Numbered from the stretch's first letter, positions 1 to 50,037 are shown. The stretch: DNA of 50,037 nucleotides from Alphaproteobacteria bacterium (GCA_035625535.1 DASPPM010000004.1:1-50037); one strand, 5' to 3'. The notes: a model not told the origin generated them from the sequence alone. Program-made: numbers and translations.

Positions 1-1687
1 CGCTCGGCGCCGCCTCGCACTCGGCGGGCGAGACGCCGTCGCCTTCATAGGTCGAGTACATGTAGGGCGTGAGCGAGGCGAACTCGGCGGCGCAGGTATC
101 GATGCGTTTATAGACCGGATGCACGTCGAGGTGCTGCCGCCGCTCCGCGACCTCGCCCTCCTTGAGCCCGGCAAGCTCGGCAAGGCGCGCGTCCGAGAAG
201 CCGAGCTTCTTGAGGCGCAGGAGCTCGTGCCGGGCGCTCGAGAGACCGCGCGCGCGGACCTCTTTCTCGCTTTCGACGAGACGGGAGATCTGCGCAAGGA
301 ACCAACGGTCGTAGCGGCAGGCGCGGTGGACCTCCTCGAGCGTGAGCCCGTAGCGGAAGGCCTGCGCGATGACCAGGAGGCGGTCGGGGGTGGGGACCGC
401 AAGGGCGGCGCGCACCACGTCCTTGTTGGCGCCCGCAGCCGCACCGGGGATGTCGACCTCATTCAGGCCGGTTAAGCCGGTCTCCATCGAGCGCAGCGCT
501 TTTTGCAGCGACTCGGCGAAGTTGCGCCCGATCGCCATCGCTTCGCCCACCGATTTCATGGAGGTGGTGAGGACCTTCTCGGCACCCGGGAACTTCTCGA
601 AGGTGAAGCGCGGCATCTTGGTCACGACGTAATCGATCGTCGGCTCGAAGGAGGCGGGGGTGACGCCGGTGATGTCGTTCGCCAGCTCGTCGAGCGTGTA
701 GCCGACCGCGAGCTTGGCGGCGACCTTGGCGATGGGAAAGCCGGTCGCCTTGGAGGCCAAGGCCGAGGAGCGCGAGACGCGCGGGTTCATCTCGATGATG
801 ACGAGCCTGCCGCTCTCCGGCTGCACGGCGAACTGGACATTCGAGCCGCCTGTGTCGACGCCGATCTCGCGCAGGACCGCGAGCGAGGCGTCGCGCATGA
901 TCTGATATTCCTTGTCGGTGAGCGTGAGCGCCGGGGCCACGGTGATGCTGTCGCCGGTATGGATGCCCATCGGGTCAACGTTCTCGATCGAGCAGACGAT
1001 GATGCAATTGTCCTTGCGGTCGCGTACCACCTCCATCTCGAACTCTTTCCAGCCGAGCACCGACTCCTCGATCAGCACCTCGCCGATCGGCGAGGCCTTG
1101 AGCCCGCCGCTCACGATCTCGGCGAACTCGGCCTGATTGTAGACGATCCCGCCGCCCGTGCCGCCGAGCGTGAACGAGGGTCGGACGATGGCGGGAAGGC
1201 CGATCTCGGCAAGGACGACACGCGCCTCCTCGAGGGTGTGGGCGATGGCGCTCTTCGGCGATGCGAGCCCGATGCGGGTCATCGCCTCGCGGAAGAGGAG
1301 GCGGTCCTCCGCCTTTTCGATCACCTCGGCGCGCGCGCCGATCATCTCGACGCCGAAGGCGGTGAGCTCGCCGCCTTTGGCGAGCGCCATCGCGGTGTTG
1401 AGCGCGGTCTGTCCGCCCATGGTGGGCAAAAGCGCCGAGGGGCGCTCCTTCTCGATGATGCGTGCGACGAACTCGCGCGTGATGGGCTCGATATAGGTGG
1501 CGTCCGCCAGGCCCGGGTCGGTCATGATCGTCGCCGGGTTCGAGTTGACCAGCACGACGCGATAGCCCTCGTCCTTGAGCGCCTTGACGGCCTGGGTGCC
1601 CGCGTAATCGAACTCGCAAGCTTGGCCGATCACGATCGGCCCGGCGCCGATGACGAGGACGGAGTCGATGTCGCTGCGCTTAGGCAT
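1..1687 (-). CDS. carB: carbamoyl-phosphate synthase large subunit, N-terminal ~562 codons (continues past the left edge)
   Basis: Absent from the ORF track because it is edge-truncated. My own minus-strand translation from the ATG at 1687 gives [58 protein letters not shown]..., the canonical CarB N-terminus. It lies directly downstream of carA. Confidence 0.9.
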
Positions 1688-1717
1688 GGGGGCAGTGCAT
1701 CGTAAGCGGAAATTGCG

Positions 1718-1738
1718 CCTCCCCCCTTGAGGGGGAGG
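1718..1738. repeat. REP-like hairpin CCTCCCCC-cttga-GGGGGAGG in the carA-carB spacer
   Basis: Perfect 8-bp inverted repeat with a 5-nt loop, read directly. It shares the CCCCC-TTGA-GGGGG core with the element at 44255-44345. Confidence 0.5.
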
Positions 1739-1773
1739 TTAACTTTGGTGAGCGGGAGATCATAAGGCTGCGC

Positions 1774-2958
1774 TCATGCGTTCTCTTCCATCAGCCTGAC
1801 GAACCTCTCGAACAGGTAATGGCTGTCGCGCGGGCCGGGCGAGGCCTCGGGATGATATTGCACGGCAAAGACCGGCATGTCCTTGAGGCGGAAGCCCTCG
1901 ACGCTGCCGTCGAAGAGCGAGCGGTGGGTGACCTCGAGCCCGCTCGGCAACGACGACTCGACCACGACGAAGCCGTGGTTCTGGCTGGTGATCTCGACCT
2001 TGCCTGTTTGCAGATCTTTGACCGGGTGATTCGCCCCGCGATGGCCGTGATGCATCTTCTCGGTCCGGGCGCCCAGTGCCAGTGCCATCATCTGGTGGCC
2101 GAGGCAGATGCCGAAGGTGGGCACTCCCGCCTCGATGATCTGCCGGATCATCGGCACCGCATATTCGCCGGTCGCCGCAGGGTCGCCGGGACCGTTCGAG
2201 AGGAAGACGCCGTGGGGCAGGAGGCTGAGTATGGCGTCCGCGCTCGTCGTCGCGGGCACTACGGTGACCCGGCAGCCGGCGGAGGCGAGACAGCGCAGGA
2301 TGTTGCGCTTGGCGCCGTAATCGACCGCGACCACGTGGAGCGTCGGTGCCAGCTGCCGGCCATAGCCCGCTCCGAGCACCCAGCGCGTCTCGTCCCACTG
2401 ATAGGTCTGCCGGCAACTCACCTCGCGCGCGAGGTCCATGCCTTCGAGGCCGGGCCAGGCGGCGGCCTCGCCTATGAGCGCCTCGACATCGAAACGGCCA
2501 TCGGGGGCAAAGCAGAGGACGCCGTTCGCAGCCCCGCCTTCGCGCAGACGCCGCGTGAGACGGCGCGTGTCGATGCCGGCGAGCCCGGGAAGCCCGTGGC
2601 CGGCGAGCCAGGAGCTGAGGTGCTGTGTCGCACGCCAGTTGCTCGGCTCCGTAAGGTCGTCGCGGACGATGAGGCCGCGCGCCGCCGGCGTCATGGTCTC
2701 GATGTCCTCGGGGTTGGTGCCGACGTTGCCGATGTGGGGGAAGGTGAAGGTGATGATCTGCGCGGCGTAGGAGGGATCGGTGAGGATCTCCTGGTAGCCG
2801 GTGATCGAGGTGTTGAAGCAGACCTCGCCCACGACCTTGCCTCGAGCCCCGATGCCGCGGCCCCAATAGAGCGTGCCATCGGAGAGCGCCAGCACGGCCG
2901 TGGCCGCCGGCGGCGCCGGCAGCCGCGATTCTGCGCGCGTGGGCTCGTGCTGCGACAT
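1774..2958 (-). CDS. carA: carbamoyl-phosphate synthase small (glutamine amidotransferase) subunit
   Basis: 394-aa ORF. Contains ...GEVCFNTSITGYQEILTDPSYAAQIITFTFPHIGNVGTN... and the GATase motif FGICLGHQ. Sits upstream of carB on the same strand. Confidence 0.93.
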   Translation of the reverse strand: MSQHEPTRAESRLPAPPAATAVLALSDGTLYWGRGIGARGKVVGEVCFNTSITGYQEILTDPSYAAQIITFTFPHIGNVGTNPEDIETMTPAARGLIVRDDLTEPSNWRATQHLSSWLAGHGLPGLAGIDTRRLTRRLREGGAANGVLCFAPDGRFDVEALIGEAAAWPGLEGMDLAREVSCRQTYQWDETRWVLGAGYGRQLAPTLHVVAVDYGAKRNILRCLASAGCRVTVVPATTSADAILSLLPHGVFLSNGPGDPAATGEYAVPMIRQIIEAGVPTFGICLGHQMMALALGARTEKMHHGHRGANHPVKDLQTGKVEITSQNHGFVVVESSLPSGLEVTHRSLFDGSVEGFRLKDMPVFAVQYHPEASPGPRDSHYLFERFVRLMEENA

Positions 2959-3010
2959 GCGGATGGTCCCCGGCTGCCGCGCGTAAGCGGTAGTGCGGCG
3001 GGCCGCGGCT

Positions 3011-3039
3011 TAGATAAGCAAAGGCCATGCCGGCGTCAA
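3011..3039 (-). promoter_or_regulatory. candidate sigma70-type promoter for carA (TTGACG-N17-TATCTA)
   Basis: The minus strand reads TTGACG (3039-3034), a 17-nt spacer, then TATCTA (3016-3011), about 50 nt upstream of the carA ATG. Pattern match only. Confidence 0.3.
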
Positions 3040-3153
3040 GCCGGGGGCCGCGAAAAATTTCTTGCGAATTCAAGCGCTTAATGCGTGCTAATCGCTTGCG
3101 CCGGGGGGCGTTTCCGGTTACCGTACTCGCTTTCCATGCAGGCGTTCCCTGCC

Positions 3154-3615
3154 ATGCTCCGTGCCCGCCTGAGCGAGGCCCTCAAGGCCGCGATGAAAGC
3201 GAGAGACGCGCGTGCCGTTTCGGCGGTGCGCCTCATCTTGGCGCGACTCAAGGAGCGCGACATCGAGGCCCGCCCCAAGGGCAAGCCGGAGGGCATCTCC
3301 GATGAGGAGATGGTCGCGATGATGCAGGGCATGATCAAGCAGCGGCACGAGTCGATCGAGCTCTACGAGCGCGGCCGCCGGCCCGAGCTCGCGGAGAAGG
3401 AAAGGGGCGAGATTGCGGTCATCGAGTCGTTCATGCCGCGCCAGCTCTCGGAGAGCGAGATGGCGGAAGCAATCACAAAGGTGGTCGGCGAGCTCGGTGC
3501 CAGCGGAATGAAGGACATGGGAAAGGTGATGGCGAAGCTCAAGGAGCGCTTTGCCGGGACCATGGATTTCGCAAAGGCGAGCACGATCGTCAAGGCGAGG
3601 TTGGCAGGAGGCTGA
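3154..3615 (+). CDS. yqeY: GatB/YqeY domain-containing protein
   Basis: MLRARLSEALKAAMKARDARAVSAVRLILARLKERDIE... matches the YqeY-family N-terminus. The ORF is open from 3085, and internal ATGs at 3136 and 3154 are alternative starts. The position upstream of dnaG-rpoD is typical. Confidence 0.8.
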   Translation: MLRARLSEALKAAMKARDARAVSAVRLILARLKERDIEARPKGKPEGISDEEMVAMMQGMIKQRHESIELYERGRRPELAEKERGEIAVIESFMPRQLSESEMAEAITKVVGELGASGMKDMGKVMAKLKERFAGTMDFAKASTIVKARLAGG

Positions 3616-3787
3616 GGCCGGCAGAGCATTGAAGGCGCGGCGGCGGAGTCGCATAATTTGCGCCAGCCCGTTGCTGCCGCGGGCCGGCCATAGCACATAG
3701 AGGGTGATTGGCCTCGGGCGAAGGCCGAAGAGGGCGGCGGCGGGCCGCCAGGTGGGGGAGCCTCAAGTTGCGCGCGGTTGCGGCCTG

Positions 3788-5644
3788 ATGGCCTTGTCTC
3801 CACAATTCCTCGACGAGCTGCGTGCCCGAGTGGGGCTCGTCGATGCGATCTCCCGGCGCGTCAAGCTCCAGCGCAAGGGCCGCGAGCACCTTGGCCTGTG
3901 CCCGTTCCACAACGAGAAGACCCCCTCCTTCACCGTCAACGAGGACAAGGGCTTCTTCCATTGCTTCGGCTGCGGCGCCCACGGCGACGTGATCGGCTTC
4001 GTCATGCGCAGCGAGCATCTGAGCTTTCCCGAGGCGATCGAGCGGCTCGCCGCCCAAGCGGGCCTCGCCGTACCGCAATCCTCGCCGCACGAGCGCGCGC
4101 GCGCGGAGAAGCTCAAGACCCTCGGCTCCGCCCTCGAGGCCGCCTGCGCCTTCTTCGAGAAGCAGCTCTCAGGCCCGCCCGGACGGGCGGCACTTGACTA
4201 TCTCCACCGCCGCGGCCTGGATGAGACGATCATCGCCCGCTTCCGCCTCGGCTGGGCACCCGAGCGCAATGCGCTCAAGACGCACCTCCTCAAGGAAGGC
4301 TATCCCGAGACGCTTTTGCTCGAGGCCGGCCTGATCGGTCATAGCGAGGAGCGCAACGAGAGCTACGATTATTTTCGCGCCCGCGTCATCTTTCCGATCG
4401 CCGACGCGCGCGGGCGTGTCGTCGCGTTCGGCGCGCGCACGCTCGGCGAGGCGACGCCCAAATACATAAATTCGCGGGAAGGCGAGCTCTTCCATAAGGG
4501 CAAGATGCTCTACGGCCTGGCCCATGCCCGGCGCGGGGCCGCCGAGAGCGGCCGGCTCGTCGTGGTCGAGGGCTACATGGACGTCATCGCGTTGCACCAG
4601 GCGGGCTTCAACGACGCGGTGGCGCCGCTGGGGACCGCCTTGACCGAGGCGCAACTGGCACTGCTCTGGCGTCTCGTCGACGAGCCCGTGCTCTGCTTCG
4701 ACGGCGACGCGGCGGGCGCACGTGCGGCGGGTCGCGCCGCCGAGCGCGCGCTCCCGCTCTTGGCTCCCGGCAAGTCGCTTAGCTTTGTGCGCCTGCCCGC
4801 GGGCGAGGATCCCGACACCATGGTGCGAGAGGAAGGCGGGGTTGGAGCCGTGCGCACGCTCTTGAGCGAGGCCCGGCCGCTGGTCGATCTCGTTTGGGAG
4901 CTGGAGATCGCCGCGCACCCCACCGATACGCCCGAGCGCAGGGCTAAAATGAAAGAGCGCATCGAGGCGACCGCCCGGCGCATCAAAAATGACGCGGTGC
5001 AGAAAACCTATCGGCAGGAGCTTTGGGCCCGCTATCACCACTATTACGGCGGCCAAGGGGCCAAGGGCGGCCTTGCGGGCAAGAGGGAGCGCCATCCCGG
5101 CGCCGGGCGTGGGCTTGAGCCGGGCTCTGTGGGTCTCAAGGGGCCGCGCAAGCCCGAAACATTGCCCAGACTCGGCCAGGAGGGGCTCTTGGCCGCGATC
5201 GTAAGCCGGCCGGCTCTCCTTGATCAGCTCGGCGAGCTCTTCGGCACCCTCGAGCTGCCCAAGGGTGAGCTTGACGAGCTGAGGCGCGAGATCATAAAGA
5301 CCTGGAAGCCGGATATTGACACCGAGGCGCTGAAAAACCACCTAGTGGCATCCGGTTACGGTAGCGCGCTCGCGCGCGTTCTGGCCCGTGATACCTGGGT
5401 TGCGGCCCAGGACGCGAGCCTCGAGCAGGCAACGAGGGCGTGGCGGCACAGCTACGACCTTCTCTCCAGCTCCCATGCCACGCGGGAGGTTGAGAAGGCG
5501 GAACGCGAACTGGCCGAGAATATGACCGACGAAGGGCTGGTCCGCCTGCAGGCGGGTCGACGCGAGGTCTTGGCCCTCAAGGAACACGCATTGGACCACG
5601 AGCGAGACGAGTTCCTCTTCCGCAAGGGGAAGAGGCGAAAGTGA
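3788..5644 (+). CDS. dnaG: DNA primase
   Basis: MALSPQFLDELRARVGLVDAISRRVKLQRKGREHLGLCPFHNEKTPSFTVNEDKGFFHCFGCGAHGD carries the zinc-ribbon CPFH...CFGCG motif, followed by a Toprim region (VVEGYMDVIAL). Start chosen at the ATG at 3788 inside the 3704 ORF. Confidence 0.93.
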   Translation: MALSPQFLDELRARVGLVDAISRRVKLQRKGREHLGLCPFHNEKTPSFTVNEDKGFFHCFGCGAHGDVIGFVMRSEHLSFPEAIERLAAQAGLAVPQSSPHERARAEKLKTLGSALEAACAFFEKQLSGPPGRAALDYLHRRGLDETIIARFRLGWAPERNALKTHLLKEGYPETLLLEAGLIGHSEERNESYDYFRARVIFPIADARGRVVAFGARTLGEATPKYINSREGELFHKGKMLYGLAHARRGAAESGRLVVVEGYMDVIALHQAGFNDAVAPLGTALTEAQLALLWRLVDEPVLCFDGDAAGARAAGRAAERALPLLAPGKSLSFVRLPAGEDPDTMVREEGGVGAVRTLLSEARPLVDLVWELEIAAHPTDTPERRAKMKERIEATARRIKNDAVQKTYRQELWARYHHYYGGQGAKGGLAGKRERHPGAGRGLEPGSVGLKGPRKPETLPRLGQEGLLAAIVSRPALLDQLGELFGTLELPKGELDELRREIIKTWKPDIDTEALKNHLVASGYGSALARVLARDTWVAAQDASLEQATRAWRHSYDLLSSSHATREVEKAERELAENMTDEGLVRLQAGRREVLALKEHALDHERDEFLFRKGKRRK

Positions 5645-5719
5645 GCGGCGGGAAGCGCTCTCGGGGAAGGGGGAGTGCTGTCGTTGGTTTTATCACGGTC
5701 GAAAGGGGGCGACGGCGGC

Positions 5720-7747
<2,028 letters not shown>

Positions 7748-7749
7748 GG

Positions 7750-7839
7750 CCAGATGACAGATGCCAGATGCCAGGGATCAGGGATCAGATGCGGTCACGC
7801 CCCACATCTGATACCTGTCATCTGACCTCTGACATCCGG
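7750..7839. repeat. ~90-nt imperfect palindrome made of CAGATG/CATCTG units between rpoD and the tRNA
   Basis: Left arm: CCAGATGACAGATGCCAGATGCCAGGGATCAGGGATCAGATGCGG. The right arm reverse-complements to CCGGATGTCAGAGGTCAGATGACAGGTATCAGATGTGGG. Read directly. Confidence 0.6.
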
Positions 7840-7842
7840 CAA

Positions 7843-7919
7843 GGGCCCGTAGTTCAGCTGGTTAGAACGCACCGCTCATAACGGTGTTGTCGCAGGTTCG
7901 AGTCCTGCCGGGCCCACCA
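7843..7919 (+). tRNA. tRNA with CAU anticodon, 77 nt including encoded CCA; elongator type (Met or lysidine-dependent Ile2)
   Basis: Hand-folded cloverleaf: acceptor GGGCCCG/CGGGCCC, D arm GTTC..GAAC, anticodon arm CACCG-CTCATAA-CGGTG, T arm GCAGG-TTCGAGT-CCTGC, then A-CCA. It lacks initiator features (no 1:72 mismatch, no GGG/CCC anticodon stem). Confidence 0.88.
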
Positions 7920-8106
7920 GATTTTTCGATGAGTTGCGGAAGCGCCGCCGCCACCTCTAGGATCGGACGGCACAGAGCGGGCACGCAAATCGCCGTTTCG
8001 GTGTTGCGCCAGAGCGGCATTTGGGCCTTCAGCTCCTGCCGAATGGCGCTCACCGCGCCGCACTCGATGGAAGCTGGCACTCAGACGTCGCGCGGGGGAC
8101 TCGCGG

Positions 8107-10065
8107 CTAAAGTCCCTCACGCGCCGCTTTGCCGAGCTCTTGCATTGCTTCCGGATTGACGAGAGACGATTGGTCGCCCGGCGGCTCGCCCGTGAGGACC
8201 GCTCGCACCAGGCGCCGCATGACCTTCATGTTCCGCGTCTTCGGCAGGTCCGACACGAAGAGGATGCGGAGTGGCCGGAACGAGCCGCCAAGCCCCGTCG
8301 CCACGACATCGGCGAGGCGAGCCGCTAGAGCTGCCCCGGCTCGCTCGGTCGCTGCGGCGACGACGGCGCAAACCAGTGCGGTGCCCTTGATCGCGTCGGG
8401 CACCCCCACGGCCGCGGCCTCGGTAACCGCCCGTGTGGCGAGCAGGAGATTCTCGATCTCCGCAGGCCCGGCACGCTTGCCCGCGATCTTGATCGTGTCG
8501 TCGGAGCGGCCGTGGATGTACCAGCGACCGTCGAAATCGCGCGACGCCCAGTCGCCGTGGACCCACATTCCGGGGATTTTCTGCCAATAGTTTTCGAGAT
8601 AGCGCTCACGGTCGCGCCAGAGCCCGCGTGTCGTACCGATGCACGGCGCACGCATCACCAGCTCGCCCACCTCGCCGAGCCGCAAGCTCTGTCCGTTTGC
8701 GTCGACGATATCGGCTCCCGTGCCCGGAATGGGCCCGTGAAAGCTCGCCGGTTTTATCGGAAAGAGGATATTGGTCGCGACAATGCCTCCGAGTTCCGTC
8801 CCGCCGGAGTAATTCATCAGGGGCGCGCGCCGCCCACATACCTTCTCGAACACCCACATCCAGCTGTCGTGGTCCCACGGCTCGCCGGTCGATGCGGCGA
8901 TCCTGAGCGAGGACAGATCGAAGTGCGCCGGTACTGCGTCGCCATATCGGCGCAAGGTCCGCGCCAGCGTCGGGCCGATCCCCAGGAAGGTGATTCCGTG
9001 ATCTCGCACCAGACGCCAGATCCGTGCGGGCTCAGGATAGTCGGGCGCCCCTTCCGCCAAGACAAGGGTCGCGCCCACGAGTGTCGCGGCGGTAATCTGC
9101 ACCGGGCCGACGAGCCAACCCATGTCGGTCATCCAAAACAGCCTATCGCCAGCCTGCAGATCGAAGCAGAGCGCCATATCTTGGCCGGTCTTGGTCACAA
9201 AGCCGCAGTGGGTGTGAATGGTCCCCTTGGGGCGGCCGGATGTCCCGGAGGTGAACACCACCATCAAGGCATGCTCGGCGTCGACCTCCGTCGTCGGAAA
9301 ATTCTCGGGCCGCCCGGCAACCAGCTCATGCCACCAATGATCGCGCGCAGTTTTCATGGGAGCGCCGGTTCCGAGCCGCCGCAGGACGACCACATGATGG
9401 ACGGATGGGGTTTCCGCGATCGCCTGGTCGACGACCTCCTTCATCGGCACGTGCTTGCCGCGGCGTATGGTGCCGTCGACGGTAATCACGGCATCGGCGC
9501 CGCCGTCGAGGAGGCGCGTGGCTATCGCCGCGCTGCCGAACCCCGAAAATAGCGGCATGGCGATGCACCCGAGCTTCGCCACCGCAAGAAAAGCAGCAAC
9601 GGTTTCCGGCAGCATCGGCATGTAAATCGCGACCATGTCGCCGCGCTTGAGCCCCAGTGCCGACAATCCCGCGGCCAGTCGGCATGTTTCCGCGTAGAGC
9701 TCGCGATAGCTCCATCGGCGCTGCTCGCCGGTCTCGGATTCCCAGATCACGGCGGCGCGTGTCTCAGCGGCGCCCCCGATGTGCTTGTCGAGGCAATTCA
9801 AGACCAGGTTGGTCGTGCCCCCAATGCACCAATGCGCGAATGGCAGCCCCTCGGAGAGGTCGAGAACTCTTTCATACGGTTTGTAGAAGCGGATACCGAG
9901 AAACCGAATGAGAGCATTCCAGAACCAAGACGGATCGTCGTCGGCTCGCACCGCGAGAGAGTCGTAATCCTCGAGGCCCTCCGCGTTGATGAACGCCTGC
10001 CAATTGCTGCGCCGCTTCACATCCCCGCTCGGCCACCAGACGTAATCTTCAGCGAGCTTAGCCAC
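8107..10065 (-). CDS. Acs-family AMP-forming acyl-CoA synthetase (substrate unknown)
   Basis: Contains the AMP-binding motifs FTSGTSGRPKG and YSGGTELGG, an Acs-like N-terminal region (WCIGGTTNLVLNCLDKH) and the C-terminal PKTRNMKVMRR. I prefer the GTG at 10065, which is preceded by GGGAG. The track ATG at 10098 has no RBS and sits in the loop of a CGCGGCCG/CGGCCGCG hairpin (10085-10109). Confidence 0.85.
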   Translation of the reverse strand: MAKLAEDYVWWPSGDVKRRSNWQAFINAEGLEDYDSLAVRADDDPSWFWNALIRFLGIRFYKPYERVLDLSEGLPFAHWCIGGTTNLVLNCLDKHIGGAAETRAAVIWESETGEQRRWSYRELYAETCRLAAGLSALGLKRGDMVAIYMPMLPETVAAFLAVAKLGCIAMPLFSGFGSAAIATRLLDGGADAVITVDGTIRRGKHVPMKEVVDQAIAETPSVHHVVVLRRLGTGAPMKTARDHWWHELVAGRPENFPTTEVDAEHALMVVFTSGTSGRPKGTIHTHCGFVTKTGQDMALCFDLQAGDRLFWMTDMGWLVGPVQITAATLVGATLVLAEGAPDYPEPARIWRLVRDHGITFLGIGPTLARTLRRYGDAVPAHFDLSSLRIAASTGEPWDHDSWMWVFEKVCGRRAPLMNYSGGTELGGIVATNILFPIKPASFHGPIPGTGADIVDANGQSLRLGEVGELVMRAPCIGTTRGLWRDRERYLENYWQKIPGMWVHGDWASRDFDGRWYIHGRSDDTIKIAGKRAGPAEIENLLLATRAVTEAAAVGVPDAIKGTALVCAVVAAATERAGAALAARLADVVATGLGGSFRPLRILFVSDLPKTRNMKVMRRLVRAVLTGEPPGDQSSLVNPEAMQELGKAAREGL

Positions 10066-10192
10066 TTCAGCGCTCCCTAATGCCCGCGGCCGTAGCATCG
10101 GCGGCCGCGAAATCGCACACGATCAGCTTCGCGATGCACGCTTGGCCGCGTCATTTCGGCCAGCGCGAGCCGGACGTTATCCCCCCGGAGTC

Positions 10193-10218
10193 GGAGGCGC
10201 CAGGCACAATGCGCCTCC
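10193..10218 (-). other. intercistronic hairpin GGAGGCGC-N10-GCGCCTCC downstream of the binding-protein gene
   Basis: Perfect 8-bp inverted repeat 25 nt after the stop at 10243, with no U tract. The position matches mRNA-stabilising hairpins often seen after ABC binding-protein genes; that function is inferred. Confidence 0.35.
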
Positions 10219-10242
10219 AATCCGGGAAGCATCCCCCTGCGA

Positions 10243-11439
10243 TCAGAGCTTGCAGCTCCCGTCCGGCTTCGGCGTCGCAACCTCGGCAGGCACAGTCATG
10301 GTGATGATCGGCCGGAGCTTGCCGTTCTGCTCGCCGACATAGCCGAAGAAATTCGGCCCGACGAGCTGATGGTCGCCCTTCCGCATCAGCTGCTCGCCGA
10401 GGATGGTGTGGAACGTGGTTCCCTCCATCGCTGCGGCGACGTCCTTCGGCTTGACGCTATCGGCCTTCTTGATCGCCTGCAGGATGACCTGCATGCCGAT
10501 ATAGGTCTCGCCCTCGAAATTCGTCGGTTCGGTGCCTGGGTATTTCTTGGCCCAATCTGCGACGAATTTCTTGTTATCGGGCGTGTCGAGGGTGGAGCTG
10601 TAGTTGATGATGCCCCAGATGCCCTTTGATACATCGCCGAGAGACTTGACCGTGTTGTCCGTGACGAAGCTGACGCCGGCCGTGAAGACGTGATCCAGGA
10701 GGCCAAACTGCTTCGCTTGCGTTGCGAAGGTAAGCGCATCGCGACCCGCCAGCGCCACCCACATCCCTTCGGCGCCGGAATCCCGGACCTTCTGGATGTA
10801 AGGCGCGTAGTCGTTATTGCCGAACGCCGGATAGTTTTCCGAGACGATTCCCTTGGCATCCGCCTTTGCCGCGGCGCTGAAGCTGCTGGCCGAATCGTGC
10901 CCCCAGGCGATATCCGCCGCCATGATCGCCCATTTAGCCTCCTTCCGCGTCTTGAGCCAAGGCTGCACCACCGCGGCGTCCGAAGCATCCAGGCGATTGA
11001 CCCGGAACAGCAACGGCTGGCAAGAGGCCCCCGTGAGGGCATTGGCCTTGTTGATGGTCGAGACATAGATCGCGTTCCAGCGTTCCAGCATCGACCCCAT
11101 TGCCAAGCCCTCGCCGGAGGCGATGGTTCCCGTCAGCAGATTGTAGCCATCGAGGGCCAGCTTTTCGCCTTGTTGACGCGCGAGGTCGGGCTTCGCCTCC
11201 GTATCCAGGAACTTCGCCTCGACCTGCCGGCCATCGACTCCGCCGGCCGCATTGGCTTCATCGACCGCGAAAATGACGGCGCGCCGCGCCTGATCGCCGA
11301 GGTCCGCATAAGTGCCGGTTAGTGCCGTCGGTACTCCTATCTTGATGGGATCCTTGGCGTCGGCCGGATGGGTCGCAATCAAGCCGAGCATCGCTGCCGC
11401 GGTGCTCGTCAGCAGCATCGTCCTTCGAGTCAACCTCAT
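10243..11439 (-). CDS. ABC transporter periplasmic substrate-binding protein, LivK / Peripla_BP_6 type
   Basis: The start MRLTRRTMLLTSTAAAMLGLIATHPADA is a signal peptide with a twin-arginine-like TRRTML, preceded by a GGGAGG RBS. The mature part begins KDPIKIGVPTALTGTYADLG, typical of branched-chain-amino-acid-type binding proteins. Confidence 0.85.
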   Translation of the reverse strand: MRLTRRTMLLTSTAAAMLGLIATHPADAKDPIKIGVPTALTGTYADLGDQARRAVIFAVDEANAAGGVDGRQVEAKFLDTEAKPDLARQQGEKLALDGYNLLTGTIASGEGLAMGSMLERWNAIYVSTINKANALTGASCQPLLFRVNRLDASDAAVVQPWLKTRKEAKWAIMAADIAWGHDSASSFSAAAKADAKGIVSENYPAFGNNDYAPYIQKVRDSGAEGMWVALAGRDALTFATQAKQFGLLDHVFTAGVSFVTDNTVKSLGDVSKGIWGIINYSSTLDTPDNKKFVADWAKKYPGTEPTNFEGETYIGMQVILQAIKKADSVKPKDVAAAMEGTTFHTILGEQLMRKGDHQLVGPNFFGYVGEQNGKLRPIITMTVPAEVATPKPDGSCKL

Positions 11440-11470
11440 CGCAATCCTCCCTTTCTTCCGGGCTCGCCCC

Positions 11471-12166
11471 TTAAACGGCGACATGCCGCTTGAGAGTTTC
11501 GAGCGATAATCCCTGCAGCTTGCCCTGATCGACGATGGCGCCCTTTGAGAGCACGTAGTAGCGCTCGGCCACACGCCGAACGAGGCTGAAGTTTTGTTCG
11601 ATGAGCAGAATGCCGGTACCTTCGCGGCCGAGCCCGGCAAAGACCCTGGCGAGCTCGTCCACGATCACCGGCGCCAGGCCCTCGCTGGGCTCGTCGAGCA
11701 CCAGGAGCTCGGGGTTCGCCATCAGCGCTCGGCCGATGGCGAGCATTTGCTGCTGCCCGCCGCTCAAGGCGATTCCCGATACGTCACGACGCTCCTGCAG
11801 CACCGGAAAAAGTCGGTAAATGGCGCCGAGATCCCACTGCCCGCCACGGCGGACGGCGGCACCCAGCAGGAGGTTCTCTTCCACCGTGAGATTCGGAAGG
11901 ATTCTGCGCCCTTGCGGCACCACCGCGATCCCGCTGCGCGCCGCGTCGAAATGCGCGATCGCGCGGGCCTCGTGACCGTTCAGCAGGATCGAACCCGCGC
12001 CTACCTCGGCGATTCCCAGAAAGGAATTCACCAACGTGGTCTTGCCGGCTCCATTGCGGCCGAGAATGGCGACGCGCTCGGCGGCCGAAATCCCGATGCT
12101 CACGCCGTGCAGGACCTTGGCGTGCCCGTAATAGGCGTCGACGGCGCGGAGCTCGAGCAGACTCAC
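11471..12166 (-). CDS. ABC transporter ATP-binding protein, LivF type
   Basis: Walker A GRNGAGKTT, signature LSGGQQQMLAIGRAL, Walker B LVLDEPSEGL. The GTG start overlaps the upstream stop (GTGA). Confidence 0.88.
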   Translation of the reverse strand: MSLLELRAVDAYYGHAKVLHGVSIGISAAERVAILGRNGAGKTTLVNSFLGIAEVGAGSILLNGHEARAIAHFDAARSGIAVVPQGRRILPNLTVEENLLLGAAVRRGGQWDLGAIYRLFPVLQERRDVSGIALSGGQQQMLAIGRALMANPELLVLDEPSEGLAPVIVDELARVFAGLGREGTGILLIEQNFSLVRRVAERYYVLSKGAIVDQGKLQGLSLETLKRHVAV

Positions 12167-12867
12167 GACACGCCCGTTCCCAGATAGGCCGTGACGACCT
12201 CCGGGATTTGGCGGACCTCGTCCGGCGTTCCCTCCGCCAGAGTACGCCCAAGATGCAGCACCGTGATGCGATCGCAGATTGAGAACACGACCTCCATGTC
12301 GTGCTCGACCAGCAGCACCGTCACGCCCCAGCGCCCGACAAGGTCTTTCAGCAGTCTTGCAAGCGCGAGCGATTCTCCGAGCGAGAGCCCCGCCGCGGGC
12401 TCATCGAGGAGTAGAACCCGCGGACGGCCGATCAAGGCGAGCGCCAGGTCAAGCCGCCTTTGATCACCATAGGAGATATCGCCTGCGCGTCGGCCCGCAT
12501 GCTGCGACAGCGACAGCGCCTCCGCGACCTCTTCGGCATTGTTATTTTCGCTCGTGCGAGCCGCCAGTTGCAGCTGCTCCAGCACCGTGAGATCGGCGAA
12601 GATATTCGTACGCTGGAACGAGCGCGCGAGCCCAAAGCTGCGGCGCTCCTGCACGCTACGACGGTCGATGGGAGCGCCGAAGAGGCGCACCTCGCCGCTC
12701 CATTCCCGCGCGCGCCCGGAGAGGACGTCGATGAGGGTTGACTTGCCGGCGCCATTAGGGCCGATGAGCGCGCGGATTTCACCCTCGGGAACCGCAATGT
12801 CGACACCATCCAGCGCGACGAAACCGCCAAATCGCCGCCTCAATCCTATGCCTTCCAGCGCAAACAT
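12163..12867 (-). CDS. ABC transporter ATP-binding protein, LivG type
   Basis: GPNGAGKST, ISYGDQRRLDLALAL, LLLDEPAAGL. Start chosen at MFALEG (12867), 4 nt after the permease stop. The ORF is open to 12924. Confidence 0.88.
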   Translation of the reverse strand: MFALEGIGLRRRFGGFVALDGVDIAVPEGEIRALIGPNGAGKSTLIDVLSGRAREWSGEVRLFGAPIDRRSVQERRSFGLARSFQRTNIFADLTVLEQLQLAARTSENNNAEEVAEALSLSQHAGRRAGDISYGDQRRLDLALALIGRPRVLLLDEPAAGLSLGESLALARLLKDLVGRWGVTVLLVEHDMEVVFSICDRITVLHLGRTLAEGTPDEVRQIPEVVTAYLGTGVS

Positions 12868-12871
12868 GGTC

Positions 12872-13888
12872 TCACCCTCGCGCCAAGCGCGAGCGACGCT
12901 CGGCCATCGCGAGAAGCGCGCCACCCAGGCCGGTTGGCAAGAGGACCGTGACCGCGATCAGCGACAAGCCGATCATCGCGGGCCAATGCTCCGTGTAGTT
13001 GCTCGCGACGTTCTTGAAGAAGAAGAAGACCAGCGCGCCCAGAGCCGGGCCCCACAGGACGCGGGCCCCGCCGATGATCGCCATGATCAGCGCGGAGCCG
13101 GACAGGTTCCAATGCAGGAGGTCCGGCGAGACGAAACCATTGTAAAGAGCGATGAGCACGCCGGCGAGCGCCGCCAGGAAGGCCGAGACGGCGTAAATGC
13201 CCGCGCGCGGCACGATCGTGCCGTAGCCGACGAAACGCGCTCGCTCCTCGTTCTCGCGAATTGCAACGGTGAGTCGGCCGAAGTGCCCGTTCGCAATCCA
13301 GTGCAGCAGCGCAGTCGCGGCGACGAGCGCGATCCAGCAGACCACGAACATGCTCGACGGCCGCTGAAAAGTGCTGGTCGCGACGCCGAAGAGCTGGCGC
13401 GGCAGACGGATCGCGAGCCCATCGTCTCCGTTCGCCAGCTCTCGCCACTTGTAGAGAACTTCGTAGAATGCCTGCCCCACCGCGAGCGTGAGCATAGAGA
13501 AAGCGATCCCCGGACTGCGCACGATCACCAGCCCAAGCAGGAACGCGAAGGCGGTCGGTCCGGCCAACGCCAGCAGGATCGCCGCCTCAACCGGCATTGC
13601 CTGGAATTTCACCGCGATCGCGATGGTATACGCCGCGAGGCCATAGAACGCGGCTTGGCCGAAACTGACCACGCCGTTCTGCCGAATAAGGAAACCGACG
13701 CTTAGCGCAAGAATTGCGCTGATGACGGCCTGCGTCATGAGGGTGAAGAAGAGCGCCGAGCTCACCAGCCATGGCAGTACAAGCCCCACGAGCAGCGCCA
13801 CGCCGCCCACGGCGGGCATTGTCCCGAAGACACTCGGCCGCTCCGCAGTGCGGCGAAAATTCGCAGGCTGGCGGAGAGGCTTGGTCAT
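12872..13888 (-). CDS. ABC transporter permease, LivM type
   Basis: Polytopic hydrophobic protein of the LivM pattern. The ATG at 13888 overlaps the livH-like stop (ATGA). Confidence 0.82.
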   Translation of the reverse strand: MTKPLRQPANFRRTAERPSVFGTMPAVGGVALLVGLVLPWLVSSALFFTLMTQAVISAILALSVGFLIRQNGVVSFGQAAFYGLAAYTIAIAVKFQAMPVEAAILLALAGPTAFAFLLGLVIVRSPGIAFSMLTLAVGQAFYEVLYKWRELANGDDGLAIRLPRQLFGVATSTFQRPSSMFVVCWIALVAATALLHWIANGHFGRLTVAIRENEERARFVGYGTIVPRAGIYAVSAFLAALAGVLIALYNGFVSPDLLHWNLSGSALIMAIIGGARVLWGPALGALVFFFFKNVASNYTEHWPAMIGLSLIAVTVLLPTGLGGALLAMAERRSRLARG

Positions 13889-14733
13889 GCGCGTTGACCT
13901 GCGAGGCCCGAGGGCCGCCAAATCAGGACACCGACCATCAGGACGAAGGGAATCATCGACGCCGCCCAGGGCACATAGACCACGCCGAAGTTGTGGATCT
14001 CACCTATGAGCAGCGCCGCGAAGAAGGCGCCGGAAAAGCTGCCGAGGCCTCCGACCACCACGACGATGAAGCTGTCGATCAGGATGTAGCCGCCCATCGA
14101 TGGCGACAACGCCATGAGGGGCGCTGCAACGGTGCCGGAGAGTCCCGCAAGCGCGGCACCGATCGCGACTACGATTGCGCTGACCCTGTTGGTGTTGACG
14201 CCCTGGAGCGCCGTGATGAGGGGATCGACGCTCGAAGCCCGCACGTAAAGCCCGATCCGGCTCACCTTCAGCCAAACCGTGAGCCCAGCCGCGACCACGA
14301 CGGCAACGCCGATCACCACGAGCCGGTAAACCGGAAATTCCGACCCGGTAAGCATGACGGAGCCCGCCAGATAACTCGGCGGCTGCAGCGTGAGGAAATC
14401 CTTGCCCCAGATCGATTGCGCGAGATCCTGGAGCACCAGCAAGATGCCGAAAGTGACGAGCACGGTCACGATCTGATCCTCGCGTTGCAGAGGACGGAAC
14501 ACGAACCAATCAAGGAGCGCCCCCATCACCGCCAGGATTGCGATCGCGACCAAGAGCCCGCCGAGAAAATACCCCTGCGAGGCTAGACTGAACCCAACAT
14601 AGGAGCCGATCATGAACAGGCTGCCGTGGGCGAAATTCACCACTCGGCGAAGCCCGAAGATCAAGACAAGTCCGACGGCCAGGATGTAGAGAAGCCCGCC
14701 GTAGACGAGACCGTTCAGGAGCTGGATCAGCAT
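13885..14733 (-). CDS. ABC transporter permease, LivH type
   Basis: The start MLIQLLNGLVYGGLLYILAVGLVLIFG is the typical LivH N-terminus. Polytopic membrane protein. Confidence 0.85.
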   Translation of the reverse strand: MLIQLLNGLVYGGLLYILAVGLVLIFGLRRVVNFAHGSLFMIGSYVGFSLASQGYFLGGLLVAIAILAVMGALLDWFVFRPLQREDQIVTVLVTFGILLVLQDLAQSIWGKDFLTLQPPSYLAGSVMLTGSEFPVYRLVVIGVAVVVAAGLTVWLKVSRIGLYVRASSVDPLITALQGVNTNRVSAIVVAIGAALAGLSGTVAAPLMALSPSMGGYILIDSFIVVVVGGLGSFSGAFFAALLIGEIHNFGVVYVPWAASMIPFVLMVGVLIWRPSGLAGQRA

Positions 14734-14997
14734 CGTGAAAGCCGCGCGCCGGCCGACCCGATGGCAATGCGACACGGGTCGCAAACCGCGAGGCGGCGCC
14801 GGCGGGCGAAAGCCGGACCGCTCTTCGCTCGAAGCTTCACCGCGTATCTCCCTTGTCGCCGATGTGGACCGGAGGCGGCGCCGATTCCGTGTGATTACTG
14901 ACGTGGCCCTTCAGCGAAGGATGGTTCAATCAATGGTGATTGTCAACGCGGCGTCGGCGAGCCGTCATGCCGGATGTCGTTCCGCTAGAACTCGAGG

Positions 14998-16113
14998 TCA
15001 GCGCTCGGGAAGCAGCGCGCTGGCTTCGCCCAATGCTGGATAGCCGGCGGCGCGCTCAGTTGAGCGAAACGCCTCGACGATCGCCACCGGAAGCGCCGGC
15101 ATCTCCCTGTCGTCGGCCTTGACAGTGCGGCTGAACAAGCCGCGGGCACGAAAGTGAGCATCGGCCAACGCCTCCTCGACGGTCGCGATTATGCAGCAGC
15201 AGACGTCGTCTGCAGCGAAACTCGCCTGCCATTCCGCTGCGGTCCTGCTGCGAATGATATCACCAACGGCCCGGCGGGTGGCGGTTGGATCGCGAGAGTC
15301 GTCGGCGAGTTCGGGGGATAAGCCGATCATCGCGACGAATTTCGTCCAGAAGCGGTCCTCAAGGGGTGCTGCCGCGACGAAGCGATCGTCGGCCGTGCGA
15401 TAAATCTGATAGCGCGGCGAACCGCCGGTGACGAGCTCGCCGCCTGGACGGGGCCACCGCCCGGCCGCGAGGCCATTGCCGAGAGCCCAATAGAGGAAGG
15501 GAAACAAGTTATCGGTCATGGACACGTCGAGTTTGCAGCCCTCGCCCGTCCTCGCCCGCTGCTGCAGGGCAAGGAGAATGTTGATGACCGCGGGATAGGC
15601 ACCCGCGGCGATGTCGGCGACCAGCGCTGCTGGCGGTATGGGCGTACCGTCGGCACCCGCGGCGAGCGAGAGCATTCCCGTATCGGCGACATAGTTCAGA
15701 TCATGCGCAGCCACAGCGGCCTTGGGCCCGCTCTGCCCATAGCCTGTGATCGAACAGTAGATCAACCGCGGATTGTTCTCGCGCAGCGTTTCGTAGCCAA
15801 GGGCCAGACGCTCCATGACGCCGGGGCGAAACTGCTCGATCAGCACATCGGCGGTCTTCAGGAGGGGAAGCAGGCGCCGCCCGGCCTCGGGTTTCTTGAG
15901 ATCGATCGCGATGCTGCGCTTGCCGCGATTGAGGAGCGCGAAATTCACGCTGGCCTGGCCGAATTTGGGCTTATAGCCGCGCATGTCCTCGCCGCCAGGG
16001 GGCCGCTCGATCTTGATCACCTCGGCACCGGCTTCGGCGAGCATCAGACTCGCCATTGGGCCCGGCAGAAGAGTCGTGAAATCGAGTACACGGATGCCTT
16101 GGATCGGCTGCAT
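14998..16113 (-). CDS. family III CoA-transferase (CaiB/BaiF / alpha-methylacyl-CoA racemase-like)
   Basis: MQPIQGIRVLDFTTLLPGPMASLMLAEAGAEVIKIERPPGGEDMR...NRGKRSIAIDLKKPEG...LIEQFRPGVMERLGLGYE is the hallmark N-terminal region. A GGGAG RBS precedes the start. Confidence 0.88.
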   Translation of the reverse strand: MQPIQGIRVLDFTTLLPGPMASLMLAEAGAEVIKIERPPGGEDMRGYKPKFGQASVNFALLNRGKRSIAIDLKKPEAGRRLLPLLKTADVLIEQFRPGVMERLALGYETLRENNPRLIYCSITGYGQSGPKAAVAAHDLNYVADTGMLSLAAGADGTPIPPAALVADIAAGAYPAVINILLALQQRARTGEGCKLDVSMTDNLFPFLYWALGNGLAAGRWPRPGGELVTGGSPRYQIYRTADDRFVAAAPLEDRFWTKFVAMIGLSPELADDSRDPTATRRAVGDIIRSRTAAEWQASFAADDVCCCIIATVEEALADAHFRARGLFSRTVKADDREMPALPVAIVEAFRSTERAAGYPALGEASALLPER

Positions 16114-16302
16114 GGAATACTCCCGCTCGGCCTTACCTGTTCATGACGGTATCGCGTGTCTCGCCGGCGTGCACGATTTTTCGCGCGTGCCGACGCGTGC
16201 CGTCGGCTGCGACGCCGATCTCGCTTGAATTTCCGAAGCGGCTGAAGACTGCCAGATGGGCTCGGCGGGGCGGATTGGCGAAATGGGGCCGCTCGGGAAG
16301 GC

Positions 16303-16860
16303 TCAGCTCGGCAGACGGCGAATGGCGTCCGCCGTCTCGCTCCGTCTCGGCTGTCCGGGCGTGGCCACGGAGCCCACGTAAAGGAAGCCCACGATGGCGT
16401 CGCTTTCGGCGAGGCCGAGCTCGCGCTTGAAGACCGCGTCATAGGCGGCGGCCCCGGTGCGCCAGAAACCGCCGTAGCCGAGCGCATGGGCCGCGACGAG
16501 AAGATTTTGCGCGGCCGCCCCCACCGCGACGATCTGCTCGACGGCCGGAATTTTCGCGTCGTCCTTGACCGTGGCAGCCGCGACGATGATGAGGGGCGCG
16601 CGCTCCGCCTTCTTGCGCTCGGCATCGCGCTTGGCCGCGGGCGCCTCTGGCTCGCGCCGGAGGAGGGACTGCTCCAGCAACGTCCCGAACCGCTCCCGCG
16701 CCGCTCCATCGAAAATGAGGAAGCGCCACGGCCTCAGCCGGCCGTGATCGGGTGCAGCGACGGCGGCCGCGAACATCGCTTCGAGCGCCTCGGCCGTCGG
16801 CGCGGGCTCGGCGAGCTTGAGCGGAGAGACACGGGTCTTGAGGGCCGTCAATGCATCCAT
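16303..16860 (-). CDS. YdjA-like NAD(P)H nitroreductase
   Basis: MDALTALKTRVSPLKLAEPAPTAEALEAMFAAAVAAPDHGRLRPWRFLIFDG...VGFLYVG aligns by eye with E. coli YdjA from its first residue. The frame stays open upstream to 17049 (see finding). Confidence 0.8.
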   Translation of the reverse strand: MDALTALKTRVSPLKLAEPAPTAEALEAMFAAAVAAPDHGRLRPWRFLIFDGAARERFGTLLEQSLLRREPEAPAAKRDAERKKAERAPLIIVAAATVKDDAKIPAVEQIVAVGAAAQNLLVAAHALGYGGFWRTGAAAYDAVFKRELGLAESDAIVGFLYVGSVATPGQPRRSETADAIRRLPS

Positions 16861-17077
16861 GGCTTGGCGCATTTCCTCGCGGGTGAGACCGATCTTGAGG
16901 CCGAGCTCCTCGAGGATCGCCCAATGCGGCCGTTCGCCGCCGCGCGGAGCGTGGACCTCGATGCCGTTTTCATCCGCGACATTCGAGGCCTCCTTGGCTC
17001 GTGCCTCGGGACCACGCCAAGTCAGCGGAGGAAAGCAACCGCCGAGCAAAACCGGTTCGAGGCGCCTCTTTGGCGGC

Positions 17078-17365
17078 TCAGGATTTGGCGCGCTTGGGCG
17101 CGATCAGCGGCAGCACGACGCAGCGCAGATAGTCCGGATCGTATCCCGCGGCTTCGCAGGCGATGCGGAAATCGTAGCCGTTGCGGAGAAACCAGTTGCG
17201 CGCGTCGTCGCGAATGCGCTGGCGCTCGTCCTCTCCGGAAACGGTGGCGATGCAGTTCGTCGCGTCCTGCAAGGCACGGTGGAGCACTGCGCACCAGAGC
17301 TGCCGCTCCGGGCCCTGGCTCGCCATCTCGTGGCGCTCGTAACTCTCGATGGCCGGCGTGCGCAC
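17078..17365 (-). CDS. hypothetical protein, 95 aa
   Basis: GTG at 17365 lies 5 nt after AGGAGG. High third-position GC. Sequence: ...ERQLWCAVLHRALQDATNCIATVSGEDERQRIRDDARNWFLRNGYDFRIACEAAGYDPDYLR... I cannot name a family with confidence. Confidence 0.6.
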   Translation of the reverse strand: MRTPAIESYERHEMASQGPERQLWCAVLHRALQDATNCIATVSGEDERQRIRDDARNWFLRNGYDFRIACEAAGYDPDYLRCVVLPLIAPKRAKS

Positions 17366-17464
17366 GGGAGCCTCCTGCCTCACTGACCGTCCCGCCGCGC
17401 GCGGTGGTGCTGCATGTTGCGTCGTCCTCTTGCGGCCCCGTGAGGCCTTCCGTCCATGGCCGGG

Positions 17465-17737
17465 TTAATGCCGCCGGCGGGGAAATCTCGGCGTCGGGGC
17501 GACCGCGGAGCCGCGCTCGTCCTTATGCCGGAAGTTGATGCGCCCCTTGCTGAGGTCGTAGGGCGTCATCTCGACGGTGACGCGGTCGCCGGCGAGAATG
17601 CGAATGCGGTTCTTCTTCATGCGGCCGGACGTGTAGGCGAGCGTCACGTGGCCGTCGTCGAGCTGCACGCGGAAGCGCGCGTCGGGCAGCAGCTCCAGCA
17701 CCGTGCCTTCGAGTTCGAGCAGAGCTTCCTTGACCAA
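17465..17737 (-). CDS. infA: translation initiation factor IF-1
   Basis: (M)[69 protein letters not shown] aligns along its whole length with E. coli IF-1. Inferred TTG start at 17737 follows GGGAGGTG. An ~18-aa basic C-terminal tail is present. Confidence 0.88.
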
Positions 17738-18026
17738 TGGCACCTCCCGATTTGAGGAAAGCGGCGGCCTGCCGTCCCTTTGTTGTCGCGCTCGATCATG
17801 GCTCGCCGCCGAAATCTCGCCCCCGCGCCCAAGGGAACGGCAAGCAAATCCGGCGCGCAAGCGGAGCCGACACGCGCGCGCCGAGGCCAATAGCTTGACA
17901 TGATGATGATCGTATACGCGCCGGCTGGCAAGCCTTTTGCGCGAGCCGCCCGACCGGCCGCGAGGGCCGCGAGTGGCATTCGCGGGCGCGGCGCACCATT
18001 TAAATGAGACAAATGAAAGGAACGAC

Positions 18027-18572
18027 ATGGCCTACCTCCCCGCGGCGCAGCGCACCCTCGACGTGGTCTCCCCGGTCACGATCTACCGCCAGATCGGGCG
18101 GCGTCCGAGCGAAGTCTATGTCGACGACGCCATGACGGCGGCAGAGGCGGGCCGCACCGCACGGCATCGCCTCAAGGACCGCGTTTACTGGCGCACGCGC
18201 GCCGAGCCGGGGAGCCAGATCCAGGATCGTCCGGGGGGCACCCTCGTGGTGACGGCGACGGGCGAGTGCTACCCTGTCCTGCTCTCGGAGCCCACCCCTC
18301 TCACGGCGGCCACCGCGTTCACCCACGCCGATCTGGCGATCAAGGCGGACCAGAGAGCGATCGACCAACTGGTCGCCGCCGGCAGCCTCGTGGCGGCGGC
18401 GCCGCGGCGGCGCAAGCGGCAGCTGTCGCGGCCGGCCGATCGGATGTTCGAGGACGATCATCCGCTGGTCGTGGACGCGCTGCCGGCGGGCGTCACGCCG
18501 AGTGACGATCGGGTGAGGGTCGCACGCTTCGGCACCTACTGGGCAAGAGGTGCCAGGAACTCGGCGCGATGA
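18027..18572 (+). CDS. hypothetical protein, 181 aa
   Basis: ATG at 18027 is preceded by GAAAGGA. Third-position GC is consistently high. Sequence starts [37 protein letters not shown]... No recognisable motif. Confidence 0.55.
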
Positions 18573-18688
18573 GGGCCTGAAACAGCACCCTTGGGCAAAG
18601 GCGGCCTTGCGTCTTCGCCCCTAGAGAAGATGGCGCAAGCGCTTTTGGAGCTGCTGTTGCACCTTCGTGCGGCGCGCGCAGGGCGGCC

Positions 18689-18717
18689 TTGACATTGCTG
18701 CGACAAAGCCTTATTTG
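18689..18717 (+). promoter_or_regulatory. candidate sigma70-type promoter (TTGACA-N17-TATTTG) for the DEAD-box helicase gene
   Basis: Perfect -35 hexamer at 18689-18694 and TATTTG at 18712-18717. This implies a ~260-nt leader. Pattern match only. Confidence 0.35.
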
Positions 18718-18988
18718 GCGGTCACTGTCGTATCTCGCGATCGCGCGAAGCGCGTTGGCGTCCAGAGCTGGATGAGCCCCGACGCGACTGCATTTCGAGA
18801 CAATTCCCCGACACTCAAGGCATATCCCGGCGCGTGCGGGTTAGGCCGCAACGCAACCGGGATTCGCGGCGCAGGACGCCGCGAGTCTTAACCTAGATGC
18901 GGCGCAAGCCGCCACCCTCGCCCGGCCTGCGGCAAGGAGCCGCGATGGGCGGGAGGTGCGGCCGAGCCGCCATGAGAAAGAGATAGAA

Positions 18989-20275
<1,287 letters not shown>

Positions 20276-20332
20276 CGCGAAGCCCGCGCGGCGAGCGGAG
20301 CCGGAGATGGCCCCGCTCAGCATGCCCGCCGA

Positions 20333-21940
20333 TCAGGGCGTCATGACGTGGAGAACCTCGCCCTCGCGGCCATAGGCGATCCACCCGCCCTTATTGTCCT
20401 CGCCCTCGATGCGGACGGTGATCTCGAGCTGGTGGCTCAGGGGATCGATCACCTTGTTCTTGGAAAAAGTGACGCGATCGATCTTGGCCCCCGCGAGCTT
20501 CAGGCGCTCGAGCGTCCTGGCCTCGAGCTCGGCCACGCGGGCGAGGAGGGCATCGTCGAGTTCGTGCGCTTCGAAGAACCAATCGTCCTGGAAATTGTGC
20601 CAAAGCGCCATCGATGGCGCGGCGAGTGAGCGCTTGATCTCCCCCTCTCCATAGGAAAAGCCGCCAAGCGTCCCCGGCTTTCGCGGATCCTCCGCGGTGA
20701 TGTCGAGGCCACTCTCGCTGAACTCGAGCTGCATGATGCGCGCGTGCTCGCCGAATGTCTTGCGCAATGCCGCTGTGCCTTGGGCAATGGCTGCTGGATC
20801 GAGGTAGTTCGCCGGCGGCTGGCGACCGGGCGGCAGCCGGACCTGCTTCACCGTTCCGCCCGTGTCGAAGACGACCGAGCCCTTCTCGCTGCGCTCCTCG
20901 AGGGTGATCTCCCATTGCACGAAGGAGGCGCCGAAGTCGCGCCCAAGCTTGGCAAGCTCGATCGCGTAGATCGAGCCTTTGGGCATCTTGAGCCGCTCGC
21001 GGGCGGCGGCCTCCAACTTCGCGAGCCGCGACCAATCGACCTCGTTGATGCCGAATCGCTCGTAGTGTGGCATGCCCGGAGCCTTCGGATCGGGGATCCA
21101 TAACTCGCCCAAGGGCTGGGAGACGCCGTTCAGGTCGGCGTTGTACCAGCGCTCCTTCGTCGCGTCGTCGAGGTCCCGCGCAAGGAACCAGACGTAAGAG
21201 GCGGCGAAGCGGAATATCTTGATGCTCGGCTCCGTCCCCCACAGCCGGGCGACCTCGGCGACGGCATCCGCGAGCGGCTTGCCGCCGTCATACATGTTCA
21301 CCGTCTTGGCGCGCAGCGTGCCGTCGAGATTGACGCGCCGGATGTTGCCTTTCGCGTCGGCGGTCATGCTCGCCCGCTCGCGCGGGCTCCTGGCCTCGAC
21401 CGTCCAAGCCACGTCGCCGCTACGCGCCGTGGGGATGAGGATGAGCTGGCGCGCAATCCGCATACTGGCGATCTCGCCCGGATCCTCCAGGGCCGCGCGC
21501 TTGATCGCGGCTTGGGAAAGCCGAGTCGTTGCGGCGAAATCGACCTCGGCGAGATCGAAGAGATTCTCCTCGAGCCGCGGGTTAATCAGATTGAGCTCGA
21601 CCGGCGTCGGGCCGGAGGTGTCTTCCCAATTGACGAACCAGCCGCGGGCCAGCCCGCCGGTCAGCGAAACGCGCTCGTGAGAATAGGTCCATCTGTCGAT
21701 ATGCGTCGGCTGCGTCGGGTCCTGGGCCTCGATCGAGAAACTGTCGCGGCTGATCTCCACGTCGAGGGCGCGGATGGGGTGGCCGATCCTCTCCTTGAGC
21801 ACGTCGAGCGCGTGCTGGGCCTGCTCGCTCTCGAAGAAGGGTGGATCGGCATCACCGATGCGGCAGCCCACAAGCGCGAGTGCGGCGAAAAGGCAGCCCG
21901 CGCGCGCGAGGCGCGCGGGTCTGAAGCATGCTGCCGACAT
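20333..21940 (-). CDS. lipoprotein of unknown function with three ~165-aa internal repeats
   Basis: Signal peptide with lipobox (LFAALALVGC). Three repeats are detected by eye in the translation (see finding). Confidence 0.75.
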   Translation of the reverse strand: MSAACFRPARLARAGCLFAALALVGCRIGDADPPFFESEQAQHALDVLKERIGHPIRALDVEISRDSFSIEAQDPTQPTHIDRWTYSHERVSLTGGLARGWFVNWEDTSGPTPVELNLINPRLEENLFDLAEVDFAATTRLSQAAIKRAALEDPGEIASMRIARQLILIPTARSGDVAWTVEARSPRERASMTADAKGNIRRVNLDGTLRAKTVNMYDGGKPLADAVAEVARLWGTEPSIKIFRFAASYVWFLARDLDDATKERWYNADLNGVSQPLGELWIPDPKAPGMPHYERFGINEVDWSRLAKLEAAARERLKMPKGSIYAIELAKLGRDFGASFVQWEITLEERSEKGSVVFDTGGTVKQVRLPPGRQPPANYLDPAAIAQGTAALRKTFGEHARIMQLEFSESGLDITAEDPRKPGTLGGFSYGEGEIKRSLAAPSMALWHNFQDDWFFEAHELDDALLARVAELEARTLERLKLAGAKIDRVTFSKNKVIDPLSHQLEITVRIEGEDNKGGWIAYGREGEVLHVMTP

Positions 21941-22188
21941 AAAGCCCCCATCCGGAGAACGTGCATGCGCGCTCAGCGACGCGAGCCTACCGTCTCGCCG
22001 CGCGAAATGAAACGATTCCGTACCGGCGCTTCGGCCGCAGCATGACTAGGCTCAATCGGCATTCAGTTCGCCGTCACTGCGGAAGCTTAGGCGAGCCCCG
22101 GAAAAGCGCAGCGATTGCGGGTTGCGAGCCTTGTTATAGGGAACCGATCGTGAGGCCGAAGCAGACCTGGCCATGGATCCCCGATCGC

Positions 22189-22215
22189 GCAAATCCTTGT
22201 TGCACAAGGATTTGC
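22189..22215. other. perfect palindrome GCAAATCCTTGT-tgc-ACAAGGATTTGC
   Basis: 12-bp arms with a 3-nt spacer, comparatively AT-rich, in the non-coding gap between the lipoprotein and patatin genes. Read directly. Confidence 0.6.
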
Positions 22216-22602
22216 TTGTCCGAATGGCGAAGCCGAGAAGGAATGGCGATCCGTCTTAGTTCTCCGAGCCGCCGAGCTCGCCACAGCTCCTCCGCTCGCC
22301 GCACATCGGCCGCTCGAGGCGCTCGAGACCGGCGTCCGCCGCCCGCACGGCCGATCCTCCGGCAAATGCAGCCGCAATGAGCACGAAGACGCCCGCAATG
22401 ATGGGAAATGATCGCGCGCTTGCCTCGGAGCACGGGGATCGTCTTGACGAAGAATCGAGAGCTCTTCTGCCATTGTCGAACCGCCAGGCTGCCGGCCCGC
22501 ACAATATTCCTCGCGGCGCGCGAGAGCGAGGGGACGCGACAATTCCTCGGCAAAGTCCTCCCCGTCCGGGAGGCCGGCGCGGCCGGCGATGGGCGCGCGT
22601 GC

Positions 22603-23541
22603 CTATTTCCCGAGCTCGAGTCGCTGGAACGCCTCCTCGAGATGCGGGATGGCCCGCTCGACCGCCTCCTCGCCCGCCCGGATGATCTCGCTCGCGCGAT
22701 CGAACTGCAGGACGCCGATCGCGCCAAGCCTGGGTATGATCGTCACGTCGGGCGGATCGCTTGCGAGCCGCGAGCGGCTGACGCGGTCCTGGACGATCTG
22801 CAGCGAGCGCGCCATGACATTGAGCATGCTCGGCTCGTCGGTGCGGTGGCTGAAAAGCTGGCGGGCGAGCTCCGCGCCGGGGAGGTTCCGGATCCGCCTC
22901 ACGATCGCGCGCTCGTCGGCGGCCTCGATCTCGCGCGCGGCGCGCAGCCTGGCCGTCCCGAAGGTGTCCGCATTCACGTTCACGGCGATGACGAGGTGCG
23001 CGCCGAGCGCGCGGCACATCGAGACCGGGATCGGGTTGACGAGCGCGCCGTCGATGAGCCAGCGGCCCTCGAGCCTGACGGCCGGGAAGACGCCGGGCAG
23101 CGCATATGAGGCGCGGATGGCGTCCATGAGATTGCCCTCTTGCAGCCAGACCTCGTGCCCGGTCTCGAGGTCGGTCGAGACGCAAGCGAACGGCAGGGGC
23201 AAATTTTCGATCGTTAGGTCGTGGAGCTCTTCATTGAAGACCTGCATGATGCGGCGTCCGGCGATCAGGCCGCCGCGACCGATCTGGAAGTCCAGCAGGC
23301 GAGTGACGCGGAGCCTGTTGAGCCTGCGCGCCCATGCCTCCAGCCCCTCGAGCCGGCCGGCGACATAGACCCCGCCGATGAGCGCGCCGATCGAGGTGCC
23401 GCAGACGATATCGGGCTTGATGCCGACGCGCTCGAGCGCGTTGAGGACGCCGATGTGCGCCCAGCCGCGCGCGACGCCGCTGCCGAGTGCTATGCCGACC
23501 GAGAGCTCGGAATTGCGCTTCAGTTTCACGCCGCCTGCCAA
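22603..23541 (-). CDS. patatin-like phospholipase (RssA-like)
   Basis: Oxyanion motif GSGVARG, nucleophile elbow GTSIG, catalytic Asp motif DGAL. The track start at 23541 is TTG; the GTG at 23529 is an alternative. Confidence 0.88.
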   Translation of the reverse strand: MAGGVKLKRNSELSVGIALGSGVARGWAHIGVLNALERVGIKPDIVCGTSIGALIGGVYVAGRLEGLEAWARRLNRLRVTRLLDFQIGRGGLIAGRRIMQVFNEELHDLTIENLPLPFACVSTDLETGHEVWLQEGNLMDAIRASYALPGVFPAVRLEGRWLIDGALVNPIPVSMCRALGAHLVIAVNVNADTFGTARLRAAREIEAADERAIVRRIRNLPGAELARQLFSHRTDEPSMLNVMARSLQIVQDRVSRSRLASDPPDVTIIPRLGAIGVLQFDRASEIIRAGEEAVERAIPHLEEAFQRLELGK

Positions 23542-23851
23542 TTATGGGCCCTCGCCGATTGACGGCCGCGCCGCAGCGCCGCGCCCTTGCACGACCGTGG
23601 AGAGCGTCAAGAAGACCAGTCCGCGCGGCGGGCGGCAAGGGCTTTGCTGCGCTCACCTTGGTCCCTTTGCGCGCGCGGCGCGAAGAGGCATTGGGCCGCT
23701 CGGGCTCGGTCGACGCCGGCGAGGAAATTATCGAGTGTTTTCAAGCGAATTCAACGATGATCCCCGGAGCGACCGCGGCGACGATCGCGCTTGCGGTCGT
23801 GCGGGCGAGGCGCCATGATCGCGCGCGGACGGCAGAGGAGGGGGAGAGGCG

Positions 23852-24643
23852 ATGAGGCCCAACAACCTGCGCACGATCTGGAACAAGGGCGGTGCGGTCG
23901 TCAACGGCTGGCTCGGCATTCCGAACAGCTTTTCCGCCGAGGTCATGGCGACGCTCGGATGGGATTCGCTCGTCATCGACCTGCAGCACGGTCTCGTCGA
24001 CTACCAGACCTCGGTCTTGATGATGCAGGCGATCTCGACGACCAGCGTCACGCCGCTCGTGCGCGTGCCGTGGAACGACCCGGCCATCATCATGAAGTGT
24101 CTCGACGCCGGCGCCTACGGCGTCATATGTCCGATGATCAACGACCGCGAGGAGGCCGAGCGCTTCGTGGGCGCCTGCCGCTATCCGCCCCGCGGGTACC
24201 GCAGCGCGGGCCCGATCCGCGGCCTCATCTATGGCGGCAGCGACTATCAAAGCAAGTCCGACGAGACGATCGTCGCCTTGGCCATGATCGAGACCGCGGA
24301 CGGGGTCAAGCATCTGGACGAGATTTGCAGCACGCCGGGACTCGACGCACTTTACATCGGGCCCAACGACCTCTCGCTTTCCCACGGCGGCAAGGGCGGC
24401 CTGGATCAGACCGATGCGAAGATCGTGGCCCTCATCGACCGCATCCTGGCCACGAGCAAGCGCCACAAGATCAAGGCCGGCATCCACACGGGAAGCGTGG
24501 CTTATGCCAAGGCGATGATCGCGAAAGGCTTCGATCTCGTGACGGTGTTGAGCGACAACCGCATCCTCGCGCAATTCGGCAAGGAGGTGGTGGCCCAAAT
24601 GCGCGGCGAGGGCGGCAAGGCGGGACCAGGCGGCGTCTATTGA
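23852..24643 (+). CDS. HpcH/HpaI-family aldolase
   Basis: ...NGWLGIPNSFSAEVMATLGWDSLVIDLQHG...PLVRVPWNDP...IETADGVKHLDEI...LYIGPNDLS is the family pattern. A GGGGAGAGG RBS precedes the start. Confidence 0.82.
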   Translation: MRPNNLRTIWNKGGAVVNGWLGIPNSFSAEVMATLGWDSLVIDLQHGLVDYQTSVLMMQAISTTSVTPLVRVPWNDPAIIMKCLDAGAYGVICPMINDREEAERFVGACRYPPRGYRSAGPIRGLIYGGSDYQSKSDETIVALAMIETADGVKHLDEICSTPGLDALYIGPNDLSLSHGGKGGLDQTDAKIVALIDRILATSKRHKIKAGIHTGSVAYAKAMIAKGFDLVTVLSDNRILAQFGKEVVAQMRGEGGKAGPGGVY

Positions 24644-24697
24644 GGCCATGCCGCCGCGTGCGGTGCGGCGGGCCAGGGCAATCAAGGAGCGGCTTTC

Positions 24698-25513
24698 ATG
24701 AGTATCGCATTCGACGCGCGAGCGACGCAGGCTTCCGACGTCTCGGCCGCGGCGGTACGCGCGCGCATCCGGCGCGGCGAGTACCGCGGCCAGACCTCGG
24801 GCCTGGCACCCGGCATGGTGCAGGGCAATGTCGCGATCCTGCCGGCCGACTGGGCCGACGAGTTCCTGCGCTTCTGCCTGCAAAATCCCAAGCCCTGCCC
24901 CGTTCTCGCCGTGGGCAAGCCGGGTGACCCAATGTTGCCCACGCTCGGCAGCGACATCGACATCCGCACCGACGTGCCGCGCTATCGCGTCTTCCGCGAC
25001 GGCAAAGAGGTCGACAGCCCGACCGATCTCCTGAAGTGGTGGCGCGACGATCTGGTTGCCTTCGTGCTCGGCTGCTCGTTCTCCTTCGAGCAGGCACTCT
25101 TGGACGCGGGTCTCAGCCTGCGTCACCTCGAGCAAGGCGTCACGGTATCGATGTTCCGCACCAGCCTCGAGACGGAGCGCACCGAGCGCTTCCACGGCAA
25201 GCTGGTGGTCTCCATGCGGCCCTTCACCCCGGCCGAGGCGATCCGCGCCGTGCAGATCACCTCGCGCTTCCCAAACGTGCACGGCGCGCCCGTGCATTTG
25301 GGCCTGCCGGAGATGATCGGCATCAAGGACATCGCCAAGCCGGATTACGGCGACGCGGTCGCGGTGGGCGAGGACGAGCTGCCGGTCTTCTGGGCCTGCG
25401 GCGTGACGCCGCAATCGGTGATCGCGACGGCCAAGCCGCCCTTCTCCATTTCCCACTATCCCTCGCACATGCTGATCACCGATCTCTTGAACGCCAAGCT
25501 CGCGGCACTGTGA
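24698..25513 (+). CDS. putative hydro-lyase, DUF1445/UPF0317 (YcsI-like)
   Basis: ...[24 protein letters not shown]...[15 protein letters not shown]...LGCSFSFE...HGAPVHLG...[10 protein letters not shown] matches my memory of this family. An AAGGAG RBS precedes the start. Confidence 0.72.
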
Positions 25514-25573
25514 GGCGGACGGGCGCGGGCGCAGTCCGCGCGCGGAGGCGCGCTCGCGGCACGCTATTCCGGT

Positions 25574-26398
25574 TCAGTTGGCGGCGGGAACGAGCCGGGC
25601 CGAGGTGGGGCGCGCCAGGCTTAGGAAATAGACCGAGCAGCTCAAGAGGACGATCCAGAAGCTCGGTGGCCAGTCGGTGACATAGGCAAGCGCGATGCCG
25701 AGCCAGGTCTCGCCGAGGCCGAGGAGGGCTGCGAGCGCCACCCCGCGGCCGAGACGCGAGGTGAGACGAAGGGCCGCGGCGGCCGGGCCTACCATGAGCG
25801 CAAAGACGAGAAGGACGCCCACGACCTGGGCGGCCTCGGCGACGGCCACGGCGACGATGATGAGAAAGAGCACGGAGACGAGGCGCAGCGAGACGCCTTT
25901 GGCCTCGGCGAGTTCGGGCTCCAGGGTGGCGAAGAGCAGCGGCCGCGAGATGGCCGCCAGGCCCGCGAGGCTGAGCGCGCCGAGGGCGACCATGTCCCAC
26001 AGCATGTCGGCGCTCACGCCGAGCAGGTTGCCGAAGAGGAGTGCCGTCGCCTGGGTCGCGTGGGTGGTGTAGAGGTAGAGGAACAGCACGCCCAGGCCGA
26101 GCGCCAGCGTGAGGATGATGCCGACGGCAGTGTCGCGGCCGCGCACGCGCTCGCCGAGCAGGCCCATCACGATCCCCGCCGCGAGCGTGAAGGCGAGCAG
26201 CCCCCAGAAGGGCGCCAGTCCGATGAGCACCGAGCCCGTGGCACCCGCGAAGCCGACGTGGGACAGCGCGTGACCCGCGAACGCGAGGTTGCGCATCACC
26301 AGGAAGAATCCCACCGCACCCGCGACCACGGCCACGACACCGCCGGCCGCAAACGCGGTGCGCATGAAGTCGTACTCAAACATCGTGGAGATGAGCAT
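25574..26398 (-). CDS. znuB: metal (zinc) ABC transporter permease, ABC-3 family
   Basis: Polytopic ABC-3-type permease (FEYDFMRTAF...). Last gene of the znuA-C-B operon behind a Zur box. Start is ambiguous (26416, 26398 or 26383); all three overlap the znuC end. Confidence 0.8.
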   Translation of the reverse strand: MLISTMFEYDFMRTAFAAGGVVAVVAGAVGFFLVMRNLAFAGHALSHVGFAGATGSVLIGLAPFWGLLAFTLAAGIVMGLLGERVRGRDTAVGIILTLALGLGVLFLYLYTTHATQATALLFGNLLGVSADMLWDMVALGALSLAGLAAISRPLLFATLEPELAEAKGVSLRLVSVLFLIIVAVAVAEAAQVVGVLLVFALMVGPAAAALRLTSRLGRGVALAALLGLGETWLGIALAYVTDWPPSFWIVLLSCSVYFLSLARPTSARLVPAAN

Positions 26399-27164
26399 GG
26401 GTCTCGACCGGGCCATGTCCCGACACGACGAGGATGCGGTCCTTCACATGGAGGACTTCGATCGGCGTGCCGTAGAGCCGGGAAAGCACCTCCCCGTTGA
26501 TCACCTCCTCGACCGTGCCGAGCGCGGCATGGCCGTGGCCCAGATAGAGCACGCGGTCCATGACGCCGAGTAGGGGGTTGATGTCGTGGGCGGTGAACAG
26601 CACCGTGATGCCAAGGCTCGACTGAATCCGCTTCACCAGCTCGACCACCGCCTGCTGGAAATGGGGGTCGAGGCTGATGAGCGGCTCGTCGAGCAGGAGG
26701 AGCTTCGGCTTGCCGAGGAGCGACTGGGCCAGAAGGAGGCGCTGCAGCTCGCCGCCAGAGAGCTCAGAGAGCGGCCGCTCGGCGATTGCGGCGGCGCCGA
26801 CGAGCTCGACCGCGGCATGGACCTCGCGCCGCCCGGCCGCACCGAGGAGCGGCAGGCCCCAGCGCTCGCCATGGCAGGCGCTCGCCACGAAATCCCACCC
26901 GCGGAGCCGCAGGTCCGCGACCGGGCTACGCTGCTGCGGCAGGTAGCCCGCGGCGGCAGTGCCGCGCCCCGCCACCTCGCCGAAGATTTTGAGCATGCCG
27001 CGCGACGGCCGAATCAGGCCGAGGATGGCCAGGAGCAGCGTGGTCTTGCCGGAGCCGTTGGGGCCGAAGACCCCGACGAACTCTCCCTCTGCAATGGCGA
27101 AGCTCACCTCCGCGAGCACATTGCGCCCGCCGCGCGCGAGCGTGACGCGATCGAGCTCGATCAC
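26376..27164 (-). CDS. znuC: metal (zinc) ABC transporter ATP-binding protein
   Basis: GPNGSGKTT, LSGGELQRLLLAQSL, LLLDEP. I prefer the GTG at 27164, just after the znuA stop; the ORF is open to 27224. Confidence 0.85.
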   Translation of the reverse strand: MIELDRVTLARGGRNVLAEVSFAIAEGEFVGVFGPNGSGKTTLLLAILGLIRPSRGMLKIFGEVAGRGTAAAGYLPQQRSPVADLRLRGWDFVASACHGERWGLPLLGAAGRREVHAAVELVGAAAIAERPLSELSGGELQRLLLAQSLLGKPKLLLLDEPLISLDPHFQQAVVELVKRIQSSLGITVLFTAHDINPLLGVMDRVLYLGHGHAALGTVEEVINGEVLSRLYGTPIEVLHVKDRILVVSGHGPVETHAHLHDV

Positions 27165-27172
27165 TCGCGCGG

Positions 27173-28036
27173 CTACTTGGCCGCGAGCGCCTGGTCGAGA
27201 GCATCGAGCTGCGACATCATCCATTCCTGGTAGCTCTTTCCCGGCGGCTCCGTCTCGGTGACGCCCACGATCGGCACGCCCGCCTCTTTCGCGATGCCGC
27301 GCATGCGCTCGGTCAAGGCCTCGCTCGTCTGGCTGTTGTAGAAGAGAACCTTGACGGTCCGCGTGCGCAAGTCCTTTTCGAAGGCGGCGATCTCGCCGGC
27401 GCTGGGCTCGGTGTCGTTCATGACCGCGAGCTGGAAGCGGTCGTTGCGCATCTTGAGGCCGAGCGCATCGGCCATGTAGCCGAACACGGGCTCGGTCGCC
27501 GTCACCACCGTTCCGGCGTACTTGCGGTGGAGCTCGGAGACCCTGGCGTCCATCCGCTTCATCGTCTCTGCGAAGAGTGCCAGGCGCTTGGCGTAGTCCT
27601 TGCTGTGGGAGGGATCGAGCCCCGACAATGTGTCGGCGAGATGCTTGGCGAGCGCCGGCATCGTCGGCGGGTCGTACCAGATGTGCGGATTGTCTCCGGC
27701 CTTGCGATGGACAAGCTTGGCGACATCGATGACCTGGCGGCCCGGGGCTTTCGAGGCAGCCAGCAGTTTCCCGGCCCAGGTGTCGTAGCCGGCTCCGCTG
27801 TAGATGACGAGCTTGGCATCGGCAAGCTGGCGGGCCGTCGACGGGTTGGCCTCGAAGAGATGCGGGTCCTCATCCGGATTGGTCAGAATGCTCGTGACGT
27901 GCACCTCCGGGCCGCCGATTTGCTCCGCCACGTCGCCGTAGAAGTTCTCGGCCGCCACGATGTCGATCGCTCCGGCATGGGCCCAAGCCGCGCCGAGCGC
28001 CCAGCCGACGAATGCAGCGATGAGGAAGTGACGCAT
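27173..28036 (-). CDS. znuA: metal (zinc) ABC transporter substrate-binding protein (TroA/ZnuA cluster 9)
   Basis: Signal peptide MRHFLIAAFVGWALGAAWAHA, then ...ENFYGDVAEQIGG...NPDEDPHLFEA... typical of ZnuA/PsaA-type binding proteins. A Zur box lies 73 nt upstream. Confidence 0.82.
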   Translation of the reverse strand: MRHFLIAAFVGWALGAAWAHAGAIDIVAAENFYGDVAEQIGGPEVHVTSILTNPDEDPHLFEANPSTARQLADAKLVIYSGAGYDTWAGKLLAASKAPGRQVIDVAKLVHRKAGDNPHIWYDPPTMPALAKHLADTLSGLDPSHSKDYAKRLALFAETMKRMDARVSELHRKYAGTVVTATEPVFGYMADALGLKMRNDRFQLAVMNDTEPSAGEIAAFEKDLRTRTVKVLFYNSQTSEALTERMRGIAKEAGVPIVGVTETEPPGKSYQEWMMSQLDALDQALAAK

Positions 28037-28108
28037 GGCTCCACGCCTCGAAGGATCGCCCCGCAAACCCGCCCCGTCCGCTCCTCGCGTCTGCCGGGTC
28101 CGCCCTAC

Positions 28109-28125
28109 ATGTTATATTATAACAT
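28109..28125. promoter_or_regulatory. Zur box ATGTTATA-T-TATAACAT
   Basis: Perfect 17-bp palindrome 73 nt upstream of the znuA ATG. It is identical to the core of the proteobacterial Zur consensus as I recall it (GAAATGTTATANTATAACATTTC). Confidence 0.8.
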
Positions 28126-28341
28126 ACCATCGCGCGCAACGGCGATCACGGAGCACCCCGGCACCTCGTGTTCCGGGCCGTCCAGTCGCTGCCGAGGGGG
28201 ATCGCCGCCAAGACGGCATGGGGCTCTGTCAACGCGCGTGCTCGAGGCGTCCGGCGTCGCGCGCCGCCTCGGATCTCATTGCGGGGTCTCGCCCTCGCGA
28301 GCCGCCGCAAGGCGAGCCGCGCAAGTCGGTACTGACCGGGC

Positions 28342-28770
28342 TCAGGCCCTCTTGCGTCGGCCGCTCTTGCGTCGGTTGCGCGTGCCGAGGCCGATCTCCT
28401 TGGCGAGCGCCGAGCGCGTCTCGGCGTAGCTCGGAGCGACGACCGGATAGCTCGGCGACAGGCCCCATTTGGATCGATAGTCGGCAAGGCTCATCTGATG
28501 GGCCGAGCCCATATGGCGCTTGAGCATCTTGAGGTGCATGCCGCACTCGAGGCAAACGAGGTAGTTCCGCGTGACCGACTTCTTGATCGGCACATGGGGC
28601 TCGGCCTTACCGGCGGCCGTCTGCTCCTCGCCAAGACCCCGGAAGCAGTCGTGGACTTGGCGTATGACGGCAGGCAAATCGGCGGAGTCGAGCCGGTTAT
28701 TGGAGACATATGCCCGGACGACGTTGACGGTCGCCTCCATCAACTGCTCGGGGGTTGCATGATTGGTCAT
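28342..28770 (-). CDS. mucR: Ros/MucR-family zinc-finger transcriptional regulator
   Basis: ...VVRAYVSNNRL...PIKKSVTRNYLVCLECGMHLKMLKRHMGSAHQMSLADYRSKWGLSPSYPVVAPSYAETRSALAKEIGLG is unmistakably the Ros/MucR domain. Start at ATG 28770 (AGGA 9 nt upstream) or 28779. Confidence 0.92.
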   Translation of the reverse strand: MTNHATPEQLMEATVNVVRAYVSNNRLDSADLPAVIRQVHDCFRGLGEEQTAAGKAEPHVPIKKSVTRNYLVCLECGMHLKMLKRHMGSAHQMSLADYRSKWGLSPSYPVVAPSYAETRSALAKEIGLGTRNRRKSGRRKRA

Positions 28771-29114
28771 CGTTTCCATTCCTGCGGGGGTGAAATCCTG
28801 GGCCTTGGCCGCCCTCAAGACAGTAAGTCCATAGTCAATACATAATTCCACGCGAAATCAAGGGAGATTTATTTAGGATTCTTTCGCTCATTTTGCATGG
28901 CCTCTTGCGTCGTGGGGGAGTATTGCTAGCCAAAGGCGAAAAATCTGCCCATTGCTCGACGGCGGGCGCTGCCGGAAGGAGGCCGGTGTGGCGCAGGCGG
29001 AGCGCTTATGCGACTGTGAGCCCCTGGTGCCATTGCCGAGCCCGACGCCGCGCCGCGTGCGCGTTCGGCCCAAGCGTCCGACCCAACCGAATGCCCGACC
29101 GCAGAAGGTGTGAA

Positions 29115-30329
29115 ATGACCAAGACGACAATGGGAGCTCTTTCCGGCCTCAAGGTGATCGATCTCACCCGGGTCCTGGGCGGGCCCTATTGCACGCAAAT
29201 CCTGGGCGACCACGGCGCCGACGTGATCAAGCTCGAGCCGCCCGCGGGCGACGAGACGCGCGGCTGGGGCCCGCCATTCAAGGACGATACGGCCTCCTAC
29301 TTCATCGGCGTGAATCGCAACAAGCGCGGCATTGTGCTCGACCTCAATCGTCCCGAAGGGCGCCGGGTTCTCCTCGCCCTCCTCGAGGGCGCGGACGTGC
29401 TGGTCGAGAACTTCAAGACCGGAACCATGGAGAGGTGGGGGCTCGGCTATGCGGCGACGCTCGCGGAGCGCTTTCCCCGGCTCATCCACTGCCGCGTCTC
29501 GGGTTTCGGGGCTGACGGGCCGCTCGGCGGCCGGCCCGGTTACGACGCTGTCATCCAGGCGATGGCGGGCCTCATGAGCATCAACGGCGAAGCGGACCGG
29601 GCGGCGCTTCGGCTCGGCACGCCGATCGTCGATCTCGGCACCGGGCTCTATGCCGCGGTCGGCATCCTCATGGCGCTCGCCGAGCGCGAGCGCTCGGGGC
29701 GCGGGCAGTTCGTCGAGGTGGCGCTTTACGACAGCGCGCTCGCGCTCCTGCACCCGCACGCGGCCAATTTTTTCCTCTCCGGCAAGACGCCACAGCGCAC
29801 GGGCAATGCCCATCCCAACATAGCACCCTACGACGCTTTTGCGACCAGGACCAAGGCGATCTTCCTCGCCGTCGGAAATGACCGCCAGTTCGCGCGCGTC
29901 GCCGCGGCTCTCGGCCGGCCCGAACTCGCGCTCGAGCCGCGCTTCCGCACCAACAAGGAGCGCACCGCCAATCGCGCGGCGTTGCGCGCCGAGCTCGAGG
30001 CGGCACTCGCGAATCTCGACGGCGAGGCGCTCGCCGAGCAGCTCCTCGCCGAAGGCGTGCCCTGCGGGTCGGTGCGCGATGTTCCCGATGCGCTCGGCCA
30101 TCCGCACACGCGGCACCGCGAAATGGTCATCGAGGCCGAGGGCTATCGCGGCACCGGCATGCCGGTCAAGCTCTCGCGCACGCCGGGGTGCCTACGTCGG
30201 CTGCCGCCGGCGCTCGGCGAGGCGAGCCGTAGCGTGCTCGCCGAGGCGGGCTTCAGCGGCGAGGCGATCGAGCGCCTGATCGCGGACGGCGTGGTGCCGC
30301 TGCCCAAGGAGGCGCGCGCGGCCGATTGA
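29115..30329 (+). CDS. family III CoA-transferase (CaiB/BaiF)
   Basis: MTKTTMGALSGLKVIDLTRVLGGPYCTQILGDHGADVIKLEPPAGDETRGWGPPF...NRNKRGIVLDL...VENFKTGTMERWGLGY. Start at ATG 29115 after GAAGGTG. The upstream part of the track ORF is Arg-rich junk. Confidence 0.88.
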   Translation: MTKTTMGALSGLKVIDLTRVLGGPYCTQILGDHGADVIKLEPPAGDETRGWGPPFKDDTASYFIGVNRNKRGIVLDLNRPEGRRVLLALLEGADVLVENFKTGTMERWGLGYAATLAERFPRLIHCRVSGFGADGPLGGRPGYDAVIQAMAGLMSINGEADRAALRLGTPIVDLGTGLYAAVGILMALAERERSGRGQFVEVALYDSALALLHPHAANFFLSGKTPQRTGNAHPNIAPYDAFATRTKAIFLAVGNDRQFARVAAALGRPELALEPRFRTNKERTANRAALRAELEAALANLDGEALAEQLLAEGVPCGSVRDVPDALGHPHTRHREMVIEAEGYRGTGMPVKLSRTPGCLRRLPPALGEASRSVLAEAGFSGEAIERLIADGVVPLPKEARAAD

Positions 30330-30367
30330 GGCGGCGGAGGGAAGGGCGCGCCCGGACGCCACGGGAG

Positions 30368-31663
30368 CTACGCGGCGGAGGGTGCCGTGGCGGGCGTCAA
30401 TTCGCCGCGTCTCCTGCTGCCGACGCCGAGCACCATGAGCGAGGCCAAGAGGCAGAATGCGCCTGCAACTATGAAGGCGAGGAGATAGTCGCCGAGATCG
30501 GTGCGGATGAGACCGGCGCCGAAGGCGGCGGTGGCGGCACCCAACTGGTGGCCGCAGAAGACCCAGCCGAAGATCACGCTTGCGCGCTCGCGCCCGAAGG
30601 CATCGGCCGTGAGCCGCACCGTCGGCGGCACGGTCGCCACCCAGTCGAGGCCGTAGAATATGGCGAAGAGCGAGAGTCCGTAGAACGAGATGTCGAAGGA
30701 AAACGGCAGATAGAGGAGCGAAAGCCCTCGCAGGCCGTAGTACCAGAACAGCAGCATCCGGTTGTTGCAACGGTCGGAGAGCCAACCCGATAGAAGCGTG
30801 CCCACGAAATCGAAGGCGCCGATCACGGCGAGCAGCCCCGCCGCCCTCACCTCCGGAATGCCATGGTCGAAGCAGGCCGGGATGAGGTGCGTGCCGATGA
30901 GCCCGTTGGTGCTGAGGCCGCAGATAAAGAAACTGCCGAAGAGCAGCCAGAAGTCGCGCGAGCGCATCGCGAGGAAGAGCGTGGAGAGCGCCAACCCCGC
31001 CGGGTTTCCCGCGGCCCTTCGCGGCGCCTCCGCCACCCCGGGCTCGCCCAAGCGGTTGACGCCGACATCGTGGGGATGGTTGCGCATGAGAATGGCGATG
31101 ACGGGGAGTATCAGGAGGCCGAGCGCCACGACGGTGAAGGCGGCAATGCGCCAGCCGTGATCCTCGACGAGCTTCGCGAGCGCCGGCAGGAAGATGAGCT
31201 GGCCTGTGGCATTGCTCGCGGTCAAGATACCCATGGCAAACCCGCGGCGATCGGTGAACCAGCGATTGACGACCGTGGCGCCGAGCGCCAATGCCGTCAT
31301 GCCCGTGCCGCTGCCGACCACGAAGCCCCACAAGAGGAGGAGCTGCCAGGGTTGAGTCATCAGCGTCGTGAGCGCGACTCCGGCGGCGACGAGGCCGACC
31401 GCGAAGAGCATGGTACGCCGCGCGCCCAATTGCTCGACGAGAGCCGCCGCGAACGGTCCCATCAGCCCGAAGAGCACCAAGTTGATCGAGACCGCCGACG
31501 CGATCATCGCCCGCGACCAGCCGAATTCCTGCTCAAAGGGGACGATGAATACGCCGGGGGTGGCGCGCGTGGCCGCCGCGATTAGGAGCGTGAGGAAGGT
31601 CACCCCGAGCACGATCCAGCCGTAGTGCACGCGGCCGTGGGCCAATCTGGCGACGAAGGACAT
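30368..31663 (-). CDS. MFS transporter
   Basis: 12-TM-type profile. Starts MSFVARLAHGRVHYGWIVLGVTFLTLLIAAATR..., and contains DRRGFAMG-type loop motifs. Confidence 0.8.
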   Translation of the reverse strand: MSFVARLAHGRVHYGWIVLGVTFLTLLIAAATRATPGVFIVPFEQEFGWSRAMIASAVSINLVLFGLMGPFAAALVEQLGARRTMLFAVGLVAAGVALTTLMTQPWQLLLLWGFVVGSGTGMTALALGATVVNRWFTDRRGFAMGILTASNATGQLIFLPALAKLVEDHGWRIAAFTVVALGLLILPVIAILMRNHPHDVGVNRLGEPGVAEAPRRAAGNPAGLALSTLFLAMRSRDFWLLFGSFFICGLSTNGLIGTHLIPACFDHGIPEVRAAGLLAVIGAFDFVGTLLSGWLSDRCNNRMLLFWYYGLRGLSLLYLPFSFDISFYGLSLFAIFYGLDWVATVPPTVRLTADAFGRERASVIFGWVFCGHQLGAATAAFGAGLIRTDLGDYLLAFIVAGAFCLLASLMVLGVGSRRRGELTPATAPSAA

Positions 31664-31879
31664 GGACCGGACCCCGCTTATGGCCCCTCTGCTCCGTGGA
31701 GGGCCTCTCTGCCGGAAGCCGGCTCGCGCCCGCACGGTGCCGCTTTAGCTGGAAAGCTCCAGCCCTCAAGTCAACGCATGGCGGCTATGCGCGGATGCCG
31801 CGAGCCGCCTCTATCCCATGGCTGCCCCCGGCGCGCAACGACAAATCTCCCGCGATTGCTGCCAAGCCGAGAGCACTGC

Positions 31880-32812
31880 CTAATTTCGCCCCCGGACGGA
31901 CGCTCGTAAGGTGAGCACGACGCCGAGAAGGATGAGGCCGACGCTCACCAGCACCTGAGGCGTCACGGCCTCGCCGAAGAGGAGCGCCGAGAGCAGGAAG
32001 GCGAGGACCGGCACCAGCATGACGGCCTGTCCGGCGGTGGCCGCCGACACCTCCGTCAGCACCTTGGCCCAGCACCAATAGGCAAGCCCGGTGCCGATCA
32101 GCCAATTATAGACGAGAGCGGCGATGAGGACGGCCGTCCAGCGGATCGGCCGGCCGTTCTCGAGCGCGAACGCGATGATGCTCACCGGCACCGCAGCACC
32201 CGAGAGCTGCCAGAGGACCTGGGGCCAGAACTGGCCCTGCCAGCGCCGGCGGCGATAGAGCACGGCACCGAGCGCCCACAGAAGCGCCGAGAGGAGGAGC
32301 ATGGCGTTGCCGAAGAGCACCCGTGCATCGTGCCAATCGACGAGGCGCGGATCGAAGAAGATAACGAGGCCGAGTAAGCCGACGAGGCCGCCCCAGAGCT
32401 TGCGTGGGCCCGGCCGCTCGCGCGCGAGCCAGACGCCGAAGACGATGGCCCAAAGCGGCATGGTATAGACGAGCACCGAGGCACGCCCCGGCAGCACGAA
32501 CTGCAGACCGAGCATGTTGAGGGAGAAGAGGCAGCCGATCTGGAGGAACCCGGTCCAGGCGAGCGGCCAGGCCTCGCCCGTGGCAGGGTGGAGGCGCTCG
32601 CCCTTGAGCGCAAGCACGAGCCCGATCGTCGCGGCCGCACCCACCAGTCGCAAGGCGGCAAACGAAAAAGGGCCGATGTCCGGCACGACCAGCTTCATGA
32701 CGAGCCAATTGAAGGCCCAGCACAGCACGACGAAGCCGAGATAGCCGAATGTGGCGAGGCGCGGCCGCAAGGGCGCTGGGGTCGTCGCTCGGCGGCTCGG
32801 GCGGTCGTCCAT
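31880..32812 (-). CDS. EamA/DMT-family transporter
   Basis: Ten-TM-like hydrophobic profile with two EamA-type halves (...VVLCWAFNWLVMK... / ...LLSALLWALGAVLYRR...). Start at 32812 or 32827. Confidence 0.75.
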   Translation of the reverse strand: MDDRPSRRATTPAPLRPRLATFGYLGFVVLCWAFNWLVMKLVVPDIGPFSFAALRLVGAAATIGLVLALKGERLHPATGEAWPLAWTGFLQIGCLFSLNMLGLQFVLPGRASVLVYTMPLWAIVFGVWLARERPGPRKLWGGLVGLLGLVIFFDPRLVDWHDARVLFGNAMLLLSALLWALGAVLYRRRRWQGQFWPQVLWQLSGAAVPVSIIAFALENGRPIRWTAVLIAALVYNWLIGTGLAYWCWAKVLTEVSAATAGQAVMLVPVLAFLLSALLFGEAVTPQVLVSVGLILLGVVLTLRASVRGRN

Positions 32813-33101
32813 GGCGCCGCCGAGCATAGCCGATCATCCGCAAGCGGCAGCACTTATCTCAAGAGCGGAAAAGTGGCCGCGGGGTCTGCGCGGGCCTCCC
32901 ATCGTGCCGTCCGAAGCAGCAACGCCTTAGGGCTGGGGCGGGGAGCATCGGCGGCGCTCGGCCGGCCCATGGCGCCCGCTTTGGCACGACGTACGGCCCC
33001 CTAGCGGCGGTCAAGGAGGAGGCAACGCGCTGCCTCGGCGACCATGAGCGCGCACGGCGCGGGTCTTTGCTGCTATAGCCGGCAGCGCCTCGCGGACGGC
33101 A

Positions 33102-35210
33102 TCATTCGTTCTGTCCGTACTTGTCGATGTCTTCGGGCACCGCCTCGGTCGTGACGACCTTCTCCTTGCCTTGCACCATCTCGCGGATTTCTTCGACGAC
33201 GGTCGGGTTCGCCAGCGTCGTCACATCGCCCACGTCGCGCCGATTGGAGATGGAGGCGAGCACCCGGCGCATGATCTTGCCTGACCGGGTCTTGGGCATA
33301 TCGTGCACGACGTAGACGTGCTTCGGTCGCGCGAAGCGGCCGATGATCTCCTCGTTGGCCTTGATGATGCGGTCGACGACATCGGGCGTAGTTTCGTGGC
33401 CCGGCTTGAGGGAGACGTAAATCTCGGGCATGCGCCCCTTGACTTCGTCCACGACCGGCACGACCGCGGCTTCGGCGACTTCGGGCACCGTCAAACACGC
33501 GGATTCAAGCTCCTTCGTGCCAAGGCGATGGCCTGCTACATTGATGACGTCGTCGATGCGGCCCAAGATGCGGAAATAGCCATCCGCCGCTAGCAACGCG
33601 CCGTCGCCCGCCAGATAGGGCCAATCGCGCCAGTCCTTGCTCTTCCGATTCTTGCAGTAGCGCGTGTAATACTGAGCAACGAAGCGCTCGGATTCGCCCC
33701 AGATCGTCTGCATGATCCCGGGCCACGGATTACGGATGCAGATGTTGCCCGCCCGGCCGGAGCCCGCGGGAACCTCTTCGCCGTTTTCGTCGTAGATGAT
33801 CGGATAGATGCCCGGCACACCGGGTCCGGCGCTGCCGGGTTTCATCGGATCAATGGCGGGCACCGTGCTGCAGAGGAATCCGCCGTTCTCGGTCTGCCAC
33901 CACGTGTCGACGATGACGGCCTCGCCTTTGCCGACCTCGTGGTAGTACCAGCGCCAAGCTTCCGGCTCTATGGGCTCGCCCACGGTCGTCATGTGCTTGA
34001 AGTGGTATTTGTACTTTCTCGGCTCCTCGGCTCCCGCTTTCCGCAGTGCGCGAATGGCGGTCGGCGAGGTGTGGAAGATATTGACGCCCAGCCGCTCGGC
34101 GATTCTCCACGGACGCCCCGCATCGGGATGCGTGGGAACGCCTTCGAACACGACGCTCGTCGCCGCGATGGCGAGCGGACCGTAGACGATATACGAATGC
34201 CCGGTGATCCAGCCGATGTCCGCCATGCACCAGTAAGTGTCGGTCGGATGAATGTCTTGGATGTATTTGGAGGTGCCGGCGACGTAGGCGAGGTAGCCGC
34301 CGGTGCGGTGCTGGCATCCCTTCGGCTTGCCCGTGCTGCCGCTGGTGTACATCAGGAACAGCGGCGCCTCAGCGTCCATCGGCACGGGGTCGACGCGCGC
34401 GCCTCGGTACTTCTTCAGGACCTCGTTGACGAAGAAATCGCGCCCCTTGACCATCGGCGTCGGCGAACTGTACTTGCCGGGGTAACGCTGCCAGACGAGG
34501 ACCTTGTCGACGTGCTGTCCCATCTCCTGCGCGGTTTCCACCGCGACGTCCGCATTCGCTTTGTGATCGATGAGCTTGCCCGCGCGCCAGTACGCGTCCA
34601 TTGAGATGAGCATGTGGCTGCCCGAGTCCTGGATGCGCGTGGCGCACGCCTGGCCGGAGAACCCGCCGAACACCTGCGAGTGAATGACGCCCAGTCGCGC
34701 ACAGGCGAGCATCGTGATGGGCAGCTCAAGCGTCATGGGCAGATGGAGGGTCACGCGGTCGCCCGCTTTGAGTCCGCAAAAGTCGCGGAGCAGCGCCGCC
34801 ATCTCATTGACCTGGACATAGAGCTCCTGATAGGTCAGTGCGACCGGCGGCTCATCTTCGGGTTCGCCGACGAAGACGAGCGCCGCCTTGTTGCGATACT
34901 GCGCGAGGTGGCGATCCACGCAGTTGTAGCTCGCATTGATTTTGCCGCCGACAAACCATTTCCAGAAGGGCGGATTGCCCGTGTCGAGGACCGTGTGATA
35001 CGGCTCGAACCAGGTCAACATGTCCGCGTATTCCTTGAAGCAGTCGGGGAAATTCTTCGGACCGAACCGCTCGCGAACATCCCGGTCCTTCATGTTCGCC
35101 TGCTCGACGAATTTCTTCGGCGGCCGGAGGTACTCCTCCTCCTTCCAATGCACCGCGATCTGCGCTTCGCTGACCTCGGTGTGCTCCTTCGCCGGCGTTT
35201 TGCCTGCCAT
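33102..35210 (-). CDS. acs: acetate--CoA ligase (AMP-forming acetyl-CoA synthetase)
   Basis: Start MAGKT is preceded by GGGAGGG. Acs N-domain ...PPFWKWFVGGKINASYNCVDRHL..., YTSGSTGKPKG, DTWWQTENGG, and the C-terminal PKTRSGKIMRR. Confidence 0.85.
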   Translation of the reverse strand: MAGKTPAKEHTEVSEAQIAVHWKEEEYLRPPKKFVEQANMKDRDVRERFGPKNFPDCFKEYADMLTWFEPYHTVLDTGNPPFWKWFVGGKINASYNCVDRHLAQYRNKAALVFVGEPEDEPPVALTYQELYVQVNEMAALLRDFCGLKAGDRVTLHLPMTLELPITMLACARLGVIHSQVFGGFSGQACATRIQDSGSHMLISMDAYWRAGKLIDHKANADVAVETAQEMGQHVDKVLVWQRYPGKYSSPTPMVKGRDFFVNEVLKKYRGARVDPVPMDAEAPLFLMYTSGSTGKPKGCQHRTGGYLAYVAGTSKYIQDIHPTDTYWCMADIGWITGHSYIVYGPLAIAATSVVFEGVPTHPDAGRPWRIAERLGVNIFHTSPTAIRALRKAGAEEPRKYKYHFKHMTTVGEPIEPEAWRWYYHEVGKGEAVIVDTWWQTENGGFLCSTVPAIDPMKPGSAGPGVPGIYPIIYDENGEEVPAGSGRAGNICIRNPWPGIMQTIWGESERFVAQYYTRYCKNRKSKDWRDWPYLAGDGALLAADGYFRILGRIDDVINVAGHRLGTKELESACLTVPEVAEAAVVPVVDEVKGRMPEIYVSLKPGHETTPDVVDRIIKANEEIIGRFARPKHVYVVHDMPKTRSGKIMRRVLASISNRRDVGDVTTLANPTVVEEIREMVQGKEKVVTTEAVPEDIDKYGQNE

Positions 35211-35555
35211 AGAAAATCCCTCCCTGCGTAAGCAACGTCTTTCGAGCGCGTGGGTGAGGTGCGCCGATCGGGGTTTCCCGTTACAAACTCTCGCGAATCT
35301 TAACACGACTCCTAACACGAGTCGCCAAAGCGAGGGAAGCCGCCGCTGGACCCGGTGAGCACCGCGACAGTCGGAAGTAGCGAGCATAGCCCGATCCGCC
35401 GCAGGCTGTCGGGCCAAACTCGCGGCAAAGAGAGGCCCGGGGATCGCCCGGGCCCCACTTGCCATTCTGCCGACGATCGTGCTCGGCGTTATGCCGCTTT
35501 CAACGGGTCGGCAAGGTGCGGGGCCGAGAGGCCCCGCGCCTAAGCTGCCTTGCTA

Positions 35556-36878
35556 CTATGTCGCTTTGGCCTCTGTCGGCTCCCAGATTTTCATCTTGCG
35601 CGTCTCCGGCATCAAGAACAGGCTGAGCACCAAACATACAGCCGGAACAGCGATCGGGTAGATCAGAGCGTAGCCGAGGCTGCCCGTCGCTTGATACGCG
35701 GCCGTGGTGATGAACGGCACCAACCCGCCGCCCCAGCCATTGCCGATGTGATACGGGACGGACACTGATGTATAGCGGATCCTGCCGGGGAAATACTCAG
35801 CGAGGAATGCGCCGATCGGCCCGTAGACCATCCCAACATAGGAGACGAGAATGGCGACGACGATGATCGCAATCGGATAGTTGACATTGCCCGGATGCGT
35901 GGCCGATCCGAGCCACAGATACAGCGGATAGTAAGTGACCGCCGCAAGCAGGAAGCCACCCAATATCACCGCCTTGCGGCCGATGTGGTCGGACAGCCAG
36001 CCGAAGAGGATGAGTGTCGGGGTCCCAATGATCAGCCCGGCTCCCACGATATAGGCGGTGGTCAGCGCGTCCAGCTTGGAAACCTGCTGCAGGAAGTACA
36101 GCGCCCAGAACTGCCCGCTGTACCACACCACGCCCTCCCCGAGCACAACAATGGTCGCGATCACCACGAACTTGATATTGGCGCTGAGGAAGGCCTCCTT
36201 CCATGGGTTCTTGGTCATCTGCCCCTTGGCCTTGATCTCATCGAAGATCGGCGACTCCTGAAAGTTGACCCGGATGTAGAAGGCGATGAACACCAGCACG
36301 AAGGAGAACAAGAACGGGATGCGCCACGCCCAGGCATTGAACGCGGGCTCGCCGAAATAGGTGCGTGTAGCGATGATTACGAGGAGTGACAGCACGATCC
36401 CGAGAGTAGGCGAGGTCTGCAGCCAGCCGGTATAGTAGCCGCGGCGTTCGTCCGAGACGTGCTCCGCGACGTAAGTGATGGCGCCGCCGTATTGGCCGCC
36501 CAGGCAAAGGCCCTGGATCATTCGCAGACAGAAAAGAATGACCGCGGCACTCAACCCGATCGATTCGATGGTCGGGACCAATCCGATCGCTCCGGTGCCC
36601 AGAGCCATGCCGCTCAGCGTAAGGAGGAACGTATATTTGCGGCCGATGCGGTCTCCCATCCAGCCGAACAGGAATGCCCCCAACGGACGGATCAGGAAGC
36701 CGGCGGTGAACAGCGCGACCGTGCTGAGCAGCGCCGCGACGGGATGGCTCTTTTCGAAGAATTTGACCGACAAGATCGCGGCCAAGCTCCCGAAAATATA
36801 GAAGTCATACCACTCGATGACGTTTCCCCCCGCCGCGGCGGTGATCACGCGACGGAAGTTCTGCGGAATTTGAGCCAT
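35556..36878 (-). CDS. MFS transporter, metabolite:H+ symporter (MHS; ProP/KgtP-like) family
   Basis: MAQIPQNFRRVITAAAGGNVIEWYDFYIFGSLAAIL...GWMGDRIGRKYTFLLTL... shows the characteristic MHS N-terminus (EWYDF, GDRxGRK). An AGGAGG RBS precedes the start. Confidence 0.85.
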   Translation of the reverse strand: MAQIPQNFRRVITAAAGGNVIEWYDFYIFGSLAAILSVKFFEKSHPVAALLSTVALFTAGFLIRPLGAFLFGWMGDRIGRKYTFLLTLSGMALGTGAIGLVPTIESIGLSAAVILFCLRMIQGLCLGGQYGGAITYVAEHVSDERRGYYTGWLQTSPTLGIVLSLLVIIATRTYFGEPAFNAWAWRIPFLFSFVLVFIAFYIRVNFQESPIFDEIKAKGQMTKNPWKEAFLSANIKFVVIATIVVLGEGVVWYSGQFWALYFLQQVSKLDALTTAYIVGAGLIIGTPTLILFGWLSDHIGRKAVILGGFLLAAVTYYPLYLWLGSATHPGNVNYPIAIIVVAILVSYVGMVYGPIGAFLAEYFPGRIRYTSVSVPYHIGNGWGGGLVPFITTAAYQATGSLGYALIYPIAVPAVCLVLSLFLMPETRKMKIWEPTEAKAT

Positions 36879-36993
36879 GTTGCCCTCCTGCTAGGGTGTG
36901 CCGCCTTGCCGCTCACCGCGCCCGGTCTTGGCGCCGGATGGTGATCGATGAGAACTCGCATTGCGACCCCAATACCACCTTATAGGATAGGAC

Positions 36994-37085
36994 TTTCGTA
37001 GGGTGTGTACGACATAGGAATTTCGCAGGGGGTATACGACTTTCGTAGGGGGGTAGGTGTAGCCTTTCGCGACGTTCGTAAGGGG
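36994..37085 (+). promoter_or_regulatory. array of TTTCG(T/C)AGGG(T/G)G direct repeats with embedded TCGTA/TACGA inverted repeats; candidate response-regulator (CrbR) operator
   Basis: Copies: 36994 TTTCGTAGGGTGTGTACGAC, 37021 TTTCGCAGGGGGTATACGAC (17 of 20 identical), 37041 TTTCGTAGGGGG, and degenerate copies at 37065 and 37074 (GTTCGTAAGGGG). They lie in the divergent MFS/usp intergenic region. Confidence 0.55.
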
Positions 37086-37164
37086 CGGCCTCTGCGCGCC
37101 GATCGCTTGCGCCAGGCAATCGGGCTTTCTATGGCAAATCGGCGCTGCGATTGAAACATTCGGT

Positions 37165-37178
37165 TTGAGCTAAATCAA
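37165..37178. promoter_or_regulatory. FNR/FixK-type box TTGAG-CTAA-ATCAA
   Basis: Matches TTGA-N6-TCAA, centred about 80 nt upstream of the usp ATG. Confidence 0.45.
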
Positions 37179-37250
37179 TGCTCGGGCACGAGGATGAGTT
37201 CAGATTTGAATTTGAGACTTTGATCTGGTACTCGACAAGAGGTCAAACCC

Positions 37251-37688
37251 ATGTACAAGCATATTCTCATCCCCACCGACGGCTCCGAATTATCGAACAA
37301 GGCGGTCCGCTATGGCATCGCGCTTGCGAAGGCAGTGAACGCAAAGGTAACGGGAATCACCGTCACGGCCCCGTATCACCTCATTGCCATGAATCCGGAG
37401 ATAATCACCGACACGGCAGACACCTACGAGAAGCACACGGCCGCAGCAACGGCGAAATACCTGGCACAGGTAAAGGATTCCGCAGCGGCAGCAGGCGTTA
37501 GCTGCACTGTGATGCATCTCAAGCACGAGCATCCGTACCAGGCCATCATCGATGCGGCGAACAAGAGCGGCTGTGACTTGATCGCAATGGCCTCTCATGG
37601 CCGGCGCGGCGTCTCAGCCGTCGTGCTTGGCAGCGAGACCGTGAAGGTGCTGACGCACAGCAATGTCCCAGTTTTAGTCTATCGATAG
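37251..37688 (+). CDS. universal stress protein (UspA family)
   Basis: MYKHILIPTDGSELSNKAV...CDLIAMASHGRRGVSAVVLGSETVKVLTHSNVPVLVYR shows the classic Usp N- and C-terminal motifs. Confidence 0.9.
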   Translation: MYKHILIPTDGSELSNKAVRYGIALAKAVNAKVTGITVTAPYHLIAMNPEIITDTADTYEKHTAAATAKYLAQVKDSAAAAGVSCTVMHLKHEHPYQAIIDAANKSGCDLIAMASHGRRGVSAVVLGSETVKVLTHSNVPVLVYR

Positions 37689-38090
37689 CGCGCACGATAG
37701 GGGCAAGGCGAAACCATGACTTGCTAACGAAATGCCCGCAGGGATGGCTGGCGTCAGGCTTGGTCGCGGTTAGGCCGGGGGTCCGCTTCTCTCTCCTCCC
37801 GCGCCAGGCTCAAGGCGGGCGTGGGGCGTTCCCCAGCGTCCGCCAGCACGCGGAGCCTCATCATGCGTTATTTGACGGGTTTGAGGTCGCCCTCAACCGC
37901 TTACCCCGTTGAGAAATAATAATAAATTTCGATTAAGGCGCGCGAGCCGCTGCCGCCGCACCGATTATCAGTGCCTGAGCCTCGTCGTTGCAGAGCGCGA
38001 AGCGCCCACGCCCGATGCTAGGCGAAAGCCGGTTGCGCCCTTATCATGGCTCGCCGCGTGCGACTTCGTCTCCAAGGGGAGCGCCAGCCG

Positions 38091-38786
38091 ATGGCGGCCT
38101 GCCGCCTCGTCATCGCCGACGACCACCCGCTGTTCCGCGACGCCCTGCGCCTCACGATTGCTCGGCTCTTGCCCGGAGCCGAGATTGCGGAGGCCGATTC
38201 CTTCGATAGCCTGCGCGCTCAGCTCGAGGCTTCGCCCGATACGGATCTCGTGCTGCTCGATCTCAACATGCCGGGCATCTCGGGTTTCTCGGGCTTGCTC
38301 TTCTTGCGCGCGCAGTTCCCGGCGGTGCCCGTCGCCATCATCTCGGCCAATGATTCGCCCCGGGTGGTTCGCCGGGCGCTCGAGCTGGGAGCTGCCGGCT
38401 ACATACCGAAGTCGGCGACCGCCGCCGATATCGGCACGGCACTCATGGCGCTTCTCGCCGGCGAGAGCTGGCTGCCGCCAGCGCTTGGCGCGCGGGGACG
38501 CGCCGCTGAGGCCGATGCCGAGCTTGCCTCCCGCCTCGCCAGCCTGACCCCCCAGCAGGTTCGCGTCCTGATGATGCTCAGCGAAGGCTTGCTCAACAAG
38601 CAAATCGCCCACGCGATCGGCGTGTCCGAGGCGACGGTCAAGGCCCATGTCTCCGCCATCCTCCAGAAGCTCAAGGTCGACAACCGCACCCAGGCCGTCA
38701 TCCTGGCCAGGCGCCTTGCCGAGGACGCGGGACCCGCCGTCGCGGAGCTGCCGCCTGTTGCTGCGAACCGCGGCGGCGTCGGCTGA
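38091..38786 (+). CDS. crbR: LuxR/FixJ-family response regulator (REC + HTH), CrbR-like
   Basis: REC: RLVIADDHPLFRDAL...LVLLDLNMPG...YIPKS. HTH_LuxR: LTPQQVRVLMMLSEGLLNKQIAHAIGVSEATVKAHVSAILQKLKVDNRTQA. Start at ATG 38091 after AAGGGGAG. Convergent with the SLC5-type hybrid kinase, next to acs. Confidence 0.8.
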   Translation: MAACRLVIADDHPLFRDALRLTIARLLPGAEIAEADSFDSLRAQLEASPDTDLVLLDLNMPGISGFSGLLFLRAQFPAVPVAIISANDSPRVVRRALELGAAGYIPKSATAADIGTALMALLAGESWLPPALGARGRAAEADAELASRLASLTPQQVRVLMMLSEGLLNKQIAHAIGVSEATVKAHVSAILQKLKVDNRTQAVILARRLAEDAGPAVAELPPVAANRGGVG

Positions 38787-38791
38787 GGCGC

Positions 38792-41700
38792 CTATTCGGC
38801 CGCCTGCCGCGCCGCGATCAGGCGCATGATGACGGCGCGGAGGGCCGCGGGCTTGAGCGGCTTCTTGAGGAGTGGCAGCGCGAGCAACTGGGCACGGGCG
38901 GCGACCGCTTCCGAGCGGTCCGCGCTGATCAGGATGGCGGGAACCTCGGCACGGTAGTGGCGGCGCAATGTCATGATGCAGGCGATGCCGTCGTCCCCGT
39001 CGTCGAGATGGTAATCGACGATGAGGAGGTCCGGTGGGGCCGCACCCGGGGCGTCAAGCGCCAGCGCAGCACTGAGCCCGCTGGCGGAGCGCAGGCGATA
39101 CGACCACCCCTCGAGCAGCGCGGTGAGGCCGTCGAGCGCGCGCGGCTCGTTGTCGATGCAAAGCACGGCGAGGCGCTCGCCCGTCGGCATCGGCCGCGCC
39201 GGCTCGAAAACAGGCGAGAGTGCCAGCACGGGTGCGATGCCGCGCGGCACCGCGAGCGTGAAGACGGTGCCGCGGCCGGCCTCGGAGCGAAAGCTCACCG
39301 GATGGTCGAGGATGCGGCTGATGCGCTCCACGATCGAGAGGCCGAGGCCGAGGCCGTGCTCGGTGCCCGGGCCGCTGGCGAAGCGTTGGAACTCCTTGAA
39401 GACGAGGGGGTGCTTGTCCTCCGGGATGCCGCAGCCGGTATCCCACACCTGGATCAGGAGCGAGGCGCCGATGCGGCGGGCACCCATCAGCACCTTGCCG
39501 CGCGCGGTATAGCGAACGGCATTGGAAAGCAGATTCTGCAGCACGCGATGAAGAAGCTGCCGATCGCTCCTCACGGCGAGCGAGGTGGGCACGATGCGCA
39601 GGTCGAGCCTCTTTTTCTCCGCGAGGGGGGCGAACTCGAGCCTGAGTGCCGCGAACAGCTCGCCGAGAGCAAAGTCGCCCCACTCGGGCGTCATGCCACC
39701 CGCATCGAGCTTCGAGATGTCGAGCAGCATGCCGAGCAGCTCCTCGACCGAGCCGAGCGAGGCGTCGATCTTGCGCACGAGCTCGCCGTCCGGCAGGCTC
39801 AGGCTGCTTGCGCCGCGCGCGTGCCGCTCGACGAGACTCGAAACATAGAGCCGCGCGGCATTCAGAGGCTGGAGTAGGTCGTGGCTCGCCGCCGCGACGA
39901 AGCGGGTCTTGCCCAAGTCCGCCTCCTCGGCCGTGATCCTGGCGCGGTCGAGCTCGGCGTTGAGCGTCGTGAGCTCGGCCGTCCGCTCGCGCACGCGCTG
40001 CTCGAGATACTCGTTCGCCGCGGCGAGCTGGGCGGCGACGCGGACATGCTCGGTGATGTCGGAATAGGTGGTGACATAGCCGCCGCCCGGCATGGGGCTG
40101 CGGCGGACCTCGAGCACCGTGCCGTTGGGCCGGCGATATTCCAGCACCGGTTCGCCGTCGCCGAGAAAGAGCTCGAGCTGCCGCGCCACCAGATCGTCCG
40201 GGTTGCCGGGGCCGTACTCGCCGCGCTCGGCATTGAAGCGCATGATCTCCGGCAACGTTACGCCGACGGAGCCGAGGGCCGCTGGCAATTCGAGCAGGTC
40301 GCGGAATCGCCGGTTCCAGCACACGAGACGGAGCTCGCGGTCGAACACGCTGATGCCCTGGCGCACGTTCTCGAGCGTCGATTGCAAAAGGTCGCGATTA
40401 TACTGGATAGCCGCCGTCGCATCGTCGAGGAGCCCTATGGCGTCGTCGGCGCCCAGGTTGTGGCGCTCGAGCGTGAGGGCCATGACGAGGCGGGCCGAGG
40501 AGGCGCCGATGGCGCTCGCGAGCAGCCGCTCGGTGTGGCGGACGAGAGCGAAGTCCGCCTCGGCGTCATGCGCAAGAGGCGCCCCGCGCAGGGCCGCGAA
40601 ATCCTCGAAGGAGCGCTGGGCCCGCTCCGGCCCGAGATAGCTCGCGGCCACCATCGCCAGCTCCGAAATGCGGACCGAACCGTGCCATTGCCGCAGGCCC
40701 GGCTGAGCGGCGCCGGCATCGGCGTCCACGAAGGCGCTCGCCTGCAGCCGCTCGATCACCTTGGGCACGCTCAAGAGCGAGCACAGCGCATAGGCGGTCA
40801 CGTTGGCGAGCAGGCTCCAGAACACGCCGTGCGTCAGCGGATCGAAGCGCAGGCCGAAAAGCTGCTGCGGGCGCAGGAGCGAAATGCCGAACGGCCCGGA
40901 GGCGAGGAGCTCAGCCGAGAAGGCGCCCGACTGCATGAGCGTGGGCAGGAAAAGGGTATATGCCCAAACCGAAAAGCCCGCGAGGATGCCCGCGATCGCC
41001 CCCTTCTGCGTGGCGCCGCGCCAGATGAGGCCGCCGAGCAAGGCCGGGCCGAATTGCACCACCGCGGCGAAGCTCAAGAGGCCGATCGAGGCAAGCGCGT
41101 AGCTGTCGCCCAAGAGGCGATAGGTGCAATAGGCAAGCAGCATGAAGGCCACGATCGCGACGCGGCGGACCTGCAGAATGACCTTTCCCATGTCCTCGCG
41201 GTCCGAGAGGCCGAGCCGCCGGCGGTGCAGCACGATGGGCATGACCAGGTCGTTGCTCACCATGTTGCTGACCGCCACCGATTCGACGATGACCATGGCG
41301 GTGGCCGCGGAGAGGCCGCCGATGAAGGCGAAGAGTGCCAACGCCGACTGCCCGCCGGCCATCGGGAGGGCCAGCACGAACATATCGCCGTGGTCCGCCG
41401 AGGCACCGATGACGAGAAGGCCGGCCGCGGCGATCGGCACCACGAAGATGTTGATGGCCACGAGATAGAGCGGGAAGAGCCAGGCGGCCTTGCGCAGATC
41501 CCGCTCGTGCACGTTCTCCACCACCGCAACGTGGAACTGCCGCGGCAGGCAAAGGATCGCCGCCAGGGCCAATCCCGTCATGGTCACCCAGGTCGCGCCG
41601 TCGACCCCGCCGCCGAAGAGGCTGCTGAGTGCTGGTGCCGCGCGCACGCGGGCCAGGATATCGCTCCAGCCGCCGAACATGCCCCAGGTGACGAAGGCGC

Positions 41701-42343
41701 CCACCGAGATGAAGGCCACGAGCTTGACGAGCGATTCGAAGGCGATGGCCAGCATCATGCCTTCGTTGTGCTCGGTCGCGTTGATGTTCCGGGTGCCGAA
41801 GAGGATGGCGAACAGCGCGAGCACGAGGGACACGATGAGCGCCGTGTCGCTCCAGATCGCGTGGCCGCCCACATCCGCCGCCAGCGCGCTCAGCGGATGG
41901 CGCATCAGCACCGTGAAGCTGGTCGACACCGCCTTGAGCTGGAGCGCTATGTAGGGCAGCACGCCGATCACCGCGATCACGGTGACGATCGCCGCAAGCA
42001 ACTGGCTCTTGCCGTAGCGCGCGGCGATCAGATCGGCGATGGAGGTGATGTTGTGGCTTTTCGAGAGGCGCACGATCCGGCGCAAGAGCGGCAGGCCGAT
42101 GACGAACATCAGGATCGGGCCGAGATAGATCGGCAGGAAGTCGTAGCCGGTGCGCGACGCGAGACCGACGCTGCCGTAAAAGGTCCAGGAGGTGCAGTAG
42201 ACCGCGAGCGAGAGCGCATAGACGAGGGGCTTGCCCTGGCTCCGCCCGCGCGCCCGCGCCCTCCGGTCGCCGTAATAGGCAATGGCGAACAAGAGACCGA
42301 CATAGCCGAGCGACAAGGCCAGAACGGCCCAACCCGGAACCAT
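38792..42343 (-). CDS. crbS: hybrid sensor histidine kinase with N-terminal sodium:solute symporter (SLC5) domain, PAS, HisKA, HATPase_c and C-terminal REC; CrbS-type
   Basis: The N-terminal ~550 aa is a polytopic SSS-like domain (...YYGDRRA...VYCTSWTFYGSVG...SIADLIAARYGKS...). H-box FVAAASHDLLQPLNAARLY; N/G boxes LLSNAVRYT, DTGCGIP, GLGLGLSIV; REC LLIVDYHLDDG...LKKPLKP. Start MVPGW at 42343 after GGGGAGG. Confidence 0.85.
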   Translation of the reverse strand: MVPGWAVLALSLGYVGLLFAIAYYGDRRARARGRSQGKPLVYALSLAVYCTSWTFYGSVGLASRTGYDFLPIYLGPILMFVIGLPLLRRIVRLSKSHNITSIADLIAARYGKSQLLAAIVTVIAVIGVLPYIALQLKAVSTSFTVLMRHPLSALAADVGGHAIWSDTALIVSLVLALFAILFGTRNINATEHNEGMMLAIAFESLVKLVAFISVGAFVTWGMFGGWSDILARVRAAPALSSLFGGGVDGATWVTMTGLALAAILCLPRQFHVAVVENVHERDLRKAAWLFPLYLVAINIFVVPIAAAGLLVIGASADHGDMFVLALPMAGGQSALALFAFIGGLSAATAMVIVESVAVSNMVSNDLVMPIVLHRRRLGLSDREDMGKVILQVRRVAIVAFMLLAYCTYRLLGDSYALASIGLLSFAAVVQFGPALLGGLIWRGATQKGAIAGILAGFSVWAYTLFLPTLMQSGAFSAELLASGPFGISLLRPQQLFGLRFDPLTHGVFWSLLANVTAYALCSLLSVPKVIERLQASAFVDADAGAAQPGLRQWHGSVRISELAMVAASYLGPERAQRSFEDFAALRGAPLAHDAEADFALVRHTERLLASAIGASSARLVMALTLERHNLGADDAIGLLDDATAAIQYNRDLLQSTLENVRQGISVFDRELRLVCWNRRFRDLLELPAALGSVGVTLPEIMRFNAERGEYGPGNPDDLVARQLELFLGDGEPVLEYRRPNGTVLEVRRSPMPGGGYVTTYSDITEHVRVAAQLAAANEYLEQRVRERTAELTTLNAELDRARITAEEADLGKTRFVAAASHDLLQPLNAARLYVSSLVERHARGASSLSLPDGELVRKIDASLGSVEELLGMLLDISKLDAGGMTPEWGDFALGELFAALRLEFAPLAEKKRLDLRIVPTSLAVRSDRQLLHRVLQNLLSNAVRYTARGKVLMGARRIGASLLIQVWDTGCGIPEDKHPLVFKEFQRFASGPGTEHGLGLGLSIVERISRILDHPVSFRSEAGRGTVFTLAVPRGIAPVLALSPVFEPARPMPTGERLAVLCIDNEPRALDGLTALLEGWSYRLRSASGLSAALALDAPGAAPPDLLIVDYHLDDGDDGIACIMTLRRHYRAEVPAILISADRSEAVAARAQLLALPLLKKPLKPAALRAVIMRLIAARQAAE

Positions 42344-42545
42344 CGCCTCCCCACGGCAAGAAGTTTCTTCGTTGCCCCATGATACGCCGTTCGAAGCCGC
42401 CGGGGCTAGGCTCAAGAGGCTCAAGGGCGCTCGAGGCGGGTTCACTGAGGGCGGGCTCGGTCGAGCGAGGCGGGCGTCGCGGTTGCCCGGGGGCGGCGGC
42501 TAGGCTAAAACCCGCGCGCGTTTCCACACATCTCCGGAGCGAGGC

Positions 42546-44228
42546 ATGGCGGCCTACCAATACATCTACGTCATGAACGGCCTCAGCAAGGCCTTCCCGG
42601 GCGGCCGGCAGGTGCTCAAGGATATTCGCCTTTCGTTCTTTCCCGGCGCCAAGATCGGCGTGCTGGGCCCGAACGGCTCCGGCAAATCGACGTTGCTCCG
42701 CATCATGGCCGGCCTTGATGCCGACTTCGCGGGCGAGGCCTGGGCCGCCGAGGGGGTGAAGGTCGGCCTCTTGCCTCAGGAGCCGGTGCTCGACGCCGGG
42801 AAGGACGTGATGGGCAACGTGCTCGACGGGGTCGCCGAGAAGAGGGCGCTCCTCGAGCGCTTCGAGAGGGTGAGCGCGCGCTTCGCCGAGCCCCTCGAGG
42901 AGGCGGAGATGAATGCGCTCATCGCCGAGCAGGCGGAGCTCCAGGAGACGATCGACGCGGTCAACGGCTGGGAGCTGGAGCGCCAGGTCGAGATCGCCAT
43001 GGACGCGCTGCGCTGCCCGCCGGGGGGTGCTGCGGTCGCGACTCTCTCGGGCGGGGAGCGCCGCCGGGTGGCCCTCTGCCGGCTGCTGCTTCAGCATCCC
43101 GATCTCCTGCTCCTCGACGAGCCGACCAACCATCTCGATGCGGAGTCGGTCGCCTGGCTCGAGCGCTTTCTCTCCGAGTACGACGGCACCGTGGTCGCGG
43201 TCACCCATGACCGCTACTTCCTCGACAATACCGCCGGCTGGATCCTCGAGCTCGACCGCGGACGCGGCATCCCGTTCAAGGGCAATTACTCCTCCTGGCT
43301 CGAGCAGAAGCACAAGCGCCTCGAGCTCGAGGAGAAACAGGAAGCCTCCCGGCAGCGCGAGCTTGCCCGCGAGCTCGAGTGGATCCGCGAGTCGCCGCGC
43401 GCGCGTCAAGCCAAGAGCAAGGCGCGCATCAGCGCCTATGAGACGCTCCTCGCTGAGAGCCGCGATCGCTCGCCGGACCAGGCCCAGATCGTCATCCCGG
43501 CCGGTCCGCGGCTGGGCGACCTCGTGATCCAGGCCGAGCATCTCCGCAAGGCCTACGGCGAGCGGCTCCTGATCGAGGATCTGAGCTTTCGCCTGCCGGC
43601 CGGTGCGATCGTCGGCATCATCGGGCCCAACGGGGCCGGCAAGACGACGCTCTTCCGTATGATCACCGGCGAGGAAAAACCCGACGGTGGCGAGCTCCGC
43701 ATCGGCGAAACGGTCAAGCTCGGCTACGTCGGCCAATCGCGCGACTCGCTCCGCGCTGAGAAGACGGTGTGGGAGGAGATTTCGGACGGCCTCGATCAGC
43801 TCGAGCTCGGCAAGCACCGCATGCCGAGCCGGGCCTACGTCGCCGCCTTCAACTTCAAGGGCGCCGATCAGCAGAAGAAGGTGGGGCAGCTCTCGGGCGG
43901 CGAGCGCAATCGCGTGCATCTCGCCAAGATGCTCAAATCGGGCGCCAACCTGCTGCTTCTCGACGAGCCGAGCAACGACCTCGACGTCGACACCCTGAGG
44001 GCGCTCGAGGACGCGCTCGTCGCATTTGCCGGCTGCGTCATGGTGATCAGCCACGACCGCTGGTTCCTCGATCGCATCGCGACGCACATGATGGCGTTCG
44101 AGGGCGAGAGCCAAGTCGCCTGGTTCGAGGGGAACTACTCGGACTACGAGGCCGACCGCCGCCGCCGCCTCGGCGAGGCGGCCGAGCAGCCGCACCGCAT
44201 CAAGTATAAGCCGCTGGTGCGGGCCTAG
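42546..44228 (+). CDS. ettA: energy-dependent translational throttle protein, ABC-F family
   Basis: [56 protein letters not shown]... Two ABC cassettes ([11 protein letters not shown]; GPNGAGKTT; [11 protein letters not shown]). The length and N-terminus are those of EttA/YjjK. Confidence 0.9.
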
Positions 44229-44254
44229 CGCGGAATCCATTTCGGTGGAAGCAG

Positions 44255-44345
44255 CCCCCTCACCCTACCCTCTCCCCCTTTGAGGGGGAGAGGGTTGCGC
44301 AGCCTTAGCGAGCGTAGCGAGCTTAGGCAAAGCTGGGTGAGGGGG
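44255..44345. repeat. nested palindromic REP-like element downstream of ettA
   Basis: Outer arms CCCCCTCACCC (44255-65) and GGGTGAGGGGG (44335-45). Inner 12-bp hairpin ACCCTCTCCCCC-tttga-GGGGGAGAGGGT (44267-95). Tandem TAGCGAGC x2 lies in between. Read directly. Confidence 0.65.
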
Positions 44346-44453
44346 CGATTCCGCTTCGTCGGATATTGCTCTAGATCCGCATGCCGGATGACGGATGTCA
44401 GCCGAAAATATCGGCATGCCCGCCGCGTGCAGCTTTCTCGTCGCCGGCACCGG

Positions 44454-44482
44454 TTGACTGCACAAGGGCGGTAAATTACGAT
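44454..44482 (+). promoter_or_regulatory. candidate sigma70-type promoter (TTGACT-N17-TACGAT) for the ino1 operon
   Basis: Hexamers at 44454-59 and 44477-82. This predicts a ~85-nt leader to the GTG at 44576. Pattern match only. Confidence 0.3.
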
Positions 44483-44575
44483 TTGATGACAAAGCCCGCG
44501 GCTCGCCGTTTCATTGCCGTGCTAACGCCTGCGCGCCTGAGCGGCGACCGAGGGGCGCATGGGGGATCTGATCCG

Positions 44576-45727
44576 GTGCACAACAAGATCAAGGTGGCGA
44601 TCGCTGGCGTCGGGAACTGCGCGTCGGCGCTGGTGCAGGGCGTCGAGTTCTACCGCAACCGCCAGGGTGCTGCGATGCACGGCATCATGCACCCCTCGAT
44701 TGGCGGCTACGGCTGCTCCGACATCGAGTTCGTCGCGGCGTTCGACGTCGACGCGCGCAAGGTCGGCCGCCCGCTCGAGGAGGCGATCTTCGCCAAGCCC
44801 AACTGCACCCTCATCTTTCAAAGCGCGCTCCCGGTTTCGAACGTGATCGTTCAAGCCGGCCCCGTGCTCGACGGGGTCGCCGCGCACATGGCCGATTATC
44901 CCGACGACGTGGCGTTCCGCTCGGCCGACCTCGAGCCGACCGATATCGCTGAGGCGCTGCGGGCCTCGAAAGCGGAGGTCTTGCTCTGTTATCTGCCGGT
45001 CGGCTCCGAGCAGGCCGCCAAGCATTACGCCCAGGCCTGCCTCGATGCCCGCGTCGCCATGGTCAACTGCATTCCCGTCTTCCTCGCCTCCGACCGCGAA
45101 TGGGCGCGGAGATTCCGCGACGCCGGTCTGCCCATCATCGGCGACGACATAAAGAGCCAAGTGGGCGCCACCATCGTACATCGCGCGCTCGCGCGGCTTT
45201 TCGCCGACCGCGGGGTCGGCGTCGAGCGCACCTACCAGCTCAACACGGGCGGCAACACCGATTTCCTCAACATGCTCGAGCGCAGCCGCCTGAAGTCGAA
45301 GAGGATCTCCAAGACCGAAGCCGTCCAATCGCAATTGGACGAGCAGCTCGAGGCCAAGAACATCCACATCGGCCCCTCCGACTATGTGCCGTGGCAGCGT
45401 GACAACAAGGTCTGCTTCATCCGCATGGAGGGCTACGGATTCGGCGAGGCGCCCATCGAATTGGAGCTGCGGCTCTCGGTCCAGGACTCCTCGAACAGCG
45501 CCGGCGTGGTGATCGATGCGATCCGCTGCGCGAAGCTCGCGCTCGAGCGCGGCGAGGCGGGCCCGCTCGAGGCGCCCTCGGCCTATTATATGAAGAGCCC
45601 GCCGCGCCAGCTCCGCGACAGCGTCGCGCGAGAGGCCTGCGATGCCTTCATCGACGGCCGTCCCTTCGATTTGCCCGAGGAGCCGCAGCACGGCGCGAGC
45701 GCCGCGGCCAGGGCCGATCGCGGCTAG
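44576..45727 (+). CDS. ino1: myo-inositol-1-phosphate synthase (inositol-3-phosphate synthase), bacterial/archaeal type
   Basis: KVAIAGVGNCASALVQGVEFY is the NAD-binding signature, as in actinobacterial Ino1. Also contains ...GDDIKSQVGATIVHR...QLNTGGNTDFLNMLE...SKRISKT... I prefer the GTG at 44576 (GGGGGA upstream); the in-frame ATG at 44486 is an alternative. Confidence 0.85.
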   Translation: MHNKIKVAIAGVGNCASALVQGVEFYRNRQGAAMHGIMHPSIGGYGCSDIEFVAAFDVDARKVGRPLEEAIFAKPNCTLIFQSALPVSNVIVQAGPVLDGVAAHMADYPDDVAFRSADLEPTDIAEALRASKAEVLLCYLPVGSEQAAKHYAQACLDARVAMVNCIPVFLASDREWARRFRDAGLPIIGDDIKSQVGATIVHRALARLFADRGVGVERTYQLNTGGNTDFLNMLERSRLKSKRISKTEAVQSQLDEQLEAKNIHIGPSDYVPWQRDNKVCFIRMEGYGFGEAPIELELRLSVQDSSNSAGVVIDAIRCAKLALERGEAGPLEAPSAYYMKSPPRQLRDSVAREACDAFIDGRPFDLPEEPQHGASAAARADRG

Positions 45728-45796
45728 TATCGACTTTCGCGCGTTCGTCAGTCGCCTTCCGGCGAGCCGCGAACCGCGCCTGCGGGTGCTTCGTCG

Positions 45797-46576
45797 ATGA
45801 CACAGCCGATCGAGACCCTGCTTTTCGATTTTGGCGGCACGCTCGACGCCGACGGGCTCTCGTGGCAGGCGCGTTTTCATGCCCATTATCGGGCGGAGGG
45901 ACTGGAGATGGCGGCCGAGAGCTTCGCGCCTGCTTTCTACGCCGCCGATGATGCGCTCATCGGAGTGCTCGCGCCCGATTGCGACCTCGGCGAGACGATC
46001 GAGCGCCTGGCCGGCAATCTCGAGGCCGAGCTCGCCCGCCGTGGCGGCGGCAGCGGCAGAGCCGGCGCCGATTGCGCGCGCGGCCGGCGCGTAGCGTCGC
46101 ACTTCCTTGCCGAGGCCCGGGCGGCCTTGGCGCGCAACCGGGCGCTGCTCGAAACGCTCAAGGCGCGCTTCCGCCTGGGCATCGTCTCGAATTTTTACGG
46201 CAATCTCGAAGCGGTGTGTCAAGGCGCCGGCTTGGCGGGTTTTTTCGATGTCATTGTCGACAGCCATCGGGTAGGCGCGCGCAAGCCCGACCCGGCGATT
46301 TTTCGCGCAGCCCTCGCCCCGCTCGGCGCCAAGCCCGAGACGACGCTCATGATCGGCGATTCCTTGCGCCGCGACGGCGAGGGCGCACGGCGCATGGGCA
46401 TGGGCTTCGTCTGGATTGCACCCAGCACTGCGCCCACGTCGACGCTGCGGGCCGGTGAGGCCGAGCTTTGCCAGTCGAGGGTGGCGCAGCTCTCAGATCT
46501 AGCGGAGGTCTTGCATGACCGGCACGTCCGGCCGGCCGATCCAGCGCGGCGGCATCATCGCCGCCGGCGAGGGTAG
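45797..46576 (+). CDS. HAD-superfamily hydrolase (subfamily IA-like) with non-canonical motif I
   Basis: Motif I LLFDFGGTLD (D-x-G instead of D-x-D), motif II IVSN, motif III RKPDPAIF, motif IV GDSLRRDGEGA. Confidence 0.75.
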   Translation: MTQPIETLLFDFGGTLDADGLSWQARFHAHYRAEGLEMAAESFAPAFYAADDALIGVLAPDCDLGETIERLAGNLEAELARRGGGSGRAGADCARGRRVASHFLAEARAALARNRALLETLKARFRLGIVSNFYGNLEAVCQGAGLAGFFDVIVDSHRVGARKPDPAIFRAALAPLGAKPETTLMIGDSLRRDGEGARRMGMGFVWIAPSTAPTSTLRAGEAELCQSRVAQLSDLAEVLHDRHVRPADPARRHHRRRRG

Positions 46577-47246
46577 CCGGCTCAGCGCCGACGGCTATCG
46601 CGGCAGCAAAGCGATGGTGCCGGTGGCCGGCCGTCCGCTGATCGGCCATGCGCTCGCGCGATTTCGCGCCATCGGCATCCGCCGGCTGACGGTCATCGTC
46701 AACGACGCGAGCGAGGATTGCCAGGAATGGCTCAGGCGCCACGGCGGCGATTTCGAGCTCGACCTCATCGTGCGCACGACACCCTCCTCCTACGCGAGCT
46801 TTCGTCTCGTCGCCGAGCGTCTCTTGGGGGACCCGGCACTGATCACGACCGTCGACGGTATCATGCCTACGGACGATTTCAGCGCCTTCGCGAAGGCCGC
46901 CGCCGGCTTCCCTGAGGACGCCTTCGTGCTCGGCTTGACCGCCCACGTCGACGATGAAAAACCCCTGTGGGCGACGCTCGATACGGCCGACGGCCGCATC
47001 CGGCGACTCGGCGGCGAGAGCGGCAGCCATGCGACGGCCGGCCTCTACGTGCTGCCCGCGGCACGGCCGGGCGAGCCCGCCCGCGGCTTCGCGCGCCTGC
47101 GCGACTATCTCGCGTGGCTGGTGGCCGAAGGCCATCCGGTCTACGGTGTCGTCTTGCCGAGGGTCTTCGACATCGACCGCGCCAGCGACATCAGGGCGGC
47201 GGAGCGGGCGGCGGCCGGCGGGGAGACCAGGGGCGAGGCTCCATGA
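46515..47246 (+). CDS. nucleotidyltransferase (NTP_transferase family; sugar/alcohol-phosphate nucleotidylyltransferase-like)
   Basis: N-terminal signature GGIIAAGEGSRL...KAMVPVAGRPLIGHAL. GGAGG lies 7 nt upstream of the ATG at 46515. It overlaps the HAD gene by 62 nt. Confidence 0.75.
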   Translation: MTGTSGRPIQRGGIIAAGEGSRLSADGYRGSKAMVPVAGRPLIGHALARFRAIGIRRLTVIVNDASEDCQEWLRRHGGDFELDLIVRTTPSSYASFRLVAERLLGDPALITTVDGIMPTDDFSAFAKAAAGFPEDAFVLGLTAHVDDEKPLWATLDTADGRIRRLGGESGSHATAGLYVLPAARPGEPARGFARLRDYLAWLVAEGHPVYGVVLPRVFDIDRASDIRAAERAAAGGETRGEAP

Positions 47247-48094
47247 GTGCTGAAGGAACCTGCTGGGGCATATACCGCGAGTCCGCGCACTCGCCCGGGC
47301 GGGTCGAGGACGACGCGGCGATCATCGAGAGCGTGGCTGCCGAACTGGTGGAGCAGGGCTTCTCTGTCGAGCTCCTCGCGAGCGATGCCGCCGATGCTGC
47401 CCTCGAGACGCCTGGGGCTAACATCTTCACCATGTGCGAGCGCGGCGAGATCCTCGATCGTCTCAAGGAGGCGGTGCGGACCGGTGGCGTCGTGGTCAAC
47501 TCCCCGGATGCGATCCGCAACACCTATCGTCACCGCATGGTCGAGCTCTTCGCGCGGGCCGGCATACCGTCGCCGGCGAGCCACGTCCTCGCCACCAATG
47601 CAGCTGCCTCTCCGCCGCTCGCCTGCGCCTGGATCAAGCGCTATGACTTCCATGCGACGCAATCGGACGACGTCATGTATGCGGCGTCCGAGGAGGGTTG
47701 GCGCGTGGCGTTGGACCGTTTCGCCGGGCGCGGCATTCCCTTCGTCGTCGCCCAGCAGCATGTCGCCGGCGATCTCGTCAAATTCTACGGCGTGGCACGC
47801 GGTGCGGAGAGCACTGCGGGTTCCGCGTGGTTCGAATGGTTCTATCACCGTGACAAGGGCATGATCGGTCACGCATTCGAGGTCGAGAGGCTGCACGACG
47901 TGGCCTTTCGCGCCGCCGCGGCATTGGGGTTGGAGATTTTCGGCGGCGACGCCATCATCCAACGTGACGGGGCGCCGATGATCATCGACCTCAATGCCTG
48001 GCCGAGCTTCGCGCGCTATCGCCACGAGGCCGCGCGCGCGATCGCAACCCATCTCTCCGAGCGTTTTCAGCGGCGCTTGCGCGCCGTCAGCTGA
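47243..48094 (+). CDS. ATP-grasp fold protein; by eye closest to inositol-polyphosphate kinase (ITPK) / RimK-type enzymes
   Basis: The ATG overlaps the upstream stop (ATGA). Contains ...VVNSPDAIRNTYRHRMVELFARAGIPSP...WIKRYDFHAT...FVVAQQHVAGDLVKFYGV...LGLEIFGGDAIIQRDGAPMIIDLNAWPSF... Motif order is typical of ATP-grasp enzymes. Confidence 0.6.
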   Translation: MSAEGTCWGIYRESAHSPGRVEDDAAIIESVAAELVEQGFSVELLASDAADAALETPGANIFTMCERGEILDRLKEAVRTGGVVVNSPDAIRNTYRHRMVELFARAGIPSPASHVLATNAAASPPLACAWIKRYDFHATQSDDVMYAASEEGWRVALDRFAGRGIPFVVAQQHVAGDLVKFYGVARGAESTAGSAWFEWFYHRDKGMIGHAFEVERLHDVAFRAAAALGLEIFGGDAIIQRDGAPMIIDLNAWPSFARYRHEAARAIATHLSERFQRRLRAVS

Positions 48095-48108
48095 CGGGGA
48101 ATCGAGCC

Positions 48109-49482
48109 ATGAACGACGTCCGCCCACCGAACGAGGCACCCGGCCATGCCGTCGGCGAGCGCCGCGCCGTTCCCGGCCCGCGCTCCAAGGCCGTCTTCGA
48201 GCGCGAAGCCCGAACCATGGCGCCCGGCCTGCAATCGATAGCGCTCTTCTCGCAAATCGCGGTCGACCGCGCCAAGGGCTCGACGATCACCGACGTCGAC
48301 GGCAACGAATATCTCGACTTCGTCGCCGGGGTCGCCGTCGGCAGCCTCGGGCACTGCCATCCCCATTACCTCGAGCGCCTCAAGGAGCAGCTCGAGCGCG
48401 CCACCTTCGGCAGCTTCACGACCGAGACGCGCGCGCGCTTCCTCGAGCTCGTGGGCTCGGTCCTGCCCGAAGGGATCACGCACCTCCAGCTCTTCTCGGG
48501 CGGGGCCGAGGCGGTCGAGGCCGCCTTCCGCCTCGCCAAGTCGGTCACCAGGAAGTTCGAGTTCGTCGGATTCTGGGGCGGCTTTCACGGCAAGACCGCG
48601 GGCGTCATCGGCCTGCTCGGCGGCGGCTATCGCAACCACCAGGGACCGTTTCCGCCGGGCATGCATCTCTCGCCCTACGCCTATTGCTATCGCTGCCCGT
48701 GGCATCTCGAGTATCCGTCCTGCGGGCTCGCCTGTGCCGAGCATCTGCGCAACGTGATCAAGAACGATACCCAAAGCGAGGTCGCGGCCATCATCATGGA
48801 GCCGATGCAGGGTACCGCCGGCAACGTCATCCCGCCCGACGAGTTCGTTCTCGCCGCGCGCGGGATCGCCCAAGAGATCGGCGCGCTCTTCATCGCCGAC
48901 GAGACGCTGACCGGCTTCGGCCGCACGGGGACGATGTGGGCCTCGGAGCAATCCGGGCTGAGACCTGACGTGATGACGATGGGCAAAGGCATGGGCGGGG
49001 GCTTTCCGCTGAGCGGGGTCGCCTCCTCGCTCGAGCTCATGTCGGCCAAGCCCTTCGGCGAGCCGAGCGGCAGCTCGTCGAGCTACGGCGGCAATCCGCT
49101 CGCCGCGGCCGCGGGGCTCGCCGCGATCGAGGTCATCCTCAAGGAGAAGCTCGTCGAGAATTCGGCCCGCGTCGGCGCCAGGATGCTCGCGGCCCTCAAG
49201 GAGCTGCAAGACAAGTACCGCTTCATCGGCGACGTGCGGGGGCGCGGCCTGATGATCGGCGTCGAGATGGTCGCGGATCGCACGACGAAGGCGCCCTTGG
49301 ACAAGACCATCACCCGCGCTCTTTTCCACGAGGCGCTCGAGCGCGGCCTCGTCACCATGTCCTATTCGCACGTCATCCGCATCAACCCGCCCCTCGTCAT
49401 CACCGAGGACGAAGCCTTGCGCGGCGTCGACATCCTCGACCAGTCGTTCGCCGCCATTCAGCGCCGCTTCGGGCTCGATTGA
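48109..49482 (+). CDS. class-III pyridoxal-phosphate-dependent aminotransferase
   Basis: ...DVDGNEYLDFVAGVAVGSLGHCHP...FSGGAEAVEAAFRLAK...IMEPMQGTAGNVIPP...FIADETLTGFGRTGTMWA...TMGKGMGGGFPL (PLP lysine)... Confidence 0.88.
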   Translation: MNDVRPPNEAPGHAVGERRAVPGPRSKAVFEREARTMAPGLQSIALFSQIAVDRAKGSTITDVDGNEYLDFVAGVAVGSLGHCHPHYLERLKEQLERATFGSFTTETRARFLELVGSVLPEGITHLQLFSGGAEAVEAAFRLAKSVTRKFEFVGFWGGFHGKTAGVIGLLGGGYRNHQGPFPPGMHLSPYAYCYRCPWHLEYPSCGLACAEHLRNVIKNDTQSEVAAIIMEPMQGTAGNVIPPDEFVLAARGIAQEIGALFIADETLTGFGRTGTMWASEQSGLRPDVMTMGKGMGGGFPLSGVASSLELMSAKPFGEPSGSSSSYGGNPLAAAAGLAAIEVILKEKLVENSARVGARMLAALKELQDKYRFIGDVRGRGLMIGVEMVADRTTKAPLDKTITRALFHEALERGLVTMSYSHVIRINPPLVITEDEALRGVDILDQSFAAIQRRFGLD

Positions 49483-50037
49483 TGCAAGCACTCCCCCTGC
49501 GCGGGGCCTTCATCGGCTTCGGCGGCGTCGCCGCCAATGGGCATCTGCCCGGCTGGCGCGCGCGTAAAGACACAGCGATCGTCGCCGCGGTCGACGCCGC
49601 AGCTCAGCGCCGGCAAGCGTTCCTCGCGGCCTCTCCCGGTGCCCGTGTCTACGGGTCCGTCGAGGCACTCCTGGCCGGCGAGACCCTCGACTTCGTGGAC
49701 ATCTGTACGCCACCCGGCAGTCACGCGGGGCTGATCGCGCAGGCACTCGATGCCCGGCTCCATGTGCTCTGCGAAAAGCCCCTGACGACGCGGCTCGAGG
49801 ACGCCCGGAGGGTGGCCGCCGCGGCCGCGCGTGCCGGGCGCGTCGTGCACACCGTGCACAACTGGCTCGAGGCCCCGGTCTGCCTCCGCGTCTCGGCCCT
49901 CGTTTCCGAAGGGGCGATAGGAGCGGTGCGCGCGCTCCGCTGGCGCACCCTGCGGAGCGCCCCCGCGGCCGTCAGTGATGCCGCCGGCAATTGGCGCGTC
50001 GATCCGGCGCTGGCGGGCGGCGGCATCCTTTTCGACC
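49482..50037 (+). CDS. Gfo/Idh/MocA-family NAD(P)-dependent oxidoreductase, N-terminal 185 codons (continues past the right edge)
   Basis: Absent from the track because it is edge-truncated. My own translation from the ATG at 49482 (overlapping the upstream TGA by 1 nt): MQALPLRGAFIGFGGVAANGHLPGW...LDFVDICTPPGSHAGLIAQALDARLHVLCEKPL... It carries the Rossmann GxGxxA and EKP motifs of this family. Confidence 0.8.
   Translation, partial: MQALPLRGAFIGFGGVAANGHLPGWRARKDTAIVAAVDAAAQRRQAFLAASPGARVYGSVEALLAGETLDFVDICTPPGSHAGLIAQALDARLHVLCEKPLTTRLEDARRVAAAAARAGRVVHTVHNWLEAPVCLRVSALVSEGAIGAVRALRWRTLRSAPAAVSDAAGNWRVDPALAGGGILFD

Follow-up and report, generated by a model that had tools for sequence, protein, structure and literature searches.

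A widely conserved, uncharacterised inositol-linked gene module of Alphaproteobacteria and other phyla that most likely builds a membrane-lipid head group

Inositol-3-phosphate synthesis is the established chemistry of the myo-inositol-3-phosphate synthase (MIPS) family, and MIPS recurs in several of the described systems closest to the locus reported here. With a phosphatase it belongs to the di-myo-inositol-phosphate (DIP) gene set, which also includes IPCT and DIPPS, and the aminocyclitols of streptomycin and rhizopine follow a logic of MIPS, phosphatase, dehydrogenase and aminotransferase, the last being of the DegT/StsC type. Class III aminotransferases, of which HpnO is one, usually take terminal aldehydes or amines, not ring ketones. 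The route through PIP synthase and PIP phosphatase, known from mycobacteria and Bacteroides thetaiotaomicron, needs neither a nucleotidyltransferase nor an ATP-grasp enzyme. An alternative inositol lipid cluster of Bacteroides vulgatus and Prevotella, putative and unconfirmed, holds MIPS, an NTP transferase, a CDP-alcohol phosphotransferase (CDP-OH) and a HAD protein (with an LPG-synthase-like neighbour); the route proposed for it is Kennedy-like via CDP-inositol, and CDP-OH~HAD fusions have been reported (Heaver et al. 2022, PMC9246714). For hopanoids, hpnI-hpnK-hpnJ, found in hpn loci by hpnL, place an aminocyclitol on the lipid to give bacteriohopanetetrol cyclitol ether, with export by HpnN (PMC12583986; 10.1101/2025.07.29.667474).

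The window analysed here is a 50,037-nt stretch of alphaproteobacterial DNA, at the far end of which ORF calling and domain searches found six genes on the plus strand. In order, these encode a MIPS of the actinobacterial/bacterial type (44576..45727), a HAD-IA phosphatase-family protein (45797..46576; PF00702, PF13419, PF13242), a nucleotidyltransferase of sugar-phosphate or polyol-phosphate type (46515..47246; NTP_transf_3/NTP_transferase, PF12804, PF00483), a 283-aa ATP-grasp enzyme (47243..48094), a class III (omega-type) PLP aminotransferase (48109..49482; Aminotran_3, PF00202, 331.7 bits) and the N-terminal 185 aa of a Gfo/Idh/MocA NAD(P) oxidoreductase, hereafter Gfo (49482..50037; GFO_IDH_MocA, PF01408, PF22725), which the window end truncates. 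Between successive genes lie a 69-nt gap, a 62-nt overlap, an ATGA overlap, a 14-nt gap and a TGATG overlap. In ORFs, families and junctions the locus is as an earlier sequence-only reading described it, except at its beginning: homologues of this MIPS are called at 382-383 aa, a length that the GTG at 44576 (383 aa) fits better than the ATG at 44381 from which that reading began both gene and operon, and the GTG is probably the start. MIPS scores 125 bits against PF01658 and 465 bits against TIGR03450, over profile positions 1-355 of 355 and under the equivalog cutoff of 638. The promoter-like TTGACT-N17-TACGAT lies at 44454..44482 (+), 94 nt ahead of the probable start of MIPS, as a sigma-70-like match at 9/12 consensus positions (1 site found, 0.1 expected from shuffled sequence). 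What the same reading labelled a REP element is a nested-palindrome element of about 150 nt (44229..44377) between an ABC-F gene and the operon, for which REP is a provisional label. Its inverted repeats comprise a 13-nt perfect hairpin at 44267-44295 with outer arms of 12 nt and 8 nt, and it occurs once in the window; because it is missing from a 96%-identical MAG contig (L004) whose flanks abut at that point, it is likely an insertion.

This contig, 96.4% identical over window positions 42555-50035, also shows what follows. It carries a full-length orthologue (12237-13259) of Gfo, whose ATG in the window is at 49482, and past the window end it holds the end of Gfo, then a convergent CDP-OH gene, an HpnL-like flippase-domain gene and HpnN (1110 bits on NF052374, cutoff 1100). 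A CDP-alcohol phosphatidyltransferase had been predicted beyond 50037 and is there, directly after Gfo; the operon had been expected to run on as well, but only the end of Gfo remains of it, the next gene being convergent. CDP-OH has its best NCBIfam matches in the DIPPS domain of IPCT/DIPPS, AIP synthase and PIP synthase, and its best PDB matches in AF2299 (6.9e-24) and IPCT/DIPPS (1e-15), which by sequence comparison place it in the AF2299/DIPPS/PIP-synthase branch of CDP-alcohol phosphotransferases. With the PIP synthase route the present module shares the logic of inositol-3-phosphate from MIPS, an inositol-phosphate-accepting CDP-OH and a phosphatase, but its CDP-OH scores 40-52 bits against the PIPS equivalog model, where the cutoff is 170.

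The order HAD-NTP-ATPgrasp-AT3-Gfo-CDP-OH (NTP, the nucleotidyltransferase; AT3, the aminotransferase) is kept in synteny across about 80 loci, which represent at least five phyla, with hosts in the Alphaproteobacteria, Acidobacteriota/Thermoanaerobaculia, Methylomirabilota, Chloroflexota and Desulfobacterota. On this sequence evidence the gene order goes far beyond what chance would give, the genes are co-conserved as a unit, and the six-gene set is an uncharacterised module of wide conservation. The relatives found all come from MAGs or metagenome contigs, and their hosts are mesophilic taxa of soils and sediments. Among loci of at least 12 kb (n = 69), HAD is a core member in 66, CDP-OH is present in 58 and an HpnL-like PF03706 gene in 48. 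In other phyla the cluster holds a divergent type of MIPS (25% identity, with NAD_binding_5), and the presence of two such divergent types argues that inositol phosphate supply is the selected function. The literature searched yielded no characterised match for the gene set, in line with the sequence-only reading, which knew of no named pathway; the combination is nonetheless not wholly unfamiliar, as it has four gene types in common with the Bacteroides/Prevotella cluster (MIPS, NTP transferase, HAD and CDP-OH, compared by gene type). Unlike the present module, that cluster is without ATP-grasp, class III aminotransferase, Gfo and hopanoid genes, and its fusions are CDP-OH~HAD, those here ATP-grasp~HAD and ATP-grasp~CDP-OH.

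The CDP-OH matches could also be read in favour of a soluble DIP-like compatible solute, possibly aminated, for which an IPCT-like enzyme would make CDP-inositol, a DIPPS-like enzyme would condense it with inositol phosphate and HAD would remove a phosphate. CDP-OH is closest to Archaeoglobus AF2299 and the DIPPS domain; the nucleotidyltransferase is IPCT-like in family, with weak NCBIfam matches, NF041135 among them, to archaeal GlmU, RmlA, IPCT/DIPPS and IspD models; its best PDB relatives are glucose-1-phosphate thymidylyltransferases; and MIPS and a phosphatase, present here likewise, complete the known DIP gene set. We consider a DIP-like product improbable, however. All the scores fall far short of the equivalog cutoffs (81-90 bits against 580), the hosts are mesophilic bacteria, and DIP synthesis has no role for ATP-grasp, aminotransferase or Gfo. 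Moreover, the frequent flippase-domain partner and the hopanoid or Mla-type lipid transporters that are frequent neighbours would be needless for a cytosolic solute.

The ATP-grasp protein has no match in Pfam, and its family (1359 representatives at E<=1e-3; invariant K132, D236 and D249-x-N251) is without a model there. Its profile finds PsnB (1.4e-6), RimK (3e-5) and ITPK1 (5e-4) in the PDB, and Foldseek places its AF2 model (pLDDT 88.6) with Ddl, RimK, DcsG, PsnB, ArgX and ITPK1 (E values around 1e-11 to 1e-12), ranking Ddl, RimK and PsnB slightly over ITPK1 and so not separating kinase from ligase. The C-terminal motif fGGDaii...iiDlNaWPsf aligns with FGIDIII...VIDINAFPGY of ITPK1 and has D-x-N, as against E-x-N in RimK; ITPK1 and VIH are inositol-phosphate kinases and ATP-grasp enzymes (PMC7618535). 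The protein may thus be either a kinase, which the ITPK1-like motif makes plausible, or a ligase, and an inosamine N-acyl ligase is unlikely because the gene is kept in loci that have no aminotransferase or Gfo. In other organisms the nucleotidyltransferase is repeatedly fused N-terminally to ATP-grasp (6/6 tested), HAD~NTP~ATP-grasp, ATP-grasp~CDP-OH and ATP-grasp~HAD proteins also occur, and HAD itself has only subfamily-level NCBIfam matches. The kinase, cytidylyltransferase and phosphotransferase roles of the Kennedy pathway would map to ATP-grasp (if a kinase), the nucleotidyltransferase and CDP-OH, the first two being joined by the NTP~ATP-grasp fusions. The differences are that the putative kinase here has an ATP-grasp fold (ITPK1/PPIP5K-like), not the choline-kinase fold, and that the alcohol would be a cyclitol, an aminocyclitol or a polyol lipid. 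Where aminotransferase and Gfo are missing, a kinase and a phosphatase look redundant if MIPS supplies inositol phosphate directly, unless it is the lipid alcohol, not the cyclitol, that is phosphorylated and cytidylylated.

The aminotransferase gene is always paired with Gfo, and the pair is missing from two loci (L043, L052) and from short modules, all of which keep ATP-grasp; amination would therefore be a tailoring step. The nearest solved relatives of the aminotransferase are GABA-type aminotransferases and related racemases, and the usual substrates of class III count against an inosamine step. Gfo matches levoglucosan dehydrogenase and IolG models weakly and scores too low for an IolG equivalog (55 bits, cutoff 355). 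An aminocyclitol pathway, as the sequence-only reading proposed, is reasonable in its logic of MIPS, phosphatase, dehydrogenase and aminotransferase; what does not stand is a self-contained operon for a soluble metabolite, because CDP-OH and an HpnL-like protein, and often hopanoid genes, lie alongside and make the module most likely part of a lipid head-group system. A diffusible product of the aminocyclitol or opine kind (streptidine-, hygromycin- or rhizopine-like), which the sequence-only reading also considered, would use the same four enzyme roles as the hygromycin A pathway (PMC10949010), and these are encoded together here. We regard such a product as extremely improbable: no typical glycosyltransferase, amidinotransferase, methyltransferase, resistance gene or exporter was seen, the partners conserved with the module are a CDP-alcohol phosphotransferase of the membrane and a protein resembling a flippase, the aminotransferase is not of the DegT/StsC type, and so wide and vertical-looking a spread in soil phyla is atypical for a specialised-metabolite cluster.

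The nature of the lipid is suggested by the neighbours, since by sequence the module sits inside hopanoid loci in three phyla. One alphaproteobacterial clade (L086/L087) has hpnA-hpnB-hpnC-hpnD-hpnE-shc-MIPS-HAD-NTP-ATPgrasp-AT3-Gfo, all on the same strand, and each of the six hpn/shc genes exceeds its NCBIfam cutoff. Methylomirabilales (L083/L085) have OEP-MlaC-MMPL-MlaC-PagL-SHC-PF03706-HAD-NTP-ATPgrasp-AT3-Gfo-CDP-OH-MIPS, again on one strand, which we read as hpnN-hpnM-shc-hpnL-HAD-...-CDP-OH-MIPS. Other Alphaproteobacteria (L003-type) have HpnL (299.8 bits, cutoff 195.65), a MlaA-like gene, HpnN (1229.5 bits, cutoff 1100) and an HpnM-like gene. In Acidobacteriota a short HpnL-HAD-ATPgrasp-CDP-OH module adjoins hpnH/hpnA/hpnG; in L089, a short-module locus resembling the acidobacteriotal L059 and L064, its neighbours are HpnH (362 bits, cutoff 225), HpnA and a gene like HpnG. 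Short modules have no adjacent nucleotidyltransferase, which counts against our main reading. Overall, a hopanoid biosynthesis gene lies within 10 kb in 21/70 long loci, and that or an HpnN-like MMPL gene in 35/70. The 50-kb window holds no hpn biosynthesis gene, and in its lineage only HpnN and the HpnL-like gene adjoin the module.

It is on this embedding that two readings of the lipid anchor rest. The first, which we put forward tentatively as a serious candidate, is a bacteriohopanepolyol with a phospho-inositol or phospho-inosamine head group; the second, a glycerolipid made and trafficked together with hopanoids, is somewhat doubtful. The searchable literature yielded neither a connection of inositol with hopanoid metabolism nor a phosphorylated hopanoid, and none of 63 bacteriohopanepolyol derivatives surveyed in Alphaproteobacteria has a phosphate or inositol (PMC12583986). 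A phosphatidylinositol, or an aminated or decorated one ("phosphatidyl-inosamine"), on diacylglycerol, with the hopanoid genes mere envelope-lipid neighbours sharing an HpnN/Mla-like route, would agree with the gene set of the Bacteroides/Prevotella cluster and with the relation of CDP-OH to AIP and PIP synthases. To our knowledge that Bacteroidetes group does not produce hopanoids, so the cassette needs no hopanoid anchor; about half of the long loci (n = 70) lack a hopanoid gene within 10 kb, and PF03706 pairs with many head-group enzymes, as in a second NTP-CDP-OH-PF03706 cassette in two loci (L083, L088). Bacteroidetes with a related cluster make inositol sphingolipids and glycerolipids, and the hosts of the Bacteroides/Prevotella cluster make PI-type lipids (PMC9246714). 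We nevertheless find this reading unlikely, since a PIP-synthase route could draw on CDP-DAG from CdsA and would not need an ATP-grasp and a nucleotidyltransferase of its own, since insertions directly between shc and the end of the hpnA-F array, or in Methylomirabilales between shc/hpnL and MIPS, are tighter than loose clustering, and since the same association recurs in three phyla with different gene orders. The hopanoid context would also suit a side-chain modification without inositol, Gfo and an HpnO-like aminotransferase giving 35-amino-bacteriohopanepolyols whose amine ATP-grasp N-acylates with an amino acid, on the model of ornithine- and tryptophan-linked aminotriols. HpnO is an aminotransferase-family enzyme that turns ribosylhopane into aminotriol (PMC12583986), the aminotransferase here resembles omega-aminotransferases, and Foldseek puts ATP-grasp among carboxylate-amine ligases. 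It is a very improbable account all the same, for it leaves unexplained a MIPS recruited twice from divergent families, the IPCT-like NTP transferase and the inositol-phosphate-type CDP-OH, and ATP-grasp persists in loci that have no aminotransferase.

Most likely, then, the module builds an inositol-derived phosphate head group, probably aminated, for a membrane lipid, and on balance we favour the fuller account in which this is a hopanoid-linked system. The six window genes would be its soluble-enzyme half, and CDP-OH, the HpnL-type protein and the hopanoid RND transporter HpnN the other. In the order we infer, MIPS would supply inositol-3-phosphate; ATP-grasp would act one step before CDP activation, most simply as a kinase in the Kennedy-like manner; the nucleotidyltransferase, as a cytidylyltransferase, would give a CDP-activated intermediate; and CDP-OH would form a phosphodiester between cyclitol and lipid alcohol. 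HAD may take the phosphate off inositol phosphate ahead of oxidation and amination, or may remove the terminal one from a lipid-P-inositol-P, as in PI, PG and DIP synthesis, and the optional Gfo and aminotransferase would turn one ring CHOH into CHNH2, giving an inosamine head group. As with hpnI-hpnK-hpnJ, a hopanoid would thereby gain a polar aminocyclitol head group, but the cyclitol would come from glucose-6-phosphate via MIPS and be phosphodiester-linked, whereas theirs derives from GlcNAc (glycosyl transfer, deacetylation, radical-SAM ring contraction) and has an ether linkage. The module's constant partner, a PF03706 membrane domain of flippase type, recalls MprF, the lysyl-phosphatidylglycerol synthase/flippase, although the tRNA-dependent synthase domain of MprF is missing here and HpnL is a putative flippase. 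HpnL would flip the finished lipid, so that, as with MprF, a cationic or zwitterionic head group would face the outer leaflet, and HpnN, HpnM and MlaA-like proteins would carry the lipid outward.

All six genes of region 44381-50037 lie on the + strand, and their junctions agree exactly with those read from the sequence alone: a 69-nt gap, a 62-nt overlap, ATGA, a 14-nt gap and TGATG. The promoter-like TTGACT-17-TACGAT of that reading was also located, at 44454-44482. The first gene encodes a myo-inositol-3-phosphate synthase (MIPS) whose probable start is GTG 44576, because the resulting length equals the 382-383 aa of its homologues. Pfam and NCBIfam place after it a HAD-IA hydrolase (45797-46576, +) and an NTP_transf_3/NTP_transferase protein (46515-47246, +), followed on the same strand by a 283-aa ATP-grasp product without a Pfam match, a class-III aminotransferase (Aminotran_3, 331.7 bits) and the PF01408 N-terminal part of a Gfo/Idh/MocA oxidoreductase (Gfo), which begins at ATG 49482 in the TGATG junction and has its N-terminal 185 residues inside the window. 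MIPS scored 125 bits on PF01658 (cutoff 27) in Pfam and, in NCBIfam, covered 1-355 of 355 of TIGR03450 with 465 bits, short of the mycothiol-type equivalog cutoff of 638; by these profile scores it is a member of the family and not the mycothiol equivalog. The mycothiol reading invited by the name of TIGR03450 is rejected on that score and on the lack of Msh genes in the neighbourhood. The 62-nt overlap of the HAD and NTP-transferase genes is restricted to the window clade (the window and its relative L002) and is 4 nt in the more distant relatives L003 and L086, so the HAD C-terminus is extended in the window. In L002 (8765-11101), aminotransferase and Gfo are called as a single 778-aa product, which may be a genuine fusion or reflect a frameshift in the assembly; they are separate genes, joined by the TGATG overlap, in the window and in its 96%-identical relative L004.

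The sequence-only reading had also placed a REP element upstream. A nested palindrome of about 150 nt is indeed present between the ABC-F gene and the operon (44229-44377; a 13-nt perfect hairpin with 12-nt and 8-nt outer arms), but REP is only a candidate label for it. The element occurs once in the window and is precisely missing from the 96%-identical L004, and it is therefore probably inserted, as a recent MITE/REP-like insertion. Before it, translation reveals an apparent ABC-F ATPase (42546-44228) and an apparent large sensor kinase (38792-42445, -). On both strands of 38792-44240, very long ORFs also overlap the real genes, either antisense to them or in a different frame (40911-44240, -, 1109 aa, and 39881-42382, +, 833 aa, among others); another such ORF is 44522-46267 (-, 581 aa). 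Long shadow ORFs are typical of 66% GC DNA, and these are probably not genes.

What lies past the window can be read from L004, a MAG contig from uncultured Alphaproteobacteria that is 96.4% identical to, and collinear with, window positions 42555-50035. Beyond the end of Gfo it carries a convergent gene for a 408-aa CDP-alcohol phosphotransferase (CDP-OH), a divergent gene for an HpnL-like PF03706 protein and a convergent RND transporter gene. The HpnL assignment in this lineage derives from 66% tblastn identity to an L003 protein that passes the HpnL cutoff, while the transporter passes the HpnN equivalog cutoff (1110 bits against 1100) and is the only linked hopanoid gene to pass in the window's lineage. 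The CDP-alcohol phosphatidyltransferase predicted beyond the window is thus borne out, directly downstream in L004. The operon had also been expected to run on; since the gene after Gfo in L004 is convergent, there are no additional same-strand genes.

The ATP-grasp gene is the most distinctive of the module and for that reason served as the search anchor. Its close homologues number more than 1700, the family has 1359 representatives at 50% clustering, and a scan of one genome per species yielded at least 578 confirmed relatives. The best 80 of these at least 578, representing 79 distinct loci, all come from MAGs, and are spread over Alphaproteobacteria (Pseudolabrys, Stellaceae, Roseiarcus, Xanthobacteraceae), Acidobacteriota/Thermoanaerobaculia, Methylomirabilota/Rokubacteria, Chloroflexota and Desulfobacterota. 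Gene content was taken from precomputed gene calls and tblastn maps, which replaced a stop-to-stop ORF clustering confounded by GC-rich shadow ORFs (6 of 10 representatives were in the wrong frame, with no Pfam match). In the tblastn maps, HAD-NTP-ATPgrasp-AT3-Gfo-CDP-OH (NTP, the nucleotidyltransferase; AT3, the class-III aminotransferase) forms a nearly invariant block. MIPS precedes the block in Alphaproteobacteria and comes after it in Acidobacteriota and Methylomirabilales, where MIPS is of a different type, 25% identical and with NAD_binding_5. On the 702-kb alphaproteobacterial contig L003 (4834-8461), an IS66-family transposase and a PRiA4_ORF3 gene interrupt MIPS and leave it in two parts, and judging from this sequence the inositol-phosphate supply gene of that module is probably inactivated.

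Two variants of the block bear on what is central to it. Loci L043 and L052 read HpnL-HAD-NTP-ATPgrasp-CDP-OH-MIPS, lacking aminotransferase and Gfo, and many Acidobacteriota have a second, short module, HpnL-HAD-ATPgrasp-CDP-OH. The core therefore consists of HAD, ATP-grasp and CDP-OH, which in most cases are joined by an NTP transferase and an HpnL-like protein, and amination appears to be optional tailoring. Six Acidobacteriota loci (L045, L047, L066, L070, L071, L074) carry two paralogous modules each, the long one without HAD and the short one without NTP transferase, as if these two enzymes were common to both; a DUF2279 gene is often found nearby. Other cassettes also adjoin the module. 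In the Methylomirabilales locus L083 (16589-19426), and also in L036, L039 and L042, an NTP transferase and a CDP-alcohol phosphotransferase are fused into one protein, which reaches 242.7 bits on the IPCT/DIPPS model and is followed by a further HpnL-like protein, with 177 bits on TIGR03476, and by a small radical-SAM fragment. This cassette may be a second inositol head-group pathway. Upstream of the module in locus L088 (197-6271) are MlaD, MlaC, a TPP-dependent decarboxylase-like protein, an IspD-like NTP transferase, CDP-OH and PF03706, which may be another head-group cassette, our guess being a phosphonolipid one. NTP transferase, CDP-OH and PF03706 seem to be a recurring triad.

Physical linkage to the hopanoid (hpn) cluster is found in the relatives. 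In one alphaproteobacterial clade (L086/L087, L013, L018-L027), hpnA-hpnB-hpnC-hpnD-hpnE-shc is directly followed on the same strand by the six genes of the window, and the HpnA, B, C, D, E and SHC proteins encoded upstream of MIPS all score above curated NCBIfam cutoffs. Methylomirabilales have, on one strand, OEP-MlaC-MMPL-MlaC-PagL-SHC-PF03706-HAD-NTP-ATPgrasp-AT3-Gfo-CDP-OH-MIPS, SHC being identified here by Pfam domains; the gene between the second MlaC/HpnM-like gene and shc encodes a PagL-like outer-membrane beta-barrel (L083 4536-5186, L085 4660-5319). In Alphaproteobacteria of the L003 type, hpnL (299.8 bits, cutoff 195.65), a MlaA-like gene, hpnN (1229.5, cutoff 1100) and an hpnM-like gene come after the module; a recent preprint puts this set forward as the hopanoid trafficking system and states the function of HpnL to be unknown (10.1101/2025.07.29.667474). 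The metagenome contig L089 has the short module, with an ATP-grasp paralogue resembling those of Acidobacteriota, beside hpnH (362 bits, cutoff 225), hpnA (above cutoff) and an hpnG-like gene, and tblastn finds the same hpn neighbours in the Acidobacteriota loci L059 and L064. A Lipocalin_5 gene also sits beside the hpn genes of L089. Of the 70 loci that span at least 12 kb, 21 have a gene of hopanoid biosynthesis no more than 10 kb away, and 35 have either such a gene or an HpnN-like transporter; the window's own 50 kb contain no hpn biosynthesis gene. The literature we searched holds nothing linking MIPS or inositol with hopanoids or hopanoid loci, and the functions of hpnL, hpnA, hpnB and hpnM are still open (PMC12583986; 10.1101/2025.07.29.667474).

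The best-scoring model for CDP-OH is the DIPPS half of IPCT/DIPPS (NF041135; 81-90 bits, cutoff 580), followed by archaetidylinositol-phosphate and phosphatidylinositol-phosphate synthases, all below cutoffs (40-52 bits against 170 on the PIPS equivalog NF045883), and its nearest solved relatives are AF2299 (6.9e-24) and IPCT/DIPPS (1e-15). On these matches it therefore belongs to the inositol-phosphate, soluble-CDP-alcohol branch. The NTP transferase belongs to the sugar-phosphate or polyol-phosphate type; it matches RmlA, archaeal GlmU, IPCT and IspD weakly and fails the IPCT/DIPPS equivalog (27.7 bits on NF041135, cutoff 580). The aminotransferase is an omega-type class III enzyme and fell outside DegT/DnrJ/EryC1/StrS (StsC/MosB-type); the aminocyclitol aminotransferases of antibiotic pathways are DegT-type. 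A search for exact matches to the window's aminotransferase turned up a 3-kb contig and nothing else. Gfo has the PF01408 fold and resembles sugar/cyclitol secondary-alcohol dehydrogenases, scoring 55-57 bits on the IolG model TIGR04380 (cutoff 355) and 42-45 bits against inositol dehydrogenases in the PDB, below uncharacterised oxidoreductases of the Gfo family.

The ATP-grasp protein matches no Pfam family at E<=0.01 and fails the named equivalogs (RimK family, 22 bits against 143; MptN, 27 against 350). From a shallow alignment of 20 sequences (>=64% identity), AF2 produced a model with pLDDT 47, which was not used; with homologues of 42-53% identity added, pLDDT rose to 88.6. Foldseek matched this model to Ddl, RimK, PsnB and ITPK1 in the PDB with probability 1.0 and TM 0.6-0.75, and the invariant residues K132, D236 and D249-x-N251 correspond to the ATP-binding Lys and the Mg-binding acidic-x-Asn motif. 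The predicted structure places the protein in the ATP-grasp superfamily, a fold also returned by profile-vs-PDB searches. Neither method tells a kinase from a ligase: Ddl, RimK, DcsG, PsnB, ArgX and ITPK1 are matched about equally by Foldseek, with Ddl and RimK at 6e-13 and ITPK1 ranking 50th at 2.9e-11. Against ITPK1, the C-terminal 42 residues alone align (E about 2.5e-4 to 5e-4), and the D-x-N motif agrees. Elsewhere the ATP-grasp domain is fused to the NTP transferase (6 of 6 tested), to HAD plus NTP transferase, to HAD alone or to CDP-OH, which points to consecutive steps. A role as an inosamine N-acylase was set aside, since the gene is kept where aminotransferase and Gfo are absent. Our literature search found nothing on ATP-grasp enzymes with CDP-alcohol transferases in lipid synthesis.

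Three orderings of the chemistry were weighed, each starting from inositol-3-phosphate that MIPS would supply. In the ordering we tentatively place first, while holding it rather doubtful, the ATP-grasp enzyme would phosphorylate a lipid polyol such as bacteriohopanetetrol (BHT), the NTP transferase would convert it to a CDP-lipid, CDP-OH would couple this to inositol-3-phosphate, HAD would take off the terminal phosphate and Gfo with the aminotransferase would aminate the ring. Removal of a terminal phosphate by a phosphatase also occurs in PI, PG and DIP synthesis. Lipid activation best explains why HAD and ATP-grasp stay in the core where amination is absent, and why a dedicated kinase and cytidylyltransferase are needed, because CDP-DAG would otherwise suffice; it also fits the hopanoid context best. 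Activation of the head group uses the best precedents and is, in our estimate, unlikely: HAD would dephosphorylate inositol-phosphate, Gfo and the aminotransferase would give inosamine, ATP-grasp would re-phosphorylate it, the NTP transferase would make CDP-inosamine and CDP-OH would transfer phospho-inosamine to a lipid alcohol. We regard as equally unlikely that the ATP-grasp enzyme is a ligase, esterifying or amidating a carboxylate onto the head group; other orderings are more unlikely still. In all of them the PF03706 protein would flip the product and HpnN/HpnM/MlaA-like proteins would carry it outward.

The sequence-only reading, a candidate pathway to an inositol-derived metabolite, is supported in part; the product appears to be a lipid head group rather than a stand-alone soluble metabolite. 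From gene content, the module is probably a conserved, uncharacterised lipid head-group module, for phospho-inositol or phospho-inosamine, genetically tied to hopanoids, and by its families it would be a variant of the CDP-alcohol-phosphotransferase inositol-lipid pathway. A specific product, possible if still on the improbable side, is a composite hopanoid, a bacteriohopanepolyol (BHP) whose terminal hydroxyl bears phosphodiester-linked myo-inositol or inosamine. It would be made by a hopanoid-specific Kennedy or PIP-synthase-like pathway of ATP-grasp kinase, cytidylyltransferase, AF2299/DIPPS-like phosphotransferase, HAD phosphatase and optional Gfo/aminotransferase amination, with HpnL as flippase and HpnN/HpnM/HpnS as exporters. 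Inosamine is isomeric with glucosamine, and the module is present in a Roseiarcus MAG (L026). Species including Roseiarcus fermentans and Rhodoplanes elegans are reported to contain unidentified isomers of BHT-cyclitol ether and BHT-glucosamine that elute later (PMC12583986). A connection with the module is a weak, speculative lead on which we do not rely, since a product containing a phosphodiester would differ in mass.

Among bacteria, inositol lipids are regarded as rare. Of the described systems, the unconfirmed "alternative inositol lipid cluster" of Bacteroides vulgatus and Prevotella comes nearest, sharing MIPS, NTP transferase, CDP-OH and HAD with the module; all five domain types of its definition (PMC9246714) occur side by side in L004, L002, L003, L083 and numerous further loci. 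That cluster has an LPG-synthase-like neighbour. To the cluster's set the module adds the ATP-grasp enzyme, the aminotransferase/Gfo pair and the hopanoid linkage. Its enzymes also fail the equivalog tests of IPCT/DIPPS, PIP synthase, IolG and RimK, and the proposed route differs from the one by which HpnI/K/J build the hopanoid cyclitol ether already known, starting from GlcNAc (PMC12583986). The module is very widespread in uncultured soil and sediment bacteria, includes an ATP-grasp family (more than 1300 representatives at 50% identity) without a Pfam model, and in three phyla links the metabolism of inositol phosphate with hopanoid loci. Were the product instead phosphatidylinositol in an aminated form, this would be a zwitterionic phospholipid not yet described from bacteria, and the "alternative" inositol lipid pathway put forward for gut Bacteroidetes would gain its first functional handle. 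If a phospho-inositol or phospho-inosamine hopanoid is the true product, it would represent a class of lipid that is new and could serve as a biomarker, one that current BHP workflows would miss; it would also give HpnL a role and would have a CDP-alcohol phosphotransferase acting on a triterpenoid, placing a phospholipid-like hopanoid in the membranes of abundant uncultured soil Alphaproteobacteria, Acidobacteriota and Methylomirabilota.
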